Shown here one piece after another: positions 1 to 21,258 of a stretch of 21,258 nucleotides of DNA. A program made the translations under genes and the position numbers. This DNA comes from a virus. Its lineage: Duplodnaviria; Heunggongvirae; Uroviricota; Caudoviricetes. The notes beneath the pieces were generated by a model. That model had not been told where the DNA came from. It saw only the letters and a list, made by a program, of their open reading frames with translations, and made no database searches. Numbering within the stretch: the stretch's first letter is position 1; each line of letters opens with the position of its first letter. The stretch is taken from positions 1 through 21,258 of the IMG/VR virus record IMGVR_UViG_2778261303_000012; one strand, given 5' to 3'.

Positions 1-333
1 TCAATATGTTTTATCCATTACCACAGTAGTAATAGTACAGGCATCATTACTAATACCAATCTTAACACCATAACCTAAAAGATAGGCTTCATGTAATATC
101 TTATTAATATTATTATCACCAGATCGTGCCCAGTCAGAATTTCCACAATTACTTCCAATATCTATCAAACCATCAAACAAATAATAATATCTGTTATTAT
201 CAGAGTCCTGTGCCCAATCAGCCTTTATTGATTTAACGGTAACTACATTTGTATTAACATCAGCAGCAAACGCATAATCTGACATAGAACTAAAAATAAA
301 AAAAAGACCTACAACGCAATTAAACTTACTCAT
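1..333 (-). CDS. small secreted protein, function unknown
   Basis: 110-aa ORF. N-terminus MSKFNCVVGLFFIFSSMSDYAFA is a typical Sec signal peptide with an AxA cleavage site; mature part has two Cys. AT-rich like the neighbouring island genes. No family recognised. Confidence 0.5.
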   Translation of the reverse strand: MSKFNCVVGLFFIFSSMSDYAFAADVNTNVVTVKSIKADWAQDSDNNRYYYLFDGLIDIGSNCGNSDWARSGDNNINKILHEAYLLGYGVKIGISNDACTITTVVMDKTY

Positions 334-609
334 ACAGTAACCTCATTTTTAAAATATAAATTTAATAGTTGATATCTTATTTTATATAATTAACCACTCA
401 CCCCACATAAAACGCCACATTAACATGCCATCCTTTAAAATATTATTTCAACGTACTCTGATCATGTTAATCTCAAAATTAGCAGCATTCTTAGTATTAA
501 GTATAACGAATTTATCACTCCCACTTTTATATGATGTTGACAAAACCAGATGATCATCATAGCGAGCAAGAACATAGTACCAGACATTCTCATAGTGGAG
601 CATCTGATA

Positions 610-1167
610 TTAATTTTTAAACTGGGGCTTATACCAACCAGCAATAAGTGAAAATACCCTGAAATAGATCATAAATCCTGACATCATACACTCAATCAAG
701 TGATGACGAATAAAAGATACCTCAGAAAAACATTTGACTAAAATAAGTCTTCTTCCTGACCTGACAAAAAGCGTCATTATTAATGCAGTAATAACGCATA
801 AAACCAGTACATCTAGCGCAACATGCCGATGAATTACAGAAAACTCCAGAGCAGGAAAAAGCAAAAGCAGCAATATAGACAGAAAAAGTCTGATAAAACT
901 CAGATCCTGCACATTATTTCTTTGTTTGATCCACAAGAAGAAAACAACACCAGTTCCCCATCCAATCAGGAATATAACAATGACTGTAACAGCATAAAAA
1001 AGGCTTCTGGCCACATCATCTACGCCAGCCCCAACAACCCACCATGGGAAACCATAGTAAAAGGAAGTTCCCAAGCCATAGAAGTAAGCACTTCCCCACT
1101 CAAGACAGCCCATATAAGCAACAAAAAGTGAATAGTTTCTGAGCAGAGCACTGTCATTCATAGCCAA
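610..1167 (-). CDS. polytopic inner-membrane protein, function unknown (start codon uncertain)
   Basis: 185-aa ORF with several long hydrophobic segments (e.g. VTVIVIFLIGWGTGVVFFLWI, LFLSILLLLLFPALEF, LVLCVITALIMTLFV). Same strand and AT-rich composition as the 1..333 ORF. No family recognised. Confidence 0.45.
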   Translation of the reverse strand: MAMNDSALLRNYSLFVAYMGCLEWGSAYFYGLGTSFYYGFPWWVVGAGVDDVARSLFYAVTVIVIFLIGWGTGVVFFLWIKQRNNVQDLSFIRLFLSILLLLLFPALEFSVIHRHVALDVLVLCVITALIMTLFVRSGRRLILVKCFSEVSFIRHHLIECMMSGFMIYFRVFSLIAGWYKPQFKN

Positions 1168-1319
1168 TCCTCTAACAATTCAATAACATTTACTTGTTTT
1201 ACATAACAAATAAAATTCTATGTAGTCAAGAGACTTCATGCCAAGAGAAACTCATTGCACAATCGCCATCAAATTCAATGTTCTGTATCGTTTTCGAGCG
1301 TAAAAACCCGCCTATTGGC

Positions 1320-2624
1320 GCTGAGGGATCCCATAAATCAGCGCTAATAAACCAACACCATATTCTGGTAGGTTTTGGCGAGATGATTAAGAACTGTGCT
1401 CAGCACTGTTCGCCTTAAAATTAGCGGGGAGTGTCGTAAAACATTCTCCGCTAACGTCAGATACGAGATTACCCGCCGTGTTTTAATGCTGTTGGCCTGA
1501 TATCTCAGATGTAATCCTTTGTTTTCAGCATGATAGCCAATAAGCCACTGTACAATTGTACTCAGCGTCGCCAGTAGGTTCAGTACCAGCATTCTTCCCA
1601 CTGAACGACTGTAACTGTCACGCAGAGCGAACCCGAAGCGCTCGCTTTTTTCATCCCGGAAGTTCTGCTCGATTTGCATGCGACGGCTGTACAATTTCAT
1701 GATTTCCCGGGCTTTAAAGGCTACTGCTAAAGATAAGCCACGGTTCTTTTTCCGAAGAACGTCAATCATTATTTGGGATTTACGCTCTATGCGGCAACGT
1801 GAACGGCGATTCTTCCGGTCTTTCGGCTCTTTTTTATGTAAATAAAAATGGCCATCACACCGGGCATATTCCGAACGGGCAAGTGTACTCGTCCCCAGAT
1901 ATTCTGGTTTGCTTCTGGCCTGTAATTCCTGACGCCTGAACCAGTACTCACCTTTGCTGTCCAGCTGCATCTGGATATTTCCCCTGACACGACCGATAAA
2001 ATCCCATCCGAGTGACCTTATATGCCGGAACCATGCACTCTGGAAACCCGCATCGGTAACTATTATGACTCTGGCCACAGGGTTTACAGCCTCGGCAAGG
2101 GCATCCAGGAAGTTTTTTTGTATCTGCTAGTTCTGCTGTTTTTCTGACGGGACTATCCAGATTAACAGGGGAAGCGAGCGTCCATCGCAGAGCAGGCTGG
2201 CTCGGAGCACATGATGTTCCTGAGATGGATATCCACTCCAGTCAACGGCGATGACACAAAGAGATAGCTGGCTAGTCAGAATGGCAATAATATTTCTGAA
2301 AATCAGTGGGATATCGCGGTGAAGAGATTCATTACCGAGCAGTCGGTCAACGCGTTCGATTTTATTTCTGACCTGAGCCGGGCCAGGTAAATAACGCCCG
2401 ATGCTGGTCAGCGTCAGTGATGCGCCATTGATGAGAGCGATGGTGGCATCCAGCAAAGCATTTTGTCGGTATTTATGAAACGGTGCTAACGCATCGTGGA
2501 AAAAATTCTGACATACTTGTCGAGCAGACATAGAAGTGATCTCATTGATTGGTTGCACAAATCAGTAGATCACAAAACTCTATGACTGTCTTTTTTACCC
2601 GCCAATTACTGGGGATTCCTCAGC
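1320..2624 (-). mobile_element. IS4-family (IS10-like) insertion sequence, about 1.3 kb
   Basis: Imperfect terminal inverted repeats: left end CTGAGGGATCCCA at 1321, right end GGGGATTCCTCAG at 2611..2623 (reverse complement CTGAGGAATCCCC), resembling IS10 ends as recalled. A 10–11 bp direct repeat (c)gcctattggc flanks the element at 1309..1319 and 2624..2634, consistent with a target-site duplication. The internal ORFs align to IS10 transposase from memory (e.g. YS+RMQIE, DAGF, IDRLLGN motifs). Confidence 0.8.
1344..2558 (-). pseudogene. IS10-like transposase interrupted by a single in-frame TAG
   Basis: ORFs 2127..2558 (143 aa, N-terminal part) and 1344..2078 (244 aa, C-terminal part) are in the same frame. 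The only break is an amber codon (cta on plus strand at 2127..2129). The 16 codons between them translate to QIQKNFLDALAEAVNP, which continues the IS10 transposase alignment; total length about 403 codons, matching a ~402-aa IS10-type transposase. Confidence 0.8.
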
Positions 2625-2867
2625 GCCTATTGGCAGGTTTAAGCTGTGTGGCGAAGTGACCACTCTTAACACGATACAATAGTTTTTGCGTACGCGTTAG
2701 CATTTTTGATGGAAGTTAATGGTTGTTAATCTTATACTCAGTAAACAAAATTTATGCCGCCTTGAGCATGATGCGACATTAGGCACATGTTTGGATCTTC
2801 CTCGAAGATTCGTGCGGTAGCTATGCTCAAAATCCAATCAGCTCATAAAACATACTATGGGTTTTAA

Positions 2868-3617
2868 ATGCTCATTCCAACATCTCTATCAAAACAACCA
2901 GTAATCGAAGCTGCTTTCGAAATGCGTTTTTCTAAAGAAACACAAATATCGGAAATAGTTCCAGGGTTTCTTTTTCACGCTCTAGGTTGTACAAAACCAG
3001 TAATTAGTTTACCACCCAGTCAAATACCTAAAAATGTTCGTGAGGGAGATGAACAATTACATTACGCAGTTGTCAGTCGCCTCGAAATCGAAGGGTACTA
3101 TATTGGACTAAGTGACCATGGTGTTGTTGTATCCACCAGCACCAAATATCAAGGGTGGAGTCATTTTAGAGAAAAAATCATTCATGTATTAAATGAGCTT
3201 AACAAATTAAATTTAAATGACAACATCATCCGCTACTCATTAAAGTATGTAGATTTTTTCCCAAAAGAAGACGATTCTAATTTATTTGATAAGCTAAACG
3301 TCAGCTTAAATATGGCTGGCGAGTCTATGTCTAATTATCCGATCAATATCAGAATCGATAAAAATGAAGGCGCATTTCTAAATATAATTCAAATATTATC
3401 TCATGCTTTAGTCATGTCAGATAATGGAGAATTTAATAAAAAAGGACTAATCCTAGACATAGACAGTATTAGGCAAATCACTAATACTGATGAAATAGAT
3501 AAGTTTAAAAACGAACCCAAAAAAATTCTTGATGATCTTCACTCCTGTAATAAATTAGCTTTCTTTAGTTGCCTTAAAGAGTCAACAATTCAAGAACTAG
3601 AACCATCCTACAAATAG
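2868..3617 (+). CDS. hypothetical protein, cassette gene A (249 aa)
   Basis: Long ORF, first gene of a three-gene AT-rich operon. No catalytic motif recognised. An unverified recollection of TIGR04255-like proteins is too weak to use as a call. RBS is weak and an alternative downstream start is possible. Confidence 0.6.
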   Translation: MLIPTSLSKQPVIEAAFEMRFSKETQISEIVPGFLFHALGCTKPVISLPPSQIPKNVREGDEQLHYAVVSRLEIEGYYIGLSDHGVVVSTSTKYQGWSHFREKIIHVLNELNKLNLNDNIIRYSLKYVDFFPKEDDSNLFDKLNVSLNMAGESMSNYPINIRIDKNEGAFLNIIQILSHALVMSDNGEFNKKGLILDIDSIRQITNTDEIDKFKNEPKKILDDLHSCNKLAFFSCLKESTIQELEPSYK

Positions 3618-3632
3618 AAATGGTGGTATGAT

Positions 3633-3977
3633 ATGTATCCGTCTCATCATGTTTATCGAGCTCAACTTCAAGTATTAACTTTGGTTTTATATGGTCTGCA
3701 TATAACAGCATTAACAGACATTGCCCAAAATCAACAGCATGGTCCTCAACAAAGTTTAATCGTCAAAAATCACGCTTTGGAGTATAAGTCTTCAACTACC
3801 GATTCAGTTCATTCCATCACACAAACATATAAAGCAGGGAGCACAATCTCAGTTGATCAAAGACTTGCAGTCTCGATGACAAACTTTTATGAAAAATTAT
3901 CAACAAACCAGGTGTCTTTAGGCAGTGAAATAAATAAAGTCGTTCATGCTTCACTGTGGGATTTATACTTGGATTAA
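3633..3977 (+). CDS. hypothetical protein, cassette gene B (114 aa)
   Basis: ORF 15 nt after gene A stop, same strand and AT-rich composition; a GGTGG-like Shine-Dalgarno precedes the ATG. No family recognised. Confidence 0.5.
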   Translation: MYPSHHVYRAQLQVLTLVLYGLHITALTDIAQNQQHGPQQSLIVKNHALEYKSSTTDSVHSITQTYKAGSTISVDQRLAVSMTNFYEKLSTNQVSLGSEINKVVHASLWDLYLD

Positions 3978-3980
3978 GTG

Positions 3981-4595
3981 ATGAGTAATAACATTTTTGA
4001 TATCGAGAAATTCAAAGATCAAATTCCATATTATTTAACAGCTCCTCAAAAAGAAGGGCTAATAAATGCACTTAGAGATTTCCCTGAAAACACTAACTAC
4101 TACCTTACCAATTATCATGATGATCTGAAAAATGCTGCACTTCAGGGAGATATATTTAAGGAGCTTACAGTATATTCAATTAAAGGGACTAAAAAAACAC
4201 GAGGAATTATATTAAGCAACAGTTGCGATATAGATACAAGTAATAATCGTGATGTGCCAATGCGTGCAGTCTTTGCTCCGTTAGTAAGTTTATCTAAGTT
4301 CGAAGCTATTCTTCTCTCCAACGGAGTTTCTAAGACTTCAATAGATAGCAAAATTGATGCTATAAGGAAGCAGTTAATTACTAATATTTTTTATCTTCCT
4401 GAATCAGACAACTTAGAAGAATGCATCGTTTTTCTTGATGATGTATACCAATTACCAACGGAAGAATTACAAAAACTCTTGAATGATAAATGCAAAGCCA
4501 TAACTTTAAGTCAAGTTGGTTTCTACATTTTACTATTCAAAATATCTATTCACTTTTGTAGATTCCATGAAAACATACAACGATTCGATCATTAA
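3981..4595 (+). CDS. hypothetical protein, cassette gene C (204 aa)
   Basis: ATG at 3981 directly follows gene B stop (TAA 3975..3977; a GTG at 3978 is an alternative start), suggesting translational coupling. Followed immediately by a terminator hairpin. No family recognised. Confidence 0.55.
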   Translation: MSNNIFDIEKFKDQIPYYLTAPQKEGLINALRDFPENTNYYLTNYHDDLKNAALQGDIFKELTVYSIKGTKKTRGIILSNSCDIDTSNNRDVPMRAVFAPLVSLSKFEAILLSNGVSKTSIDSKIDAIRKQLITNIFYLPESDNLEECIVFLDDVYQLPTEELQKLLNDKCKAITLSQVGFYILLFKISIHFCRFHENIQRFDH

Positions 4596-4614
4596 GGCGG
4601 TACTACCGCCTTTT
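4596..4614 (+). terminator. rho-independent terminator after the cassette
   Basis: GGCGG-tacta-CCGCC hairpin followed by TTTTATTATTTT. Lies in the 25-nt gap between the convergent cassette gene C and the Q-like gene. Confidence 0.6.
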
Positions 4615-4620
4615 ATTATT

Positions 4621-4965
4621 TTACACAAGTATACTTACAACCCCCTCTATAAAACCGATTGCGGTTTGCAACTCCTTCCTAATAGTGCCATCAGAGCACC
4701 TTCTCTTTTTGGCAATAGTGCGTAATGAGATACCAATAACAAAGTGGGCTATGATGAGCTCATATTCCTCTGGTTTATACCTTCTCAACCGAGCCACACA
4801 ACTGTCTATCATAATGCCTTCGTCATCATCACACTGAATCCGTGACTTTTTGCCATGAGGTAAAAGCCCCTTGAAGCCTGCTGCTACCGGCTGCCAGTCC
4901 ACACCACTGTTGTCTGCTGCAGCCCATGCTCCCCAGCGGTCCAATACTTCATACATATCACGCAT
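4621..4965 (-). CDS. lambdoid antitermination protein Q-like (QuuD type)
   Basis: Start moved to ATG 4965 (ORF-track start at 4980 is TTG); GGAG RBS 8 nt upstream. N-terminus MRDMYEVLDRWGAWAA..GFKGLL....KSR.QCDDD matches my recollection of DLP12 QuuD (MRDIQMVLERWGAWAA...). Last gene of the minus-strand early operon. Confidence 0.7.
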   Translation of the reverse strand: MRDMYEVLDRWGAWAAADNSGVDWQPVAAGFKGLLPHGKKSRIQCDDDEGIMIDSCVARLRRYKPEEYELIIAHFVIGISLRTIAKKRRCSDGTIRKELQTAIGFIEGVVSILV

Positions 4966-4983
4966 CAACTTACTCCACAAAAA

Positions 4984-5979
4984 TCAGGCCAGCACGCCAA
5001 TTGCCAGCGCACGATCGATAAAACGAAATATCAGCTCCAGCTGGGAGCCATACCTCTCTTCAAATGCCACGGTATCCGCATGCAGCTCGTCGTGATGCTT
5101 TCTGCACAAAGGCAACACAAAAAGGTCATGCGCTTTTGTTCCCATTCCACCCTGACCGTAACCTATCAGGTGGTGGGGATCATCAGCGGGCTTTCCACAA
5201 CATGCACACGGCTGTGTCTTAACCCAGCGCGTGTACTTTTCATTAACCCAGCGGCGACGTTTTGGGCGTAACATAAAAGACTCCGGCGACTCCGGATCCA
5301 CTTTCAGCGCCAGCACCTTTTTCGCTTTATCCTGGATAATGCTGGTGGCAGGAACCGAAGGCACAAGGTCACTCTCCCGGGTGACAGACGGCACAACAGG
5401 CTTCGGTAATCTCAGTGCCTTACGGGCTGCACTTTCCGGTAAGGCATCCGCCAGGTCATTACGAATCAGCCACCAGCACAGTTCCGGCATTGTCACAACG
5501 TGACTATCATCAAAACCGAGATCCCGACGCACAACAGACAACACCCAGCGGGCACAGTTATCCGTTACCATTGATTCCAGCCGTTCCGTGAACTGATCGC
5601 GCAGCTGGTTATCGCAGTGCCAGCACAGACGGATTGCGCCCGGCGCGTGTCGCATTGTTGTCATGTTCTCGCTGTGCCAGTCGGAATGAGGCCACTGGCA
5701 GCCTTTTTCACGAAGTAACCAGCTTTCAAGACATTCCACGCCACCAGCACGACGGATCACTGCCTCATTGCGGAACACGGCCCGAACGGCAGGATCATCC
5801 GCCAGCGGTTGTGATGCCGCCGGAACGGCACCACTGGCGAAAGATGAATAACGTTCCGGCTCAGGCTCCAGCAGGACACGCCCCTGCATAAACAGGGGCA
5901 TCAGCTCTGAACCTGGCCTGAACAATACGATCCCCATACGCGGGGCAATTTCAGGGGTCAGTAGTGCTCTCACGGTCAC
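4984..5979 (-). CDS. DUF968 / YdfU-family prophage protein with C-terminal Cys/His (HNH-like) motif
   Basis: 331-aa ORF, GTG start with GAGG RBS. C-terminal CACCGKPADDPHH...PLCRKHHDELH cluster typical of YdfU-like proteins found next to Q in Qin/Rac-type prophages. Confidence 0.75.
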   Translation of the reverse strand: MTVRALLTPEIAPRMGIVLFRPGSELMPLFMQGRVLLEPEPERYSSFASGAVPAASQPLADDPAVRAVFRNEAVIRRAGGVECLESWLLREKGCQWPHSDWHSENMTTMRHAPGAIRLCWHCDNQLRDQFTERLESMVTDNCARWVLSVVRRDLGFDDSHVVTMPELCWWLIRNDLADALPESAARKALRLPKPVVPSVTRESDLVPSVPATSIIQDKAKKVLALKVDPESPESFMLRPKRRRWVNEKYTRWVKTQPCACCGKPADDPHHLIGYGQGGMGTKAHDLFVLPLCRKHHDELHADTVAFEERYGSQLELIFRFIDRALAIGVLA

Positions 5980-5980
5980 C

Positions 5981-6790
5981 TCAATGAACGGTATCGAGCA
6001 GCTTTAACAGCTCAGGGAATCGGGATTCGAAGAAATGCGGCTGCGTCTCGCGCGGATTTGCGGGACTGGTGATGTTCTTGCCGAACATGCAACCTTTCGA
6101 CGTCAGCGACCAGAATTTTTTGATGTTGTTAATCGCAGTGCGGCTGTATCGTTCACGTTGTTCAACGATCCCCAGCTTCGCCATCTGGTGATATGCCTGA
6201 TTAGCTGTCAGGCGGATACCATACTGCTTCAGCAGTGCACTCAGTGACAGCGTGGGGCGGCTTGAGCCATCAGGCGCGTCAGCAGGAGCATCAATGGCAT
6301 AGCGCGGTGCCAGATTCGGTAAGCCAACAGCATCCTGGAGTTTCTGACAGGCACCAAGCACTGAAGAGTTAGACAGGTTTAATTCCCGGCGCATAAAGTC
6401 CAGCAGAATCACACCAGCCTGCATCTTGTCAGCAGCCTGTCCGGATAATTTTTCCGGTGCGCTGGTTACCATGTCGAAAGTACGGATCACCTTCAGATGG
6501 AATGACGGGCTGATCCACATTGCATAGGCATACACCAGTTCCTTGCAGACATACGTTCCCCGTTCATTTCCCCCATGAATCACACTCACCGGGTCAACAC
6601 CCAAATTCTGGGTGTTGGTCAATTCATGAACAAGCTCAACAGTTTGTTGGCTGGAAAGAAACTTTCCCGGCTCCTTGGTTCTGGCATTTGCACCAGATGC
6701 TACTGCTGCGCGATGCAGATCGTTCAGGCTGTAACGCCCATAAGCATCACGACGAACTTCAATACCATCAATGACCATCAGATTATTCAT
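5981..6790 (-). CDS. KilA-N domain antirepressor-like protein
   Basis: Start placed at ATG 6790 (AGGAG RBS 9 nt upstream) rather than the GTG at 6823 that would overlap rusA. N-terminus MNNLMVIDGIEVRRDAYGRYSLNDL...GTYVCKELVYAYAMWISPSFHLKV is a KilA-N signature; C-terminal half resembles antirepressor C-domains. Confidence 0.8.
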   Translation of the reverse strand: MNNLMVIDGIEVRRDAYGRYSLNDLHRAAVASGANARTKEPGKFLSSQQTVELVHELTNTQNLGVDPVSVIHGGNERGTYVCKELVYAYAMWISPSFHLKVIRTFDMVTSAPEKLSGQAADKMQAGVILLDFMRRELNLSNSSVLGACQKLQDAVGLPNLAPRYAIDAPADAPDGSSRPTLSLSALLKQYGIRLTANQAYHQMAKLGIVEQRERYSRTAINNIKKFWSLTSKGCMFGKNITSPANPRETQPHFFESRFPELLKLLDTVH

Positions 6791-6809
6791 ACTTCGTTTC
6801 TCCTCTTGA

Positions 6810-7199
6810 TCAGGCGGCTGCACCCGCCGTTTTCTCGTACTTACTGATAGTGATCTCGACCTTCCCTTTCGGGATAACCGGTCCCCACTCCACCAGCATT
6901 CTTTTCACCTGACTGTCGTCTTCCCACACACCCGCGTGGGTCAGGGCGTCAAACAGCGCCTTGTTATAGTTGTCCAGATCGCGGATCCGGTTATCCGGAG
7001 GAAACAACACGATCTCCACTGAAGCAGGTGCCGACGTTGGTTTCGGCAGACGACGTAACTGCTCAACTATTGCTGCGCACGCCGCGCTCTGGAATTTTCG
7101 CCCCGCCGAGCTTATCAGGCTCTTACCAGCAAACGCCCCTTTGTTGGGGTGTCGCCAGTACGTGTTCACGCTGGGCGGAAAAGGCAGGATCAGCTTCAT
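6810..7199 (-). CDS. rusA: RusA-family Holliday junction resolvase
   Basis: 129 aa. LILPFPPSVNTYWRH...DLDNYNKALFDALTHAGVWEDDSQV matches the RusA signature (PPS.N.Y, DxDN, D-rich C-terminal half). ATGA overlap with the upstream gene. Confidence 0.85.
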   Translation of the reverse strand: MKLILPFPPSVNTYWRHPNKGAFAGKSLISSAGRKFQSAACAAIVEQLRRLPKPTSAPASVEIVLFPPDNRIRDLDNYNKALFDALTHAGVWEDDSQVKRMLVEWGPVIPKGKVEITISKYEKTAGAAA

Positions 7200-7522
7200 A
7201 CTTTCAGGTCCCTCTCATGTAACCAGTGGGTTGCACGCAGCCTTGCGTTTTCCTCACCGGCAAGCAGTGCGCGGATAATCCCGACCGCCTCGCTGTCGTC
7301 GTCCTTCACCGCGGTATGAAGCGTTATCCACCGGGCCACGCCACGCTTTATCGTGATGACGCCTTTTTTCTCCAGTGCGCGAAGATGCTCCACCGCTGCA
7401 TTCACTGAACGGTATCCCAGCATGGTTGCCACCTCCTGATTGGTTGGCGGGAAGCCACGTTCTTTCTGATAAGAAATCAGCATATCCAACACCTGCTGCT
7501 GGCATTGAGTTAACGTCGTCAT
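7196..7522 (-). CDS. LexA N-terminal DNA-binding-domain-only protein (winged HTH), no peptidase domain
   Basis: 108 aa. LTQCQQQVLDMLISYQKERGFPPTNQEVATMLGYRSVNAAVEHLRALEKKGVITIKRG closely follows the LexA DNA-binding domain pattern; the ORF ends before any S24 domain. ATGA overlaps at both ends. Confidence 0.6.
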   Translation of the reverse strand: MTTLTQCQQQVLDMLISYQKERGFPPTNQEVATMLGYRSVNAAVEHLRALEKKGVITIKRGVARWITLHTAVKDDDSEAVGIIRALLAGEENARLRATHWLHERDLKV

Positions 7523-8172
7523 GCCGCCATCTCCCTGACCAGTTTTTCCGCCTGCTGGCGAACCTGCGCCAGAAACGCCTCACCACATGCCTCAAGTTCA
7601 TCGCGCCCGATGTAGCTGATTGCCGGTCCCTTCCAGGTCTTGTCAAAAACAGCAATAGCACCAGCGAAAAAAGCTCCTGTCGGCACCTGCTTCTCGTCCT
7701 TCGGGATAAACCAGGCAGGCAGTTCAAAACCAATACGCCCGCGAATAAAAGCAATATGGTCCGCATCTTCCGGCCACCACACTTCGCTGGTGGCAGCTTT
7801 GATCAGGAAAACATAGCGCCCGCCCTTATCACGCATGGCACTGGCATGTTTCATGATGTAACGCATGCCGGTGATGTATTGCCCCTCATGCTGACTGGCG
7901 CGGCTGTATGGAGGATTACCAAAGGCAGCACCTTTAAGCTCCGCAAGACGTTCTGACCAGTCATGCGCCAGCGCGTTGTCTTCCGCCGTGTAATACGCGG
8001 CACATTTGGCGTTATCACCGTCAGTGAACAGATCCAGAACAAACGGACCAAACAGGGTGTTAATTCCCCAGAAAATGTTGTCCGGCGTGCGCCACTGATC
8101 GCCCACTTCCTTCAGTTCATGGGCTGGTTTGTTCCGCAGTTCCACCAGCGCCTGGCAATATTTATTACTCAT
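7519..8172 (-). CDS. phage Dam-type DNA N6-adenine methyltransferase
   Basis: 217 aa with FGNPPYSR (NPPY catalytic motif IV) and overall resemblance to phage Dam-family (PF05869-like) enzymes. ATGA overlap with upstream gene. Confidence 0.8.
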   Translation of the reverse strand: MSNKYCQALVELRNKPAHELKEVGDQWRTPDNIFWGINTLFGPFVLDLFTDGDNAKCAAYYTAEDNALAHDWSERLAELKGAAFGNPPYSRASQHEGQYITGMRYIMKHASAMRDKGGRYVFLIKAATSEVWWPEDADHIAFIRGRIGFELPAWFIPKDEKQVPTGAFFAGAIAVFDKTWKGPAISYIGRDELEACGEAFLAQVRQQAEKLVREMAA

Positions 8173-8660
8173 TCAGCCCCCACGTAATTCCCTGACAGAT
8201 ACCACTCTTCACCCGATGCAGAGCGCTTGCTGCTTTGCCGTAAGCACCGCTCACGACGCGCCAGAAAATTGTTTCGTTCTGGCTGGGAGTGGCTTTCACG
8301 GAATGCCGCCATCCACACCGTTGCGGCACGACGGTATAAGCCCCTGGACTCCAGTTCTTCCGCCTGGCGGGTCAGGCACAAAATCACCCGGGGATCGTTA
8401 GTGCCGACATAGAAATTGCGCACAGGTCTGGTTTCACGAACTGGTTGTGGTTCCGGCTCCTGCGCTCTCTCAGTCAGGCGTGGGAAATGTCTGCGTGTAT
8501 CTCCTTCACAACGGTGAGCCACACGCCCACTCTGACGTAACTTGCTTGCTGACTGCAGAACGCGCTGCCGTGAGTAACCTGCAAAAACATCCGCAATGTC
8601 TCCGGAAGTACACCCCGGATGGGCTTCAATGAATTTCTGAACTTCATTCAAAAGACTCAT
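8169..8660 (-). CDS. PerC-domain transcriptional regulator with N-terminal extension
   Basis: C-terminal AEELESRGLYRRAATVWMAAF...ARRERCLRQ matches the PerC/Pch signature (GLW/YRRAA..W ... RR.YC). Start placed at ATG 8660 with GGGGG RBS; a GTG at 8666 is the alternative. Confidence 0.55.
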   Translation of the reverse strand: MSLLNEVQKFIEAHPGCTSGDIADVFAGYSRQRVLQSASKLRQSGRVAHRCEGDTRRHFPRLTERAQEPEPQPVRETRPVRNFYVGTNDPRVILCLTRQAEELESRGLYRRAATVWMAAFRESHSQPERNNFLARRERCLRQSSKRSASGEEWYLSGNYVGAE

Positions 8661-8662
8661 GA

Positions 8663-9481
8663 TCACCCCCTGAATCCTGCCGGGATCTGGCTGTAGTCCA
8701 CGTTGTCGTAACTGGCTTTGAAGTACGTGTCCTCGCGTCTGGCTGCAGATACCGCAGGAACTTCCCAGGATTCTTCGAAATGACGATCTGGACCAAAGAA
8801 CGTGACAGCCTGTTTCACAAATTGTGTGCCGCTATTGCCCATCGCAGATACCCAGCCCGCGTAGCGTTTCACACCTTCCAGCATGGTTTCGGGGTTTACC
8901 CCCTCGTTCAAACGGGCTTTCCAGACTTTGAAGGCTGCAGATTTTGAATTGCCACCAGCACGTTTGGGATATGCCAGCCATGCCTGCTCAAACTCCGGAG
9001 AGTATTCCGGTCGGTTTGAACGAACTAGCACGGACTCATCAACTGATGCACCAACAGCTATTGGTTCATTGACTGGTTCTTTGACTGGTTCAAAAGAGTG
9101 ACTGGTTCTGGGTGAATCTCCTGCACTACCCCCTGGTGCAACTCCTGCACTACCTGGTGAATTTGCTGCACCAGATAGTGAATTATTTGCACTACCCCCT
9201 AGTGAATCTCCTGCACCATCCAGATGAAGGAGATAGATATTACTTGAGTTACCTTTTTCACCTTTCCGGGTGACTTTTTTTACCAGCCCGGACTCACAGA
9301 GGGCCGCAATATGATTCATCACAGAACGTTTGCTAATCTCGCACTGATCAGCGATATGCTGATAGCTGGGCCAGCACTCGCCCTGATCGCTGGCATTATC
9401 AGCCAGCTTAATCAGAACCAGTTTTCGCAATGGATTTCCCACTCGAATTTTCATCGCTTTAACCATCAGCTCCATACTCAT
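8663..9481 (-). CDS. phage replication initiator-like protein (N-terminal wHTH, low-complexity linker, C-terminal domain)
   Basis: 272 aa, GGAGG RBS. N-terminal HTH-like region (KLVLIKLADNASDQGECWPSYQHIADQCEISKRSVMNHIAAL); central Gly/Ser/Ala-rich linker encoded by tandem DNA repeats; position between Rha and the downstream early genes is typical of a lambdoid replication module. No P/DnaC-like partner gene seen. Confidence 0.65.
   Translation of the reverse strand: MSMELMVKAMKIRVGNPLRKLVLIKLADNASDQGECWPSYQHIADQCEISKRSVMNHIAALCESGLVKKVTRKGEKGNSSNIYLLHLDGAGDSLGGSANNSLSGAANSPGSAGVAPGGSAGDSPRTSHSFEPVKEPVNEPIAVGASVDESVLVRSNRPEYSPEFEQAWLAYPKRAGGNSKSAAFKVWKARLNEGVNPETMLEGVKRYAGWVSAMGNSGTQFVKQAVTFFGPDRHFEESWEVPAVSAARREDTYFKASYDNVDYSQIPAGFRG
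9068..9225. repeat. iteron-like imperfect direct repeats inside the replication gene (candidate ori)
   Basis: GACTGGTTC repeated three times (about 9071, 9083, 9100), then four copies of (a/g)GTGAAT(c/t)T..(c/t)TGCAC (about 9110, 9165, 9177, 9201), plus repeated CTCCTGCACTACC; an AT-richer stretch follows at 9225..9285. Confidence 0.5.
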
Positions 9482-9702
9482 GCAGCACCTCCGAGATGCT
9501 TCATGTTTTTTCCGGAGCGAAAGGCTATAAGCGGCATACTGACGCGGTAACTACGGCCCAGCGGTTCACAAATCACCTTCTGACATTCACGGTCAACCAG
9601 GCTAACACGTAGAACATGCCCTTCAGGTGTGGTGTACCACTGACCCGGACGAGGACAACGGAAAGTCTGATTGGTAAACCGTTTGAAAATATTCCGGATC
9701 AT
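9478..9702 (-). CDS. hypothetical 74-aa protein, translationally coupled between rha and the replication gene
   Basis: ATGA overlaps at both ends (Rha stop / its ATG at 9699..9702; its stop / replication-gene ATG at 9478..9481). Contains a CxxxP...C pattern; no family recognised. Confidence 0.5.
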   Translation of the reverse strand: MIRNIFKRFTNQTFRCPRPGQWYTTPEGHVLRVSLVDRECQKVICEPLGRSYRVSMPLIAFRSGKNMKHLGGAA

Positions 9703-10256
9703 TTGCGCCCCCTTACCTCTGAAGGGTTCAGCAACAAATTTATGAGGCAGGCCAGTGCCGAAGCATCATTAATATAGTCATACAAGCTAACAGCCAGCGG
9801 AGATTCGGCTTTTGCCAACATAGGATAAAGCTGCTGCAGCCAGACCTGATGAATTGATGAAATGTAGGAATAGAGAACGCTGGCGTTATGTGCAACGTCG
9901 CTCAGTACAGAGGGCTTTGAAAGCTGTTTCTCCATCTGGTTAAAGGCATTGATGTATGCCTCTTTGAACTGGGCAGCACGTTTACCCGTGAAACCCATAG
10001 CAAGAAACGCAAAGCCGTCGCGAGTGATTTGATAGCAAGGAAGCTTGCGTGTACCACCGTTCGGTTGATTTACCGAAATAGATGTCTCCGCAAAATTGCG
10101 GGCACAAAACTCAGGGGAACAATCCAGAGTACGGATCTTTTTCAGCACATCGTCGTGACGCTTGGAGAAGAAGTTTGCAACAGCTAAAGAAGTGGTAACG
10201 GCTTGGCCGTTGTCAATGGTGATTTCAGGTTGAGTAAGGGCTGGGATCGTAGCCAT
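9699..10256 (-). CDS. Rha-family phage regulatory protein
   Basis: Start set at ATG 10256 (GGAGG RBS 8 nt upstream), giving 185 aa: MATIPALTQPEITIDNGQAVTTSLAVANFFSKRHDDVLKKIRTL...GTRKLPCYQITRDGFAFLAMGFTGKRAAQFKEAYINAF is the Phage_pRha signature. The 499-aa ORF in the track is a read-through artefact. Confidence 0.8.
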   Translation of the reverse strand: MATIPALTQPEITIDNGQAVTTSLAVANFFSKRHDDVLKKIRTLDCSPEFCARNFAETSISVNQPNGGTRKLPCYQITRDGFAFLAMGFTGKRAAQFKEAYINAFNQMEKQLSKPSVLSDVAHNASVLYSYISSIHQVWLQQLYPMLAKAESPLAVSLYDYINDASALACLINLLLNPSEVRGRK

Positions 10257-10586
10257 GATGGCAGCCTCCGTTGACAGTGAAAAACTTCCACCACCGGAAA
10301 CGCCAATTTCACTGGTGGTGAACTGGACGGGGTTGGCGTAACCGGCGTCAACGGAGACCGGCGCACCTTTCGGTGCCCCCGTCCAGCCCACCATAATCTG
10401 GATGTGAACAAATGCGGACGATAAAAAAGACGCTGGCGCGTCATACATCGCCGTTGACAATTTCAGGACGCCAATCCCGGCACCTGATTTTTCAGGTGCT
10501 GAAGCAGTGTATACTCGAAATAAATCATGATCAATAATGATGCGAGGATGGGGGTTAACCGTTATCTCAAAATAAGGAGATACAAC

Positions 10587-10928
10587 GTGAGATACCAACT
10601 TTTGGCTAACAGCAGCAGAGGTGATGGTTTTTACGATGTAACCATCAGCGATAATAGCGGCAACCTCGAAATAGAATGCACTTGTATGGCTGGTGAAATG
10701 GGTACAATGTGTAAGCACCGTATTGCCGTTATTACAGGAAAATATGGAAATATCATAGATATTGATGATCCTGAAAACGCCGATGCAAAACTGGCAACCG
10801 ACCTGATTGCTAAATATGGAATTACAGAGCAATACCTTGCTCTTGCTAAAGAACTCGAAGACCTGAAAAAGAGGTTCAAGGTTGAAGAAAAGGCTATCAA
10901 ACTGAGAATTAATGCCTTGGCAGGGTAA
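10587..10928 (+). CDS. small SWIM-type zinc-finger protein, antisense moron within the early operon
   Basis: Start at GTG 10587 preceded by AAGGAG with 7-nt spacing; 113 aa. Contains CTCMAGEMGTMCKHRIAV, i.e. CxC-x9-CKHxxAV, the canonical SWIM zinc-finger pattern. Lower GC than flanking genes and opposite orientation. Confidence 0.6.
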   Translation: MRYQLLANSSRGDGFYDVTISDNSGNLEIECTCMAGEMGTMCKHRIAVITGKYGNIIDIDDPENADAKLATDLIAKYGITEQYLALAKELEDLKKRFKVEEKAIKLRINALAG

Positions 10929-10965
10929 GCTCTCAGTTAAAATTTGTTTCATTTGGTTAGCTCTC

Positions 10966-11198
10966 ATCCTTCCCCTTACGGCAGAAGAGTTCAGTAAAGA
11001 ATTGATTAAACCAGCAAGCGCCGCTGCGTCATTGATGCGGTCATAAAGGCAATTCAGGCCCACAGTCAGGTAAAATTCTCTGTGGTTAATTACAGCCAGG
11101 TGATTTAGTAATCTGCATTCATGCCGTAACAACAGATGTTCAGAGACGCAGACCACCAGCTGTTGCGACAAACGGTTATTTGCCGTTAAACTGTTCAT
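10966..11198 (-). other. short ORF / relic resembling the 3' end of rha, translationally coupled to the CII-like gene
   Basis: ATG at 11198 overlaps the CII-like stop (ATGA). Encoded ...LYDRINDAAALAGLINSLLNSSAVRGR parallels the Rha C-terminus ...LYDYINDASALACLINLLLNPSEVRGRK, and the DNA at 10967..11060 is about 70% similar to 9705..9800. The reading frame then runs open across the antisense of the SWIM gene, so its true end is unclear. Confidence 0.35.
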
Positions 11199-11752
11199 GC
11201 GTTAGTTTCTCCACAACTAGAAGCAATCGACGCCACGACGCCCGGAGCTGCACACTCGCGGGCGTTACTCTTTTCTGGAGCGCAGAAGATTTTGTAGACC
11301 AGTGCTGCATGCTCCTGGAGCTTCGAAATTGACAGATACAACTCATCATTAATTGCTGTTTGCTCGTGTAGCTCCACTACCCCATCTTCGATTGCCGAAC
11401 GAATCTGCTTTGAGTAACTCCCGATCTGTTCGATGACTTCCAGCAGGCGCTGGTTTATATCGGCGTTCTCTACTTCCTCAATTTCAGGAAGTGATACAAA
11501 CACCCCACCAGCAGACTGTGCGACAGCATCCGCAATGTGATGAGTACTAGCCGCACGCTGTAAAACCATTGCCCATCCCAACGGAAAAAACTGATCACCA
11601 TCGGCACGAAGGCGGTTGAATAAAGCGTTCTCTGTTACATCCAGCCACTCAGCAGCTTCAGCGTAACCACCTGGCAATGCCGCGATAGTTTTTCTGACAG
11701 CTTTCACGTACCAGTCAGGTTGTTTTTCCACTTTCCAGTGATGCTTACCCAC
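11195..11752 (-). CDS. CII-like / YdaT-type phage regulatory protein
   Basis: 185 aa, GTG start with AGGAGG RBS, overlapping the cro-like gene by 8 nt; position directly after cro and general resemblance to Phage_CP76/YdaT-type proteins (recollection, not verified). Confidence 0.55.
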   Translation of the reverse strand: MGKHHWKVEKQPDWYVKAVRKTIAALPGGYAEAAEWLDVTENALFNRLRADGDQFFPLGWAMVLQRAASTHHIADAVAQSAGGVFVSLPEIEEVENADINQRLLEVIEQIGSYSKQIRSAIEDGVVELHEQTAINDELYLSISKLQEHAALVYKIFCAPEKSNARECAAPGVVASIASSCGETNA

Positions 11753-12005
11753 GGCTTACCTCCTGTTCCTGTGGTTTAAACCCATTCTGGTTTTGGCTAG
11801 ATTGAAAACGTGCCGGATAAAGAATCTGCATTTCGCTGATTTCACCCTTAAAAAAATTGGCCAGACGTTCTGCAAGATCGATAGATGGAATTTGTTCCAG
11901 TCTTTCAATACGACTCAGCGTCGCTGGATTGACCTGAACGCCCGCAGCAACATGCTGCAAAGTAAATCCGTGCGCCTTACGCACATTCCGTAATGGTGAT
12001 TGCAT
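11745..12005 (-). CDS. Cro-like HTH repressor
   Basis: 86 aa, GGAGG RBS 5 nt from the ATG. HTH segment FTLQHVAAGVQVNPATLSRIERLEQIPS; divergent from the cI-like gene across an operator-rich intergenic region. Confidence 0.7.
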   Translation of the reverse strand: MQSPLRNVRKAHGFTLQHVAAGVQVNPATLSRIERLEQIPSIDLAERLANFFKGEISEMQILYPARFQSSQNQNGFKPQEQEVSRG

Positions 12006-12019
12006 ATAACCTCCACATA

Positions 12020-12082
12020 TTGCGTGATGATCATATTATTTCACGCAAATATTTTGCGCAAGTTGATTTGCTTAACACGCAA
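12020..12082. promoter_or_regulatory. OR-like operator/promoter region between cro and cI
   Basis: Palindrome TTGCGTGA-N13-TCACGCAA (12020..12048), self-complementary TTGCGCAA (12054..12061) and TTGC-N7-GCAA site TTGCTTAACACGCAA (12068..12082). The cI ATG at 12103 has no obvious Shine-Dalgarno, so a leaderless PRM-type transcript is possible. Confidence 0.55.
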
Positions 12083-12102
12083 TAAAGAAATGTAATAAAC
12101 GT

Positions 12103-12795
12103 ATGAACATAGGAAATCGAGTCAGACAACTTCGCCAGGCGAAGAACATGAAAATCGCCGATCTCGCTGAAGCAATAGGAGTGGATGCGGCGAATATCTC
12201 ACGCCTGGAAACAGGTAAGCAGAAACAATTCACTGAACAAGCCCTGAGTAATATTGCCAGGAGCTTAGGTGTTGATATAGCTGATCTCTTTACCTCAGAC
12301 TTCAAAAGTAATACTGTATGTAAAAACAGTATTAGTGAGGATGTTGCGCAGGTGAAGGATGTATTCCGTATTGAAATGCTGGATGTCAGTGCCAGTGCGG
12401 GAAATGGCCTTATCCAGGGCGGTGATGTCATTGATGTGATTCATGCCATTGAATACAGAACTGATAATGCTGTATCGATGTTTGCCGGACGGCCAGCCAA
12501 TCACATTAAAGTTATCAACGTTCGTGGGGACAGTATGTGTCCAACCATTGAGCCAGGAGATCTCATCTTCGTTGATGTCAGTATCAATCAGTTTGATGGA
12601 GATGGTATCTATGTATTTGGTTTTGATGATAAAATTTATGTCAAACGACTACAAATGATACCTGACAAACTACTGGTGATTTCTGATAACCAGATTTACC
12701 GTGAATGGGGAATTACCAGCGAAAATGAACACCGGTTTATGGTCTTTGGAAAGGTCTTAATCAGCCAGTCACAAACCCTTAAGCGACACAATTAA
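12103..12795 (+). CDS. CI-type prophage repressor (HTH_XRE + S24 LexA-like autopeptidase)
   Basis: 230 aa. N-terminal HTH (RVRQLRQAKNMKIADLAEAIGVDAANISRLETGKQ); C-terminal S24 fold with catalytic Ser in VRGDSMCPTIEPGD and Lys in YVKRL; candidate Ala-Gly cleavage site in SASAGNG. Confidence 0.85.
   Translation: MNIGNRVRQLRQAKNMKIADLAEAIGVDAANISRLETGKQKQFTEQALSNIARSLGVDIADLFTSDFKSNTVCKNSISEDVAQVKDVFRIEMLDVSASAGNGLIQGGDVIDVIHAIEYRTDNAVSMFAGRPANHIKVINVRGDSMCPTIEPGDLIFVDVSINQFDGDGIYVFGFDDKIYVKRLQMIPDKLLVISDNQIYREWGITSENEHRFMVFGKVLISQSQTLKRHN
12309..12334. promoter_or_regulatory. LexA-box-like palindrome inside the cI coding sequence
   Basis: TAATACTGT-ATGTAAAA-ACAGTATTA: perfect 9-bp inverted arms with CTGT-N8-ACAG geometry; the core TACTGTATGTAAAAACAGTA matches the E. 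coli SOS box consensus TACTGTATATATATACAGTA at 16 of 20 positions. Confidence 0.45.
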
Positions 12796-12815
12796 CCCTT
12801 ACCTCCTCATCAATT

Positions 12816-12836
12816 AGCCACCCGAAGGTGGCTTTT
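12816..12836 (+). terminator. rho-independent terminator downstream of cI
   Basis: AGCCACC-cgaa-GGTGGCT hairpin followed by TTTT, 20 nt after the cI stop. Confidence 0.65.
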
Positions 12837-12850
12837 CATCACCCATCAAA

Positions 12851-12902
12851 TTGCATATGTCGCAACAAAACACTTGCATAATACGCAACTTCATTTTATC
12901 TT
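12851..12902 (+). promoter_or_regulatory. OL-like operators and candidate pL promoter
   Basis: Two TTGC-N7-GCAA sites (TTGCATATGTCGCAA 12851..12865; TTGCATAATACGCAA 12874..12888) matching the site at 12068..12082. Tentative -35 TTGCAT (12874) and -10 TATCTT (12897) with 17-nt spacing. Confidence 0.4.
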
Positions 12903-13313
12903 TCTTTCCAGACCAACAAACAAGGTACTAACAAAATTTGGTTGTAACACGGCGTATGGCACATGCGTCGTTAGCGGTCTGGGGACGTTAAAGGGGACAA
13001 TCCACTCCTTGCTCGAGCAAACAAACCAGGTAGCCGGAATGTGCAAGTCAATGATGATGCTGATAAGACGCCTAACCAGCGTGGCGATTCGGTTTGACGC
13101 CTGGGAAGAGACCAGGGTGCAACGATGAGGGCATTTATGGAGCCGCGACAAAGTGTGGTGCCATAACTGGCTAAGTGCTCTCAGCGTTGTGGTAATCCGC
13201 GAAATGGCGCGGCGGTAAGTATGGCGGGGTTATCCTTACCCCATTAGTGGCACCGGGTTGTCAGGTTGACCATACGCTTAAGTGACAACCCCACCACAAC
13301 AGCCACTGCTTTG

Positions 13314-13446
13314 GCGGTACCAGTTTGTACACTTGCTTCCGGCTGGTACCGCTCTTTTTACAAAACAGAGAAGAGCATCACCGGACGACGGGCTCATAAC
13401 CCAATCCACCCGGGCGGCTGCCACCGCAGGTGTTCTTCTCTGTTTT
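13314..13446 (+). other. two adjacent long hairpins in the untranslated leader of the early-left operon
   Basis: Hairpin 1: GCGGTACCAG (13314..13323) pairs with CTGGTACCGC (13343..13352). Hairpin 2: AAAACAGAGAAGA (13362..13374) pairs perfectly with TCTTCTCTGTTTT (13434..13446) around a GC-rich 59-nt loop; ends 50 nt before the first gene. Confidence 0.45.
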
Positions 13447-13496
13447 GTGGAGAAACCAACCGACCTTGCAGGGTCGATATGATGAGGAGCAGCAAA

Positions 13497-13859
13497 ATGG
13501 CTAGCGAACGCAGTACTGATGTGCAGGCATTTATCGGGGAGCTGGACGGCGGCGTATTTGAAACCAAAATCGGCGCTGTTCTCAGTGAAGTCGCTTCCGG
13601 TGTGATGAACACGAAAACCAAAGGTAAGGTCTCGCTCAACCTGGAAATCGAACCGTTTGATGAGAACCGTGTGAAAATAAAACACAAACTCTCATATGTT
13701 CGCCCGACTAACCGCGGGAAAATTTCCGAAGAAGACACCACCGAAACGCCGATGTATGTCAATCGCGGTGGTCGCCTGACTATTCTGCAGGAAGACCAGG
13801 GACAATTACTGACTCTTGCCGGTGAACCTGACGGAAAACTCCGCGCAGCAGGTCATTAA
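13497..13859 (+). CDS. YfdP-like prophage protein (120 aa)
   Basis: Start set at ATG 13497 (GAGGAG RBS, 7-nt spacing) rather than the 197-aa track ORF, whose N-terminal part crosses the leader hairpins. Size and position before a YfdQ/YfdR/YfdS-like block match the CPS-53 arrangement as I recall it. Confidence 0.55.
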   Translation: MASERSTDVQAFIGELDGGVFETKIGAVLSEVASGVMNTKTKGKVSLNLEIEPFDENRVKIKHKLSYVRPTNRGKISEEDTTETPMYVNRGGRLTILQEDQGQLLTLAGEPDGKLRAAGH

Positions 13860-13924
13860 TATCGTTCTTAATTAACTGATTATTTATCTCATCACTGAAT
13901 ATCTTTATATAGTGAGGACTTATT

Positions 13925-14749
13925 ATGTCTCAGAACTTAGACGCAACCGCAATTAATCAAATCCATGCCCTTATTTCTGCTCAGGGTGTTAATGAAATTA
14001 TCAGTAAGATTGGTGCCGATGCTGTGGCATTGCCTGAGAATTTCCGCATTCATGATCTGGAAAAATTTAATTTAAATCGCTTCCGTTTCCGTGGTGCGCT
14101 TTCCACTGCCAGCATCGATGACTTTACCCGTTATTCTAAAGATCTTGCAGATGAAGGCACCCGCTGCTTTATCGATGCCGATAATATGCGAGCCGTCAGT
14201 GTGCTTAACCTGGGTACTATTGATGAACCAGGTCACGCAGATAACACCGCCACCCTCAAACTGAAAAAGACAGCACCGTTTTCTGCTCTGTTGTCTGTTA
14301 ATGGCGAGCGTAACTCCCAGAAGTCACTGGCAGAATGGATTGAAGACTGGGCCGACTACCTTGTGGGCTTTGATGCTAATGGTGACACCATTCAGGCAAC
14401 CAAAGCGGCTGCGGCAGTCCGTAAAATCACAATTGAAGCAAACCAGACCGCTGATTTTGAAGACAATGACTTCAGCGGCAAACGCTCTCTGATGGAGTCT
14501 GTCGAAGCGAAAACCAAAGACATTATGCCAGTGGCATTTGAATTTAAATGCGTTCCGTTTGAAGGCCTGAAAGAACGTCCGTTTAAATTACGCCTCAGCA
14601 TTATCACTGGCGATCGTCCTGTACTGGTTCTGCGCATTATTCAGCTGGAAGCGATGCAGGAAGAAATGGCTAACGAATTTCGTGATCTGCTTGTTGAGAA
14701 ATTCAAAGACAGCAAAGTAGAAACCTTTATTGGTACTTTCACCGCCTGA
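13925..14749 (+). CDS. yfdQ: YfdQ-like (DUF2303-type) prophage protein
   Basis: 274-aa ORF with GAGGA RBS; same length as K-12 YfdQ as recalled and followed by a clear YfdR homologue. Family assignment is from memory, not from a search. Confidence 0.6.
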
Positions 14750-14877
14750 TTTCATTACTGCAAATGCCCCTGCGGGGGCATTTATGGAAACGTAATTAAC
14801 TCAATAATCACCGGATGGTAAGAGCTTCCTTTTAGCAGAATTCAGCGCGGTGCAGCGCATATAAAGTGGAGAACGAA

Positions 14878-15414
14878 ATGTCATTTATTAAAACTTTTTC
14901 CGGGAAGCATTTTTATTATGACAAGATAAATAAAGACGACATCGTGATTAACGATATCGCAGTTTCCCTTTCAAATATCTGTCGCTTTGCAGGACATCTT
15001 TCACACTTCTACAGTGTCGCCCAGCATGCGGTGCTTTGCAGCCAGCTGGTGCCGCAGGAATTTGCTTTTGAAGCGTTAATGCATGATGCAACAGAAGCAT
15101 ATTGCCAGGACATCCCCGCGCCACTGAAACGACTTCTTCCTGACTATAAACGGATGGAAGAAAAAATAGACGCCGTAATCCGTGAGAAATACGGGTTACC
15201 TCCTGTTATGAGCACGCCAGTGAAATATGCCGATCTCATTATGCTGGCAACCGAACGCCGTGATCTCGGGCTTGATGATGGCTCTTTCTGGCCTGTTCTG
15301 GAAGGTATCCCGGCAACAGAGATGTTCAAAGTTATTCCACTGTCGCCAGGCCATGCCTATGGGATGTTTATGGAACGTTTTAACGAGTTATCGGAGTTAC
15401 GCAAATGCGCATGA
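14878..15414 (+). CDS. yfdR: HD-domain 5'-deoxynucleotidase, YfdR-like
   Basis: Start at ATG 14878 (GGAG RBS) gives 178 aa beginning MSFIKTFSGK. HD-domain metal-binding pattern H...H...HD visible in AGHLSHFYSVAQHAVL...ALMHDATEAY. Confidence 0.75.
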   Translation: MSFIKTFSGKHFYYDKINKDDIVINDIAVSLSNICRFAGHLSHFYSVAQHAVLCSQLVPQEFAFEALMHDATEAYCQDIPAPLKRLLPDYKRMEEKIDAVIREKYGLPPVMSTPVKYADLIMLATERRDLGLDDGSFWPVLEGIPATEMFKVIPLSPGHAYGMFMERFNELSELRKCA

Positions 15415-15755
15415 ATGTTTTCGAAATGGAAGGGTTTCTTCGCGGGAAATGTGTACCGCGAGATCTGAAAGTGAATGAAACAAATGCTGAGTATCTGGTG
15501 CGTAAATTCGATGAAGTACGTGCTGAGGCTCGCAACGAGGGTATTAACTATACCGCAAGCCGTCTTGCTGCTGCTTTCAATCACGGATTTATCAATAAGC
15601 CTTTGGCTGAAGTTTTCGACGTTACACGCATGATTCTGTCAGCAAAAGAAGAGTTAGCTAATGAATCGCATCCGATTGATGGCCTGTCCGGTGAATATGC
15701 AGAGAAATCCCTTGAAGAATGGGCGGAACGGCTTCGCAAAGGAGGCAGCCAGTGA
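15405..15755 (+). CDS. YfdS-like prophage protein
   Basis: 116-aa ORF overlapping the yfdR stop (ATGCGCATGA); position after yfdR as in CPS-53. No motif recognised. Confidence 0.5.
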   Translation: MRMNVFEMEGFLRGKCVPRDLKVNETNAEYLVRKFDEVRAEARNEGINYTASRLAAAFNHGFINKPLAEVFDVTRMILSAKEELANESHPIDGLSGEYAEKSLEEWAERLRKGGSQ

Positions 15756-16237
15756 CTGGACATGCAGCAATCCTCGACATGTGCTGTGGCAGTCGCATGT
15801 TCTGGTTCGATAAGAATGACGACCGGGCGATATTTAGTGATATCAGAAAGGAAGAGCACACATTGTGTGATGGACGACGCCTGATTATCAGTCCTGACCT
15901 GATAGCTGATTTTCGTGCACTACCATTTGCAGACGCATCCTTTTCGATGGTTGTATTCGACCCTCCGCATCTTGAGCGTGTTGGTGATAACGCTTGGATG
16001 GGAAAGAAATATGGACGGCTGAATAAAGATACCTGGCGTGATGATTTACGGCAGGGATTCAAAGAAGCCTTTCGTGTGTTGTGGCCATACGGCGTTCTGA
16101 TTTTTAAATGGAATGAAACGCAAATACCTGTTCGCCAGATATTGGCACTGACCGACAGAAAGCCTGTTATCGGTCAACGAACAGGAAAGGGTGACAAGAC
16201 CCACTGGATTATTTTTATGAAGGAGGGCAACCAGTGA
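15752..16237 (+). CDS. small SAM-dependent (probably DNA) methyltransferase with DPPH motif
   Basis: GTG start at 15752 with AGGAGG RBS, GTGA overlap with upstream stop; 161 aa. ILDMCCGSRMFWFD (motif I-like) and VVFDPPH (motif IV-like DPPH) suggest an amino-methyltransferase. Confidence 0.55.
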   Translation: MTGHAAILDMCCGSRMFWFDKNDDRAIFSDIRKEEHTLCDGRRLIISPDLIADFRALPFADASFSMVVFDPPHLERVGDNAWMGKKYGRLNKDTWRDDLRQGFKEAFRVLWPYGVLIFKWNETQIPVRQILALTDRKPVIGQRTGKGDKTHWIIFMKEGNQ

Positions 16238-16833
16238 GCGAGATTGATTATCAGGCGCTACGGGAACGTTATTCACCTAAGCCAGTACCTGAATGCTCTG
16301 TTTGTGGCGAGGAAATGTCAATACAGCGTATATCTGGAGCACATGTCACTTATGCCTGCTCCGGTTATGGTGGTGATGGAGATTTCAAAATTGGTCGCAC
16401 ACTTGCCGACGAGCATTATGAAAAATCACGCGTAACAGTAGTTGATGACAGTGACCCTGATGTGATTGCACTACTGGACGAACTGGAGGCAGCAAAATCA
16501 AAACTCAACGAGCAGCGTGAGTATTACGAAGGTGTTATCTCGGATGGGAGTAAGCGTATTGCTGAACTGGAAGCACGGGAAATAAAACCAGCCAAAGGCG
16601 AAGTTCTTGTCGTTGTCTCTGGTTTTACTGGTTGCGGGAAAAGCGCCATTGCCGGGGAAATAGAAATTGCGATGAAAGCTATTGGTGTGCCGGTTCAATG
16701 GACTAATGGCGATGCAGAAAAGCATATGACCGGCGCTGACTGGCTGACAGCGATTGAGATGTACAAACCAAATGTGCGCATCGTGGAAGTTAATGTGTCA
16801 CGCGCCGCAGGCATTCGCATCAAAGGAGAGTGA
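16234..16833 (+). CDS. Ead/Ea22-like prophage protein
   Basis: 199 aa, GTG start with AGGAGG RBS, GTGA overlap. N-terminal MSEIDYQALRERY... plus a coiled-coil middle part (LDELEAAKSKLNEQREYYEGV..RIAELEARE) resemble Ea22-like proteins as recalled. Confidence 0.45.
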   Translation: MSEIDYQALRERYSPKPVPECSVCGEEMSIQRISGAHVTYACSGYGGDGDFKIGRTLADEHYEKSRVTVVDDSDPDVIALLDELEAAKSKLNEQREYYEGVISDGSKRIAELEAREIKPAKGEVLVVVSGFTGCGKSAIAGEIEIAMKAIGVPVQWTNGDAEKHMTGADWLTAIEMYKPNVRIVEVNVSRAAGIRIKGE

Positions 16834-16834
16834 G

Positions 16835-17026
16835 ATGAACGGACAAATATCAATTGTTCGACCGGGAGCATGTGACGATTGCGAGATACGAATGATTATT
16901 CGTCTGGCGAGGGGGAAAACAATAACTGCTCTCATTACTCCTGAAAATCTCGCATTAGCATTAACAGGAAAGTCAGACCTGCCAGTAGAGCTAAAGCTGC
17001 GAAATATTGAGATTAAAGTGAAATAG
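16835..17026 (+). CDS. small hypothetical protein (63 aa)
   Basis: ATG at 16835 one base after the upstream stop with AAGGAG upstream; ends 2 nt before the next gene. The track's longer 90-aa version overlaps the previous gene and is less likely. Confidence 0.35.
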   Translation: MNGQISIVRPGACDDCEIRMIIRLARGKTITALITPENLALALTGKSDLPVELKLRNIEIKVK

Positions 17027-17028
17027 TT

Positions 17029-17781
17029 ATGAATACTCTTACCAAAGAATGGTTACAGAACACGATTACCGGAATTGAGTCGATAATAGACGATAAATCG
17101 TTTGTATGTAGTGAAATAGCATTCGAAATAGGTCAGGTTAACAACATACTTACCGCATTTAAAATTGCACTGGCATCGCTGGCAGCAGTATCGGATGAAC
17201 GAGCAGCCTATGAATTATTTATGGAGAAGCGTTTCGGGGAATCTGTAGATCGCCGTAGGGCAAAAAATGGCGATAGAGAATACATGGCATGGGATATGGC
17301 GCTTGGCTGGATTATCTGGTGTCACCGCGCCGCCATGCTTCAGGGTAGCCAACCTGTAAGCCAAACTTACAACTTGCCAGAATTAATCGAAGGCATGGAA
17401 GTTTCCATTGATGTAAGCACTTGTGATGCTGATTTAGGTAATCGCTATTTCGGCACCGTCACCGAGGCGTTAGAACTTGATACAGCCAAGAATGGTTACA
17501 TCCTCCTGGTTCAGGACGCAGAGCCAAACTTCGATGTAAATGGCAACTCTCCGGGAACTCCGGATAGTTGGATAAGCTGTAGTGATCGAATGCCTGAAAA
17601 GGGCCAGAACGTGCTTATTTCGGTGAATTTCGATAGCTCTCTGGTTGAACCGCTAATATGCGCCGCACGCTATACCGGAAGCACCTTTCGGCGCGGAGAT
17701 GCAACGATTAAGCCGGGTAATGGTATTGAGCAAGCAACTCACTGGATGCCGCTACCGGAACCGCCGCAGGAGGTGAAGTGA
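17029..17781 (+). CDS. DUF551-domain prophage protein
   Basis: 250 aa. C-terminal WISCSDRMPEKGQNVLISVN...THWMPLPEPP matches the DUF551 signature common in enterobacterial prophages. Confidence 0.7.
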   Translation: MNTLTKEWLQNTITGIESIIDDKSFVCSEIAFEIGQVNNILTAFKIALASLAAVSDERAAYELFMEKRFGESVDRRRAKNGDREYMAWDMALGWIIWCHRAAMLQGSQPVSQTYNLPELIEGMEVSIDVSTCDADLGNRYFGTVTEALELDTAKNGYILLVQDAEPNFDVNGNSPGTPDSWISCSDRMPEKGQNVLISVNFDSSLVEPLICAARYTGSTFRRGDATIKPGNGIEQATHWMPLPEPPQEVK

Positions 17782-18353
17782 TGAACAACTTAATGATCGA
17801 CCTTGAGACGATGGGGAAAAATAAGGATGCACCGATCGTTTCCATTGGCGCGGTGTTCTTCACTCCAGAAACCGGAGACATCGGACAAGAATTCTATGCG
17901 GTTGTCAGCCTAGACAGTGCTATGAAGCAAGGAGCTACACCTGACGGCGATACCATCCTGTGGTGGTTGAAACAAAGCCCTGAAGCGCGAGCTGCAATCT
18001 GTATTGATGATACTTTGTCGATCAGCGATGCTCTCTCAGAACTAAACCATTTCATTAACCGGCACGCAGACAATACGAAATATTTAAAAGTCTGGGGTAA
18101 CGGGGCCACCTTCGACAACGTAATTTTACGTGGAGCTTACGAGCGAGCAGGACAAATCTGCCCGTGGGCGTACTGGAATGACCACGATGTACGCACGATC
18201 GTTACGCTTGGGCGTTCCATCGGATTCGACCCCAAAATGGACATGCCTTTCGATGGCGAACGGCACAACGCCCTGGCTGATGCCCGTCATCAGGCAAAAT
18301 ATGTTTCCGCTATCTGGCAGAAATTAATTCCTGCCACCAGCACAGAATTATGA
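17781..18353 (+). CDS. DEDDh-type 3'-5' exonuclease
   Basis: ATG 17781 with GGAGG RBS, 190 aa. Exo I motif MIDLETMG (D-x-E), later acidic residues, and H-x4-D motif in HNALADARHQA. Confidence 0.75.
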   Translation: MNNLMIDLETMGKNKDAPIVSIGAVFFTPETGDIGQEFYAVVSLDSAMKQGATPDGDTILWWLKQSPEARAAICIDDTLSISDALSELNHFINRHADNTKYLKVWGNGATFDNVILRGAYERAGQICPWAYWNDHDVRTIVTLGRSIGFDPKMDMPFDGERHNALADARHQAKYVSAIWQKLIPATSTEL

Positions 18354-18389
18354 TTTTCCCGGGTGCAGCCGGTTTTGATGGAGAAAATT

Positions 18390-18662
18390 ATGAACACCTT
18401 GTTTTTACTGATGGCTGAATTCAATACCCCTAACATTGAACTCTCAGCAGTTAGCCAAAAGTACTTTGGCATGAGTCCAGCCACGGCAGAAGCAAAAGCA
18501 AACGCTTGTAAGTTGCCCGTTCCAACATATCGCATCGGCACATCACAAAAAGCAAAACGTTGCATCAATATTCAGGATCTTGCGGAATACATAGACAAAA
18601 GACGAGAAGAAGGACGAGCTGAGTGGGAAAAGGTCAGAACGGATAAACAAAAATATAACTAA
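18390..18662 (+). CDS. excisionase-like / PrtN-family small DNA-binding protein
   Basis: ATG 18390 with GGAG RBS (alternative ATG at 18378), 90 aa. KYFGMSPATAEAKANACKLPVPTYRIGTSQKAKRCINIQDLAEYIDKRREEG resembles PrtN/excisionase-like proteins (recollection). Last gene of the early-left operon. Confidence 0.55.
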   Translation: MNTLFLLMAEFNTPNIELSAVSQKYFGMSPATAEAKANACKLPVPTYRIGTSQKAKRCINIQDLAEYIDKRREEGRAEWEKVRTDKQKYN

Positions 18663-18675
18663 ACTAAGACCATGA

Positions 18676-18704
18676 ATAACCCGTGTATATACGGGTTATT
18701 TTTC
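18676..18704 (+). terminator. rho-independent terminator after the excisionase-like gene
   Basis: AACCCGT-gtatat-ACGGGTT hairpin followed by ATTTTTC; overlaps the stop codon of the convergent membrane-protein gene. Confidence 0.55.
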
Positions 18705-19244
18705 TTTATCGCCATCTTTTCTAGATTTGAACAATCCACTAACAACGAAGCCAACCAAACCAACAATACTAATTGTACTTGTTCCCAGTAATGCAACGAT
18801 TGCTTCAACTGGCGGCTTTCCTTCATGAGCAATAAGAAATGATACAAACATTCCGGCTACAAATAAGCACCAACACGACATAAACCAAACCGTGAATGAG
18901 GCCATTTTTGTCCGAAGCTCATTGTCTATTTCTTTACCAGTTGCGTCAGCTATCTTATCCCGTACTTGTGACTTGAGCATATCAAGCTGAGCTTGAAGAC
19001 TGTCCATTCTGTTCTGCTGCATAAACTCATGCAATGCACCAGTATTAGAACCAAACTCTTCTGCCTCCAGAATAGCCTTATTTTCTGAAGAAGAATCATC
19101 ATCGCGCTCATGATTAGACGGCTCAAATGCGGATTCAAAAGCCTGCTCTTGGCTGTCAGTAGAGTTTAAGGATGCTTCAGAGCGACCATTTTCAACACCT
19201 GCGGCCGCTCCGATCAGTTTATAGATATCTGAATTATGAGACAT
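18696..19244 (-). CDS. membrane protein with acidic N-terminal region, coiled coil and C-terminal two-TM hairpin (candidate toxin/effector)
   Basis: 182 aa. N-terminal about 60 residues acidic and low complexity, predicted coiled coil (LQAQLDMLKSQVRDKIADATGKEIDNELRTK), then two hydrophobic helices (FTVWFMSCWCLFVAGMFVSFLIA; AIVALLGTSTISIVGLVGFVVSGLF) and a basic tail. Starts 22 nt after the Panacea-domain gene. Confidence 0.6.
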   Translation of the reverse strand: MSHNSDIYKLIGAAAGVENGRSEASLNSTDSQEQAFESAFEPSNHERDDDSSSENKAILEAEEFGSNTGALHEFMQQNRMDSLQAQLDMLKSQVRDKIADATGKEIDNELRTKMASFTVWFMSCWCLFVAGMFVSFLIAHEGKPPVEAIVALLGTSTISIVGLVGFVVSGLFKSRKDGDKEK

Positions 19245-19266
19245 GTCATCCCTGAATATTACTTTT

Positions 19267-19740
19267 TCAGAGGCCCTGACATTGCTGTCGGTTATTCAAT
19301 AAATCATGATAATAAGCCTTGATCGCATCATTTGAGATGATCGACGAGCCAATACCATTATAAGCTTGTGACCAAGGCGTACCTGGCATATGAGTTAGAG
19401 TTGATAACTCAATTCCATTTTTCGAGCCGTAAAACTTATAAACAGCCCCTATAATGCTCTCTGCTTGCGGATCCATAGTAACGATGCCACCAAAAGGAGC
19501 TACTGCTACATTCGTAACAGGTTTATTCCCATAGTCTTTGAAAGCATCGTACATTCCAGGAATAACTGGACCGTACTTCCACGCGGAGACACATTCATTG
19601 AGCAAAGGCTTACCTGTTAATGCTAAATAGTAACCATGGGCAATATAAGTAAGCTTCTGAAGTTGCATGTGGGTCAGAGGATTATGATGTTGGTTTCCCA
19701 ACGTTATGAATTTATTGGCTATTTGTACCGGACTGTACAT
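19267..19740 (-). CDS. Panacea-domain (DUF4065) protein, PanA/SocA-like antitoxin candidate
   Basis: Start at ATG 19740 with AGGAGG RBS, 157 aa: MYSPVQIANKFI....LTHMQLQKLTYIAHGYYLALTGKPLLNECVSAWKYGPVIPGMYDAFKDYG matches the DUF4065/Panacea signature (...KLQKLLYYAQG..LA..G.PLF.E...AW..GPV.P..Y) as recalled. Confidence 0.7.
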   Translation of the reverse strand: MYSPVQIANKFITLGNQHHNPLTHMQLQKLTYIAHGYYLALTGKPLLNECVSAWKYGPVIPGMYDAFKDYGNKPVTNVAVAPFGGIVTMDPQAESIIGAVYKFYGSKNGIELSTLTHMPGTPWSQAYNGIGSSIISNDAIKAYYHDLLNNRQQCQGL

Positions 19741-20440
19741 AACCACCCTCCTCATTACACTGAATGTGCAAACAGTATCATCACTGTTATCTCAACCTAA
19801 CACGAACAAAAAAGTTTTGGAAGATTGCAAGAGCAATTCACTGTGTTTATAACCAGCAAATGACTGTACATATACACAGGTTACAAATTGGTGGCGAATT
19901 ATACCTGCAGAAGTTGCGATGTCAACAAAGCGACCATCACAGTGTTTTGCATCTCACACTGTTATGACAAAAAATCTTTTGATAGGTTCCCAATAGGCTC
20001 CCACAAAACACATAACCAATTGTTTTTCAAAAACGATACATCCTATCGAGCATTGGTGCAACGCTAAACCGACCACTCCAGTGAACGTCAGTTTTTTCAG
20101 GCATTGCGCTGGTTTGGTTGATTTTTTGCATTTCAGAATTACCGTGCATTTTCAAATGTAGAGATTATTTTATCGATATATCATGGGGTTATGTTATTCA
20201 GCATCACTGTTCAGGAGGCTCAATAACGGGGTACTATACCATAACAACAGGAAGCGCCTGTCTCATTGCAAAAGAAAATTGAGATCCTCTCAAGGCATGA
20301 AGCTCTCACGAAGTGATGGAAATAATCTTATTAGCCGTTAGCTTTGTTAAGGCCAATGATAAACAATCCAGGTTCGACGATAAATAAAAATCACACATTA
20401 AACTCCGGTGATATCTCTCCCTGCTAATAGCACTGATAGA

Positions 20441-20474
20441 GAAAAAAAGAACCCAATAAGCATTGGGTTCTTTT
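20441..20474 (-). terminator. bidirectional rho-independent terminator
   Basis: GAACCCAAT-aagc-ATTGGGTTC hairpin flanked by an A-run upstream and a T-run downstream; sits 40 nt past the stop of the 20512.. gene on the minus strand. Confidence 0.6.
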
Positions 20475-20511
20475 ATGTAATGCCTTCCATACCATCGAAG
20501 AACTTCACATA

Positions 20512-21258
20512 TTATTTCTCCGATTTAACCCCGAATAAATCATAAATTAATTTAGAAGTGTCTGTATATATTTTAATCTTTTCCTTTGAGTTTGGGTCAA
20601 ACGACTTAGCAAAGTCAATTAATTTCGGTGCAGCATCTCGCATTTTGCTTAAAATATCAGGGGCGAGCTTTCCTTCATTCACCAGATGTGACATCTTATC
20701 CAGATAGCCATCAAAATTCATTTCTCCCCCATCTGCCAGACGCTTCATCTCTCCCAGGTACTTCTTCATATCACGTTGAGATAACTCTTCAAACTGAGCT
20801 GTCAGATAGTTCTCATTATCATCATTAATATTCACTTTTTCTGCTCCTGCTAAATCTGTGTAGGCACTAGAGTATGAAAGTGAAATCAACAGCGAAGCGA
20901 ATAATTTTAAGCTGTTGTCATCATATTCCTGACATGCATTAACAAACGTTAAAAAACCAGAACCTATTGCTTGCAAATGTATATTCGCTAAAGGTTCATT
21001 ATCTTTAGATTCCTCATAAAAAAGCTGAACCGTGGAGGGAAGGCCATTCTTGGTTTCTACATCAAAAGTATATCGTTCTATGGGCGTTGCATCTTTATTA
21101 TCCTCAGGATTACATATACTATTAATCGCAAAATGAAAAATAGCCCGATCAACAACTGATGCAATAAATTCACGATCGTTTAATTCCTCATCAGTGCAAT
21201 CTCCAATATACTTATTAACCCACTCTTTGAGATTAGTTATTTGCTCAATTAAAAACAC
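20512..21258 (-). CDS. hypothetical AT-rich protein, 5'-truncated by the window edge
   Basis: 248 codons open to the last base of the window (the track 'M' is a GTG at the edge, so the true start probably lies outside). AT-rich composition unlike the prophage core; no family recognised. Confidence 0.5.
   Translation of the reverse strand: MFLIEQITNLKEWVNKYIGDCTDEELNDREFIASVVDRAIFHFAINSICNPEDNKDATPIERYTFDVETKNGLPSTVQLFYEESKDNEPLANIHLQAIGSGFLTFVNACQEYDDNSLKLFASLLISLSYSSAYTDLAGAEKVNINDDNENYLTAQFEELSQRDMKKYLGEMKRLADGGEMNFDGYLDKMSHLVNEGKLAPDILSKMRDAAPKLIDFAKSFDPNSKEKIKIYTDTSKLIYDLFGVKSEK

Follow-up and report, generated by a model that had tools for sequence, protein, structure and literature searches.

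IS10 (IS10R/IS10A, ISVsa5), the insertion sequence (IS) of Tn10, is an IS4-family element of about 1.3 kb with 5'-CT ends and a single ORF, whose product carries the DDE residues and the YREK signature. The consensus of its targets, NGCTNAGCN, is a symmetric hot spot. In transcripts that enter IS10 from the outside, the leader folds back and hides the start codon, and the promoter pOUT activates the genes adjacent to the element. pOUT is located near the outside end and produces RNA-OUT, an antisense RNA of 69 nt whose end, at nt 47, is still within the element (PMC5006887). The IS4 family as a whole is defined by the DDE spacing, the Y(2)R(3)E(6)K motif, a single ORF, short inverted repeats and a duplication of about one helix turn (PMC2266710). 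The members of the IS10 subgroup are 1200–1350 bp long and have 5'-CT ends, the YREK motif and a 9-bp direct repeat (PMC2266710, Table 1).

IS231A is an IS4-family element from Bacillus thuringiensis which inserts into short GC-rich dyads flanked by A/T tracts. Its target consensus is GGG(N)5CCC, and the target preference of this element is said to have been described by Hallet et al. in 1994, a study cited in PMC2266710. The direct repeats of IS231A are 10–12 bp long (PMC2266710, Table 1). All copies of ISRm22, another IS4-family element, are located in extragenic palindromes, which provides a precedent for palindrome targeting (PMC1525189).

The stretch of DNA analysed here, called the window (21,258 nucleotides), is a lambdoid prophage. 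Reading leftward on the minus strand, it contains the gene of a Q antiterminator, an AT-rich cassette of three genes on the plus strand (antisense to Q), an insertion sequence, and the genes of a membrane protein and a secreted protein. We consider, with a probability of about 0.9, that an IS4-family element of the IS10 subgroup, from an IS1330-like lineage, inserted once into a terminator hairpin of this prophage and would then have decayed. The insertion would be one ordinary cut-and-paste transposition into the tip of an intrinsic-terminator-like hairpin, between the Q gene with its antisense cassette on one side and the late (lysis-side) genes on the other. It would have duplicated 10–12 bp of the inner stem and loop, in a type of site which is usual for the lineage. 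The decay probably came later: a TCG to TAG change at codon 135, a pair of coding deletions (−1/−5), and the loss of 1 bp from an inverted repeat and of 1 bp from the leader. The element is an ordinary relic, which is already annotated, and not a conditionally active IS.

Extent and Ends of the Element

The initial annotation placed an IS10-like element at 1320–2867. The insertion sequence stops at 2623/2624, and the rest of this interval (243 bp, 2625–2867) simply belongs to the prophage, being 98.5% identical in genomes devoid of the insertion. The element measures 1303 bp between CTGAGG and CCTCAG, or 1305 bp when G1320 and C2624 are counted as IS bases (boundaries 1320/1321 and 2623/2624). 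On the plus strand, GCTGAGGGATCCC begins at 1320 and GGGGATTCCTCAGC finishes at 2624; these imperfect inverted repeats, detected by reading the sequence and by a repeat search, bound the IS. The distance of 244 bp between the transposase-proximal end and gene A of the cassette holds. The coordinates of the features are collected in Table 1.

The repeat search also detected a perfect 11-bp direct repeat, CGCCTATTGGC, on the two sides of the IS. If the boundaries are drawn as in IS10, the duplication is 12 bp, with 11 of the 12 positions matching. The terminal inverted repeats and the flanking direct repeat described in the initial annotation are therefore both present, and its idea that the element arrived by simple transposition is supported by the perfect direct repeat and by the flanks, which rebuild one hairpin when joined. 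The perfect repeat and a loop sequence peculiar to this prophage both point to a single simple insertion rather than to an IS-mediated joining of two contexts. The length of the duplication (11–12 bp) nevertheless departs from the usual pattern of the lineage, in which 10 bp is typical.

Table 1. Features of the insertion and of its surroundings (window coordinates).
Feature	Position	Strand	Remarks
Insertion sequence	1321..2623	-	IS4 family, IS10 subgroup (probable), IS1330-like lineage; intact relatives 1311–1315 bp
Transposase-proximal ("outside-end-like") terminal inverted repeat	2611..2623		Minus-strand reading CTGAGGAATCCCC, inward from 2623
Distal ("inside-end-like") terminal inverted repeat	1321..1333		CTGAGGGAT-CCC, inward from 1321; contains GATC
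Target-site duplication, left copy	1309..1319		CGCCTATTGGC; 12 bp (1309–1320) if the IS begins at CTGAGG
Target-site duplication, right copy	2624..2634		CGCCTATTGGC
Conserved leader inverted repeat	2529..2588	.	Start-codon region pairs with IS nt ~36–48; fold-back of the IS10 kind
Transposase pseudogene	1344..2531	-	395 codons including the amber; ATG at 2531, stop at 1344
In-frame amber TAG	2127..2129	-	Codon 135 of 395, between the first and second catalytic aspartates
Out-of-frame stretch	1722..1770	-	aa 254–270 read MIDVLRKKNRGLSLAVA in place of the conserved KDGRSSAKEPWLIFSSTND
Split terminator-like hairpin, downstream half (minus reading)	1304..1319	-	Pairs with 2625–2640; T-run ~1301–1305
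Split terminator-like hairpin, upstream half	2625..2640	-	Pairs with 1304–1319
Three-gene cassette	2868..4595	+	Antisense to the Q direction; gene A starts at 2868
Q antiterminator	4621..4980	-	Pfam Phage_antitermQ

Relation to IS10 and to the IS1330-Like Lineage

The transposase is recognized by Pfam DDE_Tnp_1 (E 5.5e-18). When Q is put in place of the amber codon, it scores 308 bits (E 7.9e-92) against the NCBIfam model NF033591 (transpos_IS4_2), above the curated cut-off of 152 bits. The catalytic residues D97, D160 and E288 and the YREK residues (Y281, R284, E288 and K295) are present in the frame as it is read, and the three catalytic columns are invariant in an alignment of 12 sequences. 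The residues between them number 62 and 127 (129 in the intact relatives), within the D(60–110)D(100–150)E spacing of the family, and the Y(2)R(3)E(6)K signature reads YSRRMQIEQNFRDEK at aa 281–295. The layout is also that of the IS4 family: one ORF, here interrupted, 13-bp terminal inverted repeats and a duplication of 10–12 bp.

Membership of the IS10 subgroup is probable. The size (1303–1305 bp here and 1311–1315 bp in intact relatives), the CT ends (CTGAGG at both ends) and the YREK motif are those of the subgroup. The direct repeat is 11–12 bp here instead of 9 bp, which we take as a descriptive trait of the sample available in 2008 and not as a criterion. The termini match those of IS10A at 11–12 of 13 positions: the ends of an IS10A copy (L010), CTGAAGAATCCCC and CTGAAGGATCCCC, have nearly the same terminal 13 bp as CTGAGGAATCCCC and CTGAGGGATCCCC, respectively, and in both copies GATC occurs at the distal end only. 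The GATC sites in the leader, the fold-back which pairs the start-codon region with the upstream leader and the symmetric GC-flanked target are also like those of IS10. However, in a tblastn search of plasmids, the transposase is only 33.6–34% identical to those of IS10A and ISVsa5, over 93–97% of the length (E 2e-53). ISEc29 and ISXac1 are at a similar level among the named elements of the plasmid collection. The ATG is at IS nt 93, compared to 108 in IS10. The duplication of the lineage is usually 10 bp (9–12 bp), compared to 9 bp in IS10, and the IS of the window has no Rfam match. The term "IS10-like" used in the initial annotation is thus fair as a label for the subgroup, but the element is not IS10: the possibility that it is IS10 itself or an isoform is ruled out by the 34% amino acid identity.

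Much closer proteins exist. The transposase is 81–85% identical to transposases of 397 aa (a few of 394 or 399 aa), of which there are at least 120 among the matches listed, in Salmonella, Yersinia, Serratia, Pectobacterium, Klebsiella and other hosts. One of them, 82% identical to the window protein, is named "Transposase for IS1330" by UniRef; this value is too low for an isoform by the usual rule of ISfinder. The element of the window shares with this IS1330-like lineage the full-length similarity of the transposase, the termini, the leader and the type of target. It differs from it in being 8–10 bp shorter, and in carrying an amber codon, a pair of frameshifts and a deletion in an inverted repeat.

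Lesions of the Transposase Gene and of the Ends

According to the initial annotation, a single TAG is the only interruption of a transposase which otherwise has its full length and stays in frame. The part concerning the stop codon stands: the minus-strand frame is open from 2558 to 1344 apart from the TAG at 2127–2129, with no second in-frame stop. A start at the GTG at 2558 was rejected, because in the alignment all relatives begin at the ATG equivalent to 2531 (MSARQ... in the window, MPARQ... or MSARQ... in the relatives). The integrity of the remainder does not hold. The window copy was aligned with those of E. coli RM8082, the EC476 chromosome and plasmid pRHB26, with the intact copies of H22 (E. 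coli) and INF116 (K. pneumoniae), and with the intact copy L011 of Escherichia sp. MOD1-EC7003, which is 96.7% identical at the nucleotide level and is the nearest intact copy. L011 is a contig of 1315 bp labelled with a coverage of 3095, i.e., a multi-copy element. At the amber position, L011 and the EC476 copy have TCG (Ser), and the relatives Ser, Ala or Thr. Since both L011 and EC476 have TCG, the stop codon results from a TCG to TAG change.

Compared to the relatives, the window copy has four indels in addition to the TAG. Two of them are deletions in the transposase frame, one of 1 nt near 1770/1771 and one of 5 nt between 1722 and 1721. Together they remove 6 nt, so that the frame is restored and only the approximately 17 residues between them (aa 254–270) are read out of frame. 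This block precedes the YREK motif by about 10 residues, and the ancestral peptide can still be read in a different frame of the window. Where the window block is scrambled, 11 out of 11 intact relatives, from six or more genera, have the nearly invariant sequence xDGRSxAKEPWLIFSSTDD. The third indel is in the distal inverted repeat, in which a CCCC has become CCC by loss of 1 bp at ~1333, while every other copy examined has CCCC. The fourth is a 1-bp deletion in the leader, at ~2549. Among 271 columns which are invariant in the 11 relatives, the window deviates at 21, and nine of these are in the frameshift block. The 12 substitutions outside this block were considered as evidence of decay and dropped, because the intact relatives range from 0 to 13.

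A more general point follows for annotation: a frame interrupted by only one stop should not be taken as nearly intact, since a compensated frameshift is seen only by comparison with intact relatives.

Status of the TAG and Prospects for Activity

The complete genome of E. coli RM8082, a cattle isolate from California, shares this insertion and its site (99.9% identical), and RefSeq labels it there as a fragment of an "IS4 family transposase" and a hypothetical protein. The RM8082 copy has the same TAG and all the indels, and within the IS a single base is different, at window position 2365. This comparison bears on whether the TAG is a sequencing error, which the initial annotation had raised and which is unlikely, given that a complete genome has the same insertion with the same TAG. 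For the lesions taken together, the 1-nt indels do lie in short homopolymer runs (an A-run and a C-run), which are typical sites of error. However, the 5-nt deletion and the C to A substitution are not homopolymer errors, and RM8082, an independent complete genome, shares the TAG, the 5-nt deletion and the 1-nt deletions while differing at one other base of the IS. It is therefore extremely improbable that the TAG or the indels arose from errors of sequencing or assembly.

It had also been proposed that the element could be expressed in an amber-suppressor host, and hence that it might move in a supE-type host or by natural read-through. The frame is indeed open from the ATG at 2531 to 1344 save for one TAG, and the DDE and YREK residues are present in it. 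But the −1/−5 deletions exchange about 17 residues which are nearly invariant in 11 relatives, and the distal inverted repeat lacks a base that every other copy examined has kept. Because the frameshift pair replaces a nearly invariant block near the YREK motif and one end has lost a base, suppression of the amber would probably not give a normal transposase. Without suppression, the product is truncated to 134 aa and lacks two of the three catalytic residues. Moreover, a tRNA scan detected no tRNA in the window, suppressor or other, and thus no phage-borne suppressor. Conditional activity is accordingly highly improbable. An active IS has an uninterrupted transposase and two intact ends, and the window copy has neither. 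We infer that it is an immobile pseudogene, disabled at several points.

Other copies in E. coli are also damaged. Three full-length copies with at least 95% nucleotide identity are found, on the EC476 chromosome, on pRHB26 plasmids and in H3, the last with the same length and identity as that of EC476. The EC476 and pRHB26 copies, both of which were checked, carry their own, different frameshifts (two of them in the pRHB26-type copies, which are 96% identical), and the remaining matches cover at most 89% of the element. No further full-cover copy with at least 95% identity was found in 5,426 complete E. coli genomes beyond those represented by EC476, which is annotated as frameshifted. The lesions differ from copy to copy, which indicates that the copies decayed independently. 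A sister element, 83% identical, is intact in many B2 strains, where it adjoins narI.

The Landing Site in the Prophage

The insertion point of the IS is the tip of a terminator-like hairpin, located at a boundary between modules where the late-side genes begin. The removal of the IS and of one copy of the repeat gives AAAAACCCGCCTATTGGCAGGTTTAAG, an empty site which is reconstructed and not observed. The minus strand of this rebuilt site forms a stem of 9 bp, after which comes UUUUU (−15.7 kcal/mol, z −3.8), and none of 200 shuffled sequences folds as well. A re-formation of the terminator by an IS end at a junction was also considered, and dropped because the junction folds no better than shuffled sequence.

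The initial annotation suggested a comparison with insertion-free alleles, and a hairpin is present at the same spot in genomes devoid of the IS. In ACN002 and CE0007a, the 244-bp region upstream of the cassette (98.5% identical) is followed by a AAACCCGC...GCGGGTTT hairpin, about 150 bp upstream of the holin gene, and then by the holin. In APEC O1 and JNEC-KY180, the module of the left flank ends with AAAAAACCCGC...GCGGGTT, 60–85 bp downstream of a different Q gene. Elsewhere, the right flank (the cassette side) thus runs into a holin module, and the left flank (the membrane-protein module) into a Q gene. A search with the joined flanks found no insertion-free allele having both window flanks among 5,426 E. 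coli genomes. The statement that the IS separates the cassette from the divergent membrane and secreted protein genes is physically true, but no insertion-free allele with the same pair of neighbours was found which would show them adjoining.

In RM8082, a gene of the enterotoxin-A family and then the holin and lysozyme genes lie beyond the membrane and secreted protein genes. The proteins of the three-gene cassette gave no match with PADLOC or Pfam. Because the insertion both marks and destroys the terminator hairpin at a boundary between prophage modules, it is relevant to studies of the expression of the cassette or of the late genes.

Leader Hairpin and Possible Effects on Neighbouring Genes

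The leader of the lineage contains a conserved inverted repeat, GACAGGCATAGAG ... CTCTATGCCTGC. The pairing is supported by compensatory changes: the pair 35/83 is AU in 18 sequences and CG in eight, and three other pairs have one or two double changes each. In the window, one pair is broken, and the 1-bp deletion of the leader lies in the repeat. By analogy with IS10, the fold of the mRNA strand would hide the start codon in transcripts coming from the outside. On the outward strand, TCTTTTTT follows the hairpin at about 25 nt within the IS boundary, an arrangement which has the appearance of a terminator. Regarding regulation of the IS10 type, the element has a conserved hairpin in its leader, whose size and position would suit such a control, but no Rfam match in the IS (whole window searched, E up to 1) and no outward promoter-like site. 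The sole Rfam matches in the window are C4/isrK RNAs at 10.3–10.5 kb.

The initial annotation proposed that the insertion alters the expression of the AT-rich cassette through an outward promoter at the transposase-proximal end, as pOUT does in IS10. The IS10-like architecture of the end is in favour of this idea, as is the presence of pOUT near the outside end of IS10 itself (PMC5006887). A weak candidate promoter can be distinguished by eye, CTGACA (2508–2513) and TAGAAG (2531–2536) with a spacing of 17 nt, but it falls below the rules of the consensus scan, which detected no sigma-70-like promoter on the outward (plus) strand between 2400 and 2624. No Rfam family, including RNA-OUT if it is in Rfam, matches the IS, and the conserved hairpin with TCTTTTTT near the end looks like a stop rather than an exit, just as RNA-OUT of IS10 does not extend beyond its element (PMC5006887). 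In addition, gene A and the IS are separated by 244 bp which share 98.5% identity with alleles free of the insertion, from which we deduce that the cassette keeps whatever promoter it had. An effect on the cassette by outward transcription is therefore unlikely.

An effect on late transcription is more plausible than one on the cassette, while still doubtful. In that case, the prophage and not the cassette would bear the main consequence, through the splitting of the terminator that precedes the late genes and the addition of 1.3 kb to the late leader, with altered basal read-through or altered Q-dependent late expression. The hairpin has the shape of a terminator in the minus (late) direction, and in related prophages it occurs 60–85 bp downstream of a Q gene, before the first late-side gene, or ~150 bp upstream of the holin gene. 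After the insertion, neither junction folds better than shuffled sequence, and the direction of the transposase is that of late transcription. On the other hand, the consensus scan gives only one weak promoter site on the minus strand (2729–2702), which is too little to assign a late promoter, and a Q-modified polymerase normally passes terminators and probably the IS as well. The prophage is also otherwise decayed, with an in-frame TAA in the gene of the membrane protein and frameshifted genes in RM8082, so that late expression may be irrelevant.

Target Preference of the Lineage

The preference of this lineage for terminator hairpins is the sole mildly novel by-product of the analysis. Starting from 78 loci, one genome per species, and from the E. 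coli copies, 28 unique sites were retained, at which the two ends of the IS and a duplication could be located. The length of the duplication is 10 bp at 22 of them, 9 bp at three, 11 bp at two and 12 bp at one, which is that of the window with IS10-type boundaries. At 21 of the 28 sites, the first three bases of the duplication are complementary to the last three. The target consensus is A6-SS-[SGC-N4-GCS]-SS-T6. The rebuilt empty sites have a median folding energy of −11.4 kcal/mol, while that of 1065 control windows taken at these loci is −4.9 kcal/mol (Mann–Whitney p 7.6e-12). A preference for terminator-hairpin targets is thus well supported across the 28 sites. The cue may be either the structure of the DNA or a plain preference for a symmetric sequence.

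We tentatively suggest that the IS1330-like branch consists of terminator-seeking elements, although we would not yet favour this generalization. They would choose the tip of a hairpin made of an A-tract, a 5-bp GC stem, a 4-nt loop and a T-tract, and duplicate the 10 bp of the inner stem and loop; the copy in the window would be a relict of this habit, left in the terminator which precedes the late genes. The lineage differs in this respect from IS10, since its targets are terminator-like hairpins and not NGCTNAGCN hot spots. The short GC-rich dyad flanked by A/T tracts and the duplication of 10–12 bp are shared with IS231A, but IS231A belongs to another subgroup, has CAT ends and a Gram-positive host, and its transposase is not close. 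ISRm22 and the other insertion sequences which target REP sequences also differ: ISRm22 is of the IS4Sa subgroup and such targets are a repeated REP family, whereas the lineage studied here hits unrelated, single-copy terminator hairpins.

In the literature searched, no description of terminator targeting by elements of the IS10 subgroup was found, and almost nothing on IS1330; the preference may nevertheless already be recorded, for example in the notes of ISfinder. The consistent choice of terminator hairpins neatly illustrates how a DDE transposase may target "safe sites", and may merit a short note if it is undescribed.

A preferred orientation of the IS with respect to the T-tract was also looked for, but orientation is not callable, because most targets are symmetric, with an A-tract on one side and a T-tract on the other. 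The sites which lack a duplication resemble exchanged halves; two of them, L036 and L037, share a single Pantoea contig and are reciprocal to each other, an indication of an inversion.

Target specificity of the IS lineage

The tips of terminator-like hairpins are the insertion target across the whole lineage of this IS10-subgroup element. The sample of 28 unique sites was drawn from loci L011–L088 (copies on genome contigs), L002, L003 and L008, plus the hairpin split by the window's own copy (halves at 1304-1319 and 2625-2640). They give the consensus A6-SS-[SGC-N4-GCS]-SS-T6, and the duplication is 10 bp long in 22 of them. The empty sites are far better folded than control windows drawn from the same loci, with median fold energies of −11.4 and −4.9 kcal/mol, respectively (p = 7.6e-12).

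Two copies, L036 and L037, lie on one contig of Pantoea sp. R13S299, about 176 kb apart. Their flanks are reciprocal: the left flank of one and the right flank of the other rebuild terminators, two in all. This indicates that the two IS copies recombined, with an inversion as the result.

An intact copy, 96.7% identical to that of the window, is found in Escherichia sp. MOD1-EC7003 (L011), and is likely the living representative of the same sub-lineage. Its contig is 1315 bp long with a label of cov 3095, and the copy number is apparently high.

Leader of the IS

In IS10, a fold-back in the leader blocks the translation of read-through transcripts. The inverted repeat in the leader of the present element, in which the upstream leader pairs with the start-codon region of the transposase, probably acts likewise. 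It is conserved in the matching leader of 28 relatives, in an alignment which includes compensatory changes, and GATC sites lie on its flanks.

Features of the window outside the target site (+/−, strand)
Feature	Position	Strand	Remark
STM1630-like membrane-protein gene	448-1161	−	one in-frame TAA at 610-612
Leader inverted repeat	2529-2588
Promoter-like match TTAACA-16-AAAAAT	2702-2729	−	sole such match between IS and gene A (first cassette gene)
Three-gene AT-rich cassette	2868-4595	+	TIGR04255-family protein and two hypothetical proteins
Antisense RNA region	10311-10512	−

Neighboring genes and antisense module

About 90 other complete E. coli genomes share the start of the cassette and its upstream region at 95% identity or more. 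Two of them, ACN002 and CE0007a, were inspected: in both, Q stands on one side of the three genes and the holin gene on the other, and the cassette is antisense to late transcription. Pfam and PADLOC searches with the three proteins gave no match. In E. coli RM8082, which has the same insertion, the third gene is annotated as much shorter (264 vs 615 nt). The promoter-like match faces the split hairpin across a distance of about 60 nt, which makes it a candidate promoter of the late type, followed by a short terminated leader.

The antisense RNA region, a predicted P1/P7-type antisense immunity module of the prophage early region, is matched strongly by two Rfam families, C4 antisense RNA at 82 bits and isrK at 73 bits, and a match to the a1/b1 target of C4 lies there as well.

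The STM1630-like gene, which adjoins the IS, is a second nonsense-interrupted gene. It carries an "internal stop" flag in RM8082 too, and its nonsense codon is consistent with a decaying prophage.

Follow-up and report, generated by a model that had tools for sequence, protein, structure and literature searches.

In the window, by which we mean the whole 21,258-nucleotide stretch of DNA that was analysed, three plus-strand genes (here A, B and C) follow one another closely and end next to a Q-family antiterminator gene (Table 1). The ORF coordinates agreed with the initial annotation, which had described linked genes of 249, 114 and 204 aa with gaps of 15 nt (A-B) and 3 nt (B-C). Gene C encodes 204 aa when read from its ATG, or 205 aa if the GTG at 3978 is taken as the start. 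That annotation had also given the cassette a terminator of its own, and a sequence scan located a terminator-like hairpin with a T-run, which overlaps the C stop codon and ends 8 nt short of the Q stop codon. The cassette and Q are convergent, with 25 nt from stop to stop, as had been claimed.

The reported contrast in base composition was confirmed, as the cassette has a GC content of 0.333 compared with 0.525 for the prophage core (4621–10000), and its GC3 is 0.25–0.28. The promoter scan showed no plus-strand promoter for the cassette above threshold; presumably the cassette's own promoter lies in the cassette-specific region that precedes gene A (Table 1). Between 2400 and 4800 there were no Rfam matches and no notable tandem repeats, and a type III toxin-antitoxin system, with a repeat RNA as antitoxin, was rejected on these grounds.

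Table 1. Features of the cassette and its flanks, in window coordinates.
Feature	Position	Strand	Product	Basis and assignment
IS4-family insertion sequence	1304-2640	-		29-nt inverted repeats; DDE_Tnp_1 match; RefSeq "IS4 family transposase"
Late-leader remnant (putative late promoter/terminator region)	2636-2701	-		aligned to ACN002; left side cut by the IS
Cassette-specific upstream region	2702-2867	+		homology to sister prophages with differing cargo stops at ~2701-2712
Gene A	2868-3617	+	249 aa	ORF; TIGR04255 family; proposed sensor/scaffold
Gene B	3633-3977	+	114 aa	ORF; phrog_5728; proposed regulator/antitoxin-like partner
Gene C	3981-4595	+	204 aa	ORF; MazF/Kid/CcdB-like predicted fold; proposed effector
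Intrinsic-terminator-like hairpin AAGGCGGTACTACCGCCTT, then T-run	4594-4612	+		sequence scan
Q-family antiterminator, right boundary of the slot	4621-4980	-		PF06530, E=1.4e-44

A variable cargo site between Q and the late leader

The cassette occupies a variable cargo site that extends from the 3' end of Q to a conserved leader upstream of holin. Around 240 nt of this late leader are conserved in four prophages with differing cargo, and the cargo starts just past it. On the other side, homology among prophages with differing cargo breaks within the last ~10 codons of Q, at about 4651 (matches of the other prophages begin at position 2020 of the 2632–5000 query, which is 4651 in the window). 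The sister E. coli prophages have the same Q family and the same holin (WP_001120496/7) with differing cargo between them: a TIR and caspase pair in one, an NA37 protein with a hypothetical protein in two, and two hypothetical proteins in one, all convergent to Q. The TIR and caspase cargo matched the PADLOC ThsB-like TIR and caspase models, thereby acting as a positive control for our PADLOC search, and the combination of TIR with a caspase-like protease has been described as the type IV Thoeris system (bioRxiv 10.1101/2024.10.24.620036). With conserved flanks and alternative cargo that includes a recognised defence system, the cassette classes as prophage defence-hotspot cargo. The earlier view of a moron-type insert at the junction of Q and the lysis genes is supported. 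Our literature search on Q/holin hotspots found nothing specific.

The cassette had also been described as replacing the phage late region, which proved to be wrong. In E. coli ACN002 the genes for holin, endolysin, spanin, terminase and head/tail proteins come straight after it, and in RM8082, which matches the window most closely, the genes for lysis and the head are found immediately to the left of the window's first base. The insertion sequence adjoins the cassette and is not a part of it. Its inverted repeats are at 1304–1332 and 2612–2640, its transposase is split into two ORFs, and the breakpoint relative to ACN002 places it within the terminator-like hairpin that the late leader of that strain carries on the minus strand. 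A gene for an LT-like enterotoxin is found a few kb further along in this prophage lineage.

Distribution and linkage of the three genes

The cassette was present in 92 of 5,426 complete E. coli genomes, each time whole, at least 99% identical and with the same flanks. In RM8082 gene C has a 1-nt frameshift with A and B intact, showing that loss of C is tolerated. No match was returned by megablast against 50,697 phage records.

Protein look-ups gave 11 contexts (12 loci), and all 11 kept the A-B-C order and the gene sizes, even where A was 26% identical (at one locus, L010, B was recovered by translation only). Species-representative genomes were also scanned, and 67 loci from many phyla had enough upstream DNA to be read; 66 of these showed the same-sized three-gene arrangement upstream of C. 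A was detectable directly upstream of C in 62 (61 by automatic scoring, plus L021, which has A although a scoring artefact had hidden it), and four of the five loci lacking a detectable A still showed the same-sized arrangement. The gap between A and C measured 296–418 nt at these 62 loci and almost always coded for a B-like ORF of ~100–120 aa. Co-occurrence across genomes had been put forward as a check, and the trio was nearly always found together (92/92 E. coli carriers and 66/67 scanned loci). As the first gene of distant Firmicutes, Tenericutes and Chloroflexi trios has no detectable TIGR04255 similarity, we make no claim of universality for A.

Protein C forms about 1,000 clusters at 50% identity, from Proteobacteria, Desulfobacterota, Bacteroidota, Ignavibacteriota and other phyla, and is the most conserved of the three. 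Between E. coli and Desulfobacterota, C is ~45–50% identical and A ~30–35%, with B conserved in its C-terminal ~40 aa only. This gradient (C > A > B) is consistent with an effector that is conserved and regulators that evolve faster. Trio-bearing genomes come from marine, groundwater and gut environments, sporadically over distant phyla. The neighbours of the trio include integrases, prophage nin and lysis regions, transposases, Wadjet JetB/C and toxin-antitoxin genes (PemK/MazE, HicAB, ParE and BrnT). The Klebsiella trio is in the nin region and that of Comamonas adjoins the lysis cassette. Outside prophages, trios were seen on small integrase islands and beside toxin-antitoxin, Wadjet or transposase genes, and in one context (Henriciella) among ordinary metabolic genes.

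Protein families and predicted folds

The initial annotation could assign no motif to any of the three proteins, which no longer stands. Protein A matched NCBIfam TIGR04255 at 96.2 bits (E=2.6e-27, curated cut-off 30) over its full length (residues 7–244 on model positions 2–251 of 252), making it a member of this family, and its RefSeq name is "TIGR04255 family protein". A, B and C each fall in PHROG families of unknown function. Profile HMM searches and structure prediction had been proposed as checks on the claim. The profile searches gave no match in Pfam or in PADLOC-DB v2.0.0 (where none of the three proteins hit any family at E≤1) and one for A in NCBIfam; by structure prediction, the proteins proved not to be wholly unrecognisable, given a MazF/CcdB-like predicted fold for C and a TBP-like double fold predicted for A. 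The absence of a PADLOC match sets the trio apart from the known systems and does not by itself make it a system. Rst_3HP ("three hypothetical proteins") was judged through PADLOC matches only, and there were none for A, B or C.

The predicted fold of A is pseudo-dimeric, resembling the TBP-like alpha/beta double saddle, and its strands carry conserved charged residues at alternating positions. Searches of Pfam, PADLOC and sequences of solved structures gave nothing for A beyond the function-less TIGR04255 name. In the literature library searched we found no papers mentioning TIGR04255, the three WP accessions or the PHROG ids. In the DefensePredictor paper "TIGR04255 family protein" appears in a supplementary table only, a listing that we do not take as validation, and none of the three accessions is present in its supplements.

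Protein B had no match in Pfam, PADLOC or the sequences of solved structures. Alignment of homologues and hydropathy analysis showed that B begins with a hydrophobic segment, continues with a linker that varies and closes with ~40 conserved residues ending ...LWDLYLD. Its N-terminus resembles a signal peptide or a membrane anchor (median KD15 of 1.79 among homologues, with an uncharged stretch of ~24 aa), and AxA-like motifs occur in alphaproteobacterial homologues. Nearly all proteobacterial homologues have the hydrophobic segment, whereas the Firmicutes and Tenericutes versions lack it, as do A and C on inspection of their sequences. The family is acidic, with a median pI of 4.5 and a net charge of -7, although the B of the window is less so (pI 6.6, net charge -1). 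Being small and acidic in most homologues and encoded directly upstream of C, B can be considered for an antitoxin-like role. MazE, CcdA and Kis have acidic, Trp-bearing C-termini that occupy grooves of their toxins, and the conserved ...NLWDLY motif near the C-terminus of B recalls these. If the C-terminal part of B were exported, it would be unable to neutralise a cytoplasmic C.

In its predicted model, protein C has a toxin core of a beta-barrel and a C-terminal helix that can be superposed on MazF, Kid or CcdB, which would place it in the CcdB/MazF fold superfamily. To this fold the model adds an N-terminal helical extension and a two-helix insertion. Residues conserved in the family include QGD and SN[ST]CD, as well as HFCRFHE in the main clade. 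MazF and PemK have a long catalytic loop with an Arg, and a Thr or Ser on beta3. At the position of this loop the model of C has a tight beta1-beta2 hairpin (strands 57–66 and 69–77), and the alignment has K/R before an invariant G75 and I/V/L, not T/S, at the beta3 position after FAP. C thus appears to lack the MazF/PemK catalytic features, a comparison drawn from the predicted model and a reading of the alignment rather than from residue-level superposition. Given that the catalytic loop is replaced by a tight hairpin, and that C is not basic (pI ~6.2), MazF-type RNase activity is doubtful.

Sequence-based comparisons agreed. C had no match in Pfam at E≤1, including PF02452 (PemK_toxin), and 56 family members compared with Pfam at E≤10 gave nothing consistent and no PemK match. 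A search of PDB sequences with the C profile found no MazF, and hhalign against an alignment of six MazF/PemK sequences gave a probability of 3%. As the profile-profile comparison with MazF/PemK was not significant, we rejected the identification of C as a MazF RNase and claim a fold-level resemblance alone.

Possible functions of the trio

The trio is a good candidate for a new phage-defence or toxin-antitoxin-like system, given its slot, its recurrence in many phyla and the predicted fold of C. The initial annotation had proposed an undescribed defence or abortive-infection system, and this is supported as a credible candidacy by the other cargo of the slot, the near-invariant co-occurrence of the genes and the lack of PADLOC or Pfam matches. 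In our preferred reading, to which we give roughly an even chance, the trio is a horizontally mobile, toxin-antitoxin-like anti-phage module of the abortive-infection type, carried as a self-terminated antisense moron in a lambdoid cargo slot. We infer the anti-phage function from location, distribution and fold. C would be an effector on a MazF/CcdB scaffold with a conserved site differing from that of MazF, B would restrain or position C while the cell is uninfected, and A would be a sensor or scaffold linking a phage cue to the release of C. A fuller version, which we put forward more tentatively, is that of an undescribed, phylum-spanning tripartite immune system, in which A may sense, the acidic and possibly membrane-tethered B may gate, and C may execute a biochemical activity not previously seen with this fold, through an active site of a new kind (QGD, SN[ST]CD and perhaps a Cys/His metal site).

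In favour of the proposed module, MazF-like domains are known as defence components in GajC of type II Gabija (Liu-DS1) (PMC13069673), in the SMA defence system (PMC12829572) and in CalpT. The described role of CalpT, however, is a regulatory one within the CalpL-CalpT-CalpS effector, which counts against assuming that C is the effector. By their descriptions these systems differ from the trio in their partners: GajC is partnered by the GajB helicase, SMA has no partner and CalpT acts with a Lon-SAVED protease and a sigma factor, and there is no TIGR04255 or B-like protein in any of them. Compared with MazF/PemK/Kid and CcdB, C has no sequence or profile similarity, twice the size, other conserved residues and no basic character, and the trio differs from type II MazF/PemK/CcdB modules in its third protein of 249 aa. 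The type IV Thoeris cargo has the same slot, convergent orientation and compact operon form as the trio, and the two are interchangeable among near-identical prophages, but they have no protein families in common and A, B and C include no recognisable Thoeris signalling counterpart. Like the trio, toxin-antitoxin-chaperone (TAC) systems consist of three co-transcribed genes, of which one is toxin-like and one small and labile-looking; however, the trio lacks the SecB-like chaperone that is the third component of TAC. Literature searches on MazF-like three-gene defence found nothing specific.

It is unlikely, though worth weighing, that the trio is instead a tripartite addiction module, stabilising the prophage or island by post-segregational killing and having no direct anti-phage activity. 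The predicted MazF/CcdB toxin fold of C suits such a module, as do the small, mostly acidic protein directly upstream, in a frame that overlaps or nearly abuts that of C, the position of the cassette beside integrases on integrative elements, and the one strain with a frameshifted C and intact A and B. However, the slot is elsewhere occupied by a signalling immune system (TIR and caspase) and not by a maintenance module, three obligate genes including one for a 249-aa protein exceed what a classical type II pair needs, and C is neither basic nor equipped with the MazF catalytic loop. Many toxin-antitoxin modules also protect against phage, so that addiction and defence are not exclusive of each other.

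We consider it improbable that the three genes serve lysogenic conversion or fitness and have nothing to do with phage defence or toxicity, acting for example on the envelope or as a secreted factor, with B exported. Such a role would account for the signal-peptide- or anchor-like N-terminus of B in nearly all proteobacterial homologues, and it is in keeping with the virulence morons that the Q-to-lysis interval also carries (the enterotoxin gene being a few kb away), with the lack of a defence-library match and with the metabolic neighbours in one chromosomal context. Against it, neither A, C nor the Firmicutes/Tenericutes B has a hydrophobic N-terminal segment, the sporadic spread over distant phyla and environments argues against a host-niche virulence factor, and other roles are indicated both by the toxin fold predicted for C and by the toxin-antitoxin and defence genes nearby.

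Least probable of all is that the trio serves its carrier phage in anti-defence, superinfection exclusion or lysis/lysogeny timing, as its recurrence in phage genomes (all three PHROG families) and in phage regulatory regions (the Q-holin junction in E. coli, nin in Klebsiella, beside lysis genes in Comamonas) could suggest, since its antisense orientation and own terminator suit expression in the lysogen and not lytic growth, and the same trio occurs outside prophages, on integrase islands and with toxin-antitoxin, Wadjet and transposase neighbours; superinfection exclusion, being in effect defence, partly overlaps with the anti-phage module that we prefer.

The Q-to-late-leader interval of this E. 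coli prophage family is a defence-cargo slot that can be mined for more systems, and the NA37 and hypothetical pair and the two-gene cargo of O104:H4 in the same slot are equally uncharacterised. If the anti-phage module is as we propose, TIGR04255, for which no function was reported in the literature searched, would gain its first one, as would the three PHROG families. The module would be another rebuild of the MazF/CcdB toxin scaffold, here controlled by two partners, and the bacterial immune repertoire would gain a widespread system.

Organization of the cassette and position of the late genes

The three plus-strand genes A (TIGR04255 family), B and C are separated by gaps of 15 nt (A-B) and 3 nt (B-C), and the stops of C and of the convergent Q-family antiterminator gene face each other 25 nt apart. 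The GC content of the cassette is 0.333 vs 0.525 in the prophage core, with GC3 of its genes at 0.25–0.28. These ORFs, gaps, the terminator-like hairpin, the convergent Q gene and the GC contrast bear out the AT-rich three-gene operon described in the initial annotation.

That annotation also held that the cassette replaces the phage late region, which is wrong. In E. coli ACN002 the cassette is directly followed by a lambda-family holin, endolysin, spanins, terminase, portal, capsid and tail genes. In RM8082 (locus L001), the closest relative of the window, position 9402 corresponds to the window's first base, with genes for holin, lysozyme, terminase and head proteins immediately to its left. 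The late region is thus located outside the window. In the window lineage two extra segments, an IS4-family element and a further moron region, separate the cassette from the lysis genes.

In RM8082 the moron region encodes an A chain resembling that of heat-labile enterotoxin (PF01375, E = 1e-101); the gene lies just beyond the window edge, and RefSeq names its product 'enterotoxin A family protein'. The adjoining 110-aa ORF, which has a signal-peptide-like N-terminus and no Pfam match, is plausibly the B subunit; the prophage seems to carry an LT-like AB toxin between its Q region and holin. A second, 185-aa ORF has many hydrophobic segments and no Pfam match; its RM8082 counterpart carries an internal stop and is annotated as a pseudogene. 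Two Rfam gathering-level matches, to C4 antisense RNA and the Hfq-binding sRNA isrK, were found in the prophage regulatory region.

Features of the window and of related loci (window coordinates unless a locus is named)
Feature	Position	Strand	Remarks
Gene A	2868-3617	+	249 aa
Gene B	3633-3977	+	114 aa
Gene C	3981-4595	+	204 aa, counted from RefSeq's ATG
Hairpin then T-run	4594-4612		overlaps C stop codon
Q-family antiterminator gene	4621-4980	-	PF06530, E = 1.4e-44
IS4-family element	1304-2640		29-nt inverted repeats at 1304-1332 and 2612-2640
IS4-family transposase	1344-2078 and 2127-2558		split into two ORFs
110-aa ORF	1-333	-	adjoins enterotoxin A gene
185-aa ORF	610-1167	-	
C4 antisense RNA	10311-10398	-	82.3 bits
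isrK sRNA	10423-10499	-	72.7 bits
RM8082 enterotoxin A gene	L001 8593-9384		
RM8082 gene C	L001 13382-13645		annotated as 264 nt
NA37 variants and O104:H4 pair	L014 1587-3979; L015 2243-4445; L016 3000-4461		same Q-holin slot
Klebsiella lambdoid prophage trio	L005-L007 4905-6615		nin region, antisense to phage genes
Gene A of L021 (species scan)	4892-5641		
Distant three-gene versions (Chloroflexi, Bacilli and Tenericutes MAGs)	L075 380-2102; L090 4834-6423; L091 4834-6441; L092 4761-6378		

A cargo slot between Q and the holin

Sister prophages have in common the Q family, DUF968, KilA-N, RusA, LexA-like and methylase genes, and the same holin. Their Q-holin interval holds differing cassettes, all plus-strand and convergent to Q. 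In strain 100181 the cargo is a TIR protein and a caspase-family protein, matching the PADLOC ThsB-like TIR and caspase models; type IV Thoeris has this same pairing (bioRxiv 10.1101/2024.10.24.620036). Two variants carry an NA37 nucleoid-associated-like protein with a hypothetical of about 400 aa, and O104:H4 2011C-3493 carries two hypotheticals (308 and 182 aa), none of these having a match in PADLOC. The interval is demonstrably a defence-cargo slot, and the swapped cassettes, TIR and caspase included, uphold the earlier proposal that the Q-to-lysis interval is a moron site.

Homology ends on the left at about 2701-2712 and on the right within Q's last ~10 codons, at about 4651, delimiting an exchangeable module of roughly 2702-4650. 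Across four aligned sister prophages (ACN002, 181.1, strain 20 and 100181), a stretch of about 240 nt preceding the holin is conserved; it contains a minus-strand terminator-like hairpin and is probably the late promoter/leader. In that case the cargo would lie outside the late transcript, between Q and Q's target promoter. The IS4-family element is inserted exactly within the GC-rich hairpin of this region, and may uncouple the downstream toxin and lysis genes from late transcription in this lineage.

Distribution and linkage of the three genes

The cassette and its flanks were present in 92 of 5,426 complete E. coli genomes at identity of at least 99%, and no partial cassette was found in this set. 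C has 469 relatives in a 90%-clustered database and 997 representative clusters (E ≤ 1e-3) in a 50%-clustered library, all about 200 aa. Protein look-ups gave 11 contexts (12 loci, as one look-up yielded three Klebsiella prophage loci), drawn from Allochromatium, Trinickia, Klebsiella, Magnetomoraceae, Symbiobacter, an ENA contig, Comamonas, Henriciella and Burkholderia. The A-B-C order was kept in every one, even with A at only 26% identity, and sizes were 245–256 aa (A), 102–127 aa (B) and 201–227 aa (C), except for the ENA contig (L010), where the A call was 294 aa long and B emerged only on translation.

A one-genome-per-species scan, scored with HMMs from our own alignments, gave 77 loci, in 67 of which the sequence upstream of C ran to 1,150 nt or more. 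A lay directly upstream of C on the same strand in 62 of these (61 automatic, plus L021, initially missed owing to a spurious C match). The A-to-C gap (296–418 nt, median 335) encodes an ORF of ~100–120 aa in all except two degraded loci, ending in ...NLWDLY, ...DLESLYE or ...NFWDLI. Four of the remaining five loci, from Chloroflexi, unclassified, Bacilli and Tenericutes MAGs, also have three genes (241–244, 93–112 and 188–197 aa), the first protein showing no detectable TIGR04255 similarity; the fifth is a lone, truncated C. The co-occurrence check proposed with the initial annotation therefore came out in favour of the trio, which is whole in 92/92 E. coli carriers.

Except in Henriciella, the neighbors are of the kind seen in mobile and defence regions: integrases and AlpA-like excisionases, nin and lysis regions of prophages, PemK/MazE, HicAB, ParE and BrnT modules, Wadjet JetB/C, group II introns and transposases. 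In Klebsiella prophages the trio adjoins a DNA_pol3_theta-like gene, a slot different from that in E. coli; the cassette therefore moves between hotspots.

The encoded proteins and a possible function

Conservation is highest in C, whose invariant motifs are LQGD(54-57), SNxCD(79-83), N88, R90, FAP(98-100), Q131, TLSxxGFY, K187 and HFCRFHE(191-197). The distant trios L090-L092 keep QGD, SN[ST]CD and APL, which thus mark the universal core, and lose HFCRFHE. Two methods matched an AF2 model of C (pLDDT 85.9) to the MazF/Kid/CcdB toxin superfamily (with Foldseek, probability 0.92–1.00 and target-normalised TM 0.60–0.69). Sequence-level searches gave no support for C in these toxin families, and the model lacks the long beta1-beta2 loop that bears the catalytic arginine in MazF. 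The model thus places C, by fold only, in the MazF/Kid/CcdB superfamily, outside the MazF/PemK and CcdB families, and RNase activity is not assumed. A and B are intact in the window, ACN002 and RM8082; C is intact in the first two, but in RM8082 a 1-nt length difference shifts its frame, a single natural event compatible with C being dispensable or toxic.

B is built of three parts. Its N-terminus is hydrophobic (median KD15 1.79), the low-complexity linker that follows is variable, and the final ~40 aa are conserved; members of the family are acidic (median pI 4.5, net charge -7). The N-terminus may act as a signal peptide, may anchor B in the membrane, or may be buried and serve for docking. 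Firmicutes-type B (L090-L092) lacks the hydrophobic segment and ends in ...FDYYD or ...FKYYD. B's acidic tail, with a Trp/Tyr near its end, is reminiscent of the C-terminal segments with which MazE, CcdA and Kis bind their toxins.

No PADLOC v2 model matched A, B or C, and a literature search found no mention of the family or accessions, although, the profile comparison being with PADLOC v2 models, the cassette may have been named very recently. The closest functional analogues are divergent MazF-like domains inside defence systems, such as SMA (PMC12829572) and CalpT, whose partners are unrelated to A and B.

As the most likely mechanism we infer that the cassette would act in abortive infection, as a mobile module of toxin-antitoxin-like type in which C would be the effector, B would restrain or position C, and A would sense a phage cue. 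The conservation gradient C > A > B fits an effector with faster-evolving regulators, and expression in the lysogen would agree with the antisense orientation and the cassette's own terminator. Three main alternatives are addiction as the sole role, a function serving the carrier phage, and a conversion factor unrelated to phage, the last suggested by B's signal-like N-terminus. We lean slightly towards a defence or toxin-antitoxin-type module; the specific roles of A, B and C are tentative and could well be otherwise.

In sum, this is a real and compact cassette that moves horizontally and is inherited as a unit; one component is predicted to have a toxin fold, and the other two lack a functional precedent. 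A candidate undescribed defence or abortive-infection system, as first suggested, is a reasonable reading and much better grounded now. The NA37-hypothetical and O104:H4 cargoes are equally good candidates for unknown systems.

What the first reader, a model, noticed from the sequence alone, without database searches (positions are those of the whole stretch)
7196..7522. LexA DNA-binding domain without the autoproteolytic domain, encoded in the early operon
The 108-aa protein matches the LexA N-terminal winged HTH but stops before any S24 peptidase domain, so it could occupy SOS boxes without being cleavable after DNA damage. It is translationally coupled between the Dam-like methyltransferase and rusA. 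Together with the SOS-box-like site inside cI, this suggests a phage-encoded layer of SOS-network manipulation.
Basis: partly seen in the sequence, partly recalled or inferred. Interest (0 to 1): 0.45.

Follow-up and report, generated by a model that had tools for sequence, protein, structure and literature searches.

The report
Phage LexA-like DNA-binding protein, uncleavable
A lambdoid prophage gene encodes the DNA-binding half of the SOS repressor LexA plus a small helical tail but no self-cleaving domain; the family is catalogued and sits in about 41% of complete E. coli genomes, yet I found no test of its suspected role as a damage-proof SOS-box binder.

Summary
ORF 7196..7522 (-) encodes 108 aa. 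Residues 1-64 match Pfam LexA_DNA_bind end to end (E 9e-19). An AlphaFold model superposes on the E. coli LexA N-terminal domain (rmsd 1.0-1.2 A, about 50% identity). There is no S24 peptidase domain. ATGA overlaps couple the gene to Dam upstream and RusA downstream.

It is not a truncated pseudogene. It belongs to a length-conserved family (PHROG 362, "LexA family transcriptional regulator") found in 2232 of 5426 complete E. coli genomes and in many Enterobacteriaceae prophages, always in the same module between the replication genes and Q. A conserved C-terminal two-helix hairpin, a likely dimeriser, follows the winged HTH.

Four of the five LexA base-contacting residues are kept (S39, N41, A42, E45). 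E44 is never acidic in the family, so SOS-box binding is plausible but unproven. The only characterised analogue, GIL01 gp6, evolved its own operator.

The cI SOS box is real and conserved. It also occurs in a phage that lacks this gene, so the proposed link is not specific.

This copy carries a private G65W change at a near-invariant glycine.

Verdict: a known, annotated family with an untested function. Interest is moderate.

The parts
7196..7522 (-). Whole gene for the 108-aa LexA-like protein (PHROG 362; NCBI name 'LexA family transcriptional regulator')
   Evidence: ORF. Pfam PF01726 E 8.8e-19. PHROG 362 matched full length, 1-106/106, E 1.4e-57. A 100% identical gene is annotated in E. 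coli RM8082.
7316..7522 (-). Residues 1-69: LexA-type winged helix-turn-helix (H6-22, H28-35, H40-52, strands 56-58 and 66-68)
   Evidence: AlphaFold2 secondary structure. Foldseek top hits 1lea and 3jso, rmsd 1.0-1.2 A. 42% identity over 90 aa to the lexA annotated in E. coli RM8082, whose prophage copy of this gene is 100% identical, E 8e-21.
7367..7408 (-). Residues 39-52: recognition helix SVNAAVEHLRALEK (E. coli LexA: SPNAAEEHLKALAR)
   Evidence: Alignments. Contact residues taken from PMC3091678. S39 and N41 are invariant in the family.
7328..7330 (-). Codon 65 is TGG (Trp), where 16 of 17 family members and E. coli LexA have Gly. It is a private G65W substitution.
   Evidence: Alignment A1 shows G65 nearly invariant. 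Only 1 of 5426 E. coli genomes is 100% identical at nucleotide level, and the next best are 99.4%. The sequence was read.
7211..7300 (-). Residues 75-104: conserved C-terminal two-helix hairpin (H75-88, H93-103). It has no counterpart in LexA and is the putative dimerisation element.
   Evidence: AlphaFold2 pLDDT 86-88 for these blocks. The region is conserved down to 37% identity, with A97 and L101 invariant. No PDB sequence relative was found.
7519..7522 (-). ATGA overlap: Dam stop codon and LexA-like start codon
   Evidence: ORF coordinates and sequence. SfV, mEp460, mEp390 and the Cronobacter prophage show the same 4-nt coordinate overlap with the upstream gene.
7196..7199 (-). ATGA overlap: LexA-like stop codon and RusA start codon
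   Evidence: ORF coordinates and sequence. SfV, mEp460, mEp390 and the Citrobacter prophage show the same 4-nt coordinate overlap with RusA.
7519..8172 (-). Upstream partner: phage Dam-type N6-adenine methyltransferase (context)
   Evidence: PF05869 E 9.7e-46. PADLOC MTase_II.
6810..7199 (-). Downstream partner: RusA Holliday-junction resolvase (context)
   Evidence: PF05866 E 9.5e-15. PHROG 34.
12312..12331 (.). Candidate target only: near-consensus LexA box TACTGTATGTAAAAACAGTA inside the cI linker. No link to this gene has been shown.
   Evidence: Perfect CTGT-N8-ACAG. PWM score 25.8, against 19.6 and 20.8 for the boxes in front of lexA in E. coli RM8082. Conserved in Eeyore cI although the flanks have diverged.
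19758..19881 (.). Candidate targets only: three LexA-box-like sites (19862..19881, 19839..19858, 19758..19777) downstream of a 12/12 sigma-70 promoter at 19925..19898 (-). They lie in front of a Panacea/SocA-domain gene.

Best explanation
The ORF encodes a small DNA-binding regulator that DNA damage cannot inactivate. It has a LexA-type winged HTH (residues 1-69), a short linker and a conserved two-helix C-terminal hairpin. It has none of LexA's S24 autoprotease and dimerisation domain. It is made from the delayed-early rightward (PR) transcript, translationally coupled to Dam and RusA, so it appears only after infection or prophage induction.

Most likely mechanism, with the inferred steps marked. 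The hairpin replaces the S24 domain as dimeriser (inferred). The dimer binds palindromes built from CTGT-type half-sites, that is SOS boxes or close variants of them (inferred from the near-identical recognition helix). Because it has no catalytic domain, RecA* cannot trigger its removal by autocleavage (this follows from the absent domain). It would therefore keep or re-impose repression at LexA-controlled promoters while host LexA is being destroyed. Candidate targets are host SOS genes, LexA-controlled morons of its own prophage and LexA-controlled antirepressors of rival prophages.

Shown: the fold, the domain content, the coupling, the conserved module and the wide distribution under purifying selection. 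Not shown: DNA specificity, dimerisation, and whether it represses or activates. This particular copy carries G65W in the wing and may be weakened.
For: The fold and HMM are LexA N-terminal domain. The protein is 42% identical over 90 aa to the lexA annotated in E. coli RM8082, whose prophage copy of this gene is 100% identical, and about 50% identical over the wHTH. The recognition helix differs from E. coli LexA only at P40V, E44V and K48R within residues 39-50. S39, N41, A42 and E45 are identical, and S39 and N41 are invariant in the family. By contrast, the residue critical for DNA binding in GIL01 gp6, K38, aligns with N41, which is LexA-like here.

The family is real and constrained. Lengths are conserved at 106-112 aa. 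dN is 0.24-0.65 with saturated dS, giving dN/dS of 0.35 or less wherever it could be computed. The gene is present in 2232 of 5426 complete E. coli genomes, with up to 4 copies per genome. The module PerC-(Dam)-LexA-like-RusA-(KilA-N)-DUF968-Q holds down to 47% identity in Cronobacter, Citrobacter and mEp390.

The prophages examined that carry the gene and have an identifiable repressor have RecA-cleavable S24 repressors. The protein is therefore produced exactly when host LexA is depleted. Phages of this group carry good LexA boxes, and only the N8 spacing is enriched: 3 against 0.27-0.32 expected in the window, and 5 against 0.68 in mEp460. In Edwardsiella phage EPP-1, a 71-aa homologue (RSPNAAEDHLKALE) lies in an operon whose promoter spacer is a strong LexA box.

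Established knowledge: after cleavage the cell targets LexA for degradation by ClpXP and Lon (Neher et al. 2003, as cited in PMC6590174). From my own recollection of the older LexA literature, the isolated N-terminal fragment still binds operators specifically.
Against: No experiment on this family turned up in six full-text searches. E44, one of the five base-contacting residues, is Val here and is never acidic in the aligned phage-family proteins that carry the C-terminal hairpin (the tail-less EPP-1 homologue keeps it). E45 becomes G, D, L or I in distant members. Host LexA proteins that read CTGT-N8-ACAG keep both Glu residues, to my knowledge. The specificity may therefore have shifted, as it did in GIL01 gp6.

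Dimerisation through a different element could change the preferred half-site spacing. No alternative spacing is enriched either. No LexA box with PWM score of 12 or more lies within 8 kb of the gene in the Cronobacter and Citrobacter prophages or in the mEp390 locus, so phage-borne SOS boxes are not a constant companion. G65W at a near-invariant glycine in the wing may impair this copy.
Confidence: 0.4

Rival explanations
1. A phage-specific regulator with its own operator. As with GIL01 gp6, a captured LexA DNA-binding domain has drifted to a distinct palindrome. It controls phage promoters, for example late or moron genes, as activator or repressor, and has little or no effect on host SOS boxes.
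For: GIL01 gp6 is a truncated LexA homologue that binds GaCACAn-nTGTGaC at -43.5 of the late promoter P3 and activates it. In the enterobacterial family position 44 is never Glu, position 45 varies, and overall identity falls to 37-50% among hosts (all Enterobacteriaceae) whose own LexA proteins are, to my knowledge, almost identical. This suggests the DNA surface is free to diverge. The gene always travels with Q and DUF968 in one module. Standalone LexA_DNA_bind proteins of 65-150 aa are common in unrelated phages.
Against: The E. coli clade keeps a recognition helix almost identical to LexA's, including N41 at the position where gp6 has its specificity-determining K38. No conserved non-SOS palindrome was found: no spacing other than N8 is enriched for CTGT/ACAG, and the N4 hits in L008 and L009 lie at unrelated positions. 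BLASTP finds no alignment to gp6, so the precedent is an analogy and not orthology.
Confidence: 0.35
2. The family is functional, but this copy is a weakened or dead allele riding in a decaying prophage. G65W disrupts the wing or strand 3 of the wHTH, so in this genome the protein does little.
For: G65 is Gly in 16 of 17 aligned family members and in E. coli LexA, and Ala in gp6. The Trp allele is private: one of 5426 genomes is identical, and the large 90%-identity clusters have Gly. The prophage shows decay. An IS4-family transposase sits in the late region (1344..2078). No integrase lies between the PrtN-type excisionase and the dusA' junction. The RM8082 copy has frameshifted genes. Against mEp460 there are 4 amino-acid differences and almost no synonymous ones.
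Against: The reading frame is intact with both coupling overlaps preserved. AlphaFold still predicts the wHTH with pLDDT 76 for residues 61-70, although AlphaFold is insensitive to point mutations. Four substitutions are too few to infer relaxed selection.
Confidence: 0.25
3. This is not a LexA relative at all. It is either a chance ORF or a member of another wHTH family such as MarR, Crp or Rrf2.
For: There are weak sub-threshold hits to HTH_Crp_2 (E 0.002, below cutoff) and to a PADLOC CARF-associated wHTH (E 4e-4). Some database entries are named 'Rrf2 family'.
Against: The full-length PF01726 match is far above cutoff. LexA structures take the first 12 Foldseek ranks at rmsd 1-2.5 A, while MarR and MepR hits have rmsd 8-11 A. 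Thousands of conserved homologues exist.
Confidence: 0.01

Closest known systems
E. coli LexA repressor (N-terminal domain, residues 1-69; PDB 1lea, 3jso)
   Same: The same winged-HTH fold (rmsd about 1 A) with about 50% identity. The numbering is gap-free to residue 69. The recognition helix is SxNAAxEHLxAL, with S39, N41, A42 and E45 identical.
   Different: There is no S24 peptidase and dimerisation domain and no Ser119/Lys156 dyad. The protein scores below the TIGR00498 cutoff. E44 is Val. It has a C-terminal helical hairpin that LexA lacks. It is encoded in a phage early operon and is not an autoregulated chromosomal gene.
LexA(1-84), the N-terminal fragment left after RecA*-stimulated autocleavage
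   Same: A LexA DNA-binding domain without the catalytic domain. This is the form the cell targets for ClpXP and Lon degradation after cleavage (Neher et al. 2003, cited in PMC6590174).
   Different: The phage protein is a stable gene product with an added hairpin. It does not end in the VAA-type ClpX signal; it ends in LKV. The 'AGE' that aligns with the LexA A84-G85 cleavage site is not conserved in the family.
Bacillus tectivirus GIL01 gp6 (66 aa, truncated LexA homologue)
   Same: A phage-encoded LexA DNA-binding domain without an S24 domain, expressed early in the lytic programme.
   Different: gp6 is the wHTH only, with no C-terminal hairpin. BLASTP detects no similarity. Its recognition helix has diverged from its host's LexA (K38 at the N41 position). 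It binds its own palindrome and activates the late promoter, whereas the enterobacterial protein keeps a LexA-like helix. The function of the enterobacterial protein is untested.
Mobile-element anti-SOS factors (plasmid PsiB, phage and host DinI, Listeria phage AriS)
   Same: They set the precedent that mobile elements damp the host SOS response, in AriS's case to control cohabiting prophages (PMC9043618 abstract; PsiB in PMC6590174). mEp460, Eeyore and a Klebsiella relative also carry dinI.
   Different: PsiB and DinI act on RecA filaments, and AriS is an Ant/KilAC-type two-domain protein whose mechanism I did not examine. None of them is a LexA DNA-binding-domain mimic. This is a functional analogy only.

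Membership tests
Canonical LexA repressor (NCBIfam TIGR00498 equivalog) | N-terminal LexA-type winged HTH (PF01726) | tested here: met
   PF01726 E 8.8e-19, positions 1-64 of 65. Foldseek top hits are LexA N-terminal domains.
Canonical LexA repressor (NCBIfam TIGR00498 equivalog) | C-terminal S24 peptidase and dimerisation domain with the Ser119/Lys156 dyad | tested here: not met
   The protein ends at residue 108 and has no PF00717 hit. The TIGR00498 alignment stops at position 91 of 203. The downstream DNA encodes RusA.
Canonical LexA repressor (NCBIfam TIGR00498 equivalog) | Score above the curated equivalog cutoff | tested here: not met
   67.8 bits against a cutoff of 110.95.
Canonical LexA repressor (NCBIfam TIGR00498 equivalog) | Conserved Ala-Gly autocleavage site | tested here: not met
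   'LLAGE' aligns with LexA 'VAAGE'. The two positions vary across the family (AN, VG, ER, TR, SG, DD, CS, EE, DT) and no catalytic domain is present.
Canonical LexA repressor (NCBIfam TIGR00498 equivalog) | Binds CTGT-N8-ACAG SOS boxes and represses SOS genes | not testable with these tools
   Indirect evidence only: 4 of 5 base-contact residues are kept, and E44 is Val.
Enterobacterial prophage LexA-DBD family (PHROG 362; NCBI 'LexA family transcriptional regulator', about 106-112 aa) | Full-length match to the family profile | tested here: met
   PHROG 362 E 1.4e-57, 1-108 against 1-106/106. 96-98% identity to clusters with thousands of members.
Enterobacterial prophage LexA-DBD family (PHROG 362; NCBI 'LexA family transcriptional regulator', about 106-112 aa) | wHTH plus a conserved C-terminal two-helix extension (…IRALLxxExxAxxxAxxWL…) | tested here: met
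   Alignment A1, with A97 and L101 invariant. AlphaFold helices 75-88 and 93-103.
Enterobacterial prophage LexA-DBD family (PHROG 362; NCBI 'LexA family transcriptional regulator', about 106-112 aa) | Position in the module between the replication genes and Q, next to RusA and DUF968 | tested here: met
   Window. mEp460, SfV, mEp390, Cronobacter and Citrobacter.
Enterobacterial prophage LexA-DBD family (PHROG 362; NCBI 'LexA family transcriptional regulator', about 106-112 aa) | Near-invariant Gly65 in the wing | tested here: not met
   This copy has Trp65. The deviation is at allele level and does not exclude family membership.
GIL01 gp6-type late-gene activator | LexA DNA-binding domain only, phage-encoded | tested here: met
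   The protein here has an extra 40-aa tail.
GIL01 gp6-type late-gene activator | Detectable sequence relationship to gp6 and a gp6-type recognition helix (K38) | tested here: not met
   BLASTP finds no alignment. K38 aligns with N41, which is Asn here as in LexA.
GIL01 gp6-type late-gene activator | Binds its own palindrome overlapping the -35 of the late promoter and activates it | not testable with these tools
   No conserved non-SOS palindrome was found. This is not decisive.

The most novel reading that the evidence does not exclude
A very common prophage gene, present in about 41% of complete E. coli genomes and in several Stx2 phages, encodes a RecA-proof LexA mimic. After induction or infection it re-occupies SOS boxes once host LexA has been destroyed. 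This would shut down host SOS functions, LexA-controlled morons and the LexA-controlled antirepressors of competing prophages. The result would be a phage-imposed 'second LexA' that shapes polylysogen competition, SOS mutagenesis and possibly Shiga-toxin output.
Probability: 0.3. Interest if true: 0.65.

Novelty: new member of a known kind. Interest (0 to 1): 0.38.

Why it matters
If the protein binds SOS boxes, many E. coli lysogens, including Stx2-phage lysogens, carry a damage-insensitive copy of the SOS repressor's DNA-binding half. It would be switched on exactly when LexA is destroyed. That would alter how long and how strongly the SOS regulon stays on during prophage induction: mutagenic polymerases, sulA, colicins, and LexA-controlled antirepressors and morons of co-resident prophages. 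It would therefore bear on prophage competition, antibiotic-induced mutagenesis and toxin release. If the protein instead has its own operator, it is a second, independent case, after tectivirus gp6, of phages recycling the LexA domain as a lytic-cycle regulator. In either case the gene is abundant, small and easy to test, and I found no published test of it.

Tried and rejected
1. Unrelated wHTH family (MarR, Crp, Rrf2). Rejected by the Pfam, PDB and Foldseek results.

2. Truncated lexA pseudogene. Rejected. Length is conserved at 106-112 aa across genera, the C-terminal hairpin is conserved, the coupling overlaps are intact and dS is saturated with low dN/dS.

3. The 'AGE' remnant of the LexA cleavage site acting as a substrate or decoy for LexA or CI proteases. 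Rejected because those positions are not conserved.

4. Known anti-phage defence component. PADLOC gave only an insignificant wHTH hit.

5. A specific functional pairing with the cI-internal SOS box. Not supported. Eeyore has the box without the gene, and SfV, Cronobacter and Citrobacter carriers lack the box. Every phage record holding this cI allele at 90% nucleotide identity or more also has the gene, but the two lie 5 kb apart and are probably linked by descent.

6. An alternative half-site spacing for CTGT/ACAG, N0 to N20 and everted. Only N8 is enriched, and the N4 pairs in L008 and L009 look random.

7. A host-tracking test, asking whether the phage protein mimics each host's LexA. It has no power, because all the family clusters that carry a source name are from Enterobacteriaceae, whose LexA proteins, to my knowledge, all read the same E. 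coli-type box.

8. A profile of the C-terminal hairpin against PDB sequences. Nothing significant was found.

9. The dam promoter annotated in SfV. Its -35 is not conserved in the window and it is weak.

10. The afdb50 fold library was unavailable, and the Zhang et al. 2010 LexA-DNA paper was not held.

11. Literature searches for any study of this enterobacterial protein found none.
Full report
OBSERVATION

Residues 1-64 match Pfam LexA_DNA_bind (PF01726) from profile position 1 to 64 of 65 (E 8.8e-19, 67.5 bits, cutoff 23.7). There is no Peptidase_S24 hit. The full-length LexA equivalog TIGR00498 scores 67.8 bits against a cutoff of 110.95 and aligns only to LexA positions 1-91. phmmer against PDB sequences finds E. 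coli LexA at E about 1e-14.

An AlphaFold2 model built on a 17-sequence family alignment has mean pLDDT 82. It shows H6-22, H28-35, H40-52, strands 56-58 and 66-68, and then two further helices at 75-88 and 93-103. Foldseek against the PDB places LexA structures in the first twelve ranks (1lea, 3jso, 3jsp, 1jhh; rmsd 1.0-1.2 A over 67-69 residues; 48-50% identity).

Both gene junctions are ATGA overlaps. Positions 7519..7522 hold the Dam stop and the LexA-like start, and 7196..7199 hold the LexA-like stop and the RusA start. A GGGAG motif lies about 9 nt before the start. The gene is on the same strand as cro, a cII-like gene, the Ash/Rha and replication genes, PerC/YfdN, Dam, RusA, KilA-N, DUF968 and Q. 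No promoter-like site lies just upstream. It therefore belongs to the rightward early operon of a lambdoid prophage.

WHAT IT IS

The window is 97-99% identical at nucleotide level to phage mEp460, SfV, SfII, Stx2c, Stx2a and Stx2k phages and others over the PerC-Dam-LexA-like-RusA-KilA block. In those records the gene is annotated variously as 'LexA DNA binding domain protein', 'LexA-like protein', 'repressor, lexA family' or 'unknown' (SfV orf42). It matches PHROG 362 ('transcriptional repressor') over its full length (E 1e-57).

megablast finds the gene in 2232 of 5426 complete E. coli genomes, with up to four copies per genome. It is nearly always annotated between a phage N6-adenine methyltransferase or PerC gene and RusA.

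An exhaustive HMMER search finds full-length relatives at 37-52% identity. Those that carry a source name come from Cronobacter, Kosakonia, Enterobacter, Cedecea, Klebsiella, Salmonella and Citrobacter. Their gene order is the same: PerC-Dam-LexA-like-(one ORF)-RusA-DUF968-Q in Cronobacter, PerC-LexA-like-RusA-KilA-N-DUF968-Q in Citrobacter, and replication gene-LexA-like-RusA-DUF968-Q in mEp390. A Klebsiella phage and Edwardsiella phage EPP-1 also place it just upstream of DUF968 and Q.

Distant pairs have dN 0.24-0.65 with saturated dS (dN/dS of 0.35 or less wherever it could be computed). This is a protein family under long-term purifying selection and not a broken lexA.

They form a conserved helix-turn-helix hairpin (consensus EAVxIIRALLAGEENARxRAxxWLxERG, with A97 and L101 invariant). 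The hairpin has no sequence relative in the PDB. Canonical LexA dimerises through its S24 domain, so this hairpin is the obvious candidate dimeriser. That is an inference, not a result.

HOW CLOSE IS THE DNA-READING SURFACE TO LexA

The five E. coli LexA residues reported to contact DNA are S39, N41, A42, E44 and E45 in helix III (PMC3091678). The phage protein aligns without gaps to residue 69 and has S39, N41, A42, V44 and E45. The helix reads SVNAAVEHLRALEK against SPNAAEEHLKALAR.

Across the family S39 and N41 are invariant and A42 is mostly kept. Position 44 is never acidic (V, A, F, T, L or I). Position 45 is Glu in most members, but G, D, L or I in the most distant ones. The E. coli clade therefore very probably still reads a CTGT-like half-site. 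One specific contact has been systematically lost, and the family as a whole is not locked to LexA's specificity.

The 'LLAGE' that HMMER aligns to the LexA cleavage site 'VAAGE' is not conserved, and I attach no meaning to it.

PRECEDENT

In six full-text searches I found no study of the enterobacterial protein. The one characterised phage LexA-DBD-only protein is GIL01 gp6 (66 aa). It binds a palindrome of its own at -43.5 of the late promoter P3 and activates it. Its Lys38 is essential for DNA binding (PMC6182141).

I retrieved gp6. BLASTP finds no alignment to the window protein. In a multiple alignment K38 falls on LexA N41, which is Asn in the window protein. gp6 therefore shows that such proteins can drift to new operators, while the protein here has drifted much less.

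Standalone LexA_DNA_bind proteins of 65-150 aa are common in predicted viral proteomes.

SOS BOXES IN THE WINDOW AND IN RELATIVES

The window has three perfect CTGT-N8-ACAG sites against 0.27 expected. I scanned with a position weight matrix built from about 20 E. coli LexA sites that I recalled from the literature. I used it only for ranking. It recovers the two boxes in front of lexA in E. coli RM8082 at 19.6 and 20.8. Four window sites score 15 or more, against 0.08 in shuffles.

- One site is TACTGTATGTAAAAACAGTA at 12312..12331 (score 25.8), inside the linker of the S24-type cI (12103..12795).
- Three lie at 19758..19881, just downstream of a perfect TTGACA-16-TATAAT promoter (19925..19898, minus strand). 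They sit in front of a Panacea/SocA-domain gene (19267..19755) and a 182-aa ORF, at the prophage end next to a dusA fragment.

Relatives carry further boxes. mEp460 has two in front of dinI. mEp460 and SfV have one over the start of a late-region methyltransferase. Only the N8 spacing is enriched.

These are most simply host-LexA sites. They show that the phage is wired into the SOS system. They do not show that the 108-aa protein binds them.

THE PROPOSED LINK TO THE cI BOX

The box is under selection. In phage Eeyore, whose cI is 72% identical, the surrounding linker has diverged while TACTGTATGTAAA…CCAGTG is retained at the same offset of +209. Eeyore has no LexA-like gene; its region upstream of Q holds PAPS reductase, a methyltransferase, Ant and DUF968.

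Conversely, SfV has the gene but no box in its cI. No site scoring 12 or more lies within 8 kb of the gene in the Cronobacter and Citrobacter prophages or in the mEp390 locus.

Every phage record holding this cI allele at 90% nucleotide identity or more also has the gene. The two loci are 5 kb apart in close relatives, so common descent explains this co-occurrence. The pairing is therefore not specific.

One suggestive case remains. In Edwardsiella phage EPP-1 a 71-aa homologue without the hairpin (RSPNAAEDHLKALE) lies in an operon Rha-like, LexA-like, DUF968, Q-like. The promoter-like element of that operon (CTGAAA-17-TACAAT) has a strong LexA box as its spacer. This resembles the autoregulated host lexA. 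The arrangement is not seen in Klebsiella Kp4866-6 or in the Proteus phage.

THIS COPY

Residue 65 is Trp (codon TGG at 7328..7330). It is Gly in 16 of 17 family members and in LexA. Only one complete E. coli genome (RM8082, cattle) carries the identical gene.

The prophage also shows decay. An IS4-family transposase sits in the late region. No integrase lies between the PrtN-type excisionase and the dusA' junction. The RM8082 copy has frameshifts. The allele may therefore be weakened, but this cannot be judged in silico.

MECHANISM AND CONFIDENCE

Best-supported reading (0.40). The protein is a RecA*-insensitive regulator produced from delayed-early transcripts. It dimerises through its hairpin (inferred) and binds CTGT-type palindromes (inferred). 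It thereby keeps or re-imposes repression at LexA boxes while host LexA is cleaved. The prophages examined that carry the gene and have an identifiable repressor have RecA-cleavable S24 repressors, so the protein appears exactly in LexA-depleted cells. The cell normally targets cleaved LexA for ClpXP and Lon degradation (Neher et al. 2003, cited in PMC6590174), which shows that removing the cleavage products matters.

Main rival (0.35). The protein has its own operator, as gp6 does.

Orthogonal caveat (0.25). This allele is impaired by G65W.

NOVELTY AND SCORE

The domain observation is already in public annotation, and the protein class (phage LexA-DBD-only proteins) is known. The conserved C-terminal hairpin, the LexA-like recognition helix and the extreme prevalence in E. 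coli, including Stx2 phages, define an uncharacterised subfamily. I rate it a new member of a known kind, with interest 0.38. The uncleavable LexA mimic reading has a probability of about 0.3 and would deserve about 0.65 if shown.

Noticed in passing
window 12312..12331 (inside cI, 12103..12795 +): A near-consensus LexA box, TACTGTATGTAAAAACAGTA, lies in the linker-coding part of the S24-type cI repressor. It is conserved at the same offset in the 72%-identical cI of phage Eeyore although the flanking linker has diverged. No promoter-like element was detected around it, and its role is unexplained (roadblock to cI transcription, or an internal or antisense promoter).
   Followed up: partly
window 19758..19925, with genes 19267..19755 (-) and 18696..19244 (-): A perfect 12/12 sigma-70 promoter (TTGACA-16-TATAAT, 19925..19898, minus strand) is followed by three LexA-box-like sites. 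It drives a Panacea/SocA-domain gene and a 182-aa ORF with no Pfam match. This is a probable SOS-inducible moron, possibly toxin-antitoxin-like, at the prophage end. It is found in about 75 complete E. coli genomes.
   Followed up: partly
window 7328..7330 (-): A private G65W substitution (TGG instead of GGG) at a near-invariant glycine of the LexA-type wing. Only E. coli RM8082 has the identical allele among 5426 genomes.
   Followed up: partly
window about 20045..20149 (-) and 20512..21258 (-); L005 36490..37098: The prophage abuts a 5' fragment of dusA, a known integration hotspot, next to a DUF2713 gene. In RM8082 this places it only about 4 kb from the host lexA-dinF operon. No integrase gene lies between the PrtN-type excisionase (18363..18662) and the junction.
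   Followed up: partly
L003 3226..3254 (Edwardsiella phage EPP-1): A promoter-like element has a strong LexA box (AACTGTATGTAAATCCAGTA) as its spacer. It precedes an operon Rha-like, 71-aa LexA-DBD-only protein, DUF968, Q-like. This looks like an SOS-triggered lytic switch module that contains a LexA mimic.
   Followed up: partly
L004 41021..41040 (mEp460); L012 12171..12190 (SfV): An identical LexA box, TACTGTAAAAATAAACAGTG, overlaps the first codons of a late-region DNA methyltransferase gene downstream of Q in both phages. mEp460 dinI (L004 22993..23241) has two boxes upstream.
   Followed up: no
window 1344..2078 (-), 2868..4595 (+): An IS4-family (DDE_Tnp_1) transposase, and a three-gene plus-strand insert (a TIGR04255-family protein and two unknowns), lie between Q and the lysis region. 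This is the position where Stx phages carry stx. PADLOC found no match for the two insert genes that were scanned (2868..3617 and 3633..3977).
   Followed up: partly
representative search hits P0130, P0135, P0148, P0151, P0153 and others: Several proteins of 140-350 aa contain two LexA_DNA_bind-like stretches in tandem. This would give a 'single-chain dimer' of the LexA domain. Their origin was not examined.
   Followed up: no
window 9699..11198 (-): A 499-aa early gene combines Ash and Rha (antirepressor-type) domains between the cII-like gene and the replication gene. It contains the third perfect CTGT-N8-ACAG (11080..11095), which scores poorly as a LexA box and is probably a chance match.
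   Followed up: no

Follow-up and report, generated by a model that had tools for sequence, protein, structure and literature searches.

A yfdN-type PerC-family gene in the early operon of an SfV/mEp460-like lambdoid prophage, predicted to encode a winged helix joined to a PerC/ANR-type domain

The window that we analysed, a 21,258-nucleotide stretch of viral DNA (IMG/VR record IMGVR_UViG_2778261303_000012), carries on its minus strand a yfdN-type coding sequence (8169..8660) of 163 amino acids that, by the ORF list and the sequence, runs from an ATG at 8660 to a TGA at 8169-8171. A GTG at 8666, in frame and two codons 5' of this ATG, is an alternative start, and RefSeq begins the identical gene of Escherichia coli RM8082 at the GTG corresponding to 8666. 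Reading the sequence upstream of the ATG, we find a Shine-Dalgarno sequence, AGGGGG (8666-8671, within 8661..8671, minus strand), 5 nt before the start codon, and the TGA of the upstream replication gene (8663-8665) falls between the two. At the other end, an ATGA (8169..8172, minus strand) joins the yfdN stop to the start codon of a Dam methyltransferase, as seen in both the sequence and the ORF list. Stop and start signals thus overlap at both ends of yfdN, and the gene is translationally coupled to the upstream replication gene and the downstream Dam methylase.

The earlier note on this DNA had placed the gene in the early operon, rightly: it lies within the rightward early operon, whose minus-strand order is a cro-like gene, a CII/CP76-like gene, an Ash and Rha domain gene, a 74-aa ORF, the replication protein, yfdN and Dam, continuing with a protein carrying a LexA DNA-binding domain (LexA-DBD), RusA, KilA-N, DUF968 and Q. 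A cI-like repressor gene is divergent from the operon. The upstream neighbour (8663..9481, minus strand) is an HTH_36/DnaD_N-like replication protein of the SfV orf39 type (Pfam HTH_36 E=1.8e-11), named 'replication protein' in mEp460, and the downstream neighbour (7519..8172, minus strand) is a phage N-6-adenine methyltransferase of the Dam family (Pfam Dam E=1e-45). We found no promoter-like or terminator-like site adjoining yfdN on its strand, and its GC content (0.55) is the same as that of its neighbours; it is therefore a gene of the pR operon and not a moron. In sum, yfdN belongs to the delayed-early genes of an SfV/mEp460-like lambdoid prophage.

Several other features lie nearby. A 499-aa ORF (9699-11198, minus strand) has its Ash and Rha domains in the C-terminal part only (residues 230-424), and a 133-aa SWIM zinc-finger ORF on the plus strand (10527-10928) overlaps its N-terminal part in a low-GC patch (0.41-0.43) whose GC skew is reversed. 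The SWIM ORF resembles an insertion of a small antisense gene in the early operon, and the long start of the 499-aa ORF is therefore probably spurious; RefSeq annotates the counterparts of the two ORFs as separate genes in RM8082. The LexA-DBD protein (7196-7522, minus strand; 108 aa) consists of this DNA-binding domain alone, with no protease domain, and adjoins RusA in all SfV/mEp460-type relatives examined, even at 22-30% YfdN identity; it could be an SOS-box competitor. Downstream of Q, three plus-strand ORFs of 249, 114 and 205 aa (2868-4595) gave no Pfam match, the first being a TIGR04255 family protein in RefSeq, and an IS4-type transposase fragment (1344-2078, minus strand) adjoins them. 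Together they may form a cassette, of moron or defence-like type, in the interval from Q to the lysis genes. In the RM8082 prophage, an 'enterotoxin A family protein' gene (L001 21679-22470, just past window position 1) lies downstream of Q, in the position that the Stx genes occupy in Stx phages, and RM8082 has been reported to have an eltA homologue and no eltB (PMC9729726).

Judged from its sequence, the gene is an ortholog of E. coli yfdN, of the SfV orf40/mEp460 gp44 type. Its DNA is 100% identical to that of RM8082 yfdN, for which the RefSeq name is 'PerC family transcriptional regulator', and the window as a whole is closest to the RM8082 prophage (91% covered, 98.9% identity). When the 492-nt gene was compared by megablast with 5,426 complete E. 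coli genomes, RM8082 was the only one with a 100% match, and yfdN DNA was present in 2,668, usually as a single chromosomal copy; RefSeq labels the matched genes 'yfdN: PerC family transcriptional regulator'. Among phages, those of SfV/mEp460 type and some Stx2-converting ones carry homologous DNA, with 97-98% identical genes in mEp460, Ayreon, Shigella phages and Stx2c-, Stx2a- and Stx2k-converting phages. At the protein level, the product is 96% identical over 162 residues to K-12 YfdN (b2357, from the cryptic prophage CPS-53) and matches the PHROGs family phrog_1324 ('transcriptional activator') over its full length (residues 1-162 against positions 15-167 of 172, E=6.7e-77). The K-12 gene has already been termed 'the K12 unique PerC homologue' (PMC5931665). 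Its product is still annotated, in EcoCyc style, as an 'uncharacterized protein', and we found no experiment on YfdN function in the literature. Gene, family assignment and distribution are all already in public annotation, which makes the finding an ordinary one.

The earlier note had assigned the product to the PerC family from two motifs and had suggested a search with the PerC profile. The motifs are present as quoted (GLYRRAATVW at residues 107-116, RRERC at residues 135-139), and the profile search gave an above-threshold match: residues 98-149 align with positions 5-56 of the 90-position Pfam PerC model (PF06069) at 35.9 bits against a gathering cut-off of 22.6 (E=9e-9). With a score above this cut-off, the match is no chance event, and the ORF at 8169-8660 is real. 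The corresponding segment is a PerC/ANR-like helical core (residues 93-145; 8226..8384, minus strand) with the motif A..LE..G.YRRAA..W ... R.....C. In an alignment of this core with EPEC PerC, PchE and short homologues, no variation is seen at the A, L, R, A and C, and almost none at the E, G, R, A, W and R. Identity, counted in the core only, is 29% to EPEC PerC over 56 residues (its sequence taken from pMAR2 by annotation) and 38% to PchE over 52, and a tblastn search of plasmids with the C-terminal domain did not reach EPEC perC at E<=1e-3.

The NCBIfam ANR model (NF033650) also aligns with the core almost end to end (positions 5-52 of 54, E=2e-5), at 24.1 bits and hence below its cut-off of 32. 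AF2 predicts core helices at residues 90-105, 109-122 and 126-149 with pLDDT of about 90, and the C-terminal helices superpose very closely on the predicted structure of an Aeromonas phage protein of 60 aa, named 'ANR family transcriptional regulator' (TMt 0.93, rmsd 0.6 Å, 57 columns), a comparison of one predicted model with another. The near full-length, sub-threshold ANR match agrees with this superposition. A profile search of the PDB found no solved PerC or ANR structure. Beyond the core, a C-terminal tail (residues 146-163; 8172..8225, minus strand), predicted by AF2 to be disordered, carries the YfdN-clade motif W-Y-L-S-G-N-Y-V-G in place of the PerC/Pch type of tail (F/Y-x-D/G-L/I-K/R ... 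M-G-I/L ...). Of 21 distant long forms, at least 19 keep its L155, G157 and G161. Short homologues come in two kinds: PerC/Pch-like proteins with a '...MGI...' tail, and YfdN-like C-terminal domains that lack the winged helix described next.

The N-terminal part (residues 1-60; 8481..8660, minus strand) is predicted to be a winged helix, with three helices followed by a beta hairpin (helices at 3-13, 19-25 and 31-44, strands at 47-52 and 55-60; pLDDT 85-92). The model, built from 19 homologues, has a mean pLDDT of 77.6, and its N-terminal topology (H-H-H-beta-beta, pLDDT ~90) includes a recognition helix and a wing. Foldseek searches of the PDB with residues 1-60 returned ArsR/SmtB, MarR/SlyA/MepR, MecI, DsrD, RPA32C and Z-alpha structures at rmsd 1.7-2.9 Å over 55-69 residues, with weak E-values of 0.005-0.1. 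Since the model is made up of two small domains, no Foldseek E-value against the PDB or BFVD was as low as 1e-3, and we took these matches for fold class only. A profile of 26 long forms matched only winged-helix chains in the PDB, namely BlaI (E=0.002), MarR, PapI (2htj, E=0.007) and RPA32C. The MarR-type phrog_1687 was matched by 20 of the 26 long forms (E=3.5e-4 for the query, sub-threshold), and Pfam Penicillinase_R and MarR_2 gave sub-threshold matches in a minority of the long homologues. Some winged helices, RPA32C for example, bind proteins instead of DNA; DNA binding by this domain is a prediction from the model. Between the two folded parts lies a linker (residues 61-92; 8385..8480, minus strand) that varies in length and is predicted to be disordered (pLDDT <50 at residues 63-84).

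The earlier note had counted 70 extra N-terminal residues and called the extension unusual for the family; on both points our results differ. The part before the PerC core comes to ~93 residues, a 60-residue fold plus a linker of ~30, and the long form is standard in the YfdN clade, as seen in the full-length phrog_1324 match, the 2,668 of 5,426 genomes and at least 20 clusters. With the last 73 residues as query, a HMMER search of 1.84 billion representatives gave 62 clusters; in about 20 of them the proteins are 138-161 aa long and the matched stretch lies at the C-terminus. The winged helix, linker and PerC core are shared by at least 20 divergent clusters (50% identity). These long forms begin with MS(L/I)...V..FI..NPG.T..EIA... 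and continue through a variable linker and the core to a W.L(A/S)G.(Y/F)(V)G tail, and all 26 of 26 match both Pfam PerC and phrog_1324. The distant members share 22-49% identity with the query; among them, pairwise identity averages 25% in the winged helix, 8% in the linker, 37% in the PerC core and 33% in the tail, a pattern that points to two constrained domains and a free linker. The modelled protein shows the same layout, with two predicted folded parts, a winged helix and a three-helix PerC/ANR-type domain with its clade-specific tail, on a variable disordered linker.

Gene order in relatives bears on what such a protein might do. In the window, mEp460, a Stx2k phage and distant homologues (22-48% identical), yfdN comes directly behind the replication gene or genes. 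A related-locus search with 9 sequences, in a collection of one genome per species, gave 7 loci. The distant long forms overlap a preceding HTH_36/Phg_2220_C initiator gene by 4 nt and are followed by a DNA methylase (Dam, D12 or MT-A70), LexA-DBD, RusA, DUF968 and Q. Such a position would suit a replication accessory of the SfV-type module, for instance a partner of the HTH_36/Phg_2220_C initiator that replaces lambda P or DnaC; most relatives have the gene directly after the initiator with the overlap, and we saw no P, DnaC or DnaB-type gene in the window's operon. We consider this role unlikely, however, given that one homologue (L019) comes after a lambda P gene, another (L014) lies directly upstream of Q, behind a type I methylase/specificity pair and far from replication genes, the initiator before a third (L011) differs in size (353 aa) and N-terminal sequence, and YfdN has neither an ATPase nor a known loader fold. 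More doubtful still, and in our estimate very improbable, is that YfdN controls the neighbouring DNA methyltransferase or works together with it, in the manner of a C protein or of a PapI-like factor at methylation-sensitive sites. The overlap of the methyltransferase start with the yfdN stop, the presence as next gene in relatives of a methyltransferase belonging to one of three unrelated families (Dam, D12 or MT-A70) and the weak profile match of the N-terminal domain to PapI would fit such a role, but in the Shigella flexneri and Citrobacter loci (L008, L011) no methyltransferase follows the homologue, and its adjacency elsewhere may just reflect the conserved order of the nin region. What stays constant among homologues is a place between the replication module and Q, usually right after the replication gene or genes; there is no fixed partnership with one initiator or with the methylase. 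Because the neighbours vary among homologues, we set aside the helicase-loader and methylase-controller roles. As a separate observation, the slot after yfdN (window 7519-8172) is a replacement hot spot for the unrelated Dam, MethyltransfD12 and MT-A70 families, sometimes with an extra C5 methylase (loci compared: L017, L020, L022, L024 and L019). Five database entries (P0021, P0025, P0035, P0061 and P0107) fuse YfdN with Dam, RusA or HTH_36, and these are probably frameshift or gene-calling artefacts that stem from the overlapping stop and start codons.

The first place after the replication genes is also the map position of lambda ren, which raises the idea of a Ren-like exclusion or anti-exclusion protein. 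The 'Ren-like' family phrog_142 was matched by 10 of the 26 long forms (best E 8e-4; E=0.013 for the query protein), and hhalign aligned the family with lambda Ren over 59 columns (E=1e-3). Yet the hhalign probability was just 20%, generic MarR-type winged-helix families score higher, Ren has no PerC domain, and BLASTP of lambda Ren against YfdN found nothing, so that a Ren-like function has, in our view, hardly any chance of being correct. With BLASTP nil and the profile comparison merely suggestive, Ren homology was rejected as a firm claim. The remaining alternative is the one raised in the earlier note, in which YfdN is a Pch-like prophage regulator that activates the LEE or other host virulence loci and ties the prophage to pathogenicity. 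In its favour are membership of the PerC family, the occurrence of the same gene on Stx2c-, Stx2a- and Stx2k-converting phages of LEE-positive lineages, and the removal, as a precaution, of K-12 yfdN from a ler::lacZ reporter strain by Uhlich et al. (PMC5931665). Distribution argues the other way. The earlier note had suggested checking the host for a LEE, and the closest host, RM8082 (O121:H7), is reported to lack it (PMC9729726). The LEE ATPase gene escN is present in 697 of the 5,426 complete E. coli genomes compared with 2,668 for yfdN; therefore, at least 1,971 carriers (74%) have no LEE, and K-12 is itself a carrier without one. In K-12, a yfdN carrier, the EHEC LEE1 promoter stays silent unless pch is supplied (PMC4764244), although this is weak evidence, since the yfdN of a cryptic prophage may be unexpressed. 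Among family members, ler is activated by PerC and PchA/B/C only, with no effect of PchD and a less than 2-fold effect of PchE (PMC5931665); PchE represses curli and alters flagella (PMC6265319, PMC7369912), and a PerC-like protein of a PICI silences or represses LEE1 (PMC11773190). PerC-family membership therefore does not predict LEE activation. In addition, YfdN lacks the C-terminal tail of the PerC/Pch type, and the gene, within the pR operon and without its own promoter, is missing the moron features of a host regulator expressed in lysogeny. In a limited literature collection, we found no published test of YfdN on the LEE1/ler promoter. Because yfdN sits on some Stx2 phages of LEE-positive strains, a LEE effect is conceivable there, although nothing here supports it. 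With carriers mostly lacking the LEE and family members differing in tests, the proposed prophage-to-host virulence link did not gain support; a LEE link is unlikely, and we infer that YfdN is not a dedicated LEE activator.

The explanation that we prefer, and to which we assign a probability of about one-half, is that the yfdN ortholog is an early-operon gene whose product would act in lytic growth as a DNA-tethered modulator of the PerC/ANR type. The winged helix, if it binds DNA as predicted, would place YfdN on DNA. By analogy with its relatives, the PerC/ANR-type domain may then disturb nucleoprotein complexes of the H-NS family or bind other regulators, and transcription would be changed at the time when pR is active, following induction or infection. 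Action of YfdN from a repressed prophage is probably not to be expected. Among the relatives, Pch occupies DNA and displaces H-NS/StpA, with H-NS displaced at LEE1, yet has no recognizable DNA-binding domain, and the same study did not find direct contact between Pch and H-NS (PMC4764244); for ANR proteins, the binding partners are H-NS, Ler and AraC-type regulators (PMC10148876). A connection of YfdN to H-NS would thus be an extrapolation from proteins 29-38% identical to it in a core of ~55 residues. Going further, and more tentatively, we can imagine that YfdN-type proteins are a functionally distinct clade in which a built-in winged helix tethers a PerC/ANR-type protein-interaction module to DNA, serving SfV/mEp460-type phages, including some Stx2 phages, for counter-silencing of the H-NS family or hijacking of regulators in lytic growth. 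If true, this would give a gene found in about half of E. coli genomes a role in the phage life cycle and not in virulence.

Although the discovery value of the locus is small, YfdN is very common and yet uncharacterized, and two points extend beyond it. A 'PerC family' label does not amount to 'LEE activator', since most carriers lack the LEE and family members behave differently. In addition, the layout of a winged helix combined with a PerC/ANR-type domain suggests a clear and testable way in which small regulators of this kind could be brought to DNA.

Compared with known systems, the N-terminal domain resembles the MarR/ArsR/BlaI winged helices, PapI/FaeA and lambda Ren in the predicted fold of residues 1-60 and in weak family matches; it reaches the threshold of no winged-helix family and, unlike MarR, has no dimerization helix. 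EPEC PerC (89 aa), which shares the core motif and the PF06069 match, has neither winged helix nor linker and ends in a ...KKMGL... tail; it is borne on the plasmid pMAR2 in the perABC operon and is a proven activator of LEE1. The EHEC proteins PchA/B/C and PchE have the same PerC core and, like YfdN, are carried on prophages or phage-like elements, but they are single-domain proteins of 90-104 aa with a PerC-type tail and no N-terminal winged helix. PchA/B/C activate ler and displace H-NS, whereas PchE represses curli and affects flagella. Taken together, the PerC/Pch activators of the LEE are single-domain proteins of ~89-104 aa, in contrast to the 163 aa of YfdN with its winged helix and linker. 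ANR proteins (Aar, Rnr; NF033650) are alike in a three-helix domain of ~55-60 residues, although YfdN scores below the family cut-off; they consist of a single domain (4-9.5 kDa) and work purely through protein-protein contacts, with AraC-type regulators and H-NS as partners (PMC10148876). The nearest counterparts are K-12 YfdN, SfV orf40 and mEp460 gp44, with 96% identity and the same flanking genes. In K-12 CPS-53 these neighbours have decayed, yfdO being the remnant of the replication protein upstream and yfdM that of the methylase downstream; the protein of the window differs from K-12 YfdN by a few substitutions and one extra C-terminal residue, and its prophage region is intact.

Follow-up and report, generated by a model that had tools for sequence, protein, structure and literature searches.

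The replication origin of phage lambda lies in the middle of its initiator gene O, where a tract of 75% A+T lies downstream of four 18-bp dyad iterons (39034-39118), and gene P comes next. Stx phages 933W and P27 have origins with six iterons, and iteron number varies among their relatives, altering the length of the protein (PMC7466680). P22 and phage L carry their own iterons inside gene 18 (bioRxiv 10.1101/2020.10.05.325894). Beside gene 18 stands gene 12, for a DnaB-type helicase. A replication region of Stx phages termed 'Eru6' has been classified by gene content as having a Rha protein and an HTH_36 protein, in a paper without mention of an origin, of iterons or of a conserved block (PMC8951638). 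Beyond the phages, the iteron plasmids (RepA/RepE/TrfA, and staphylococcal RepA_N) combine a winged-helix initiator with direct repeats, and their directly repeated sites adjoin an unwinding element of short direct repeats. Iteron arrays of plasmids also act in copy control and autorepression.

Against these precedents we set an initiator gene of a lambdoid prophage of the type of Shigella phage SfV, carried on a stretch of 21,258 nt that was analysed in full and is called the window here. Positions 9058-9216, inside that gene, probably form the replication origin of the prophage, to judge from comparison with homologues. As in ori-lambda, the candidate origin is placed mid-initiator gene, between the regions for N-terminal DNA-binding and C-terminal domains, with dyad iterons 20-24 bp apart; the iterons are type-specific and give way, in the direction of transcription, to a second element; and, as in 933W and P27 too, a variable iteron number changes the length of the protein. 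Unlike lambda, the window has 5-N5-5 dyads of a different sequence, a second element that is a sequence-conserved block of ~55% A+T where lambda has its 75% A+T tract, and no P-type helicase loader gene after the initiator. The proteins also differ: lambda O matches only Phage_rep_O (PF04492), whereas the window protein is of the HTH_36 type with no PF04492 match, and BLASTP of the two found no significant similarity (best E 0.02 over 22 residues), so that by sequence lambda O and the window protein are not homologous. An earlier note on this DNA had suggested that the locus mirrors lambda; the layout does, when checked on lambda itself, but the protein does not, and neither does the side on which an AT-richer stretch lies.

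The other precedents are each alike in part. With P22 and L the window shares an initiator of the lambdoid early-right operon, iterons within the coding region, and a specificity of initiator and origin that goes together (bioRxiv 10.1101/2020.10.05.325894), but the repeat sequences are unrelated and no DnaB-type helicase gene is present in the window. The layout of the iteron plasmids is comparable, and the RepA_N initiator structures 4pql and 5kbj gave weak Foldseek matches to the window initiator. In contrast to the plasmids, the window origin would lie inside the gene, its iterons are dyads, suggesting binding by a dimer, Pfam reported neither Rep_3 nor RepA_N for the protein, and there are no DnaA boxes. 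The likeness to Eru6, a Rha/Ash regulator and then an HTH_36 protein after cI, is one of domain content alone (PMC8951638).

An HTH_36 initiator in an early-right operon

The window locus has the order of a lambdoid early-right operon. A cI-like repressor is encoded at 12103-12795 on the plus strand, and after it, on the minus strand, come cro-like and cII-like genes, a Rha/Ash regulator, a small ORF and the initiator; these are followed by genes for a PerC-like protein, Dam (which in phage cdtI comes directly after the initiator gene), a protein with a LexA DNA-binding domain, RusA, KilA-N, DUF968 and Q. A promoter scan of 8600-9800 found none, and the one terminator-like hairpin in that interval (9258-9273, plus strand) was at chance level. 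The initiator gene and the regions of its product are:

8663-9481, minus strand: replication initiator gene, 272 aa (ORF list, megablast, Pfam, PHROG)
9218-9481, minus strand: N-terminal winged-helix DNA-binding domain, aa 1-88 (AlphaFold2, Foldseek)
9293-9331, minus strand: recognition helix, aa 51-63 (AlphaFold2 model)
9014-9208, minus strand: predicted disordered linker, aa 92-156 (pLDDT below 50), the region of the iterons and the conserved block
8837-9013, minus strand: helical C-terminal domain, aa 157-215 (in the AlphaFold2 model, three helices within aa 162-214)

By megablast the gene is 99.1% identical in nucleotide sequence to SfV orf39, a 'replication protein', and the corresponding genes of mEp460, cdtI and the Stx2c- and Stx2a-converting phages are 97-98% identical to it. 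The N-terminal part of the protein matched Pfam HTH_36 (PF13730) with 44.1 bits against a cut-off of 25 (E=1.8e-11), and aa 3-271, that is, its full length, matched PHROG 270, 'replication initiation protein' (E=5e-87); it thus has both marks by which we recognised an HTH_36 phage initiator, a winged helix above the Pfam cut-off and a phage initiator profile. The score for DnaD_N (PF21984), 24.3 bits, fell short of the gathering cut-off of 27. AlphaFold2, given an alignment of 28 sequences, predicted three helices and a beta-hairpin wing for the N-terminal domain, i.e., a winged helix, at a pLDDT of ~85. Foldseek returned weak, generic winged-helix matches for this domain (E ~1e-2), the DnaD N-domain and staphylococcal RepA among them, and E=0.02 for the initiator against 2v79, while a PDB sequence search with the initiator gave chance-level matches only.

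The C-terminal domain had no Foldseek match; by profile it resembles PHROG 1701, 'DnaD-like helicase loader' (aa 147-249, E 6e-32), and PHROG 9327, 'primosomal protein' (aa 155-253, E 6e-14), and it is presumed to be a helicase-recruitment module. A helicase, a loader or a primase of the phage's own was found neither between cI and Q, in agreement with the earlier note, which had seen no helicase-loader partner adjacent, nor elsewhere in the 21-kb window. Downstream of the same C-terminal domain, Aeromonas phage AsXd-1 and Stx2_EH1846 have IstB/DnaC-like and DnaB-like genes, and in other relatives of the N-terminal domain DnaB-like or primase-helicase genes follow. Since no such gene is encoded here and DnaC- and DnaB-like genes stand beside the same C-terminal domain in relatives, the use of host DnaB and DnaC by the window phage is a reasonable inference, and the suggestion in the earlier note that host functions may serve is a fair one.

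Five dyad iterons in the linker

The repeats that drew attention to this gene were described in the earlier note as at least two iteron-like families within the Gly/Ser/Ala-rich linker of a putative initiator. That they lie in a replication initiator's linker is borne out by the HTH_36 and PHROG 270 matches and by the predicted disorder; the family written GTGAAT-n-TGCAC does behave as iterons, but the other one named, GACTGGTTC, is part of a near-invariant block that is present whatever the iteron type. The iteron consensus, GTGMA-N5-TKCAC (GTGMANNNNNTKCAC), has five matches in the window, at 9112, 9136, 9157, 9178 and 9202, with spacings of 24, 21, 21 and 24:

9202-9216, minus strand: iteron 1 in gene order, GTGCAGGAGATTCAC
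9178-9192, minus strand: iteron 2, GTGCAAATAATTCAC
9157-9171, minus strand: iteron 3, GTGCAGCAAATTCAC
9136-9150, minus strand: iteron 4, GTGCAGGAGTTGCAC
9112-9126, minus strand: iteron 5, GTGCAGGAGATTCAC, adjoining the conserved block

The family was thus where it had been reported, with five copies instead of four, the overlooked one being iteron 4, which reads GTGCAA at 9136 and not GTGAAT. No further match to GTGMANNNNNTKCAC occurs in the 21-kb window on either strand; shuffled windows contained 0.11 on average, and none of 100 shuffles reached five. TRF reported the array as one of 24-nt period at 9112-9216 (4.6 copies). The unit is an imperfect dyad, often longer than the consensus (TAGTGCA...TTCACTA), and its spacing of 21-24 bp is close to two helical turns. 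The iterons encode aa 89-124, between the winged helix and the C-terminal helices of the AlphaFold2 model. An origin of the lambda type would have at least three dyad-symmetric direct repeats in mid-initiator gene, and here there are five; a DnaA box, an IHF consensus and a GATC site were each sought in the candidate origin region, and none was found.

Whether such repeats are elements of the DNA or of the peptide is a question for comparison with homologues. Those first picked, by protein similarity (tblastn; loci L003-L011), belong to phages of E. coli, Salmonella, Klebsiella, Vibrio, Aeromonas and Stenotrophomonas, and each has 3-5 dyad repeats right after the winged helix, with both the DNA and the encoded peptide differing. 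Examples of such dyads are:

Vibrio phage D67: GTGAC-N5-GTCAC
Min27: GGGCA-N5-TGCCC
mEp554: GTGTC-N5-GACAC
BUCT708: CTATGC-N9-GCATAG

The linker peptides of homologues are unrelated (GSAGDS, PSDKMSP, GGAGAA, TPVPPES, GVVSERH), and the dyad architecture and phasing are kept. A wider sample of 157 distinct homologues was assembled by scanning viral contigs with a back-translated N-domain peptide and adding the motif-based loci. Among these, each of seven recognised dyad types was confined to the linkers of proteins with the matching class of recognition helix (e.g., helix x[KRE]R[ST][VA]..H with GTGMA-N5-TKCAC, and helix xRSTVKxH with GGGCA-N5-TGCCC), there were almost no dyad matches outside the linker, and there were helix classes that matched no pattern of the seven. 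The sequences behind this covariation are related and phylogenetically non-independent, and it is given with no formal probability.

Two kinds of evidence are independent of that kinship. The first is a homologue, L225, that has the window iteron GTGAATCTCCTGCAC five times, inverted relative to the gene, so that the repeats encode ESPALPPSESPAL (ESPAL...) where the window has GSAGDS..., and its recognition helix, SRRSVMDHV, differs little from that of the window, SKRSVMNHI. The second is the change of copy number in frame. Of 138 close relatives, 115 have five iterons and small numbers have six, seven or eight; phage cdtI owes its eight to a 66-bp duplication; alleles with one, two and nine are present in the protein database, and one allele with 1-2 iterons was found on 64 contigs. 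Either few iterons suffice, or the prophages with one or two are defective. For this survey of copy number we used near-identical relatives, found with an N-domain alignment, and sequence diversity was drawn from a degenerate DNA pattern search. A comparison of repeat number and spacing in homologous prophages, the check proposed in the earlier note, therefore gave 3-5 dyads at the same position in diverged phages, and, overall, a range of 1-9 copies, always in frame.

Third-codon positions were compared too: across 65 distinct alleles of 819 nt, variation touched 5 of 42 such sites within iterons and block, against 117 of 221 in the rest of the gene. In every comparative test the GTGMA-N5-TKCAC units behave as iterons, and on these comparisons the iteron sequence is type-specific, changing together with the N-terminal domain. 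That the dyad type tracks the helix, that the inverted copy exists in L225, and that third positions vary so little are the reasons for regarding the iterons as DNA elements.

A near-invariant block beside the last iteron

The first of the two repeat families in the earlier note, said to occur three times, was confirmed in the form of TGACTGGTTC, with exact copies at 9070, 9082 and 9099 and a degenerate fourth at 9058-9067. By itself GACTGGTTC at one mismatch is within chance, 7 of 100 shuffles reaching four matches, and its significance comes from comparative data and not from counts in the window. Those data define two further features:

9082-9111, minus strand: family-wide conserved block of ~30 nt, CCAGAACCAGTCACTCTTTTGAACCAGTCA on the gene strand, with two GACTGGTTC copies inside
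9058-9081, minus strand: tandem 12-nt continuation of the block, GAACCAGTCAAn and then a degenerate GAACCAATAG (TRF period 12)

The 12-nt tail varies, with alleles of 2-5 copies. Of 48 helix classes, 44 have a recognisable block, directly adjoining the last iteron, and the block is present in 139 phage records, always within the HTH_36 initiator gene family. Across classes it is read in all three frames (as WHQNQS in three homologues, L226, L247 and L256). Of 100 homologues picked by their N-domain peptide, 61 encode xTSHSxEP there, with almost one single DNA sequence; with one representative per helix class, pairs having the same amino acid shared the codon 96% of the time within the block versus 38% in the N-terminal domain. 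Such differences as the block shows are far more often amino-acid-altering than synonymous. RTSHSFEPV was considered as a conserved protein motif, and was ruled out by the predominance of amino-acid-altering changes and by the other frames used in several lineages. By these comparisons the block is conserved as DNA, whichever iteron type and C-terminal domain go with it.

The site of unwinding is not evident from base composition. The earlier note had pointed to an AT-richer stretch after the repeats:

9217-9285, no strand assigned: AT-richer stretch, encoding the wing of the winged helix

The stretch has 62% A+T against 55% for the window. Since the gene runs on the minus strand, it lies upstream of the repeats, on the N-terminal side, and so opposite to the AT-rich region of lambda. 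It is weak, with a peak z-score for duplex stability of +1.6 (40-mers), and it is not kept in the family, its counterpart averaging 53% A+T in 44 classes; it is probably not an origin element. The duplex-stability profile showed no marked unwinding element. The block itself has 53-57% A+T in the window, where the background is 55%, so that nothing resembling the 75% A+T tract of lambda is present; family-wide, at 59%, it is the most AT-rich segment, others having 45-53%.

Its position on the same side as the second element of lambda, its short direct repeats and its A+T content, the highest of any segment across the family, make an origin core the most economical reading of the block, which we regard as a candidate for the site of opening or helicase loading and, at the same time, for a recombination joint. 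In its strongest form, a universal, frame-independent origin core (for opening, for helicase loading, or as the site of a conserved gamma-proteobacterial factor) that, being invariant, would also serve as the joint for module swaps, the proposal is a tentative one that we put at somewhat below an even chance. The alternative is that the block has no role in initiation and is kept homogeneous by exchange, as the joint at which N-domain and iterons recombine with C-domains. In two natural chimeras (P0066 and P0072) foreign N-domains with their own iterons are joined to a window-type C-domain exactly at the block, the C-terminal domains beyond it are unrelated among classes, and its A+T content is barely raised, all of which would fit a joint alone. 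Against this, the tract has the same sharp edges in 44 classes, in phages of hosts as distant as Vibrio and Stenotrophomonas, where merely recent exchange would have left ragged tract lengths, and it keeps a fixed place adjoining the last iteron. In L238 and L223, moreover, several copies of the 10-mer have changed together, from GAACCAGTCA to GAACCTATCA, which suggests a repeated site that is recognised. A role confined to the joint is thus rather doubtful for the block, and the roles of joint and origin are not mutually exclusive.

The candidate origin and its meaning

If 9058-9216 is the origin, initiation might proceed in three steps. The winged helix at the N-terminus, probably dimeric, would bind the five dyad iterons, as its covariation with them suggests. 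The resulting nucleoprotein complex would then destabilise DNA nearby, the likeliest site, from position and the analogy to lambda, being the block at 9082-9111 with its 12-mer repeats. Lastly, the C-terminal helical domain would recruit a DnaB-type helicase through a DnaC-type loader, both supplied by the host, a step proposed from gene content here and in relatives. An origin placed in a disordered linker would leave the DNA free to evolve as an array of binding sites, with the peptide as a by-product.

It is unlikely that the repeats bind the winged helix solely for regulation (autoregulation, a roadblock to read-through transcription, or copy control of the handcuffing type), with the origin elsewhere. 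The double use of iteron arrays in plasmids lends this some weight, as do the lack of a strongly AT-rich unwinding element beside the array and the persistence of alleles with 1-2 iterons. The iteron is, however, without a further copy anywhere in the 21-kb window, and in the chimeras N-domain and iterons are inherited as a unit, which fits an initiator with its cognate origin. The position and geometry also equal those of ori-lambda, in which the iterons are the origin (PMC7466680).

Very improbable is the reading that the repeats are only codon-level low complexity of a flexible Gly/Ser/Ala-rich linker, produced by slippage and without function in the DNA. The linker is predicted to be disordered, and copy number does vary by in-frame duplication, as it would in slippage-prone sequence, but unrelated linker peptides with the same dyad architecture and phasing, the inverted iteron of L225 with its different peptide, the tracking of the recognition helix by dyad type, and synonymous sites that vary less in the iterons than in the rest of the gene all speak against it. 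A lack of conservation at the DNA level in homologues was accordingly not what we saw; dyads, third positions and block are kept as DNA. That the dyads act as mRNA hairpins, tuning translation or stability of the initiator message, has a negligible chance: the minus-strand RNA of 9060-9290 folds somewhat more stably than shuffles (z = -2.6), but the arms are just 5 nt, the excess, trivial for any array of dyads, is considered their by-product, inversion of the array and covariation with a DNA-binding helix are unexpected for an RNA element, and no Rfam family matched the origin beyond chance.

That an origin may lie within an initiator gene is already known; what is new is its attribution to this common family of HTH_36 initiators, for which the literature searched describes no origin. 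Searches for the SfV origin or iterons, for HTH_36 with iterons and for the motif strings, in which subscription journals were thinly covered, found no description, and papers that classify the non-lambda replication regions of Stx phages give no origin for the HTH_36 type. The origin fragment is present in 925 of 5,426 complete E. coli genomes, as well as in Stx2a and Stx2c phages, and the gene is annotated just as a 'helix-turn-helix domain-containing protein'. A defined origin would improve prophage annotation, permit the cloning of replicons and allow tests of the replication competence of prophages, e.g., of alleles with 1-2 versus 5-9 iterons; drugs aimed at the replication of Stx phages have been proposed (PMC8044961). 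The pairs of helix class and half-site, spread over many natural variants, form a data set for the recognition code of winged helices.

The part that would most repay experiment is the frame-independent, invariant block, a testable handle on module exchange within one gene. Should it prove to be both core and joint, these phages would be swapping modules for origin specificity (N-domain and iterons) against modules for helicase recruitment (C-domain), and the block would be a concrete case, anchored in function, of what the modular theory of phage evolution postulates as conserved 'linker' sequences.

Neighbouring genes and RNA matches

The initiator gene lies in an early-right operon, and the following features were located in the window:

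1344-2078, minus strand, open reading frame encoding a DDE transposase domain (DDE_Tnp_1)
4621-4980, Q antiterminator gene
8169-8666, minus strand, PerC-like gene
10311-10398, minus strand, C4 antisense RNA (Rfam match)
10423-10499, minus strand, isrK Hfq-binding RNA (Rfam match)

The PerC-like gene overlaps the initiator stop codon (ATGA) in both the window and SfV. It is an unlikely replication partner, because it is absent from phage cdtI, in which Dam directly follows the initiator gene.

Both RNAs are strong Rfam matches in the window, C4 at 82 bits (E=5e-16) and isrK at 73 bits (E=5e-15), and the gene for the Rha/Ash regulator begins a short distance downstream of them. These matches suggest that the early-right operon houses an antisense-RNA control module of the P1/P7 type. 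They also mean that the mechanically listed ORF at 9699-11198 (499 aa) is too long; phage regulator families match only its C-terminal ~300 aa, Ash at aa 230-325 and Rha at aa 335-424.

The ORF with the transposase domain is situated a short way past the Q antiterminator gene, and the prophage may have an insertion sequence interrupting its late region. Within the 21.3 kb there are 11 copies of the Chi octamer GCTGGTGG, nine of them on the minus strand. By our own estimate, a random 8-mer would be expected about 0.65 times, counting both strands. The sites are at 3133, 5341, 5470, 5741, 6890, 7786, 8142, 8952, 11153, 11505 and 18334, and the initiator gene contains one of them.

Variation in the iteron array and the conserved block

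In one homologous locus (L225, IMGVR_UViG_3300025237_000017), the initiator linker carries five copies of the window's iteron, inverted relative to the gene and the conserved block, and the linker thus encodes ESPAL repeats. If this phage is functional, the array would evidently be able to work in either orientation with respect to the block. The block itself varies in a coordinated manner: in four loci (L238, L223, L245 and L275), its 10-mer has switched from GAACCAGTCA to GAACCTATCA in all copies together, a joint change that points to either concerted evolution or a co-varying binding factor.

The block is also the joint of two natural chimeras, P0066 and P0072, in which another N-domain and other iteron types are fused to a C-domain of the window's type. 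Reduced alleles exist as well, namely P0029, which has two iterons only and was found on 64 contigs, P0042, with one iteron only, and P0040, which has lost the last iteron and the block by deletion; the three may mark replication-defective prophages.

Relatives of the initiator and its probable origin

A circular E. coli "plasmid" of 44.6 kb, NZ_CP148393.1, is a complete phage of the window's type, and its initiator is the same as the window's (98.5% aa identity). That it was deposited as an extrachromosomal circle would fit an active replicon, although the evidence is an assembly only.

Two further initiators, L292 and L293, have the same C-domain joined to unrelated N-terminal parts, and each gene has mid-gene repeats of its own:

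2451-2495 of L292, CAGAGAATAC with a 12-nt period
1897-2206 of L293, GTCACG with a 10-nt period

An origin within the gene seems to be general among initiators with this C-domain.

Follow-up and report, generated by a model that had tools for sequence, protein, structure and literature searches.

A portable SWIM zinc-finger gene antisense to the early operon of a lambdoid prophage, and a complementary strand kept free of stop codons in most lineages

Two long reading frames face each other on opposite strands of the prophage locus described here, which raises the question of which of them encodes a protein and why the other is open at all. Within the window, by which we mean the whole 21,258-nucleotide stretch of viral DNA analysed (IMGVR_UViG_2778261303_000012:1-21258), a plus-strand ORF with a SWIM zinc-finger motif lies antisense to the cro-ymfL-rha operon, as an earlier note on this DNA had described. 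Across from it runs a minus-strand frame of 499 codons that PGAP annotates as a single 'Rha' protein in strain GXU-23-25-310. Positions 9600-11800 are 100% identical to the chromosome of E. coli RM8082 (NZ_CP043825.1). The prophage is lambdoid, of the e14/ymfL type, and the locus forms a mosaic junction within its early-right operon (Table 1). The ymfL TGA and the ATG that follows it share the sequence ATGA at 11198-11195 (read directly from the sequence); a GGAGG precedes the rha ATG at 10256, and the rha stop overlaps the ATG of the next gene, again as ATGA. The SWIM gene has a GC content of 0.41 compared with 0.48-0.57 in its neighbours, in agreement with the lower value remarked on previously.

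Table 1. Features of the SWIM locus and the surrounding early region; coordinates are those of the window.
Feature	Coordinates	Strand	Evidence or remarks
cI-like repressor	12103-12795		Divergent from the early-right operon
cro-like gene	11745-12005	minus	Early-right operon
ymfL, CII-like regulator	11195-11752	minus	NCBIfam YmfL, 168 bits; Pfam Phage_CP76
Uninterrupted 499-codon frame	9699-11198	minus	ymfM remnant, rha relic, SWIM complement, isrK, C4 and rha
ymfM homologue, 5' remnant	11059-11198	minus	About 46 codons; homology to SWIM-less L003
rha 3'-end relic (...LYDRINDAAALAGLINSLLNSSAVRGR)	10972-11048	minus	Fused in frame on both sides; blastn, alignment A7, phrog_821
SWIM cassette (RBS, CDS and 41 nt of 3' flank)	10569-10969 (401 nt)		74-90% identity to L005-L009 and L014-L019, in different operon contexts
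Stop-free complement (asORF)	10512-10967	minus	Codon-aligned with SWIM; AAGGGGAAGG precedes its ATG at 10967-10965
SWIM zinc-finger gene	10587-10928	plus	113 aa, GTG start; Pfam SWIM, phrog_13130, length of relatives, codon position 3
Predicted isrK promoter	10506-10534	minus	-35 TTGATC (10534-10529), 17 nt spacer, -10 TACACT (10511-10506); alignment A4
isrK small RNA	10423-10499	minus	Rfam RF01394, 72.7 bits (gathering 50), full length (model positions 1-77)
C4-type antisense RNA	10311-10398	minus	Rfam RF01695, 82.3 bits (gathering 45), full length
rha, antirepressor-like CDS	9699-10256	minus	Pfam Phage_pRha (PF09669), 97 bits; TIGR02681, 90 bits
74-aa gene (phrog_1153)		minus	Early-right operon, listed after rha
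Replication-type HTH gene, then PerC, Dam, RusA		minus	Rest of the early-right operon

Three codons could start the SWIM gene: ATG 10527, ATG 10548 (the choice made by PGAP) and GTG 10587. Most close relatives are 113 residues long (seven of 11 close clusters, with one more at 114), and AAGGAG(A) is found 7 nt upstream of the start in every lineage, in the window at 10574-10579, where it forms the ribosome-binding site that had been recognised before; we therefore take GTG 10587 to be the real start. The two upstream ATG codons were rejected, since it is the GTG that gives the 113 residues of the relatives. The predicted protein contains the motif C31-x-C33-x8-C42-x-H44 and scores 25.2 bits with Pfam SWIM (PF04434; gathering cut-off 19.6), so that the SWIM assignment of the earlier note holds, albeit with a spacing of x8 in place of the x9 given there. 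It also matches phrog_13130 over its full length (positions 1-112 of 118, E 1e-16).

Substitutions in the SWIM gene fall mostly on the third position of plus-strand codons, with counts of 9/6/45 at positions 1/2/3 between the window and relative L018, and 16/9/41 between the window and L005. The antisense translation diverges two to three times faster, with 48-74 differences over 114 positions compared with 15-45 in SWIM. Because of these two patterns, and because it belongs to a large conserved family, we conclude that SWIM is a protein-coding gene; on the evidence of these comparisons the plus-strand ORF is genuine and under selection at the protein level. The possibility had been raised that related prophages would reveal the minus-strand frame to be a single conserved protein, but it is the plus-strand protein that they conserve.

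The gene recurs as part of a short cassette. Homology among cassettes starts just 18 nt before the start codon, and the sequences further upstream differ among contexts. In L005, L006, L018 and L019 the cassette lies between DUF4222 and a replication gene, in L009 (from Serratia) between a DEAD helicase and a primase, and in L048 after cro; in L014-17 and L049/50 it again adjoins isrK-C4-rha. Its orientation is antisense to the host operon in every prophage context seen. SWIM is carried by two of 5426 complete E. coli genomes. A tblastn search of 50,697 deposited phage genomes with three family members returned no match, and a metagenome scan and scans of IMG/VR with P0009, P0010 and P0007 added no further lineages. 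Alignment of related prophages, a check proposed by the earlier note, shows that SWIM is present or absent at the same junction, with ymfM sequence occupying the position of the cassette in the relatives that lack it.

Morons are autonomous extra genes situated between conserved genes of lambdoid phages, and the SWIM gene had been regarded as one of them. It resembles morons in its presence/absence polymorphism at a conserved position, its deviant base composition and its small size. Unlike morons, which are co-oriented in the late operon, it is antisense inside the early operon, and it differs further in that no portable promoter or terminator was detected and its complement is kept translatable. 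A scan of positions 10200-11300 revealed no sigma-70-like site, and so none for SWIM, although SWIM may have a weak or non-consensus promoter; the same region contains two terminator-like sites, neither adjoining SWIM. One of these is the isrK terminator; we note that the other is at 11242-11229 on the minus strand, inside ymfL. The TATACT previously proposed as a SWIM -10 element is at 10510-10515, overlapping the -10 hexamer of the isrK promoter on the opposite strand, and most likely belongs to that promoter and not to SWIM. The genome comparisons thus support SWIM as an accessory insertion, which is the part of the moron proposal that survives; they do not show it to be a self-contained moron.

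Comparison with L003, a relative without SWIM, delimits the insertion. Homology between the two extends over 10100-10511 and 11059-11300, and the intervening 547 nt of the window (10512-11058) stand for 208 nt of ymfM sequence in L003. The L003 ORF whose start lies at this ATGA of ymfL can be aligned by eye with both ends of K-12 YmfM, and the replaced stretch is the 3' part of a ymfM homologue; about 46 ymfM codons are thus all that the window retains. By this alignment the 3' two-thirds of ymfM, including the C-terminal part that L003 and K-12 YmfM have in common, have given way to the cassette and some 80 nt from the 3' end of a foreign rha. YmfM of e14 is an SOS-inducible cell-division inhibitor, as described in a preprint (bioRxiv 10.1101/2020.11.19.390815). 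Whereas the ORF starting at the ymfL ATGA junction in SWIM-less relatives corresponds to the ymfM homologue, this prophage retains only its N-terminal codons, and because so few remain YmfM function has probably been lost here.

The SWIM gene had been thought to be bracketed by rha 3' ends. On the ymfL side this proved correct, and the relic there has 70-74% DNA identity to resident rha 3' ends (blastn) and matches the C-terminus of phrog_821 (positions 296-323, E 6.6e-7). On the other side the resident rha faces SWIM by its 5' end, with isrK and C4 in between. The relic ORF credited with an Rha-like C-terminus is a chimera, in that about 30 codons do derive from an rha 3' end but the first 46 are the 5' end of the ymfM homologue. 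Relic and cassette join between GTAAGGGG and AAGGATGAGAGC, at about 10971, and the relic thus marks a mosaic junction, as expected of the module-exchange footprint suggested earlier. A plain duplication of the resident rha end was considered as the source of the relic and rejected, the relic being closer to the rha allele of L002/L004 than to that of the window itself. L005 also keeps an in-frame rha fragment of eight codons, LAMGFTGK.

If SWIM is the protein-coding frame, the openness of its complement requires attention. Across 114 codons there are no antisense stops in eight of nine distinct prophage lineages, which span 62-100% amino acid identity and GC contents down to 0.37; one member of the clade, L051, has two. 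The other two antisense frames of SWIM contain 1-5 and 10-15 stops, and all 17 of the other family members compared have between one and seven stops in the aligned antisense frame. No aligned open frame was found in L029 and L020, which are more distant antisense-embedded relatives. Synonymous resampling with the codon usage of neighbouring genes gave a probability of zero stops of 0.024-0.095 per sequence, and 8.7% of 114-codon windows in the neighbouring genes are stop-free; the stop-free lineages share ancestry, and these statistics therefore overstate independence. Codon choice within the SWIM genes follows the same pattern. A-ending codons outnumber G-ending ones by about 3-4:1 except among TTR, CTR and TCR; in no other family does the A-ending codon read as a stop on the antisense strand. 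Counted as distinct states, the A:G-ending ratio is 0:16 in these families and 83:41 in the others (Fisher p = 1.4e-7), with the reservation that the states share ancestry and that the E. coli preference for CTG partly confounds this control.

The non-coding flanks of the cassette are open in the minus frame too, and the frame is connected to whatever genes lie next to it. In L009 the order is helicase-ATGA-asORF (170 codons)-ATGA-primase. In L005 and L018 the asORF overlaps the DUF4222 stop and ends GAT-TGA over the TTG of the replication gene, and in L048 it overlaps the cro stop. In L014, L049/50 and the window it continues in frame across isrK and C4 and then along rha as far as the stop of that gene. 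We considered and rejected the possibility that the antisense ORF encodes a second functional protein, given how much faster its translation diverges than SWIM. The third positions of SWIM diverge freely and only openness is retained, which distinguishes the locus from a true pair of antisense overlapping genes. The alignments show that the SWIM complement is kept open, but not as a conserved protein, and we infer that selection acts on translation across the cassette.

An alternative explanation is that shared ancestry and a codon preference that avoids the rare TTA, CTA and TCA left the complement stop-free as a by-product, with the overlaps being incidental. Each sequence has only about 10 leucine and 3-7 serine codons, the serines being mostly AGY; the chance of a single sequence being free of stops (0.02-0.1) is not negligible, the lineages are related, and L051 does have its two stops. 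However, the turnover of third positions between lineages has reached 35-55% with no antisense stop arising, the SWIM genes favour A-ending codons 3-4:1 outside these codon families, and each of the 17 other family members has stops. Moreover, the open non-coding flanks end exactly at the start or stop codons of neighbouring genes in four different contexts. We consider a by-product unlikely for these reasons, albeit the alternative that fares best, and continue to favour selection for translation across the cassette.

The SWIM protein belongs to a family of small proteins that comprises 232 representative clusters (50% identity; E<=1e-3), mostly of 107-125 residues; its full-length similarity, length and architecture are those of this family (phrog_13130; about 110-120 aa). 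Among 60 relatives there is no variation at C31, C33 or C42, and at least 90% have H44, which is invariant in the 47-sequence subset of alignment A3. A confident AF2 model (pLDDT 95.6) consists of a three-stranded sheet, a zinc knuckle with a helix at 43-50, a helix at 67-76 and a long helix at 79-112; the conserved ligand residues and the model together suggest that the protein binds zinc, and the long C-terminal helix may form a coiled coil. As in other SWIM domain proteins (PF04434) and in PHROG 13130, the C-x-C-xn-C-x-H motif scores above the Pfam cut-off and the phrog_13130 match is full length. The protein differs from other SWIM domain proteins in that it is a stand-alone form of 113 residues with a C-terminal helical hairpin and no SNF2, MuDR or kinase module. 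Database searches, which the earlier note had recommended, confirmed the family through Pfam and phrog_13130 but yielded no solved or characterised relative of this form. A PDB sequence search with the family profile gave only coiled-coil noise (E of at least 0.3), Foldseek against PDB had a best E of 0.58, and the matches in BFVD were other unnamed SWIM proteins only. NCBIfam had no match, and phrog_13130 carries no annotated function.

The sole functional lead comes from gene neighbourhood. In a contig scan by profile search with an alignment of the Verrucomicrobiota subgroup, whose members have 117 residues, at least 10 of 14 genomes have SWIM co-oriented with ligA and following it within a few bases, and the arrangement holds across 44-100% SWIM identity; it recurs in one zipA-ligA-SWIM contig. 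These ligA-linked relatives are only about 30% identical. In mobile elements the neighbours of SWIM include DnaB, primases, helicases and initiators. Because of this neighbourhood we favour a role in DNA replication or nick sealing, albeit tentatively and at less than even odds. Protection of the lysogen ranks second, ahead of regulation at the isrK promoter. A literature search found no precedent linking SWIM with prophages or with ligA.

The second-ranked proposal is that SWIM is a moron expressed during lysogeny, acting in superinfection exclusion, anti-phage defence or counter-defence and unrelated to replication. Its antisense orientation, low GC and patchy distribution would be in keeping with this, and one relative is near a ThsB-TIR gene. 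The sole PADLOC match, to PDC-S62, can also be cited (E 5.9e-6), although it is weak, confined to the SWIM domain, and spans 38 residues of a 566-position profile. The proposal has to contend further with the failure to find a promoter or terminator belonging to SWIM, with the fact that members of the broad family are found mainly on chromosomes, in operons with ligA, and with the empty search of deposited phage genomes. We think such a role improbable, and retain replication or nick sealing as the preferred function.

Between the cassette and rha lie two RNA genes that the earlier note did not mention; the truncation of ymfM and the minus-strand frame kept open in several independent contexts were likewise absent from it. 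In addition to its covariance score, isrK has its own promoter and an intrinsic terminator, the latter with a stem at 10442-10429 followed by a T run (terminator scan). Loci that carry SWIM and loci that lack it share the promoter hexamers and the distance between them (alignment A4), and we infer that 10506-10534 acts as the isrK promoter; SWIM is back-to-back with it. Two ATTGGCGT boxes are present, one in isrK at 10475-10468 and the other at 10307-10300, 44 nt upstream of the rha ATG, and C4 contains an unpaired ACGCCAA at 10339-10333 that is complementary to both. An orf45-like ATG at 10394-10392 is in frame with rha.

By analogy, isrK, C4 and rha make up an RNA switch of the Gifsy-1/P1 immI type that would control an antirepressor-like protein, and its architecture is that of P1 immI, the c4-icd-ant module of P1/P7. 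The window resembles the isrK-orf45-anrP module of Gifsy-1 and immI of P1/P7 in its full-length isrK and C4 matches, in the promoter and terminator of isrK, in a short ORF starting about 106 nt from the isrK 5' end, in the repeated target boxes complementary to the C4 loop, and in the Rha/antirepressor-like gene downstream. The Gifsy-1 module has been characterised experimentally (Hershko-Shalev et al. 2016, PMC4825925), and there the orf45 stop overlaps the anrP start as AUGA (PMC4825925). The window differs from Gifsy-1 in that its orf45-like ATG (10394) continues in frame into rha without a stop, that the RNA region is entirely inside one open frame starting at the ymfL stop, and that a SWIM gene stands back-to-back with the isrK promoter.

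This last arrangement invites the suggestion that SWIM regulates the isrK-C4-rha switch or the early operon, either by binding DNA or RNA at the divergent isrK promoter or through convergent transcription that interferes with the expression of cro and ymfL. Three diverged lineages (the window, L014-17 and L049/50) have SWIM back-to-back with this promoter, and since no terminator follows SWIM, its transcript would continue through ymfL and then cro as antisense RNA. However, the cassette also occurs in L005, L009, L018 and L048, none of which has isrK-C4-rha next to it, and chromosomal members of the family are without such neighbours. A regulatory role is accordingly the least favoured of the three functions, and we regard it as quite improbable.

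We therefore return to selection for translation across the cassette. Untranslated RNA is a normal substrate for Rho, and translational coupling occurs in operons. A possible mechanism is that ribosomes loading on the early mRNA at the ymfL/ymfM ATGA junction would continue through the cassette without interruption. Their passage would spare rha and the replication genes further downstream from Rho-type polarity and keep translational coupling intact. Where isrK follows, the same ribosomes would melt the isrK terminator and the C4 fold on RNA derived from the operon. Transcripts from the isrK promoter would still make the small RNAs; they would escape such melting because the upstream start is absent from them. 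As in known cases of coupling and Rho-dependent polarity, ATGA/TTGA-type overlaps chain the ORFs, but here the coupled 'gene' appears to be only a frame kept open opposite another gene and free of amino acid constraint. To the explanation as a whole, namely a mosaic SWIM cassette encoding a ligase- or replication-linked protein, its complement kept open for translation, we assign a probability of roughly 0.6. We note that an N-type antiterminator, if this phage has one, would lessen the need for protection from polarity. In-frame reading into rha would yield a 499-aa fusion protein, a consequence that counts against the mechanism.

The principle may extend further, in that antisense-embedded genes in coupled phage operons could be purged of TTA, CTA and TCA, their complement wired to the neighbouring genes and kept for translatability only; for this generalisation we consider the odds to be even. 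If true, the giant 'Rha' ORFs would be accounted for as well, and so would the Phage_ASH 'domain' over the isrK and C4 RNAs. The SWIM gene and the RNAs are individually already known or annotated; what is new is that an antisense-embedded gene has a complement that is stop-free and coupled to its neighbours, and that the SWIM family is linked to ligA. A full-text literature search found no description of an antisense stop-free frame coupled against polarity. The locus offers a testable case of selection on the translatability of a frame and not on its product, and it bears on how mosaic phage genomes tolerate inserts in coupled operons and on how long antisense ORFs should be read. A widespread family of small zinc-finger proteins is, in addition, associated with both NAD-dependent DNA ligase and mobile-element replication modules, which offers a first experimental handle on it.

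There remains the 499-codon frame itself. Pfam Phage_ASH (PF10554) matches it with 74 bits, and the match coincides with isrK and C4. The 252 nt of these two RNAs show no codon periodicity in the rha frame in four comparisons (22/27/33, 36/34/41, 25/23/33 and 27/23/29 substitutions at positions 1/2/3), whereas the rha CDS at 9699-10256 shows it clearly (45/32/84 and 72/51/113) and is the only stretch that qualifies as Rha. Substitution patterns by codon position gave no sign of protein-type constraint in the minus frame upstream of 10256. Because periodicity is lacking in the one stretch and present in the other, the Phage_ASH match is best read as a translated RNA region, and not as an N-terminal Rha domain constrained in its amino acids. 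That the frame is one real 'Rha family' protein, with SWIM a chance ORF on its complement, is hardly credible, even though PGAP annotates it exactly so in GXU-23-25-310, Phage_ASH and Phage_pRha both match the same frame and it is open in all relatives, given the position-3 substitutions on the plus strand and the faster divergence of the minus translation, the conservation of SWIM at 113 residues in unrelated contexts and in non-phage genomes, and the presence upstream of rha of isrK and C4 without the codon periodicity of rha. On these substitution patterns, the 499-aa 'Rha' of GXU-23-25-310 does not represent a single protein. Annotation of this prophage region, which is very common in E. 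coli, would be corrected accordingly, since 'Rha' proteins of 386-499 aa with Phage_ASH run through two small-RNA genes; in the window, the long 'Rha' reading also crosses the complement of a real gene.

The Pfam family Phage_ASH (PF10554) matches, at 74 bits, the amino-acid sequence obtained when the isrK and C4 RNA genes are conceptually translated, and the same stretch was also considered in the related loci L003, L004, L014, L049 and L050. The frame over this stretch is open in all six lineages examined despite the absence of codon periodicity, and because that periodicity is absent the Phage_ASH family may have been built largely on translated RNA.

In Gifsy-1 the stop codon of orf45 overlaps the start of anrP, whereas in the window the orf45-like start codon is in frame with rha and the 46 codons between them contain no stop, an arrangement from which an Rha protein with a 46-aa N-terminal extension could be produced. 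The isrK-C4-rha unit is tandemly duplicated in E. coli SCU-172 (locus L004) and in the sequence hits H27-H30. At the start of the second copy, the opening codons of the 74-aa gene that lies downstream are joined to it in frame. The region has thus yielded a further in-frame recombinant.

Coordinates of the features discussed (in the window unless another sequence is named).
Feature	Sequence	Coordinates	Strand
Three ORFs amid minus-strand phage genes	window	2868-4595	plus
Replication-type HTH gene	window	8663-9481	
rha ATG	window	10256	
isrK/C4 stretch matching Phage_ASH	window	10257-10510	minus
orf45-like ATG	window	10392-10394	
Direct repeat bracketing the SWIM 3' flank	window	10926-10968	
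Tandem isrK-C4-rha duplication	L004	3100-5123	
Unannotated SWIM-cassette match (H63)	NZ_CP010122.1	1704085-1704348	

An imperfect direct repeat (TAAGCTCTCA and TTAGCTCTCA) lies on either side of the SWIM 3' flank, and the ATG of the complementary minus-strand frame sits in the second copy, TTAGCTCTCA. The SWIM-cassette match in E. coli strain C5 is 66% identical and perhaps represents a copy that has diverged or decayed.

In at least 10 of 14 Verrucomicrobiota genomes a small SWIM gene also lies immediately downstream of ligA (NAD-dependent DNA ligase) and in the same orientation, and one zipA-ligA contig shares this arrangement. The proteins encoded at these ligA-linked loci (L010, L011, L027 and L034-L046 were examined) are ∼30% identical to the SWIM protein of the window. 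In P0012, a 4832-aa protein from the representative library, stretches that match SWIM-protein residues 29-79 are repeated 29 times in tandem.

In the window, the replication-type HTH gene forms an intact ORF of 272 codons, whereas the RefSeq record of RM8082 flags it as 'frameshifted' (818 nt), and the two therefore differ here by one base. At least two of the three plus-strand ORFs have very low GC contents (0.32-0.33), and the three could constitute a separate accessory or defence island.

Follow-up and report, generated by a model that had tools for sequence, protein, structure and literature searches.

A putative LexA operator inside a prophage cI gene and a predicted in-frame repressor isoform that it may control

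The DNA considered here, referred to below as the window, is a viral stretch of 21,258 nucleotides (IMGVR_UViG_2778261303_000012:1-21258), and its immunity region holds a cI repressor gene together with a divergent cro-like gene (Table 1). The cI product carries an Ala99-Gly100 cleavage site, Ser144 (within the motif GDSM), and Lys181, all of them conserved in the alignment of its homologues. This Ala-Gly site and Ser/Lys dyad, along with the HTH and Peptidase_S24 domains, are the hallmarks of a self-cleaving repressor of the LexA/CI type. The PRM-like hexamers upstream end 7 nt before the cI ATG, where a Shine-Dalgarno (SD) sequence is absent, and by analogy with lambda the full-length cI mRNA is probably leaderless, its transcription starting at the A of the cI ATG. 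On the 3' side of the gene, at the place where a terminator is annotated in Shigella phage SfII, lies a terminator-like hairpin that would end both the long transcript and the short one proposed below.

The immunity region of the window is 96-98% identical to those of mEp460, PhiR63_1, 1720a-02, phiSTEC1575-Stx2k, Stx2a_1447, and Stx2a_WGPS2, the last two being Stx2a phages, while its identity is 91% with SfII and 72% with phage Eeyore. A cI gene of this type was found in 1040 of 5426 complete E. coli genomes (about 19%), and more distant members of the family are Sb38 of ST64B (83%), FsoR of Fels-1 (51%), and ENT47670 of Cronobacter (50%). Homologues were gathered from one-genome-per-species contigs, viral contigs, and metagenomes; these amount to about 139 distinct cI coding sequences, which form 28 clusters at <90% amino acid identity and span Escherichia, Shigella, Salmonella (ST64B, Fels-1), Citrobacter, Klebsiella, Pantoea, Serratia, Proteus, and Cronobacter.

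Table 1. Features at and around the cI gene, with positions counted from the first nucleotide of the window
Feature	Coordinates	Strand	Remark
108-aa LexA_DNA_bind-only protein gene	7196..7522	-	possible extra SOS-box binder
cro-like HTH gene, divergent from cI	11745..12005	-	
PRM-like promoter, TTGCTT-17-TGTAAT	12068..12096	+	putative, after the model of lambda PRM
cI repressor gene, 230 aa, HTH + Peptidase_S24	12103..12795	+	Pfam matches
Upstream arm of predicted RNA stem, pairs with the GUG84 region	12284..12296	+	only in the full-length cI mRNA
-35-like hexamer TTTACC, codons Phe63-Thr64	12289..12294	+	candidate, 17-bp spacer to -10
Perfect inverted repeat of 26 bp, 9-bp arms, 8-bp spacer	12309..12334	.	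TAATACTGT-ATGTAAAA-ACAGTATTA
20-bp LexA operator TACTGTATGTAAAAACAGTA	12312..12331	.	HI ~3.1; predicted from sequence
-10-like hexamer TACTGT, first six bases of the box	12312..12317	+	inferred
SD-like GAGGA, 10 nt before the internal GTG	12337..12341	+	anti-SD duplex -6.3 kcal/mol
Downstream arm of predicted RNA stem, spanning the GUG of the internal start	12347..12361	+	
Nested in-frame ORF from GTG (Val84), 147 aa	12352..12795	+	predicted from SD + start
Intrinsic-terminator-like hairpin AGCCACC-cgaa-GGTGGCT-TTTT, 3' of cI	12816..12838	+	read from sequence

The feature that sets this gene apart is an inverted repeat within its coding sequence. An initial sequence-only reading of this DNA had described perfect 9-bp arms and the CTGT-N8-ACAG spacing of a LexA operator, and the window bears this out, the core being perfect. 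The central 20-mer agrees with the consensus TACTGTATATATATACAGTA at 17 of 20 positions, one more than the 16 counted in that reading, and is one base apart from the umuDC/sbmC operator TACTGTATATAAAAACAGTA. The box coincides with codons 69-77 of cI, between the HTH (Pfam 3-64) and the Peptidase_S24 domain (104-218), so the linker position given in the same reading agrees with the Pfam limits. It is also the sole strong box within ±2.5 kb of cI at every locus.

The quality of the operator was judged by its heterology index (HI), calculated with a matrix of our own from 27 E. coli LexA boxes, of which 16 agree with Table 4 of PMC3009722. On this scale the site scores 3.1, within the range of the 27 known sites (2.1-11.7). 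Only dinD (2.1) and umuDC (2.15) do better, and recA (4.7) falls behind, which fits the earlier description of a near-consensus LexA operator. With the base composition of the window, the probability of an HI of 3.1 or less is 1.8e-9 per position, which corresponds to 3.8e-5 sites this good expected by chance in the window; none of 3000 shuffles came near this value, their 0.1% quantile being 6.5.

A LexA box with an HI of 1.0-8.2 is present at the equivalent codon position in 26 of the 28 clusters, generally at nucleotide 209 of the coding sequence and at 206 in the Proteus lineage; Fels-1 and ENT47670 have the box too, at 212 and 206 respectively. The linker around it is hypervariable, with indels confined to the downstream side of the box. 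Within the box, Thr71 is encoded by ACT in all 26 clusters and Ser76 by AGT, again in all 26, despite the existence of six Ser codons, and Val72 is encoded by GTA in 24 clusters and GTT in two. The residues in between vary (Y/C/F/H at 73, K/I/N/E/L at 74, and N/H/Y/D/S/T/P at 75), and codon 75, which specifies seven amino acids, invariably ends in the C that belongs to the CAG of the operator. In the SfII, Citrobacter, and Klebsiella variants the box is the exact umuDC/sbmC sequence, brought about in SfII by the substitution of Cys73 with Tyr. When synonymous codon identity was followed along the gene, the top ten 5-codon windows all overlapped the box, with observed/expected ratios of 2.4-3.0 against a gene median of 1.2. 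A LexA matrix score and synonymous conservation in cI homologues were both checks proposed in the sequence-only reading, and both came out in favor of the site. Judged from these codons, the constraint on the box acts on the DNA and not on the protein, and the palindrome is very probably a functional LexA operator embedded in the linker codons of cI.

Hexamers resembling those of a sigma-70 promoter accompany the box on the cI strand, and they predict an intragenic transcription start at about 12323-12325. With a crude sigma-70 matrix based on consensus frequencies, TTTACN-17-TACTGT ranks between 1 and 4 among about 660 plus-strand positions in most clusters, with a median rank of 2; in two lineages with CACTGT, a central TATAAT outscores it. 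On the minus strand, the best of 18 offsets has inconsistent hexamers and position (median rank 7.5), and a promoter reading that way was rejected because its arrangement is not conserved. The same holds for a recA-like layout, with the -35 and -10 flanking the box, and for a -10 in the center of the box with an upstream -35, neither of which is conserved across the clusters. As for the favored hexamers, the -35 is weak (4/6), owes most of its sequence to the Phe-Thr codons, and gives no hint of selection for the consensus, the -10 matches the consensus at 3/6 positions, and a stricter consensus scan, for which each hexamer must reach 4/6, left out TTTACC-17-TACTGT. [quoted passage not shown]

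Shortly after the box, an SD-like motif and a GTG would open a reading frame nested in phase within cI. This ORF retains Ala99-Gly100, Ser144, Lys181, and the S24/dimerization domain, and the HTH is absent from it. An in-frame ATG or GTG preceded by an SD is found 20-38 nt 3' of the box, at codons 84-89, in 23 of the 26 clusters with a box, an SD being counted when its duplex with the 16S anti-SD reached ≤ -5.2 kcal/mol (SD-like GAGGG, GGAG, or AGGAG, 5-10 nt before the start); the other three clusters have no start at these codons and carry GTG96 behind GAGGT. The background of such SD-start pairs is 0.9% of codons across the gene, against 11 of 14 nonredundant sequences at alignment column Val87 and 14 of 14 within ±3 codons of it. 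At the Val codon of a V(F/Y)R motif, 18 clusters have GTG and two have ATG, the latter via a Val-to-Met change. In the group formed by E. coli, Shigella, and Citrobacter this codon is GTA, and there both the SD (GAGGA/GAGGG) and the GTG lie three codons upstream, at Val84; that the two have moved jointly argues for a functional SD-start pair.

The same pair is absent from the box-less relatives of the cI family in Dryocola, Phaseolibacter, and Yersinia phage 30.14, and from Klebsiella RCIP0114, in which a homologous C-terminal domain is joined to a different N-terminal domain. It is mostly absent from more distant box-less outgroups as well, the exceptions being Mannheimia PHL101 (ATG87, -6.0) and BTP1 (ATG82, -5.5), which have a borderline in-frame start with an SD. 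In public records, gene callers have set the start at GTG84 where the 5' part of the gene is missing (P0001, 147 aa) and have picked the equivalent GTG88 in an intact gene (P0113, 144 aa), although the tool is unstated in these records and such calls mirror motif strength, not expression. Short database proteins that might have represented stand-alone C-terminal domain genes turned out to be gene-caller choices on intact or cut genes, and RCIP0114, considered in the same light, proved to be a complete repressor whose N-terminal domain is of another kind. Met92 was dropped as an internal start, since it has no SD and is not conserved. Selection on RNA structure, and not on ribosome binding, could in principle account for the SD-like purine run; on balance, we think it somewhat likelier than not that the short 147-aa isoform is translated.

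The RNA upstream of the box is complementary to the segment that bears this ribosome site. In the window, the RNA from 12270 to 12372 folds with a minimum free energy of -26.4 kcal/mol (z -2.4), the two arms of Table 1 being paired, and the RNA that begins at 12323 has no significant structure (z 0). Over the 26 clusters, folding compared with shuffled sequences gave z < -1 in 12, and RNAalifold, applied to the 26 linker regions, returned the box palindrome alone; it recovered no outer helix shared by all, as the register of pairing varies from lineage to lineage. RNAalifold was replaced by a comparison of cognate and noncognate duplexes with controls, in which the 32 nt upstream of the box were set against the SD/start segment. 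The cognate duplexes averaged -11.8 kcal/mol and the noncognate ones -9.1 kcal/mol; the cognate mean was reached in 0 of 20,000 permutations, and individual cognate pairings were as strong as -24 kcal/mol (L010). The effect was lost when either arm was reversed or when the next 32 nt upstream were used. The evidence for complementarity is statistical in kind, as distinct from column-wise covariation.

These elements can be assembled into a mechanism. While intact LexA occupies the box, the intragenic promoter would be shut and the full-length cI transcript alone would be made; on this mRNA, the GAGGA and the GUG at 12352 would be paired with the upstream arm and little used. Under strong SOS conditions, when LexA is cleaved, a short mRNA would arise from about 12324, and, free of the masking arm, it would expose GAGGA-N10-GUG for translation from GUG84. 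The resulting 147-aa protein would consist of the cleavage-site loop and the S24/dimerization domain of CI, with no DNA-binding head. Repressors of the LexA/CI family dimerize through the S24/dimerization domain, and isolated C-terminal domains are reported to act in trans on the full-length protein and cleave it (Kim and Little 1993, cited in PMC8951638). On account of the shared dimerization domain and of this trans cleavage, the isoform should poison or cleave CI, either by forming mixed dimers with the full-length protein or by cutting it in trans. In this way it would tune, and most likely speed, the loss of repression, and the net effect would be that of a LexA-controlled antirepressor nested in frame within the repressor gene, with the tight operator (HI 2-5) making the isoform a late SOS function. 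If this is true, the prophage would read both SOS signals, RecA* by self-cleavage and the loss of LexA by the isoform.

This mechanism is the explanation that we prefer, and for the chain as a whole, from the box to an effect on CI inactivation, the odds appear evenly poised. In its most far-reaching form, it would make the widespread cI family the carrier of a nested, SOS-gated unit in the linker codons, complete with an operator for LexA, its own promoter, an in-frame start, and a ribosome site that the long mRNA keeps masked. The product would be a CI isoform of UmuD-like build, lacking the head, by which full-length CI is poisoned or cleaved. We assign this form a probability of about 0.4, which makes it tentative.

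The same LexA-gated promoter could also serve the opposite end, with the isoform or its RNA acting as a brake that competes for RecA* or stabilizes CI and so buffers transient SOS. The anatomy of box, start, promoter, and RNA fits this equally well, and a precedent is found in phage 434, where Hex, encoded by an ORF that overlaps the repressor gene, prevents RecA-mediated cleavage (PMC3564112). Like the candidate isoform, Hex is a second product of a CI-type repressor gene and influences RecA-dependent inactivation; it differs in that its ORF partly overlaps the repressor coding region and is served by the same PRM mRNA, in that it protects the repressor, and in that no LexA operator is known to take part. 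The Fels-1 homologue, moreover, induces without LexA cleavage: a non-cleavable lexA3 allele does not block induction by mitomycin C, and C-terminally tagged FsoR gives "cleavage products" after the same treatment (Lemire et al. 2011, PMC3121763). It follows from the lexA3 result that the LexA-gated element is dispensable for induction and its role modulatory; by analogy, it could be accessory in the window as well, and its effect even protective. A brake nonetheless seems unlikely. In view of how CI and LexA dimerize, a domain with the dimer interface and no DNA-binding head should poison dimers, RecA* is seldom limiting, and a very tight operator, typical of a late SOS gene, suits commitment better than buffering. 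As the direction of the isoform effect, we consider acceleration somewhat more probable than braking.

The sequence-only reading had offered a simpler role, namely that LexA blocks or attenuates the transcription of cI. In such a roadblock, LexA bound within the gene would attenuate transcription from PRM or PRE, no promoter or isoform would be involved, and cI mRNA would go up when LexA is cleaved. A strong operator within a transcribed gene is in keeping with this, and so, weakly, is the behavior of ST64B, whose cI mRNA does not drop, being level or up, in those columns of Table S5 of PMC7067206 where its cro and cII-region genes rise. According to PMC7067206, peroxide and NO shock are conditions under which ST64B expresses its lytic genes; the expression data are compatible with the mechanism that we prefer and prove nothing. 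The roadblock is the poorer fit and, in our view, improbable. It accounts neither for the in-frame SD and start, which are missing together with the box, nor for the constant 17 bp between the hexamers, nor for the cognate RNA complementarity; it would give non-stop truncated mRNAs in every lysogen; and a weaker PRM would achieve the same outcome at lower cost.

A second suggestion from that reading was that the box is the target of a LexA-DBD-only protein of the prophage itself, which would make the 108-aa protein its primary ligand during lytic growth. This protein shares 42% identity with LexA residues 3-86 and retains the residues of the recognition helix, S-x-N-A-A-x-E-H-L, and it may bind the cI box along with every other SOS box. 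It is encoded in all the listed E. coli and Shigella phages with a box-type cI, yet it occurs equally in phages with an unrelated cI (cdtI, 2H10, SfV, SfIV, and Stx2c phages), and it is not among the 60 matches listed of 61 for Eeyore, whose cI has the box. Because many of its carriers have an unrelated cI, and because it is unlisted for Eeyore, the protein does not look like a dedicated partner of the box. The box, for its part, is kept in the Pantoea, Serratia, Proteus, Cronobacter, and Fels-1 lineages, far beyond the SfV-like dam-rusA module. With no specific link to box-type cI genes, a primary role of this kind is very improbable.

The chance occurrence that the sequence-only reading had allowed for, or a linker protein motif (T-V-Y/C-K-N-S) of which Thr-Val and Ser are indeed conserved as amino acids, has a negligible probability, since both are refuted by the synonymous-site data: the score leaves almost no expected sites, the conservation extends over more than 10 genera, codons are frozen at 4- and 6-fold degenerate positions, residues 73-75 change while the LexA-critical bases do not, and the box is where synonymous constraint in cI is strongest.

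Prophage induction by DNA damage is usually described as proceeding either through self-cleavage of the repressor, as in lambda, or through a LexA-controlled antirepressor, as in 186 and Gifsy, and the present cI family appears to join the two routes in one gene, with a coding sequence that would double as operator and promoter. The closest functional relatives are Tum of 186 and GfoA, GftA, and GfhA of the Gifsy phages (PMC3121763), where a prophage SOS box likewise gates a small protein that acts on the repressor after LexA cleavage. In those systems, however, the antirepressor is a separate gene, whereas the candidate here would be a form of the repressor itself, in frame and lacking the N-terminal part, with the box in the coding sequence, and the full-length repressor is self-cleaving. 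Also, LexA cleavage is essential for the induction of Gifsy and dispensable for that of the Fels-1 homologue (PMC3121763). The element thus has neither a separate gene behind an intergenic LexA box nor, judging from the Fels-1 homologue, a requirement for LexA cleavage, and in both respects it departs from the Tum/Gifsy type.

Nested in-frame isoforms are known from the Tn5 transposase and its inhibitor, from sieB/esc of lambda and P22, and from gene c of phiC31, which has three nested products. They come from an internal start, sometimes with a promoter of its own, and the truncated product keeps the oligomerization part of the protein. The cI candidate resembles them in that an internal start would yield an N-terminally truncated protein with the oligomerization part, but we know of none among them with a LexA operator in the coding sequence or with ribosome-site masking that is specific to one mRNA. 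Host LexA bound to phage DNA, with phage transcription tied to SOS, is also a feature of PrstA in CTXphi and of P1 in GIL01, the latter with gp7 (PMC4551915); there LexA acts at intergenic promoters that drive lytic or replication genes, and here the predicted operator is within the repressor ORF.

A search of the literature gave no report of an SOS operator inside cI, of an intragenic promoter, or of a LexA-gated repressor isoform, and it brought up no TSS, EMSA, or ChIP results for the site. Several candidate parallels were set aside along the way: cohE/ymfK of e14, considered as an analogue in K-12, encodes a protein unrelated in sequence and has no LexA box; STnc1310 of ST64B, considered as an internal transcript, is located downstream of cI; and for a remark in PMC8951638 on a "Clade III CI without HTH", no tie to the box-type cI family was established. 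In the paper on the sRNA svsR (PMC12803456), which deals with the 3' end of a cI gene, there are no TSS or LexA data.

The carriers of this cI family include Stx2a phages, serotype-converting phages of Shigella (SfII), mEp460, and prophages of Salmonella (ST64B, Fels-1). Since the family is common, the element could set induction thresholds, and these thresholds matter for toxin release and for the burst of phage caused by antibiotics. The locus further offers a testable example of dual-coding constraint, of an intragenic SOS promoter, and of isoform-specific masking of a ribosome site.

A last comparison can be made with UmuD, an S24-only protein that is repressed by LexA and processed by RecA*. 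Its build is that of the predicted isoform, a short N-terminal arm with the cleavage site followed by the S24 fold, and the umuDC operator is identical or nearly so to the box in cI. The differences are that no umuC partner is present here, that the sequence is that of the CI C-terminal domain, and that the expected partner would be CI, not a polymerase. The predicted isoform is itself weakly similar to PHROG "UmuD-like" families.

Besides the box within the cI repressor gene, three further LexA-like boxes (window 19758–19881) are grouped in the promoter region of a gene with a SocA/Panacea antitoxin domain, and their heterology indices (HI; lower values indicate closer agreement with the E. 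coli LexA matrix) are listed in the table; shuffles gave an expectation of 0.027 boxes with HI ≤ 9. Together with the ORF that follows it at the prophage edge, this gene is a candidate for an SOS-controlled toxin-antitoxin or abortive-infection module.

Features outside cI
Feature	Position	Strand	Remark
LexA DNA-binding-domain-only protein, 108 aa	7196–7522	−	between dam and rusA
Ash/Rha-type antirepressor ORF	9699–~10300	−	C4 and isrK directly upstream
C4 antisense RNA and isrK	10311–10398, 10423–10499	−	Rfam
SWIM zinc-finger ORF	10527–10928	+	on the opposite strand
Membrane-type ORF, 182 aa	18696–19244	−	next after SocA/Panacea gene
SocA/Panacea antitoxin-domain ORF	19267–19755	−	LexA-like boxes in promoter region
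LexA-like box	19758		HI 8.6
LexA-like box	19839		HI 7.0
LexA-like box	19862		HI 8.3

The LexA-like protein is 42% identical to residues 3–86 of E. coli LexA, retains the recognition-helix residues and is without an S24 domain. One possible role is that of a LexA mimic which resists cleavage and represses SOS boxes anew in lytic growth. It is found in more than 50 phages, whose immunity regions differ. In the cI homologue of Dryocola clanedunensis H11S18 (L020), which is counted among the box-less relatives, nt 209 holds a degenerate remnant, CGCTGTGCAAAAGCACAGCG (HI 14), with CTGT-N8-ACAG still intact, and the downstream Shine-Dalgarno sequence and GTG start are gone; the entire unit appears to have decayed.

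In the early right operon, C4, isrK and the Ash/Rha-type ORF resemble the antirepressor modules P1 immI and Gifsy-1 IsrK-AnrP. A mechanically called 499-aa ORF (9699–11198) passes through both RNA genes, and its N-terminal part is probably not real.

The ~400 bp past the cI terminator (window 12840–13260) contain no convincing ORF, and at the matching position ST64B has the DNA-damage-induced ncRNA STnc1310 (PMC7067206). Operator-like TTGC..GCAA repeats occur at 12846–12890, and a 70-bp stretch (12930–13000) is 99–100% identical in the cdtI, 2H10, Ayreon and Stx2c phages, whose cI genes are unrelated. At the other end of cI, no Shine-Dalgarno sequence precedes the ATG (window 12068–12105) and the 3′ end of TTGCTT-17-TGTAAT lies 7 nt upstream of it; therefore, the maintenance transcript may be leaderless, like that of lambda PRM.

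Follow-up and report, generated by a model that had tools for sequence, protein, structure and literature searches.

The approximately 650-base region that follows the repressor gene of this prophage, positions 12837-13496 of the window (the whole 21,258-nucleotide stretch of DNA analysed here), is a string of non-coding RNA modules (Table 1). The leader it encodes is probably a polycistronic non-coding RNA precursor, ended for the most part at hairpin 1 and processed into small RNAs, as the same layout of the C element, hairpin 1 and hairpin 2 in the Qin ydfABC-dicF-dicB operon suggests. A sequence-only reading of this DNA had described the stretch between the cI terminator and the first early-left gene as untranslated, highly structured and downstream of OL and pL, a description that holds. 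Its interpretation is partly supported; it overlooked the B RNA and the cloverleaf in the 360 nt upstream of the hairpins, along with the homology to the dicF locus.

The repressor gene (12103-12795) encodes a product matching PHROG CI-like repressor families. Exact copies of TTGC-N7-GCAA occur only four times in the window (6078, 12068, 12851 and 12874) and three of them (12068, 12851 and 12874) flank this gene; the repeats at 12851 and 12874 bear out the OL-like operators of the earlier reading, with pL itself being a candidate. We infer that pL overlaps or lies just after these operators, with hexamers TTGCAT (12874) and TATCTT (12897) 17 nt apart that are weak by consensus and fall under the threshold of the consensus scan. 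The B RNA starts about 40-60 nt past this candidate promoter. At the other end of the leader, yfdP is the first early-left gene, matching phrog_204 over residues 1-119 (E = 1e-49). The profile of the YfdP family begins at the ATG at 13497, and the same 363-nt gene is annotated as SfV orf32 and mEp460_035. The sequence-only reading placed the two hairpins correctly; as a correction, the first gene begins at 13497 and not at 13498. Downstream the operon continues in the order yfdP-yfdQ-yfdR and on to an operon-end terminator at 18674-18701. The segment 13300-13500 folds at -85.8 kcal/mol versus -59.2 +/- 4.9 for its shuffles (z = -5.4), none of the 200 shuffles being as stable.

Table 1. Features of the leader and its borders (window coordinates)
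Feature	Position	Strand	Description
Intrinsic terminator of cI-like repressor gene	12816..12836	+	AGCCACC-CGAA-GGTGGCT then TTT, read from sequence
Two OL-like operators	12851-12865 and 12874-12888	+	direct-repeat family, TTGCATATGTCGCAA at 12851, TTGCATAATACGCAA at 12874
B RNA core	12948..13125	+	conserved structured RNA; about 245 nt with distal helix to 13189
B helix H1	12950-12957 / 12963-12970	+	loop GGCAC
B helix H2	12979-12982 / 13026-13029	+	closes variable insert
B near-invariant segment	13029-13047	+	GGUAGCCGGAAUGUGCAAG
B helix H3	13068-13071 / 13079-13082	+	7-nt loop
B pseudoknot	13074-13077 with 13091-13094	+	
B helix H4	13100-13104 / 13112-13116	+	loop GAAGAGA
H5 distal helix	13127..13189	+	GAGGGCAUU 13127-13135 with AGUGCUCUC 13174-13182; variable insert inside, conserved tail CAGCGUUG after
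C element, cloverleaf-like four-way junction	13186..13300	+	minimum-free-energy fold
C acceptor-like stem	13186-13193 / 13293-13300	+	
C first arm	13197-13201 / 13208-13212	+	
C second arm	13226-13242	+	GGGGU/ACCCC, 7-nt loop UAUCCUU
C long arm	13255-13263 / 13283-13291	+	9 bp
Hairpin 1, predicted intrinsic terminator	13301..13359	+	13-bp stem 13313-13325 / 13341-13353, T-run 13355-13359, short 5' single-stranded segment
Hairpin 2, long conserved stem-loop	13360..13448	+	arms 13360-13384 / 13424-13448, 25 nt, 84% complementary
Hairpin 3, small stem-loop	13461..13476	+	seen in fold; just 5' of RBS
yfdP and its RBS	13484..13859	+	GAGGAG 13484-13489, ATG 13497, stop 13859, 120 aa

It is very improbable that the region is instead protein-coding, whether through an antisense ORF at 13278-13685, through the 84-aa or 86-aa ORFs over B or through the full 197-aa ORF. 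The antisense ORF does match phrog_3651 (E = 2e-86), a 66-aa ORF matches phrog_33599, and ORFs are annotated here in mEp460 and phage cdtI. However, since PHROG draws its families from deposited annotations, spurious ORFs in conserved DNA can also give rise to families, and the records of SfV, ST64B and the Stx2c phages have nothing annotated here. Among the matches listed, stops interrupt the antisense frame in 18 of 82 variants, and 17 of 82 break the N-terminal frame of the 197-aa ORF, while the hairpins persist in both cases. Furthermore, substitutions in the helices are compensatory, the inserts between the conserved blocks vary freely in length, and the ORFs over B match no PHROG family. 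Likewise, the absence of a convincing ORF in the leader was confirmed, the 84-aa (+), the 86-aa (-) and the 77-aa extension all being without a PHROG family; the 77-aa extension is the N-terminal part of the 197-aa ORF that the earlier reading had doubted, and the YfdP profile starts only after it, at 13497. A conserved small ORF within B was rejected as well, since 1-nt indels put the ATG in the H1 loop at the head of different frames in different variants. Several deposited phage ORFs over the leader, and the PHROG families derived from them, are probably spurious.

The B RNA and the cloverleaf element

Folded as a single sequence the B region is unremarkable (z = -1.3), so its structure is seen only through the comparison of homologues. 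In alignments of 34 and 58 homologues, the B helices are paired in 94.7% and 94.1% of cells, respectively, versus 22-45% when the partners are slid; both partners have changed in 11-12 pairs, and 84-119 cells are compensatory. The pseudoknot pair 13074-13094 also emerges from a mutual-information scan (CG in 47, AU in 6, unpaired in 0). The many G-U pairs in B identify the + strand as the RNA strand. A covariance model of B (R1) scores the window at 141 bits. The covariation that the sequence-only reading had named as a check on the leader is present in B, H5, C and hairpin 2, as compensatory base pairs.

The Rfam search that it had likewise proposed (Rfam 15, 4227 models) gave zero matches at gathering score in the region, be it for B, C or hairpin 2. 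At E <= 10 the region had only chance-level microRNA and snoRNA matches, and 13 related loci had none. As Rfam is without a put family too, the lack of B from it is no proof that B is undescribed. B is unannotated in RefSeq, a literature search with its invariant 16-mer returned nothing, and a Pas/STnc100 preprint, an EHEC Hfq-CRAC paper and a 50-genome ncRNA survey concern other loci. B is a candidate for RNA family databases, as a new covariation-supported, pseudoknotted family of about 180-245 nt with no Rfam match.

B is widespread. Of 5426 complete E. coli genomes, 1637 (about 30%) carry it, and it is also present in P1, in phiV10/epsilon15-like phages, in Stx2c-converting phages and in no fewer than 12 enterobacterial genera. 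A cI-type repressor gene on the same strand directly precedes it, at a median distance of 154 nt, in 85 of 164 distinct contexts. Its orientation is always that of the downstream genes, which are diverse (yfdP, ban and five other families). Real tRNA genes adjoin B in 43 of 125 loci, and one locus (L022) has two tandem copies. In phiV10-like phages, a promoter-like sequence, B, a tRNA and a terminator together make up a self-contained unit, and in P1 B lies about 2.5 kb from Pban and directly before ban with no terminator between. SfV and ST64B lack the B core but retain the terminator, hairpin 2 and yfdP; the Qin prophage of K-12 has C and dicF, also with the B core absent. A search of the window with model R1 found no second B copy after pR. 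Across the loci examined, the modules follow one order: B core, H5 with its tail, then a tRNA-Arg, a tRNA-like element or nothing, and then a terminator of the form GGCGG...CCGCC plus U-run.

The conserved, pseudoknotted fold of B, its invariant junctions and its place as the first RNA transcribed from pL suggest that it binds a protein or the polymerase. Attenuation was considered as well: a duplex between B's invariant segment and the 3' half of the terminator would reach -23.5 kcal/mol, only about 2.5 sd beyond shuffles (p about 0.016). This pairing was rejected, as other parts of the leader do equally well or better and it is lost in loci with other terminators.

The distal helix H5 exists in the compensatory versions GAGAGCA/UGCUCUC, GAGCGCAC/GUGCGCUC, AAGCGCA/UGCGCUU, GAGAACAC/GUGUUCUC and AAGAGCA/UGCUCUU. 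Together with its tail it also stands before the tRNA-Arg of phiV10 and before the K-12 C element 5' of dicF. The C element that follows H5 has 90.2% of its cells paired versus 35-57% when slid, with 8 pairs changed on both sides in 19 variants; the covariation in C, like that in hairpin 2, is drawn from few independent lineages. C is 87% identical to K-12 positions 1649248-1649373, immediately 5' of dicF, and shares 77% identity with the ban leader of P1, where the region annotated as dicF-like comes right after it. In 26 related loci its slot is filled by a real tRNA-Arg(UCU). C itself was rejected as a tRNA, as ARAGORN found none in the window, the Rfam tRNA model found none at E <= 10 and there is no canonical T loop. 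An NCCA end is not general among the elements of this slot, and a proper NCCA is absent from the C of the window.

The three hairpins

Hairpin 1 contains the perfect 10-bp stem (arms 13314-13323 / 13343-13352) noted in the sequence-only reading. By sequence it is a predicted intrinsic terminator, a G+C-rich stem followed by a U-run: its stem has -20.7 kcal/mol and is followed by CTC and TTTTT (13355-13359), the string right after the stem being CUCUUUUU. An automatic terminator scan missed it because the loop is 15 nt and the limit of the scan 8. It is the only + strand intrinsic terminator from pL up to the one that ends the operon. Of the roles proposed earlier for the hairpins, that of a terminator stands, for hairpin 1, and those of the put and nut types do not. 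Terminators also occupy this position in homologous loci, with compensatory changes as in GGCGGTGCCAG...CTGGCACCGCC, and hairpin 1 aligns with K-12 dicF via TTTGGCGGTA[T/C]CAGTTT...CTTTTTA.

By genomic position hairpin 1 resembles DicF, the classic small-RNA inhibitor of cell division, with a cloverleaf upstream, a repressor-controlled early operon around it and a Rho-independent terminator as its end. Membership in the Rfam DicF family (RF00039) was rejected, 13285-13365 being unmatched at E <= 10 while K-12 dicF scores 76.7 bits (gathering 48). So was ftsZ as a target: across the ftsZ ribosome-binding site K-12 DicF reaches -38.5 kcal/mol in RNAduplex (z = -1.5), whereas the RNA of the window reaches -24.8 kcal/mol (z = +1.4, worse than shuffles) and leaves the binding site unpaired. 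Without a DicF model match or complementarity to ftsZ, the hairpin 1 RNA is a positional relative of DicF, and hairpin 1 is perhaps only a terminator.

The 13 bp at 13362..13446 reported earlier for hairpin 2 fall inside a larger stem, perfectly paired over its outer 15 bp; the folding energy of the hairpin is -45.3 kcal/mol, and its apical region is conserved and branched. Its 25-bp stem can be extended to about 30 bp by pairing 13355-13359 with 13451-13455. Across 17 diverse homologues, pairing holds in 98.4% of the stem cells and two pairs are compensatory (GC/AU/CG and GC/GU/AU). Hairpin 2 is found in SfV, in ST64B and in all of at least 82 distinct variants among the loci listed as matching the 17-mer CTGTTTTGTGGAGAAAC, a retention that partly follows from the search, as the 3' arm of the hairpin itself contains the 17-mer. 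UG occurs in 17 of 17 at three positions and GU in 6; such pairs would be A-C mismatches on the other strand, which favours an RNA structure of the + strand. Hairpin 2 sits where an RNase III-processed stem follows dicF, and its conserved stem of 25 bp (about 30 extended) compares with the roughly 20 bp or more of nearly continuous dsRNA taken as the mark of an RNase III substrate. Hairpin 3 is swapped in homologues for other small hairpins, e.g. CCGCCCCTACGGGGGC and CTGGCGGTGGCAACCGCCA.

Proposed processing of the leader and competing explanations

If the leader is an RNA precursor, a repressor-controlled pL analogue would transcribe, in order, B, C, the short RNA of hairpin 1, hairpin 2, hairpin 3 and yfdP-yfdQ-yfdR and the following genes. 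By analogy with the Qin operon, most transcripts would stop at hairpin 1 and be cut to stable small RNAs. As the cloverleaf occupies the slot of the real tRNA-Arg of related loci, it is a putative processing signal for RNase P and/or RNase E; a cut there would free B on the 5' side and a terminator-bearing small RNA on the 3' side. Hairpin 1 would thus be both a leaky terminator and the 3' end of a small RNA, with some polymerases reading through it, as the Qin operon again suggests. In the read-through RNA, the 25-30 bp stem of hairpin 2 is a putative RNase III substrate; a cut there would detach the yfdP mRNA from the non-coding part and determine the 5' end and translation of this mRNA.

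B could instead act in cis as a protein-independent processive antiterminator, put-like yet outside the put family, which we consider a possible, if unlikely, explanation. Folding as the pL transcript emerges, B would then bind the transcribing RNA polymerase and take it past hairpin 1 into the early-left genes, in place of N. As the sequence-only reading had stated, no N-type gene is recognisable: PHROG scans of the window ORFs and of the first genes downstream of homologous leaders found no N-like protein. N is likewise noted to be missing from the yfdP/Q/R-type early-left operons of LLS and ST64B, for which a put-like mechanism has only been speculated on (PMC12315714). B is also the first structured element after pL, often behind a cI-type repressor gene (the 85 of 164 contexts above), and an intrinsic terminator lies between it and the genes. 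Its constant orientation before diverse genes fits a general function in transcription, its invariant junction nucleotides and pseudoknot suggest a specific binding partner, and it has in common with put stem I the H1 motif ACGGCG...CAUGCGUCG. However, the earlier suggestion of a put-type RNA failed. A put covariance model (R2) was built from seven RNAs (HK022 putL and putR, HK639, phiEt88, CobraSix, S9-5 and PdC23), which it scores at 57-94 bits (HK639 94, HK022 putL 93 and putR 57). With filters off, it finds nothing in 12837-13496 at E <= 10; its best match in the window is at 11107-11196 (-), with 11.8 bits and E = 0.24. In the reverse search, model R1 found no put, so that the two models fail to cross-detect, and BLAST with putL returned no yfdP-type phage. 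The contexts argue against an antiterminator as well: SfV and ST64B have the terminator, hairpin 2 and yfdP without the B core, K-12 Qin carries C and dicF without B, P1 has B about 2.5 kb from Pban and directly before ban without an intervening terminator, phiV10-like phages use B to head a small unit with a tRNA, and there is no second copy past pR.

It is rather less likely that B represents a new class of nascent-transcript RNA acting on the transcribing RNA polymerase, analogous to put but folded differently. If true, this would explain how the large group of N-less lambdoid prophages whose early-left operons are of yfdP/Q/R type or of other kinds pass the terminator of the pL leader, and the cloverleaf/tRNA slot together with the terminator in the position of DicF would be a general "RNA cassette array" of enterobacterial phages. 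More doubtful still is that B, alone or together with C, acts in trans as a stable RNA produced soon after induction, perhaps titrating a host protein, a small RNA or a tRNA-directed defence nuclease as a decoy or sponge; the leader would then be just a convenient repressor-controlled location. The spread of B as a mobile module among unrelated phage types (lambdoid, P1 and epsilon15-like), the adjoining real tRNA genes, the tandem copies in one locus and the self-contained phiV10-like unit are in keeping with such a role. It has no nameable target or partner, and it is compatible with an RNA precursor rather than in contradiction to it. Scarcely credible, finally, is that the hairpins serve an unrecognised N-type protein as a nut-like site, or that they function as DNA, whether as a cruciform or as a palindrome bound by a protein. 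In favour, each stem is palindromic in the DNA too, and CGCTCTTTTTA at 13350-13360, followed by a hairpin, resembles boxA. However, this string is the 3' arm of hairpin 1 plus the U-run and is unconserved, homologues reading CCGTCC, CCGCCC or CCGACC, so the nut/boxA assignment was rejected, and with it the nut-like site offered by the earlier reading; no N-like protein was found, the G-U pairs of hairpin 2 favour an RNA structure on the + strand and the T-run follows hairpin 1 on the + strand only. By sequence, neither hairpin is a put or nut element. For lambdoid phages without N and put, B, hairpin 1 and hairpin 2 make the question of early-left expression testable.

Relation to put, dicF and other phage RNAs

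The put RNAs of HK022 and HK639 are structured and lie just downstream of pL in N-less lambdoid phages, before terminators, and the same holds for the B leader. The position of B past an early promoter in an N-less phage fits put, but position alone is not specific to put. The motif shared by helix H1 and put stem I includes the G-U pair and is a lead only. Moreover, put spans about 70 nt and consists of two stems, with the conserved elements GAACGGCG...CAUGCGUCGG and GGCGGGUUCAGGAUGAACGGCAAUG, the last of which is absent from the leader, whereas B, at about 180-245 nt, contains four or five helices plus a pseudoknot and has no copy after pR. HK022-type put acts in cis, and its read-through of terminators depends on the zinc-binding domain of the beta' subunit of RNA polymerase.

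Structured phage non-coding RNAs that are linked to tRNAs or processed by RNase P include C4 of P1/P7, CI of P4 and species 1 and 2 of T4. Like the modules described here, they are structured and either tRNA-shaped or co-transcribed with tRNAs in the leaders of phage operons. A C4 RNA was found by Rfam elsewhere in the same window, but B and C have no similarity to it in sequence or by Rfam model, and RNase P processing of B and C is a supposition. The prophage small RNA family STnc100/PasD (RF02076) gives no match to C or hairpin 2 of the window even at E <= 10. In SfV, ST64B and mEp460, the elements that occupy the slot after the CGUUGUGG tail open with the motif of the STnc100-like K-12 post-dicF element (GUGGUGAAUGCGGCUCAGCGC in SfV/ST64B, GUGGUGAAUGCGCAGGCUGAUGCGC in mEp460). 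These slot elements and C appear to be interchangeable cassettes.

The closest known system is the dicF locus of Qin, a cryptic lambdoid prophage of E. coli K-12 (ydfABC-dicF-dicB, under DicA/DicC control). There, early Rho-independent termination and RNase E processing of the 5' end produce the 53-nt DicF, and an RNase III cut of the full-length operon transcript just downstream of dicF gives a 72-nt form (PMC9438474). The two loci differ in that Qin has the protein genes ydfABC upstream and no B core, that the DicF 5' seed UUUCUGGUGACG and the ftsZ-complementary loop are absent from the terminator RNA of the window, and that the element past the terminator is STnc100-like in Qin (34 bits, under the gathering score of 47) and a different hairpin in the window. 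Both nevertheless lie past a cI-like repressor gene within an early-left-type operon, and both have an H5-like helix, the tail CCGGUUGUGG, the 87% identical cloverleaf, a Rho-independent terminator with the arm UUUGGCGGUA(U/C)CAGUUU plus U-run and a long-stemmed element after it, then the next gene. By this comparison dicF is one variant of a widespread modular array of leader helix, tRNA or cloverleaf, terminator small RNA with a variable 5' part and long stem, an array that suggests how such small RNAs may be processed and arise anew by cassette exchange.

Immunity region, leader and hairpins

The immunity region carried by the window is lambdoid, and three of the four exact matches to TTGC-N7-GCAA in the window flank the repressor gene. 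yfdP is followed by yfdQ, yfdR and the methyltransferase, exonuclease and xis genes. The minus strand carries a sigma-70 consensus promoter (12/12; TTGACA, 16 nt, TATAAT) at 19898-19925, after the early-left operon has ended. In the rightward operon, C4, isrK and an antirepressor constitute an immI module of the P1/P7 type. C4 antisense RNA (82 bits) adjoins isrK (73 bits) at 10311-10499 (-), inside the N-terminal part of a 499-aa ORF (9699-11198) whose matches to PHROG Rha/Ant regulators are limited to residues 204-499; this ORF is therefore over-extended.

Features of the immunity region, the leader and the early-left operon
Feature	Position	Strand	Evidence or remark
cro-like gene	11745-12005	-	
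cI/LexA-type repressor gene	12103-12795	+	PHROG: CI-like repressor families
Terminator of repressor gene	12816-12836		
Two operator-like repeats	12851 and 12874		3' of repressor terminator
B core	12948-13125		helices H1-H4 and pseudoknot
H5, distal helix	13127-13182		tail to 13189
C, slot element of the window	13186-13300		folds as four-way junction
Hairpin 1	13313-13353		followed by T-run
Hairpin 2	13360-13448		
yfdP, first early-left gene	ATG 13497		GAGGAG before ATG; phrog_204 match
Strong terminator closing early-left operon	18674-18701		

Comparison of homologous loci establishes how the leader is built, and that its elements are conserved and covary. The sequence-only reading had placed two hairpins in a leader with no convincing ORF and no N-like gene. 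Both hairpins are present where it described them, and the fold of 13300-13500 is much more stable than those of shuffled sequences (z = -5.4). With a 17-mer of hairpin 2, taken from its 3' arm, as search word, at least 120 loci were found, giving 82 distinct variants among the matches listed, and in all 82 a terminator with its U-run is directly followed by hairpin 2, whose presence in these loci comes partly from the search because the search word lies inside it. The terminator stems vary among the listed homologues, compensatory versions included; in the stem of hairpin 2, 98.4% of cells are paired and two pairs covary. ORFs across this region are unsupported: those of 84 aa and 86 aa, and the added N-terminal stretch of the 197-aa ORF, a stretch which that reading had doubted, match no PHROG family. 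An antisense ORF (13278-13685) does match one, yet 18 of the 82 hairpin-keeping variants among the matches listed have this frame interrupted. PHROG scans also bore out the absence of an N-like gene, finding no such protein in the window or as the first gene 3' of homologous leaders.

B is a structured RNA of enterobacterial phages and prophages

B, the first element of the leader, is a real structured RNA. Among 34 representatives, 94.7% of cells are paired versus 22-45% with the partners slid, and 11 pairs have changed on both sides (84 compensatory cells); for 58 model-aligned sequences the values are 94.1% versus 26-44%, with 12 such pairs and 119 compensatory cells. A mutual-information scan recovered the same helices and a pseudoknot pair, from the H3 loop to 13094, that is CG 47 times and AU six times with no exceptions. 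As G-U pairs are frequent in B, the plus strand is the RNA strand. H5, a fifth, distal helix around a variable insert, occurs in at least five compensatory versions, and the conserved tail CGUUG lies 3' of it. Single-sequence folding of B does not make the structure visible (z = -1.3), and Rfam holds no family matching B or its relatives.

An invariant 16-mer found 120 loci (102 distinct sequences) in IMG/VR. A 19-mer search of species-representative genomes found 24, among them loci in Kosakonia, Escherichia, Phytobacter, Citrobacter, Kluyvera, Klebsiella, Enterobacter, Buttiauxella, Pseudescherichia, Pseudocitrobacter, Superficieibacter and Ca. Erwinia dacicola. By megablast alone, B is present in 1637 of 5426 complete E. 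coli genomes and annotated in none. A same-strand cI-type repressor gene ends a median of 154 nt upstream in 85 of 164 distinct contexts, so that B is typically the first RNA from pL; another 40 contexts are epsilon15-like, the remainder being P1-type and a few others. The first genes downstream of B are diverse, and none is N-like. One viral contig (L022) has two tandem copies about 650 nt apart, at 3991-4154 and 4798-4959 (-), scoring 129 and 170 bits. In the window, the B model also matches weakly at 18837-18896 (-) (11 bits, E = 0.02), inside ORF 18696-19244 (-); this match, which contains an exact 13-mer, GUAGCCGGAAUGU, from the invariant segment of B, could be chance or a remnant.

Exchange of modules in the leader

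The leader is pieced together from mobile modules: 705 nt compared by BLAST with phage genomes separates into blocks, each with its own distribution. Block B (~12937-13192) is also found in mEp460, phage cdtI and Stx2c-converting phages, directly 3' of tRNA-Ile and 5' of ban in P1, P7 and D6, and directly 5' of tRNA-Arg in phiV10 and other epsilon15-like phages. Block C (~13186-13308) recurs in other prophages and the P1 ban leader, and block D, which comprises both hairpins and the first part of yfdP, in SfV, SfIV and ST64B. Across loci the order is fixed: B core, H5 and tail, a "slot", then a terminator (...UUGGCGG...CCGCC and a U-run). In 26 loci a genuine tRNA-Arg(UCU) fills the slot, its acceptor stem beginning inside the tail; elsewhere the slot is empty or taken by one of several structured elements with GUGG at the start and CCAC at the end. 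In SfV and ST64B (GUGGUGAAUGCGGCUCAGCGC...) and in mEp460 (GUGGUGAAUGCGCAGGCUGAUGCGC...), the slot element shares the start motif of the K-12 STnc100-like element, so STnc100-like RNAs, C and tRNA-Arg look like interchangeable cassettes. At several loci B has an H5-type 3' strand and tail (GGAGUGCGCUUCCAGGUGUG) on its 5' side, which indicates that B itself can occupy an array slot. The P1 copy of B has no H5 and continues, between its core and ban (L003 3195-3225), into AUUUUCUGGUGA, identical to the sequence across the 5' end of K-12 DicF (AAUUUUCUGGUGACG); this site may be a recombination junction of cassettes.

C has 90% of cells paired versus 35-57% slid, with eight covarying pairs; the covariation gives modest support, mainly from the P1 and K-12 copies. 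As a tRNA, C failed the membership test. Its acceptor-like helix is formed by GUUGUGGU (13186-13193), similar to GcvB's G/U-rich R1 seed, and ACCACAAC (13293-13300). The latter includes CACAAC and with the next base, 13301, reads CACAACA, the consensus of GcvB targets cited for AgvB, a prophage anti-sRNA (PMC4104026). This likeness may well be coincidence.

SfV and ST64B retain H5, tail, slot element, terminator, hairpin 2 and yfdP, the B core being replaced by another conserved leader sequence, module E. This non-coding module (...CAGGCAGGACGCCCACGAAGUAGCCGCC...GGAUGAUUCG...) lies directly 3' of pL (SfV, L126 1690-1790; ST64B, L127 1930-2030) and may represent a further leader RNA, also undescribed; its CAGGAUGA motif resembles put, and the put model does not match it.

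Proposed termination and processing, and the dicF locus

The arrangement suggests that most pL transcripts would stop at hairpin 1 and be processed into B, C and a small RNA that bears the terminator, while a cut in hairpin 2 of read-through transcripts would yield the yfdP mRNA. We consider this model rather probable. That B is instead an antiterminator carrying polymerase past hairpin 1 seems unlikely. The sequence-only reading had offered a put-type RNA or a nut-like site among its explanations, and neither held. A covariance model built from HK022 putL and putR, located in the genome, and their collected homologues recovers put RNAs at 57-94 bits and has no match in the region, nor does the B model match put; ACGGCG...CAUGCGUCG, common to put stem I and B helix H1, is a lead and not evidence of membership. 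The boxA-like string is not kept among homologues, and the nut membership test failed. The top put-model match in the window, at 11107-11196 (-) (11.8 bits, E = 0.24), falls where the cII-like gene meets the antirepressor gene, about 800 nt downstream of pR; mEp460 and SfV carry this sequence too, and the match is probably chance. As tested, the leader fails membership of put, nut, DicF and tRNA alike. For DicF, the Rfam model gives 76.7 bits for K-12 dicF and nothing for the window, and the window hairpin-1 RNA is not complementary to the start region of ftsZ.

Among the closest known arrangements is that of the E. coli K-12 cryptic prophage Qin, where dicA (cI-like) is followed by ydfABC, a 340-nt gap, dicF and dicB. 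As in the window, the gap holds an H5-like helix with tail CCGGUUGUGG, and a copy of C, 87% identical to that of the window, ends 8 nt before dicF, the position of hairpin 1. Hairpin 1 and dicF have UUUGGCGGUA(U/C)CAGUUU and a U-run in common, and P1 has the same layout, C preceding a region annotated as dicF-like. Between K-12 dicF and dicB, a long-stemmed STnc100-like element takes the position of hairpin 2; this stretch (L133 2433-2642), whose outer stem is long, reaches 34 bits with the Rfam STnc100 model, below the gathering score of 47. The 53-nt DicF RNA arises by early Rho-independent termination and 5' trimming by RNase E, and RNase III cuts the read-through operon transcript just downstream of dicF (PMC9438474). 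Judged by sequence and order, the leader is homologous to the dicF locus.

Follow-up and report, generated by a model that had tools for sequence, protein, structure and literature searches.

The PanA–PanT(Esc. col.) toxin–antitoxin pair as cargo beside the att core of a dusA-integrated Stx-type prophage

Results

Organization of the locus

The window analyzed here is a 21,258-nucleotide stretch of a Caudoviricetes genome (IMG/VR record IMGVR_UViG_2778261303_000012, positions 1 to 21,258). Toward one end, it contains a compact two-gene operon together with the following features:

18363..18662, plus strand: PrtN (pyocin activator)/excisionase-like gene, convergent neighbor of the pair (PF11112, 81.8 bits; RefSeq annotation in relatives)
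18674..18701, no strand assigned: GC-rich hairpin over the panT stop codon (terminator scan and sequence)
18696..19244, minus strand: panT, membrane pore-forming toxin, 182 aa (open reading frame; hydropathy and charge; AlphaFold2; identical to WP_000019185.1)
19267..19740, minus strand: panA, Panacea-domain antitoxin, 157 aa (open reading frame; PF13274; identical to WP_000287252.1)
19747..19752, minus strand: Shine-Dalgarno sequence AGGAGG, 6 nt 5′ of the panA ATG (read from the sequence)
19771..19788, no strand assigned: palindrome AACAGT-N6-ACTGTT in the presumed panAT 5′ UTR, a candidate operator
19898..19925, minus strand: sigma-70 promoter TTGACA-16-TATAAT directed toward panA (scan, 12/12 consensus matches)
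19939..19962, no strand assigned: another inverted repeat, ACAGTGT-N10-ACACTGT, just 5′ of the -35 hexamer and within a cluster of four ACAGTG hexamers
20045..20149, minus strand: displaced 5′ stub of host dusA (RefSeq pseudogene at the equivalent position)
20046..20053, no strand assigned: prophage end and att crossover core (TCGAGCAT), inside the dusA 5′ end (homology breakpoints)

The operon runs from panA to panT, with one promoter on its 5′ side and one hairpin on its 3′ side. An initial annotation, made from the sequence alone, had placed the two genes 22 nt apart; the panA stop codon and the panT ATG are separated by exactly this distance, on the same strand. It had also read the AGGAGG ribosome binding site correctly (19752..19747), for which the Enterobacter orthologue has GGAGGG. 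An alternative in-frame ATG at 19755 would lengthen PanA to 162 aa, but the start at 19740 is preferred because both RefSeq and the ribosome binding site favor it. The hairpin is likely to serve as a bidirectional terminator common to panT and the convergent PrtN/excisionase-like gene. This neighbor, recognized as excisionase-like in the initial annotation and confirmed here by its PF11112 match, is context only and lies outside the toxin–antitoxin module.

Identity with a published toxin–antitoxin pair

PanA in the window has no amino acid differences from WP_000287252.1, a RefSeq coding sequence of E. coli STEC1588, and PanT has none from WP_000019185.1 of the same strain. Across seven E. 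coli and phage loci, PanA is the RefSeq protein with zero differences. These two accessions are PanA(Esc. col.) and PanT(Esc. col.), with mode of action "Membrane" (Kurata et al. 2022, PNAS 119:e2102212119, PMC8832971, Table 1); the source of the pair is E. coli STEC O31 and the toxin belongs to cluster T3, and the supplement classes the pair as "TA", in the order A|T with 22 nt between the genes (Kurata 2022, PMC8832971). Expressed alone, PanT(Esc. col.) arrests growth and halts transcription, translation, and replication simultaneously; it depolarizes the inner membrane and admits SYTOX Green, which indicates large pores (PMC8832971). Co-expression of PanA(Esc. col.) neutralizes this toxicity (PMC8832971, Table 1, Fig. 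2B, Fig. 5). The proposal that a Panacea antitoxin is coupled here to a membrane-depolarizing toxin has thus been demonstrated experimentally for identical sequences. Because the proteins are the same, the experiments suggested in the initial annotation, including inducible expression of the toxin alone and with its upstream gene (toxicity, rescue, and depolarization), are already published, with the exception of the phage challenge. A 2025 phage record likewise already carries the labels PanT and PanA for both genes.

The Panacea domain of PanA

The DUF4065/Panacea signature is borne out by a match to PF13274 (SocA_Panacea; E=5.9e-18, 66.3 bits against a gathering cutoff of 25.7) that covers residues 27-123 of PanA and profile positions 1-112 of 113. 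Pfam yields the Panacea domain only, with no recognizable DNA-binding domain, and the protein is listed as "noNTD" in the published table (Kurata 2022, PMC8832971). Among NCBIfam models, the best match is SocA_antitoxin (NF047745; E=1e-27), whose 97 bits fall below the equivalog cutoff of 190. A PDB sequence search with PanA returned nothing significant (best E=0.3), so that no solved Panacea structure is reachable by sequence. PanA shows strict conservation (0 non-synonymous vs. up to 9 synonymous changes).

Topology and predicted structure of PanT

The acidic, disordered N terminus proposed for PanT is evident from a net charge of -11 over residues 1-70 (15 D+E) and from pLDDT values below 50 over residues 16-56. 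Its two C-terminal hydrophobic helices are equally clear: the Kyte-Doolittle profile exceeds 1.6 only around residues 114-139 and 146-172. In the AlphaFold2 model, which is a monomer of only moderate confidence (mean pLDDT 58), helices are placed at residues 4-16, 54-66, 68-139, and 146-177, with disorder over 17-53. The ten-residue blocks that span 111-140 and 151-170 reach pLDDT 75-84, and the loop block 141-150 reaches 67. The coiled coil of the initial annotation fared less well. A simple heptad count finds a short clean a/d stretch of about 2.5 heptads (M80, L83, L87, L90, V94) and the match to SlyX is weak (E=0.13); hence, we retain a long amphipathic helix and drop the term coiled coil for PanT.

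A Pfam search of PanT gave no significant family, and in PHROGs the protein is matched over its full length by phrog_13343 (E=5e-112). In the family alignment, the N terminus is hypervariable, a G-x-x-IDN-x-LR motif is invariant, and TM1 and TM2 are conserved. TM2 (ALLGTSTISIVGLVGFVVSGLFKS) is near-invariant and rich in small residues.

Promoter, leader, and repeated motifs

The sigma-70 promoter is invariant across five E. coli and phage variants, and the Enterobacter orthologue keeps it as TTGACT-16-TATAAT. Transcription is predicted to begin near 19890. The palindrome described initially as ACAGT-N6-ACTGT is present at 19772..19787 as its sole copy within the window. Its assignment to the promoter region needs correcting: the one strong promoter match lies about 110 nt upstream of it, which places it in the presumed 5′ UTR, outside the core promoter. 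A second promoter over the palindrome was found neither by scan nor by eye. A palindrome with 5-bp arms is, on its own, within chance for a 200-nt region, whereas its conservation in the diverged Enterobacter orthologue is beyond chance: the block ATAACAGTGATnATACTGTTT is kept at the same position in the Enterobacter locus L011, while the surrounding spacer has diverged. Autoregulation by PanA through this site is speculative, because PanA carries no recognizable DNA-binding domain.

The hexamer ACAGTG occurs four times in 19740..20050, against 0.16 copies expected from the rest of the window. Given the distance of these motifs from the att core (75-275 bp), we considered whether they might be integrase arm-type sites. 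This was rejected as the main reading, since the Enterobacter orthologue retains both the motifs and the palindrome with the promoter side facing prophage genes, not the element boundary. The GGTTCCCA/GGCTCCCA repeats, which lie closer to the att core, are better arm-site candidates than ACAGTG.

Setting within the prophage

The boundary of the element was placed from homology breakpoints: similarity to phage 1720a-02, a 99.9% identical Stx phage, stops at 20053, and similarity to the intact dusA of prophage-free genomes begins at 20046. RefSeq labels the equivalent position "tRNA-dihydrouridine synthase, missing C-terminus" (pseudogene). This dusA stub is 83% identical to the 5′ end of the phage-borne replacement dusA beside int, and its promoter is directed into the prophage, toward panAT. 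The pair is situated between the PrtN/excisionase-like gene and the att core; in phage PhiR47_1, it is annotated PanT/PanA.

The initial annotation was half right in having the pair sit where an integrase would be expected. In phage 1720a-02 (total length 47343), the integrase (194..1291) is at the opposite prophage end from panAT (45890..46911), and the two are neighbors only across attP in the circular phage. The attP-proximal slot itself is swappable. Sister prophages hold other two-gene sets here, one with a YafO-family toxin, and in RM8082 the slot of a near-identical prophage is filled by other genes instead of panAT. Among complete E. coli genomes, 79/5426 carry the pair.

Relatives in other neighborhoods

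A PanA open reading frame lies directly upstream, on the same strand, of the PanT relative in 48/50 IMG/VR loci, the other two being uninformative. All four diverged genome contexts (Enterobacter, Providencia, Pantoea, and a P2-like E. coli element) pair PanA with PanT amid unrelated flanks. Such pairing, characteristic of PanAT systems, is conserved across diverged homologues in otherwise unrelated neighborhoods. Positions occupied by PanT relatives include the P2-like gpA-portal region and the Q-to-holin moron slot.

Discussion

The locus is almost certainly the PanA-PanT(Esc. col.) type II toxin–antitoxin module, an accessory passenger near att at one end of a lambdoid (Stx-type) prophage integrated in dusA. 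As a discovery this has little weight: the pair, its toxicity, its neutralization, and its membrane-pore mechanism have been known for these exact sequences since 2022. The proteins, the A-to-T order, and the 22-nt gap are all the same as in Kurata 2022. What is added here is the context. The supplement of that study flags PanAT(Esc. col.) as "NotPhage," whereas this validated E. coli pair is clearly prophage cargo, lying beside att in a dusA-integrated Stx-type phage, in a swappable slot next to attP, with relatives in recognized accessory hotspots of other temperate phages. In addition, both the panAT promoter and the palindrome are conserved. These observations extend known biology without being surprising, and they ease the design of a phage-defense test and of a study of regulation.

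A mechanism can be outlined by combining the published work with the features above. In the lysogen, panAT is probably transcribed constitutively from its promoter, a perfect match to the sigma-70 consensus, with possible additional read-through from the displaced dusA promoter; the conserved leader palindrome is a candidate control site. PanT would insert into the membrane via its two C-terminal helices, and the near-invariant, small-residue TM2 may pack into an oligomeric pore. The Panacea domain of PanA would prevent pore formation by binding the cytosolic N-terminal part of PanT, comprising the disordered acidic region and the helix preceding TM1, a binding mode modeled on the mutationally tested Bartonella PanT:PanA (Ernits 2023). 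Pull-downs of PanA-PanT complexes have been reported for five other PanAT pairs, and neutralization by PanAs is reported to be independent of ClpXP and Lon (Kurata 2022).

As to biological role, the most likely one, judged from sequence and context, would be abortive infection or superinfection exclusion encoded by the prophage, the alternative being stabilization of the prophage itself; genomic context makes the abortive-infection reading plausible. In its fullest form, which we put forward only tentatively, PanAT(Esc. col.) would be a prophage-borne abortive-infection/superinfection-exclusion module, not a generic chromosomal toxin–antitoxin system, that travels between defense hotspots of unrelated temperate phages. 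The Panacea domain would then be a sensor releasing PanT on infection, and the consensus promoter would be tuned by another factor through the ACAGTG-type candidate operator. These hotspots are the slot next to att in dusA lambdoid/Stx phages, the moron position between Q and the holin gene, and the gpA-portal hotspot of P2. Full-text literature searches turned up no experiments on phage defense by PanAT or DUF4065; phage PhiR47.1 is named in a paper on the SNIPE nuclease, in which PanAT is not discussed. A scan of both proteins against PADLOC-DB v2.0.0 gave chance-level matches only (E ≥0.014), so that the pair fits under no catalogued defense system.

Addiction is the classic behavior of type II toxin–antitoxin modules on mobile elements, and panAT might mainly stabilize the prophage, having no part in phage defense: loss of the prophage would end the supply of PanA, and leftover PanT would kill the cell. 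The position of the pair right beside att at the prophage end is in keeping with this, as are the YafO-family toxin, another gene of toxin–antitoxin type, in the same slot of a sister prophage and the strict conservation of PanA. On the other side, homologous modules sit in P2-like and Q-downstream accessory slots, which are enriched for defense genes. The independence of neutralization from ClpXP and Lon says nothing about antitoxin turnover (Kurata 2022). We regard a purely stabilizing function as rather doubtful; addiction and defense are not mutually exclusive roles.

Two further readings concern the workings of the pair. PanT is small, has two TM helices and a charged tail at its C terminus, forms pores, and permeabilizes the inner membrane, all of which gives it a superficial resemblance to a holin. 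PanT and PanA might accordingly be imagined as a lysis or lysis-timing accessory and its antiholin-like inhibitor, acting in the phage's own lytic cycle. Yet the lysis cassette (S, R, and endopeptidase) is at 23.4-25.6 kb of 1720a-02, ~20 kb from the pair. The pair also lies on the other strand from the early-left genes next to it and possesses a consensus sigma-70 promoter of its own. Neither Pfam nor PHROGs gives a holin family match, the pair is dispensable (as its low frequency in E. coli and the differently filled slot in RM8082 indicate), and phages of unrelated types carry the same module alongside holins of their own, which makes this reading highly improbable. The idea that PanA is a SocA-like type VI antitoxin, a proteolytic adaptor handing its toxin to ClpXP instead of blocking it by binding, draws on the shared Panacea domain and on the best NCBIfam match, but that match falls far short of its equivalog cutoff, neutralization by PanA reportedly needs neither ClpXP nor Lon (Kurata 2022), and PanT, as a membrane protein, bears no relation to SocB, which is a soluble toxin. 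We hold this reading, too, to be highly improbable.

A close mechanistic parallel is PanT(D11/T12):PanA of Bartonella choladocola (apis), which likewise combines a single-domain PanA with a toxin that has a charged N terminus and C-terminal TM helices. Like E. coli PanT, the Bartonella toxin depolarizes membranes and forms pores (Kurata 2022; Ernits et al. 2023, PNAS 120:e2305393120). The Bartonella Panacea domain is predicted, with mutational support, to bind its toxin at two places, the disordered N-terminal region and the pre-TM helix (Ernits 2023, PNAS 120:e2305393120). The interface mutations are those of the Bartonella pair, and the interface of the E. coli pair is predicted by analogy; the two toxins belong to different clusters (T12 vs. 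T3), and their homology is uncertain according to the authors (Kurata 2022). RosmerTA, exemplified by RmrTA of Gordonia phage Kita, is also a phage-borne two-gene system with a membrane-depolarizing, pore-forming toxin, and its anti-phage activity has been demonstrated (Ernits 2023, PNAS 120:e2305393120). Its antitoxin, however, is a protease/HTH protein of the ImmA type instead of a Panacea protein, and its toxin is unrelated in sequence. SocAB of Caulobacter crescentus, a type VI system, shares the Panacea/DUF4065 antitoxin with PanAT, but SocA acts as the adaptor that links a soluble toxin to ClpXP, whereas the PanAT toxin is a two-TM membrane protein. RexAB of phage lambda is expressed in the lysogen, has an effector that collapses the membrane potential, and is encoded by genes accessory to the phage life cycle. 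In place of an antitoxin it has a sensor-activator, RexA, and the Rex trigger and exclusion phenotype are known. Though unrelated to RexAB in sequence, PanAT resembles it in its predicted expression in the lysogen and in the collapse of the membrane potential.

The gene pair is a published PanA-PanT toxin-antitoxin system

The pair consists of two adjacent minus-strand genes.

panA and panT in the window
19740 to 19267, minus strand: panA, 157 aa; AGGAGG 6 nt ahead of the ATG
19244 to 18696, minus strand: panT, 182 aa; begins 22 nt past the panA stop

The Panacea/DUF4065 signature that the initial annotation recognized in the 157-aa protein is borne out by a Pfam search, in which PanA matches PF13274 (SocA_Panacea) at 66.3 bits (gathering cutoff 25.7), and both the AGGAGG ribosome binding site and the membrane-protein gene 22 nt downstream are as described there. 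The window DNA shares 99.9% identity with Stx phage 1720a-02 and about 96% with phage PhiR47_1, in whose record the genes are named PanT and PanA; 79 of 5426 complete E. coli genomes have it, as a single chromosomal copy. The window translations show zero differences from the coding sequences of E. coli STEC1588 (RefSeq WP_000287252.1 and WP_000019185.1), and Table 1 of Kurata et al. (2022, PMC8832971) lists these accessions as "PanA(Esc. col.)-PanT(Esc. col.)" with the mode of action "Membrane"; the supplementary table gives the order as A then T, the gap as 22 nt, and the status as "TA". In that work, E. coli PanT is toxic and PanA rescues cells; the toxin halts transcription, translation, and replication at the same time, depolarizes the membrane (DiSC3(5) dye), and lets SYTOX Green enter cells, from which the authors conclude that large pores form. 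Because the window proteins are this pair, the growth and membrane-potential assays suggested with the initial annotation are already published for these exact proteins: the proposed antitoxin and membrane-depolarizing toxin are real, and already known rather than new. In the GenBank record of phage 1720a-02 (KF030445.1), panT is annotated as hypothetical and panA (46461..46934) is unannotated, and the two families in PHROGs v4 (phrog_1281 and phrog_13343) are both of unknown function. Contrary to the "NotPhage" flag in the 2022 supplement (PMC8832971), the E. coli PanAT locus is prophage cargo.

Pairing persists in unrelated surroundings

Enterobacter, Providencia, Pantoea, and a second E. 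coli lineage encode diverged PanT homologs (40-67% identity). In each case a PF13274 gene lies 21-45 nt upstream of the homolog, and the flanks of the four pairs are mutually unrelated. The Enterobacter pair lies at the end of a prophage remnant, the Providencia pair between the Q antiterminator and holin genes (adjoined by type I restriction-modification M and S genes), and the Pantoea and second E. coli lineage pairs in the gpA-to-portal region of P2-like phages. Q-to-holin and gpA-to-portal slots are where temperate phages tend to carry defense cargo. In L017, one of the loci listed here, a DUF4145 protein adjoins the module.

Homologous PanAT modules in P2-like gpA-to-portal or Providencia Q-to-holin slots
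3495..4591: loci L017 and L018
3491..4570: locus L015
3502..4495: locus L013

An IMG/VR scan yielded 50 loci encoding a PanT relative, and in 48 of them the ORF immediately upstream, in the same orientation, matches a PanA profile; of the other two, one begins at a contig edge and one is a match of only 25 residues. The pairing is real and autonomous, and since it holds in 48 of 50 loci and with unrelated flanks, the pair is not always embedded in an unrelated conserved operon.

The pair occupies a swappable slot at the attachment site

The window covers the early-left arm of a lambdoid prophage that has integrated in dusA, together with one of the prophage ends. Similarity to phage 1720a-02 ends at 20053 and intact dusA homology (prophage-free genomes, e.g., K-12) begins at 20046, placing the crossover core, about TCGAGCAT, at 20046..20053. 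Past it lies the displaced 5' stub of dusA, a pseudogene in RefSeq.

Displaced host gene fragment
20027..20155, minus strand: dusA 5' stub, a 42-aa ORF fused to phage sequence; its upstream promoter region reads toward panAT

In the 1720a-02 record, which ends at 47343, the integrase gene spans 194..1291 and the pair 45890..46911, so that the circular order is the PrtN/xis-like gene, panT and panA on the opposite strand, attP, and then int. The pair thus lies between the xis-like gene (PF11112), which adjoins panT as had been noted, and attP. Its description as sitting where an integrase would be expected holds for the circular phage, in which int comes next, although the integrase gene itself is at the other end of the record. 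GGTTCCCA/GGCTCCCA repeats adjoin the att core (19985..20003), and similar GGTTCCC and GGGAACC copies are present beside int at the far end of the prophage (137..175 in 1720a-02); these repeats are probably arm-type sites bound by the integrase.

Between the PrtN/xis-like gene and att, the slot has exchangeable contents (18663..20045 in the window; 18732..19828 in the 98.9% identical RM8082 prophage). RM8082 carries two unrelated small hypothetical genes there (57 and 177 aa), neither with a Pfam or PADLOC match; E. coli O157:H7 strain Z1626 and several other strains carry two hypothetical genes, and one strain a YafO-family toxin with a hypothetical gene. Elsewhere in the window, downstream of the Q antiterminator gene, three co-oriented plus-strand genes (2868..4595; 249, 114, and 205 aa) run opposite to their neighbors; the first is a "TIGR04255 family protein" in RefSeq, and none has a match in Pfam or PADLOC. 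Just past their equivalents, RM8082 has an IS4 transposase and an "enterotoxin A family protein". These genes may be another uncharacterized moron or defense cassette.

A strong promoter match and a conserved motif precede panA

Expression signals upstream of panA
19925..19898, minus strand: sigma-70 promoter, perfect 12-of-12 TTGACA-16-TATAAT, ~158 nt upstream of the panA ATG
19772..19787, extendable to 19771..19788: palindrome, only copy in the window, in the presumed leader

The promoter is the sole strong match in a scan of 18300..20500; by our own arithmetic, the chance expectation of a 12-of-12 match in 2.2 kb is about 1e-3. It would probably drive constitutive panAT expression in lysogens. 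Published PanAT work used heterologous promoters (PMC8832971), so the native one appears unstudied. The terminator scan predicts no terminator between the dusA stub and panA, and read-through from the displaced host promoter into the operon is therefore possible.

The palindrome noted in the initial annotation is present, but in the presumed leader rather than the promoter. It belongs to a set of four ACAGTG hexamers in 19740..20050 (0.16 expected) that form two inverted repeats, one in the leader (19771..19788) and one just upstream of the -35 element (19939..19962). The upstream region is nearly invariant among E. coli variants, whose comparison says little. The Enterobacter ortholog (PanA 75%, PanT 67% identical) retains TTGACT-16-TATAAT, ACAGTG copies, the block ATAACAGTGATnATACTGTTT, and the ribosome binding site, while the sequence between diverges. 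In that ortholog's locus, prophage genes, and not the end of the element, lie on the promoter side; the motif thus accompanies the module, which favors a role in regulation over one in recombination. It is absent from more distant modules, although these too have strong promoters. No DNA-binding domain is recognizable in PanA by Pfam search or in the Kurata 2022 supplement.

Possible roles in the lysogen

Given the swappable accessory slots in several temperate phage types, the likelihood that lysogens express the pair constitutively, and an effector that rapidly collapses the membrane, we favor a prophage-encoded defense or exclusion function over a housekeeping one. The main alternative is prophage stabilization, which does not exclude defense. 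A holin-like lytic role for PanT is unlikely in view of the position, strand, promoter, and dispensability of panAT. We found no phage-defense test of this pair in the literature, and PADLOC lists neither PanA nor PanT. Within the favored defense reading, we tentatively suggest, while considering it somewhat improbable on balance, that the published system is a mobile module by which prophages bring about abortive infection, with the Panacea domain as sensor and a conserved, unstudied operator.

PanT architecture and neutralization by PanA

The Pfam search finds no significant family for PanT. Its predicted acidic, disordered N-terminus is upheld (net charge -11 over residues 1-70; residues 17-53 disordered in AlphaFold2), as is the C-terminal hairpin, formed by the only two hydrophobic segments (~114-139 and ~146-172). 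The AlphaFold2 model, built from 33 homologs, has helices at 4-16 (short), 54-66, 68-139, and 146-177, with a mean pLDDT of 58; confidence is usable only near the membrane hairpin (75-84 flanking the 140-145 loop). Clean heptads are limited to about M80 to V94, so the proposed coiled coil is weakly supported. Across 33 aligned relatives, the acidic N-terminus is hypervariable, G-x-x-IDN-x-LR is invariant, TM1 is conserved at F, M, W, C, F, and V positions, and TM2 (ALLGTSTISIVGLVGFVVSGLFKS) is almost invariant; its richness in small residues is what closely packed helices of an oligomeric pore would be expected to show. Relative to E. coli and phage variant loci (L001, L004, L005, and L008), PanA is unchanged as a protein (up to 9 synonymous and 0 non-synonymous changes); PanT has 1-7 substitutions, clustered in the acidic N-terminus (35, 37, 47, and 61) and TM1 (130, 131, and 134).

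For neutralization of the E. coli toxin, we infer direct PanA-PanT binding; the published pull-downs cover five other PanAT pairs (PMC8832971). A SocA-like adaptor role was rejected as unlikely because PanAs neutralize without ClpXP or Lon (PMC8832971) and PanA scores 97 bits against the SocA equivalog model, well under its cutoff of 190. The Bartonella PanT:PanA pair is the closest mechanistic model for E. coli PanAT. There, the Panacea domain is predicted, with support from mutants, to bind the disordered N-terminus of the toxin and the helix preceding its TM segments (Ernits et al. 2023), and the PanT family alignment fits that picture.
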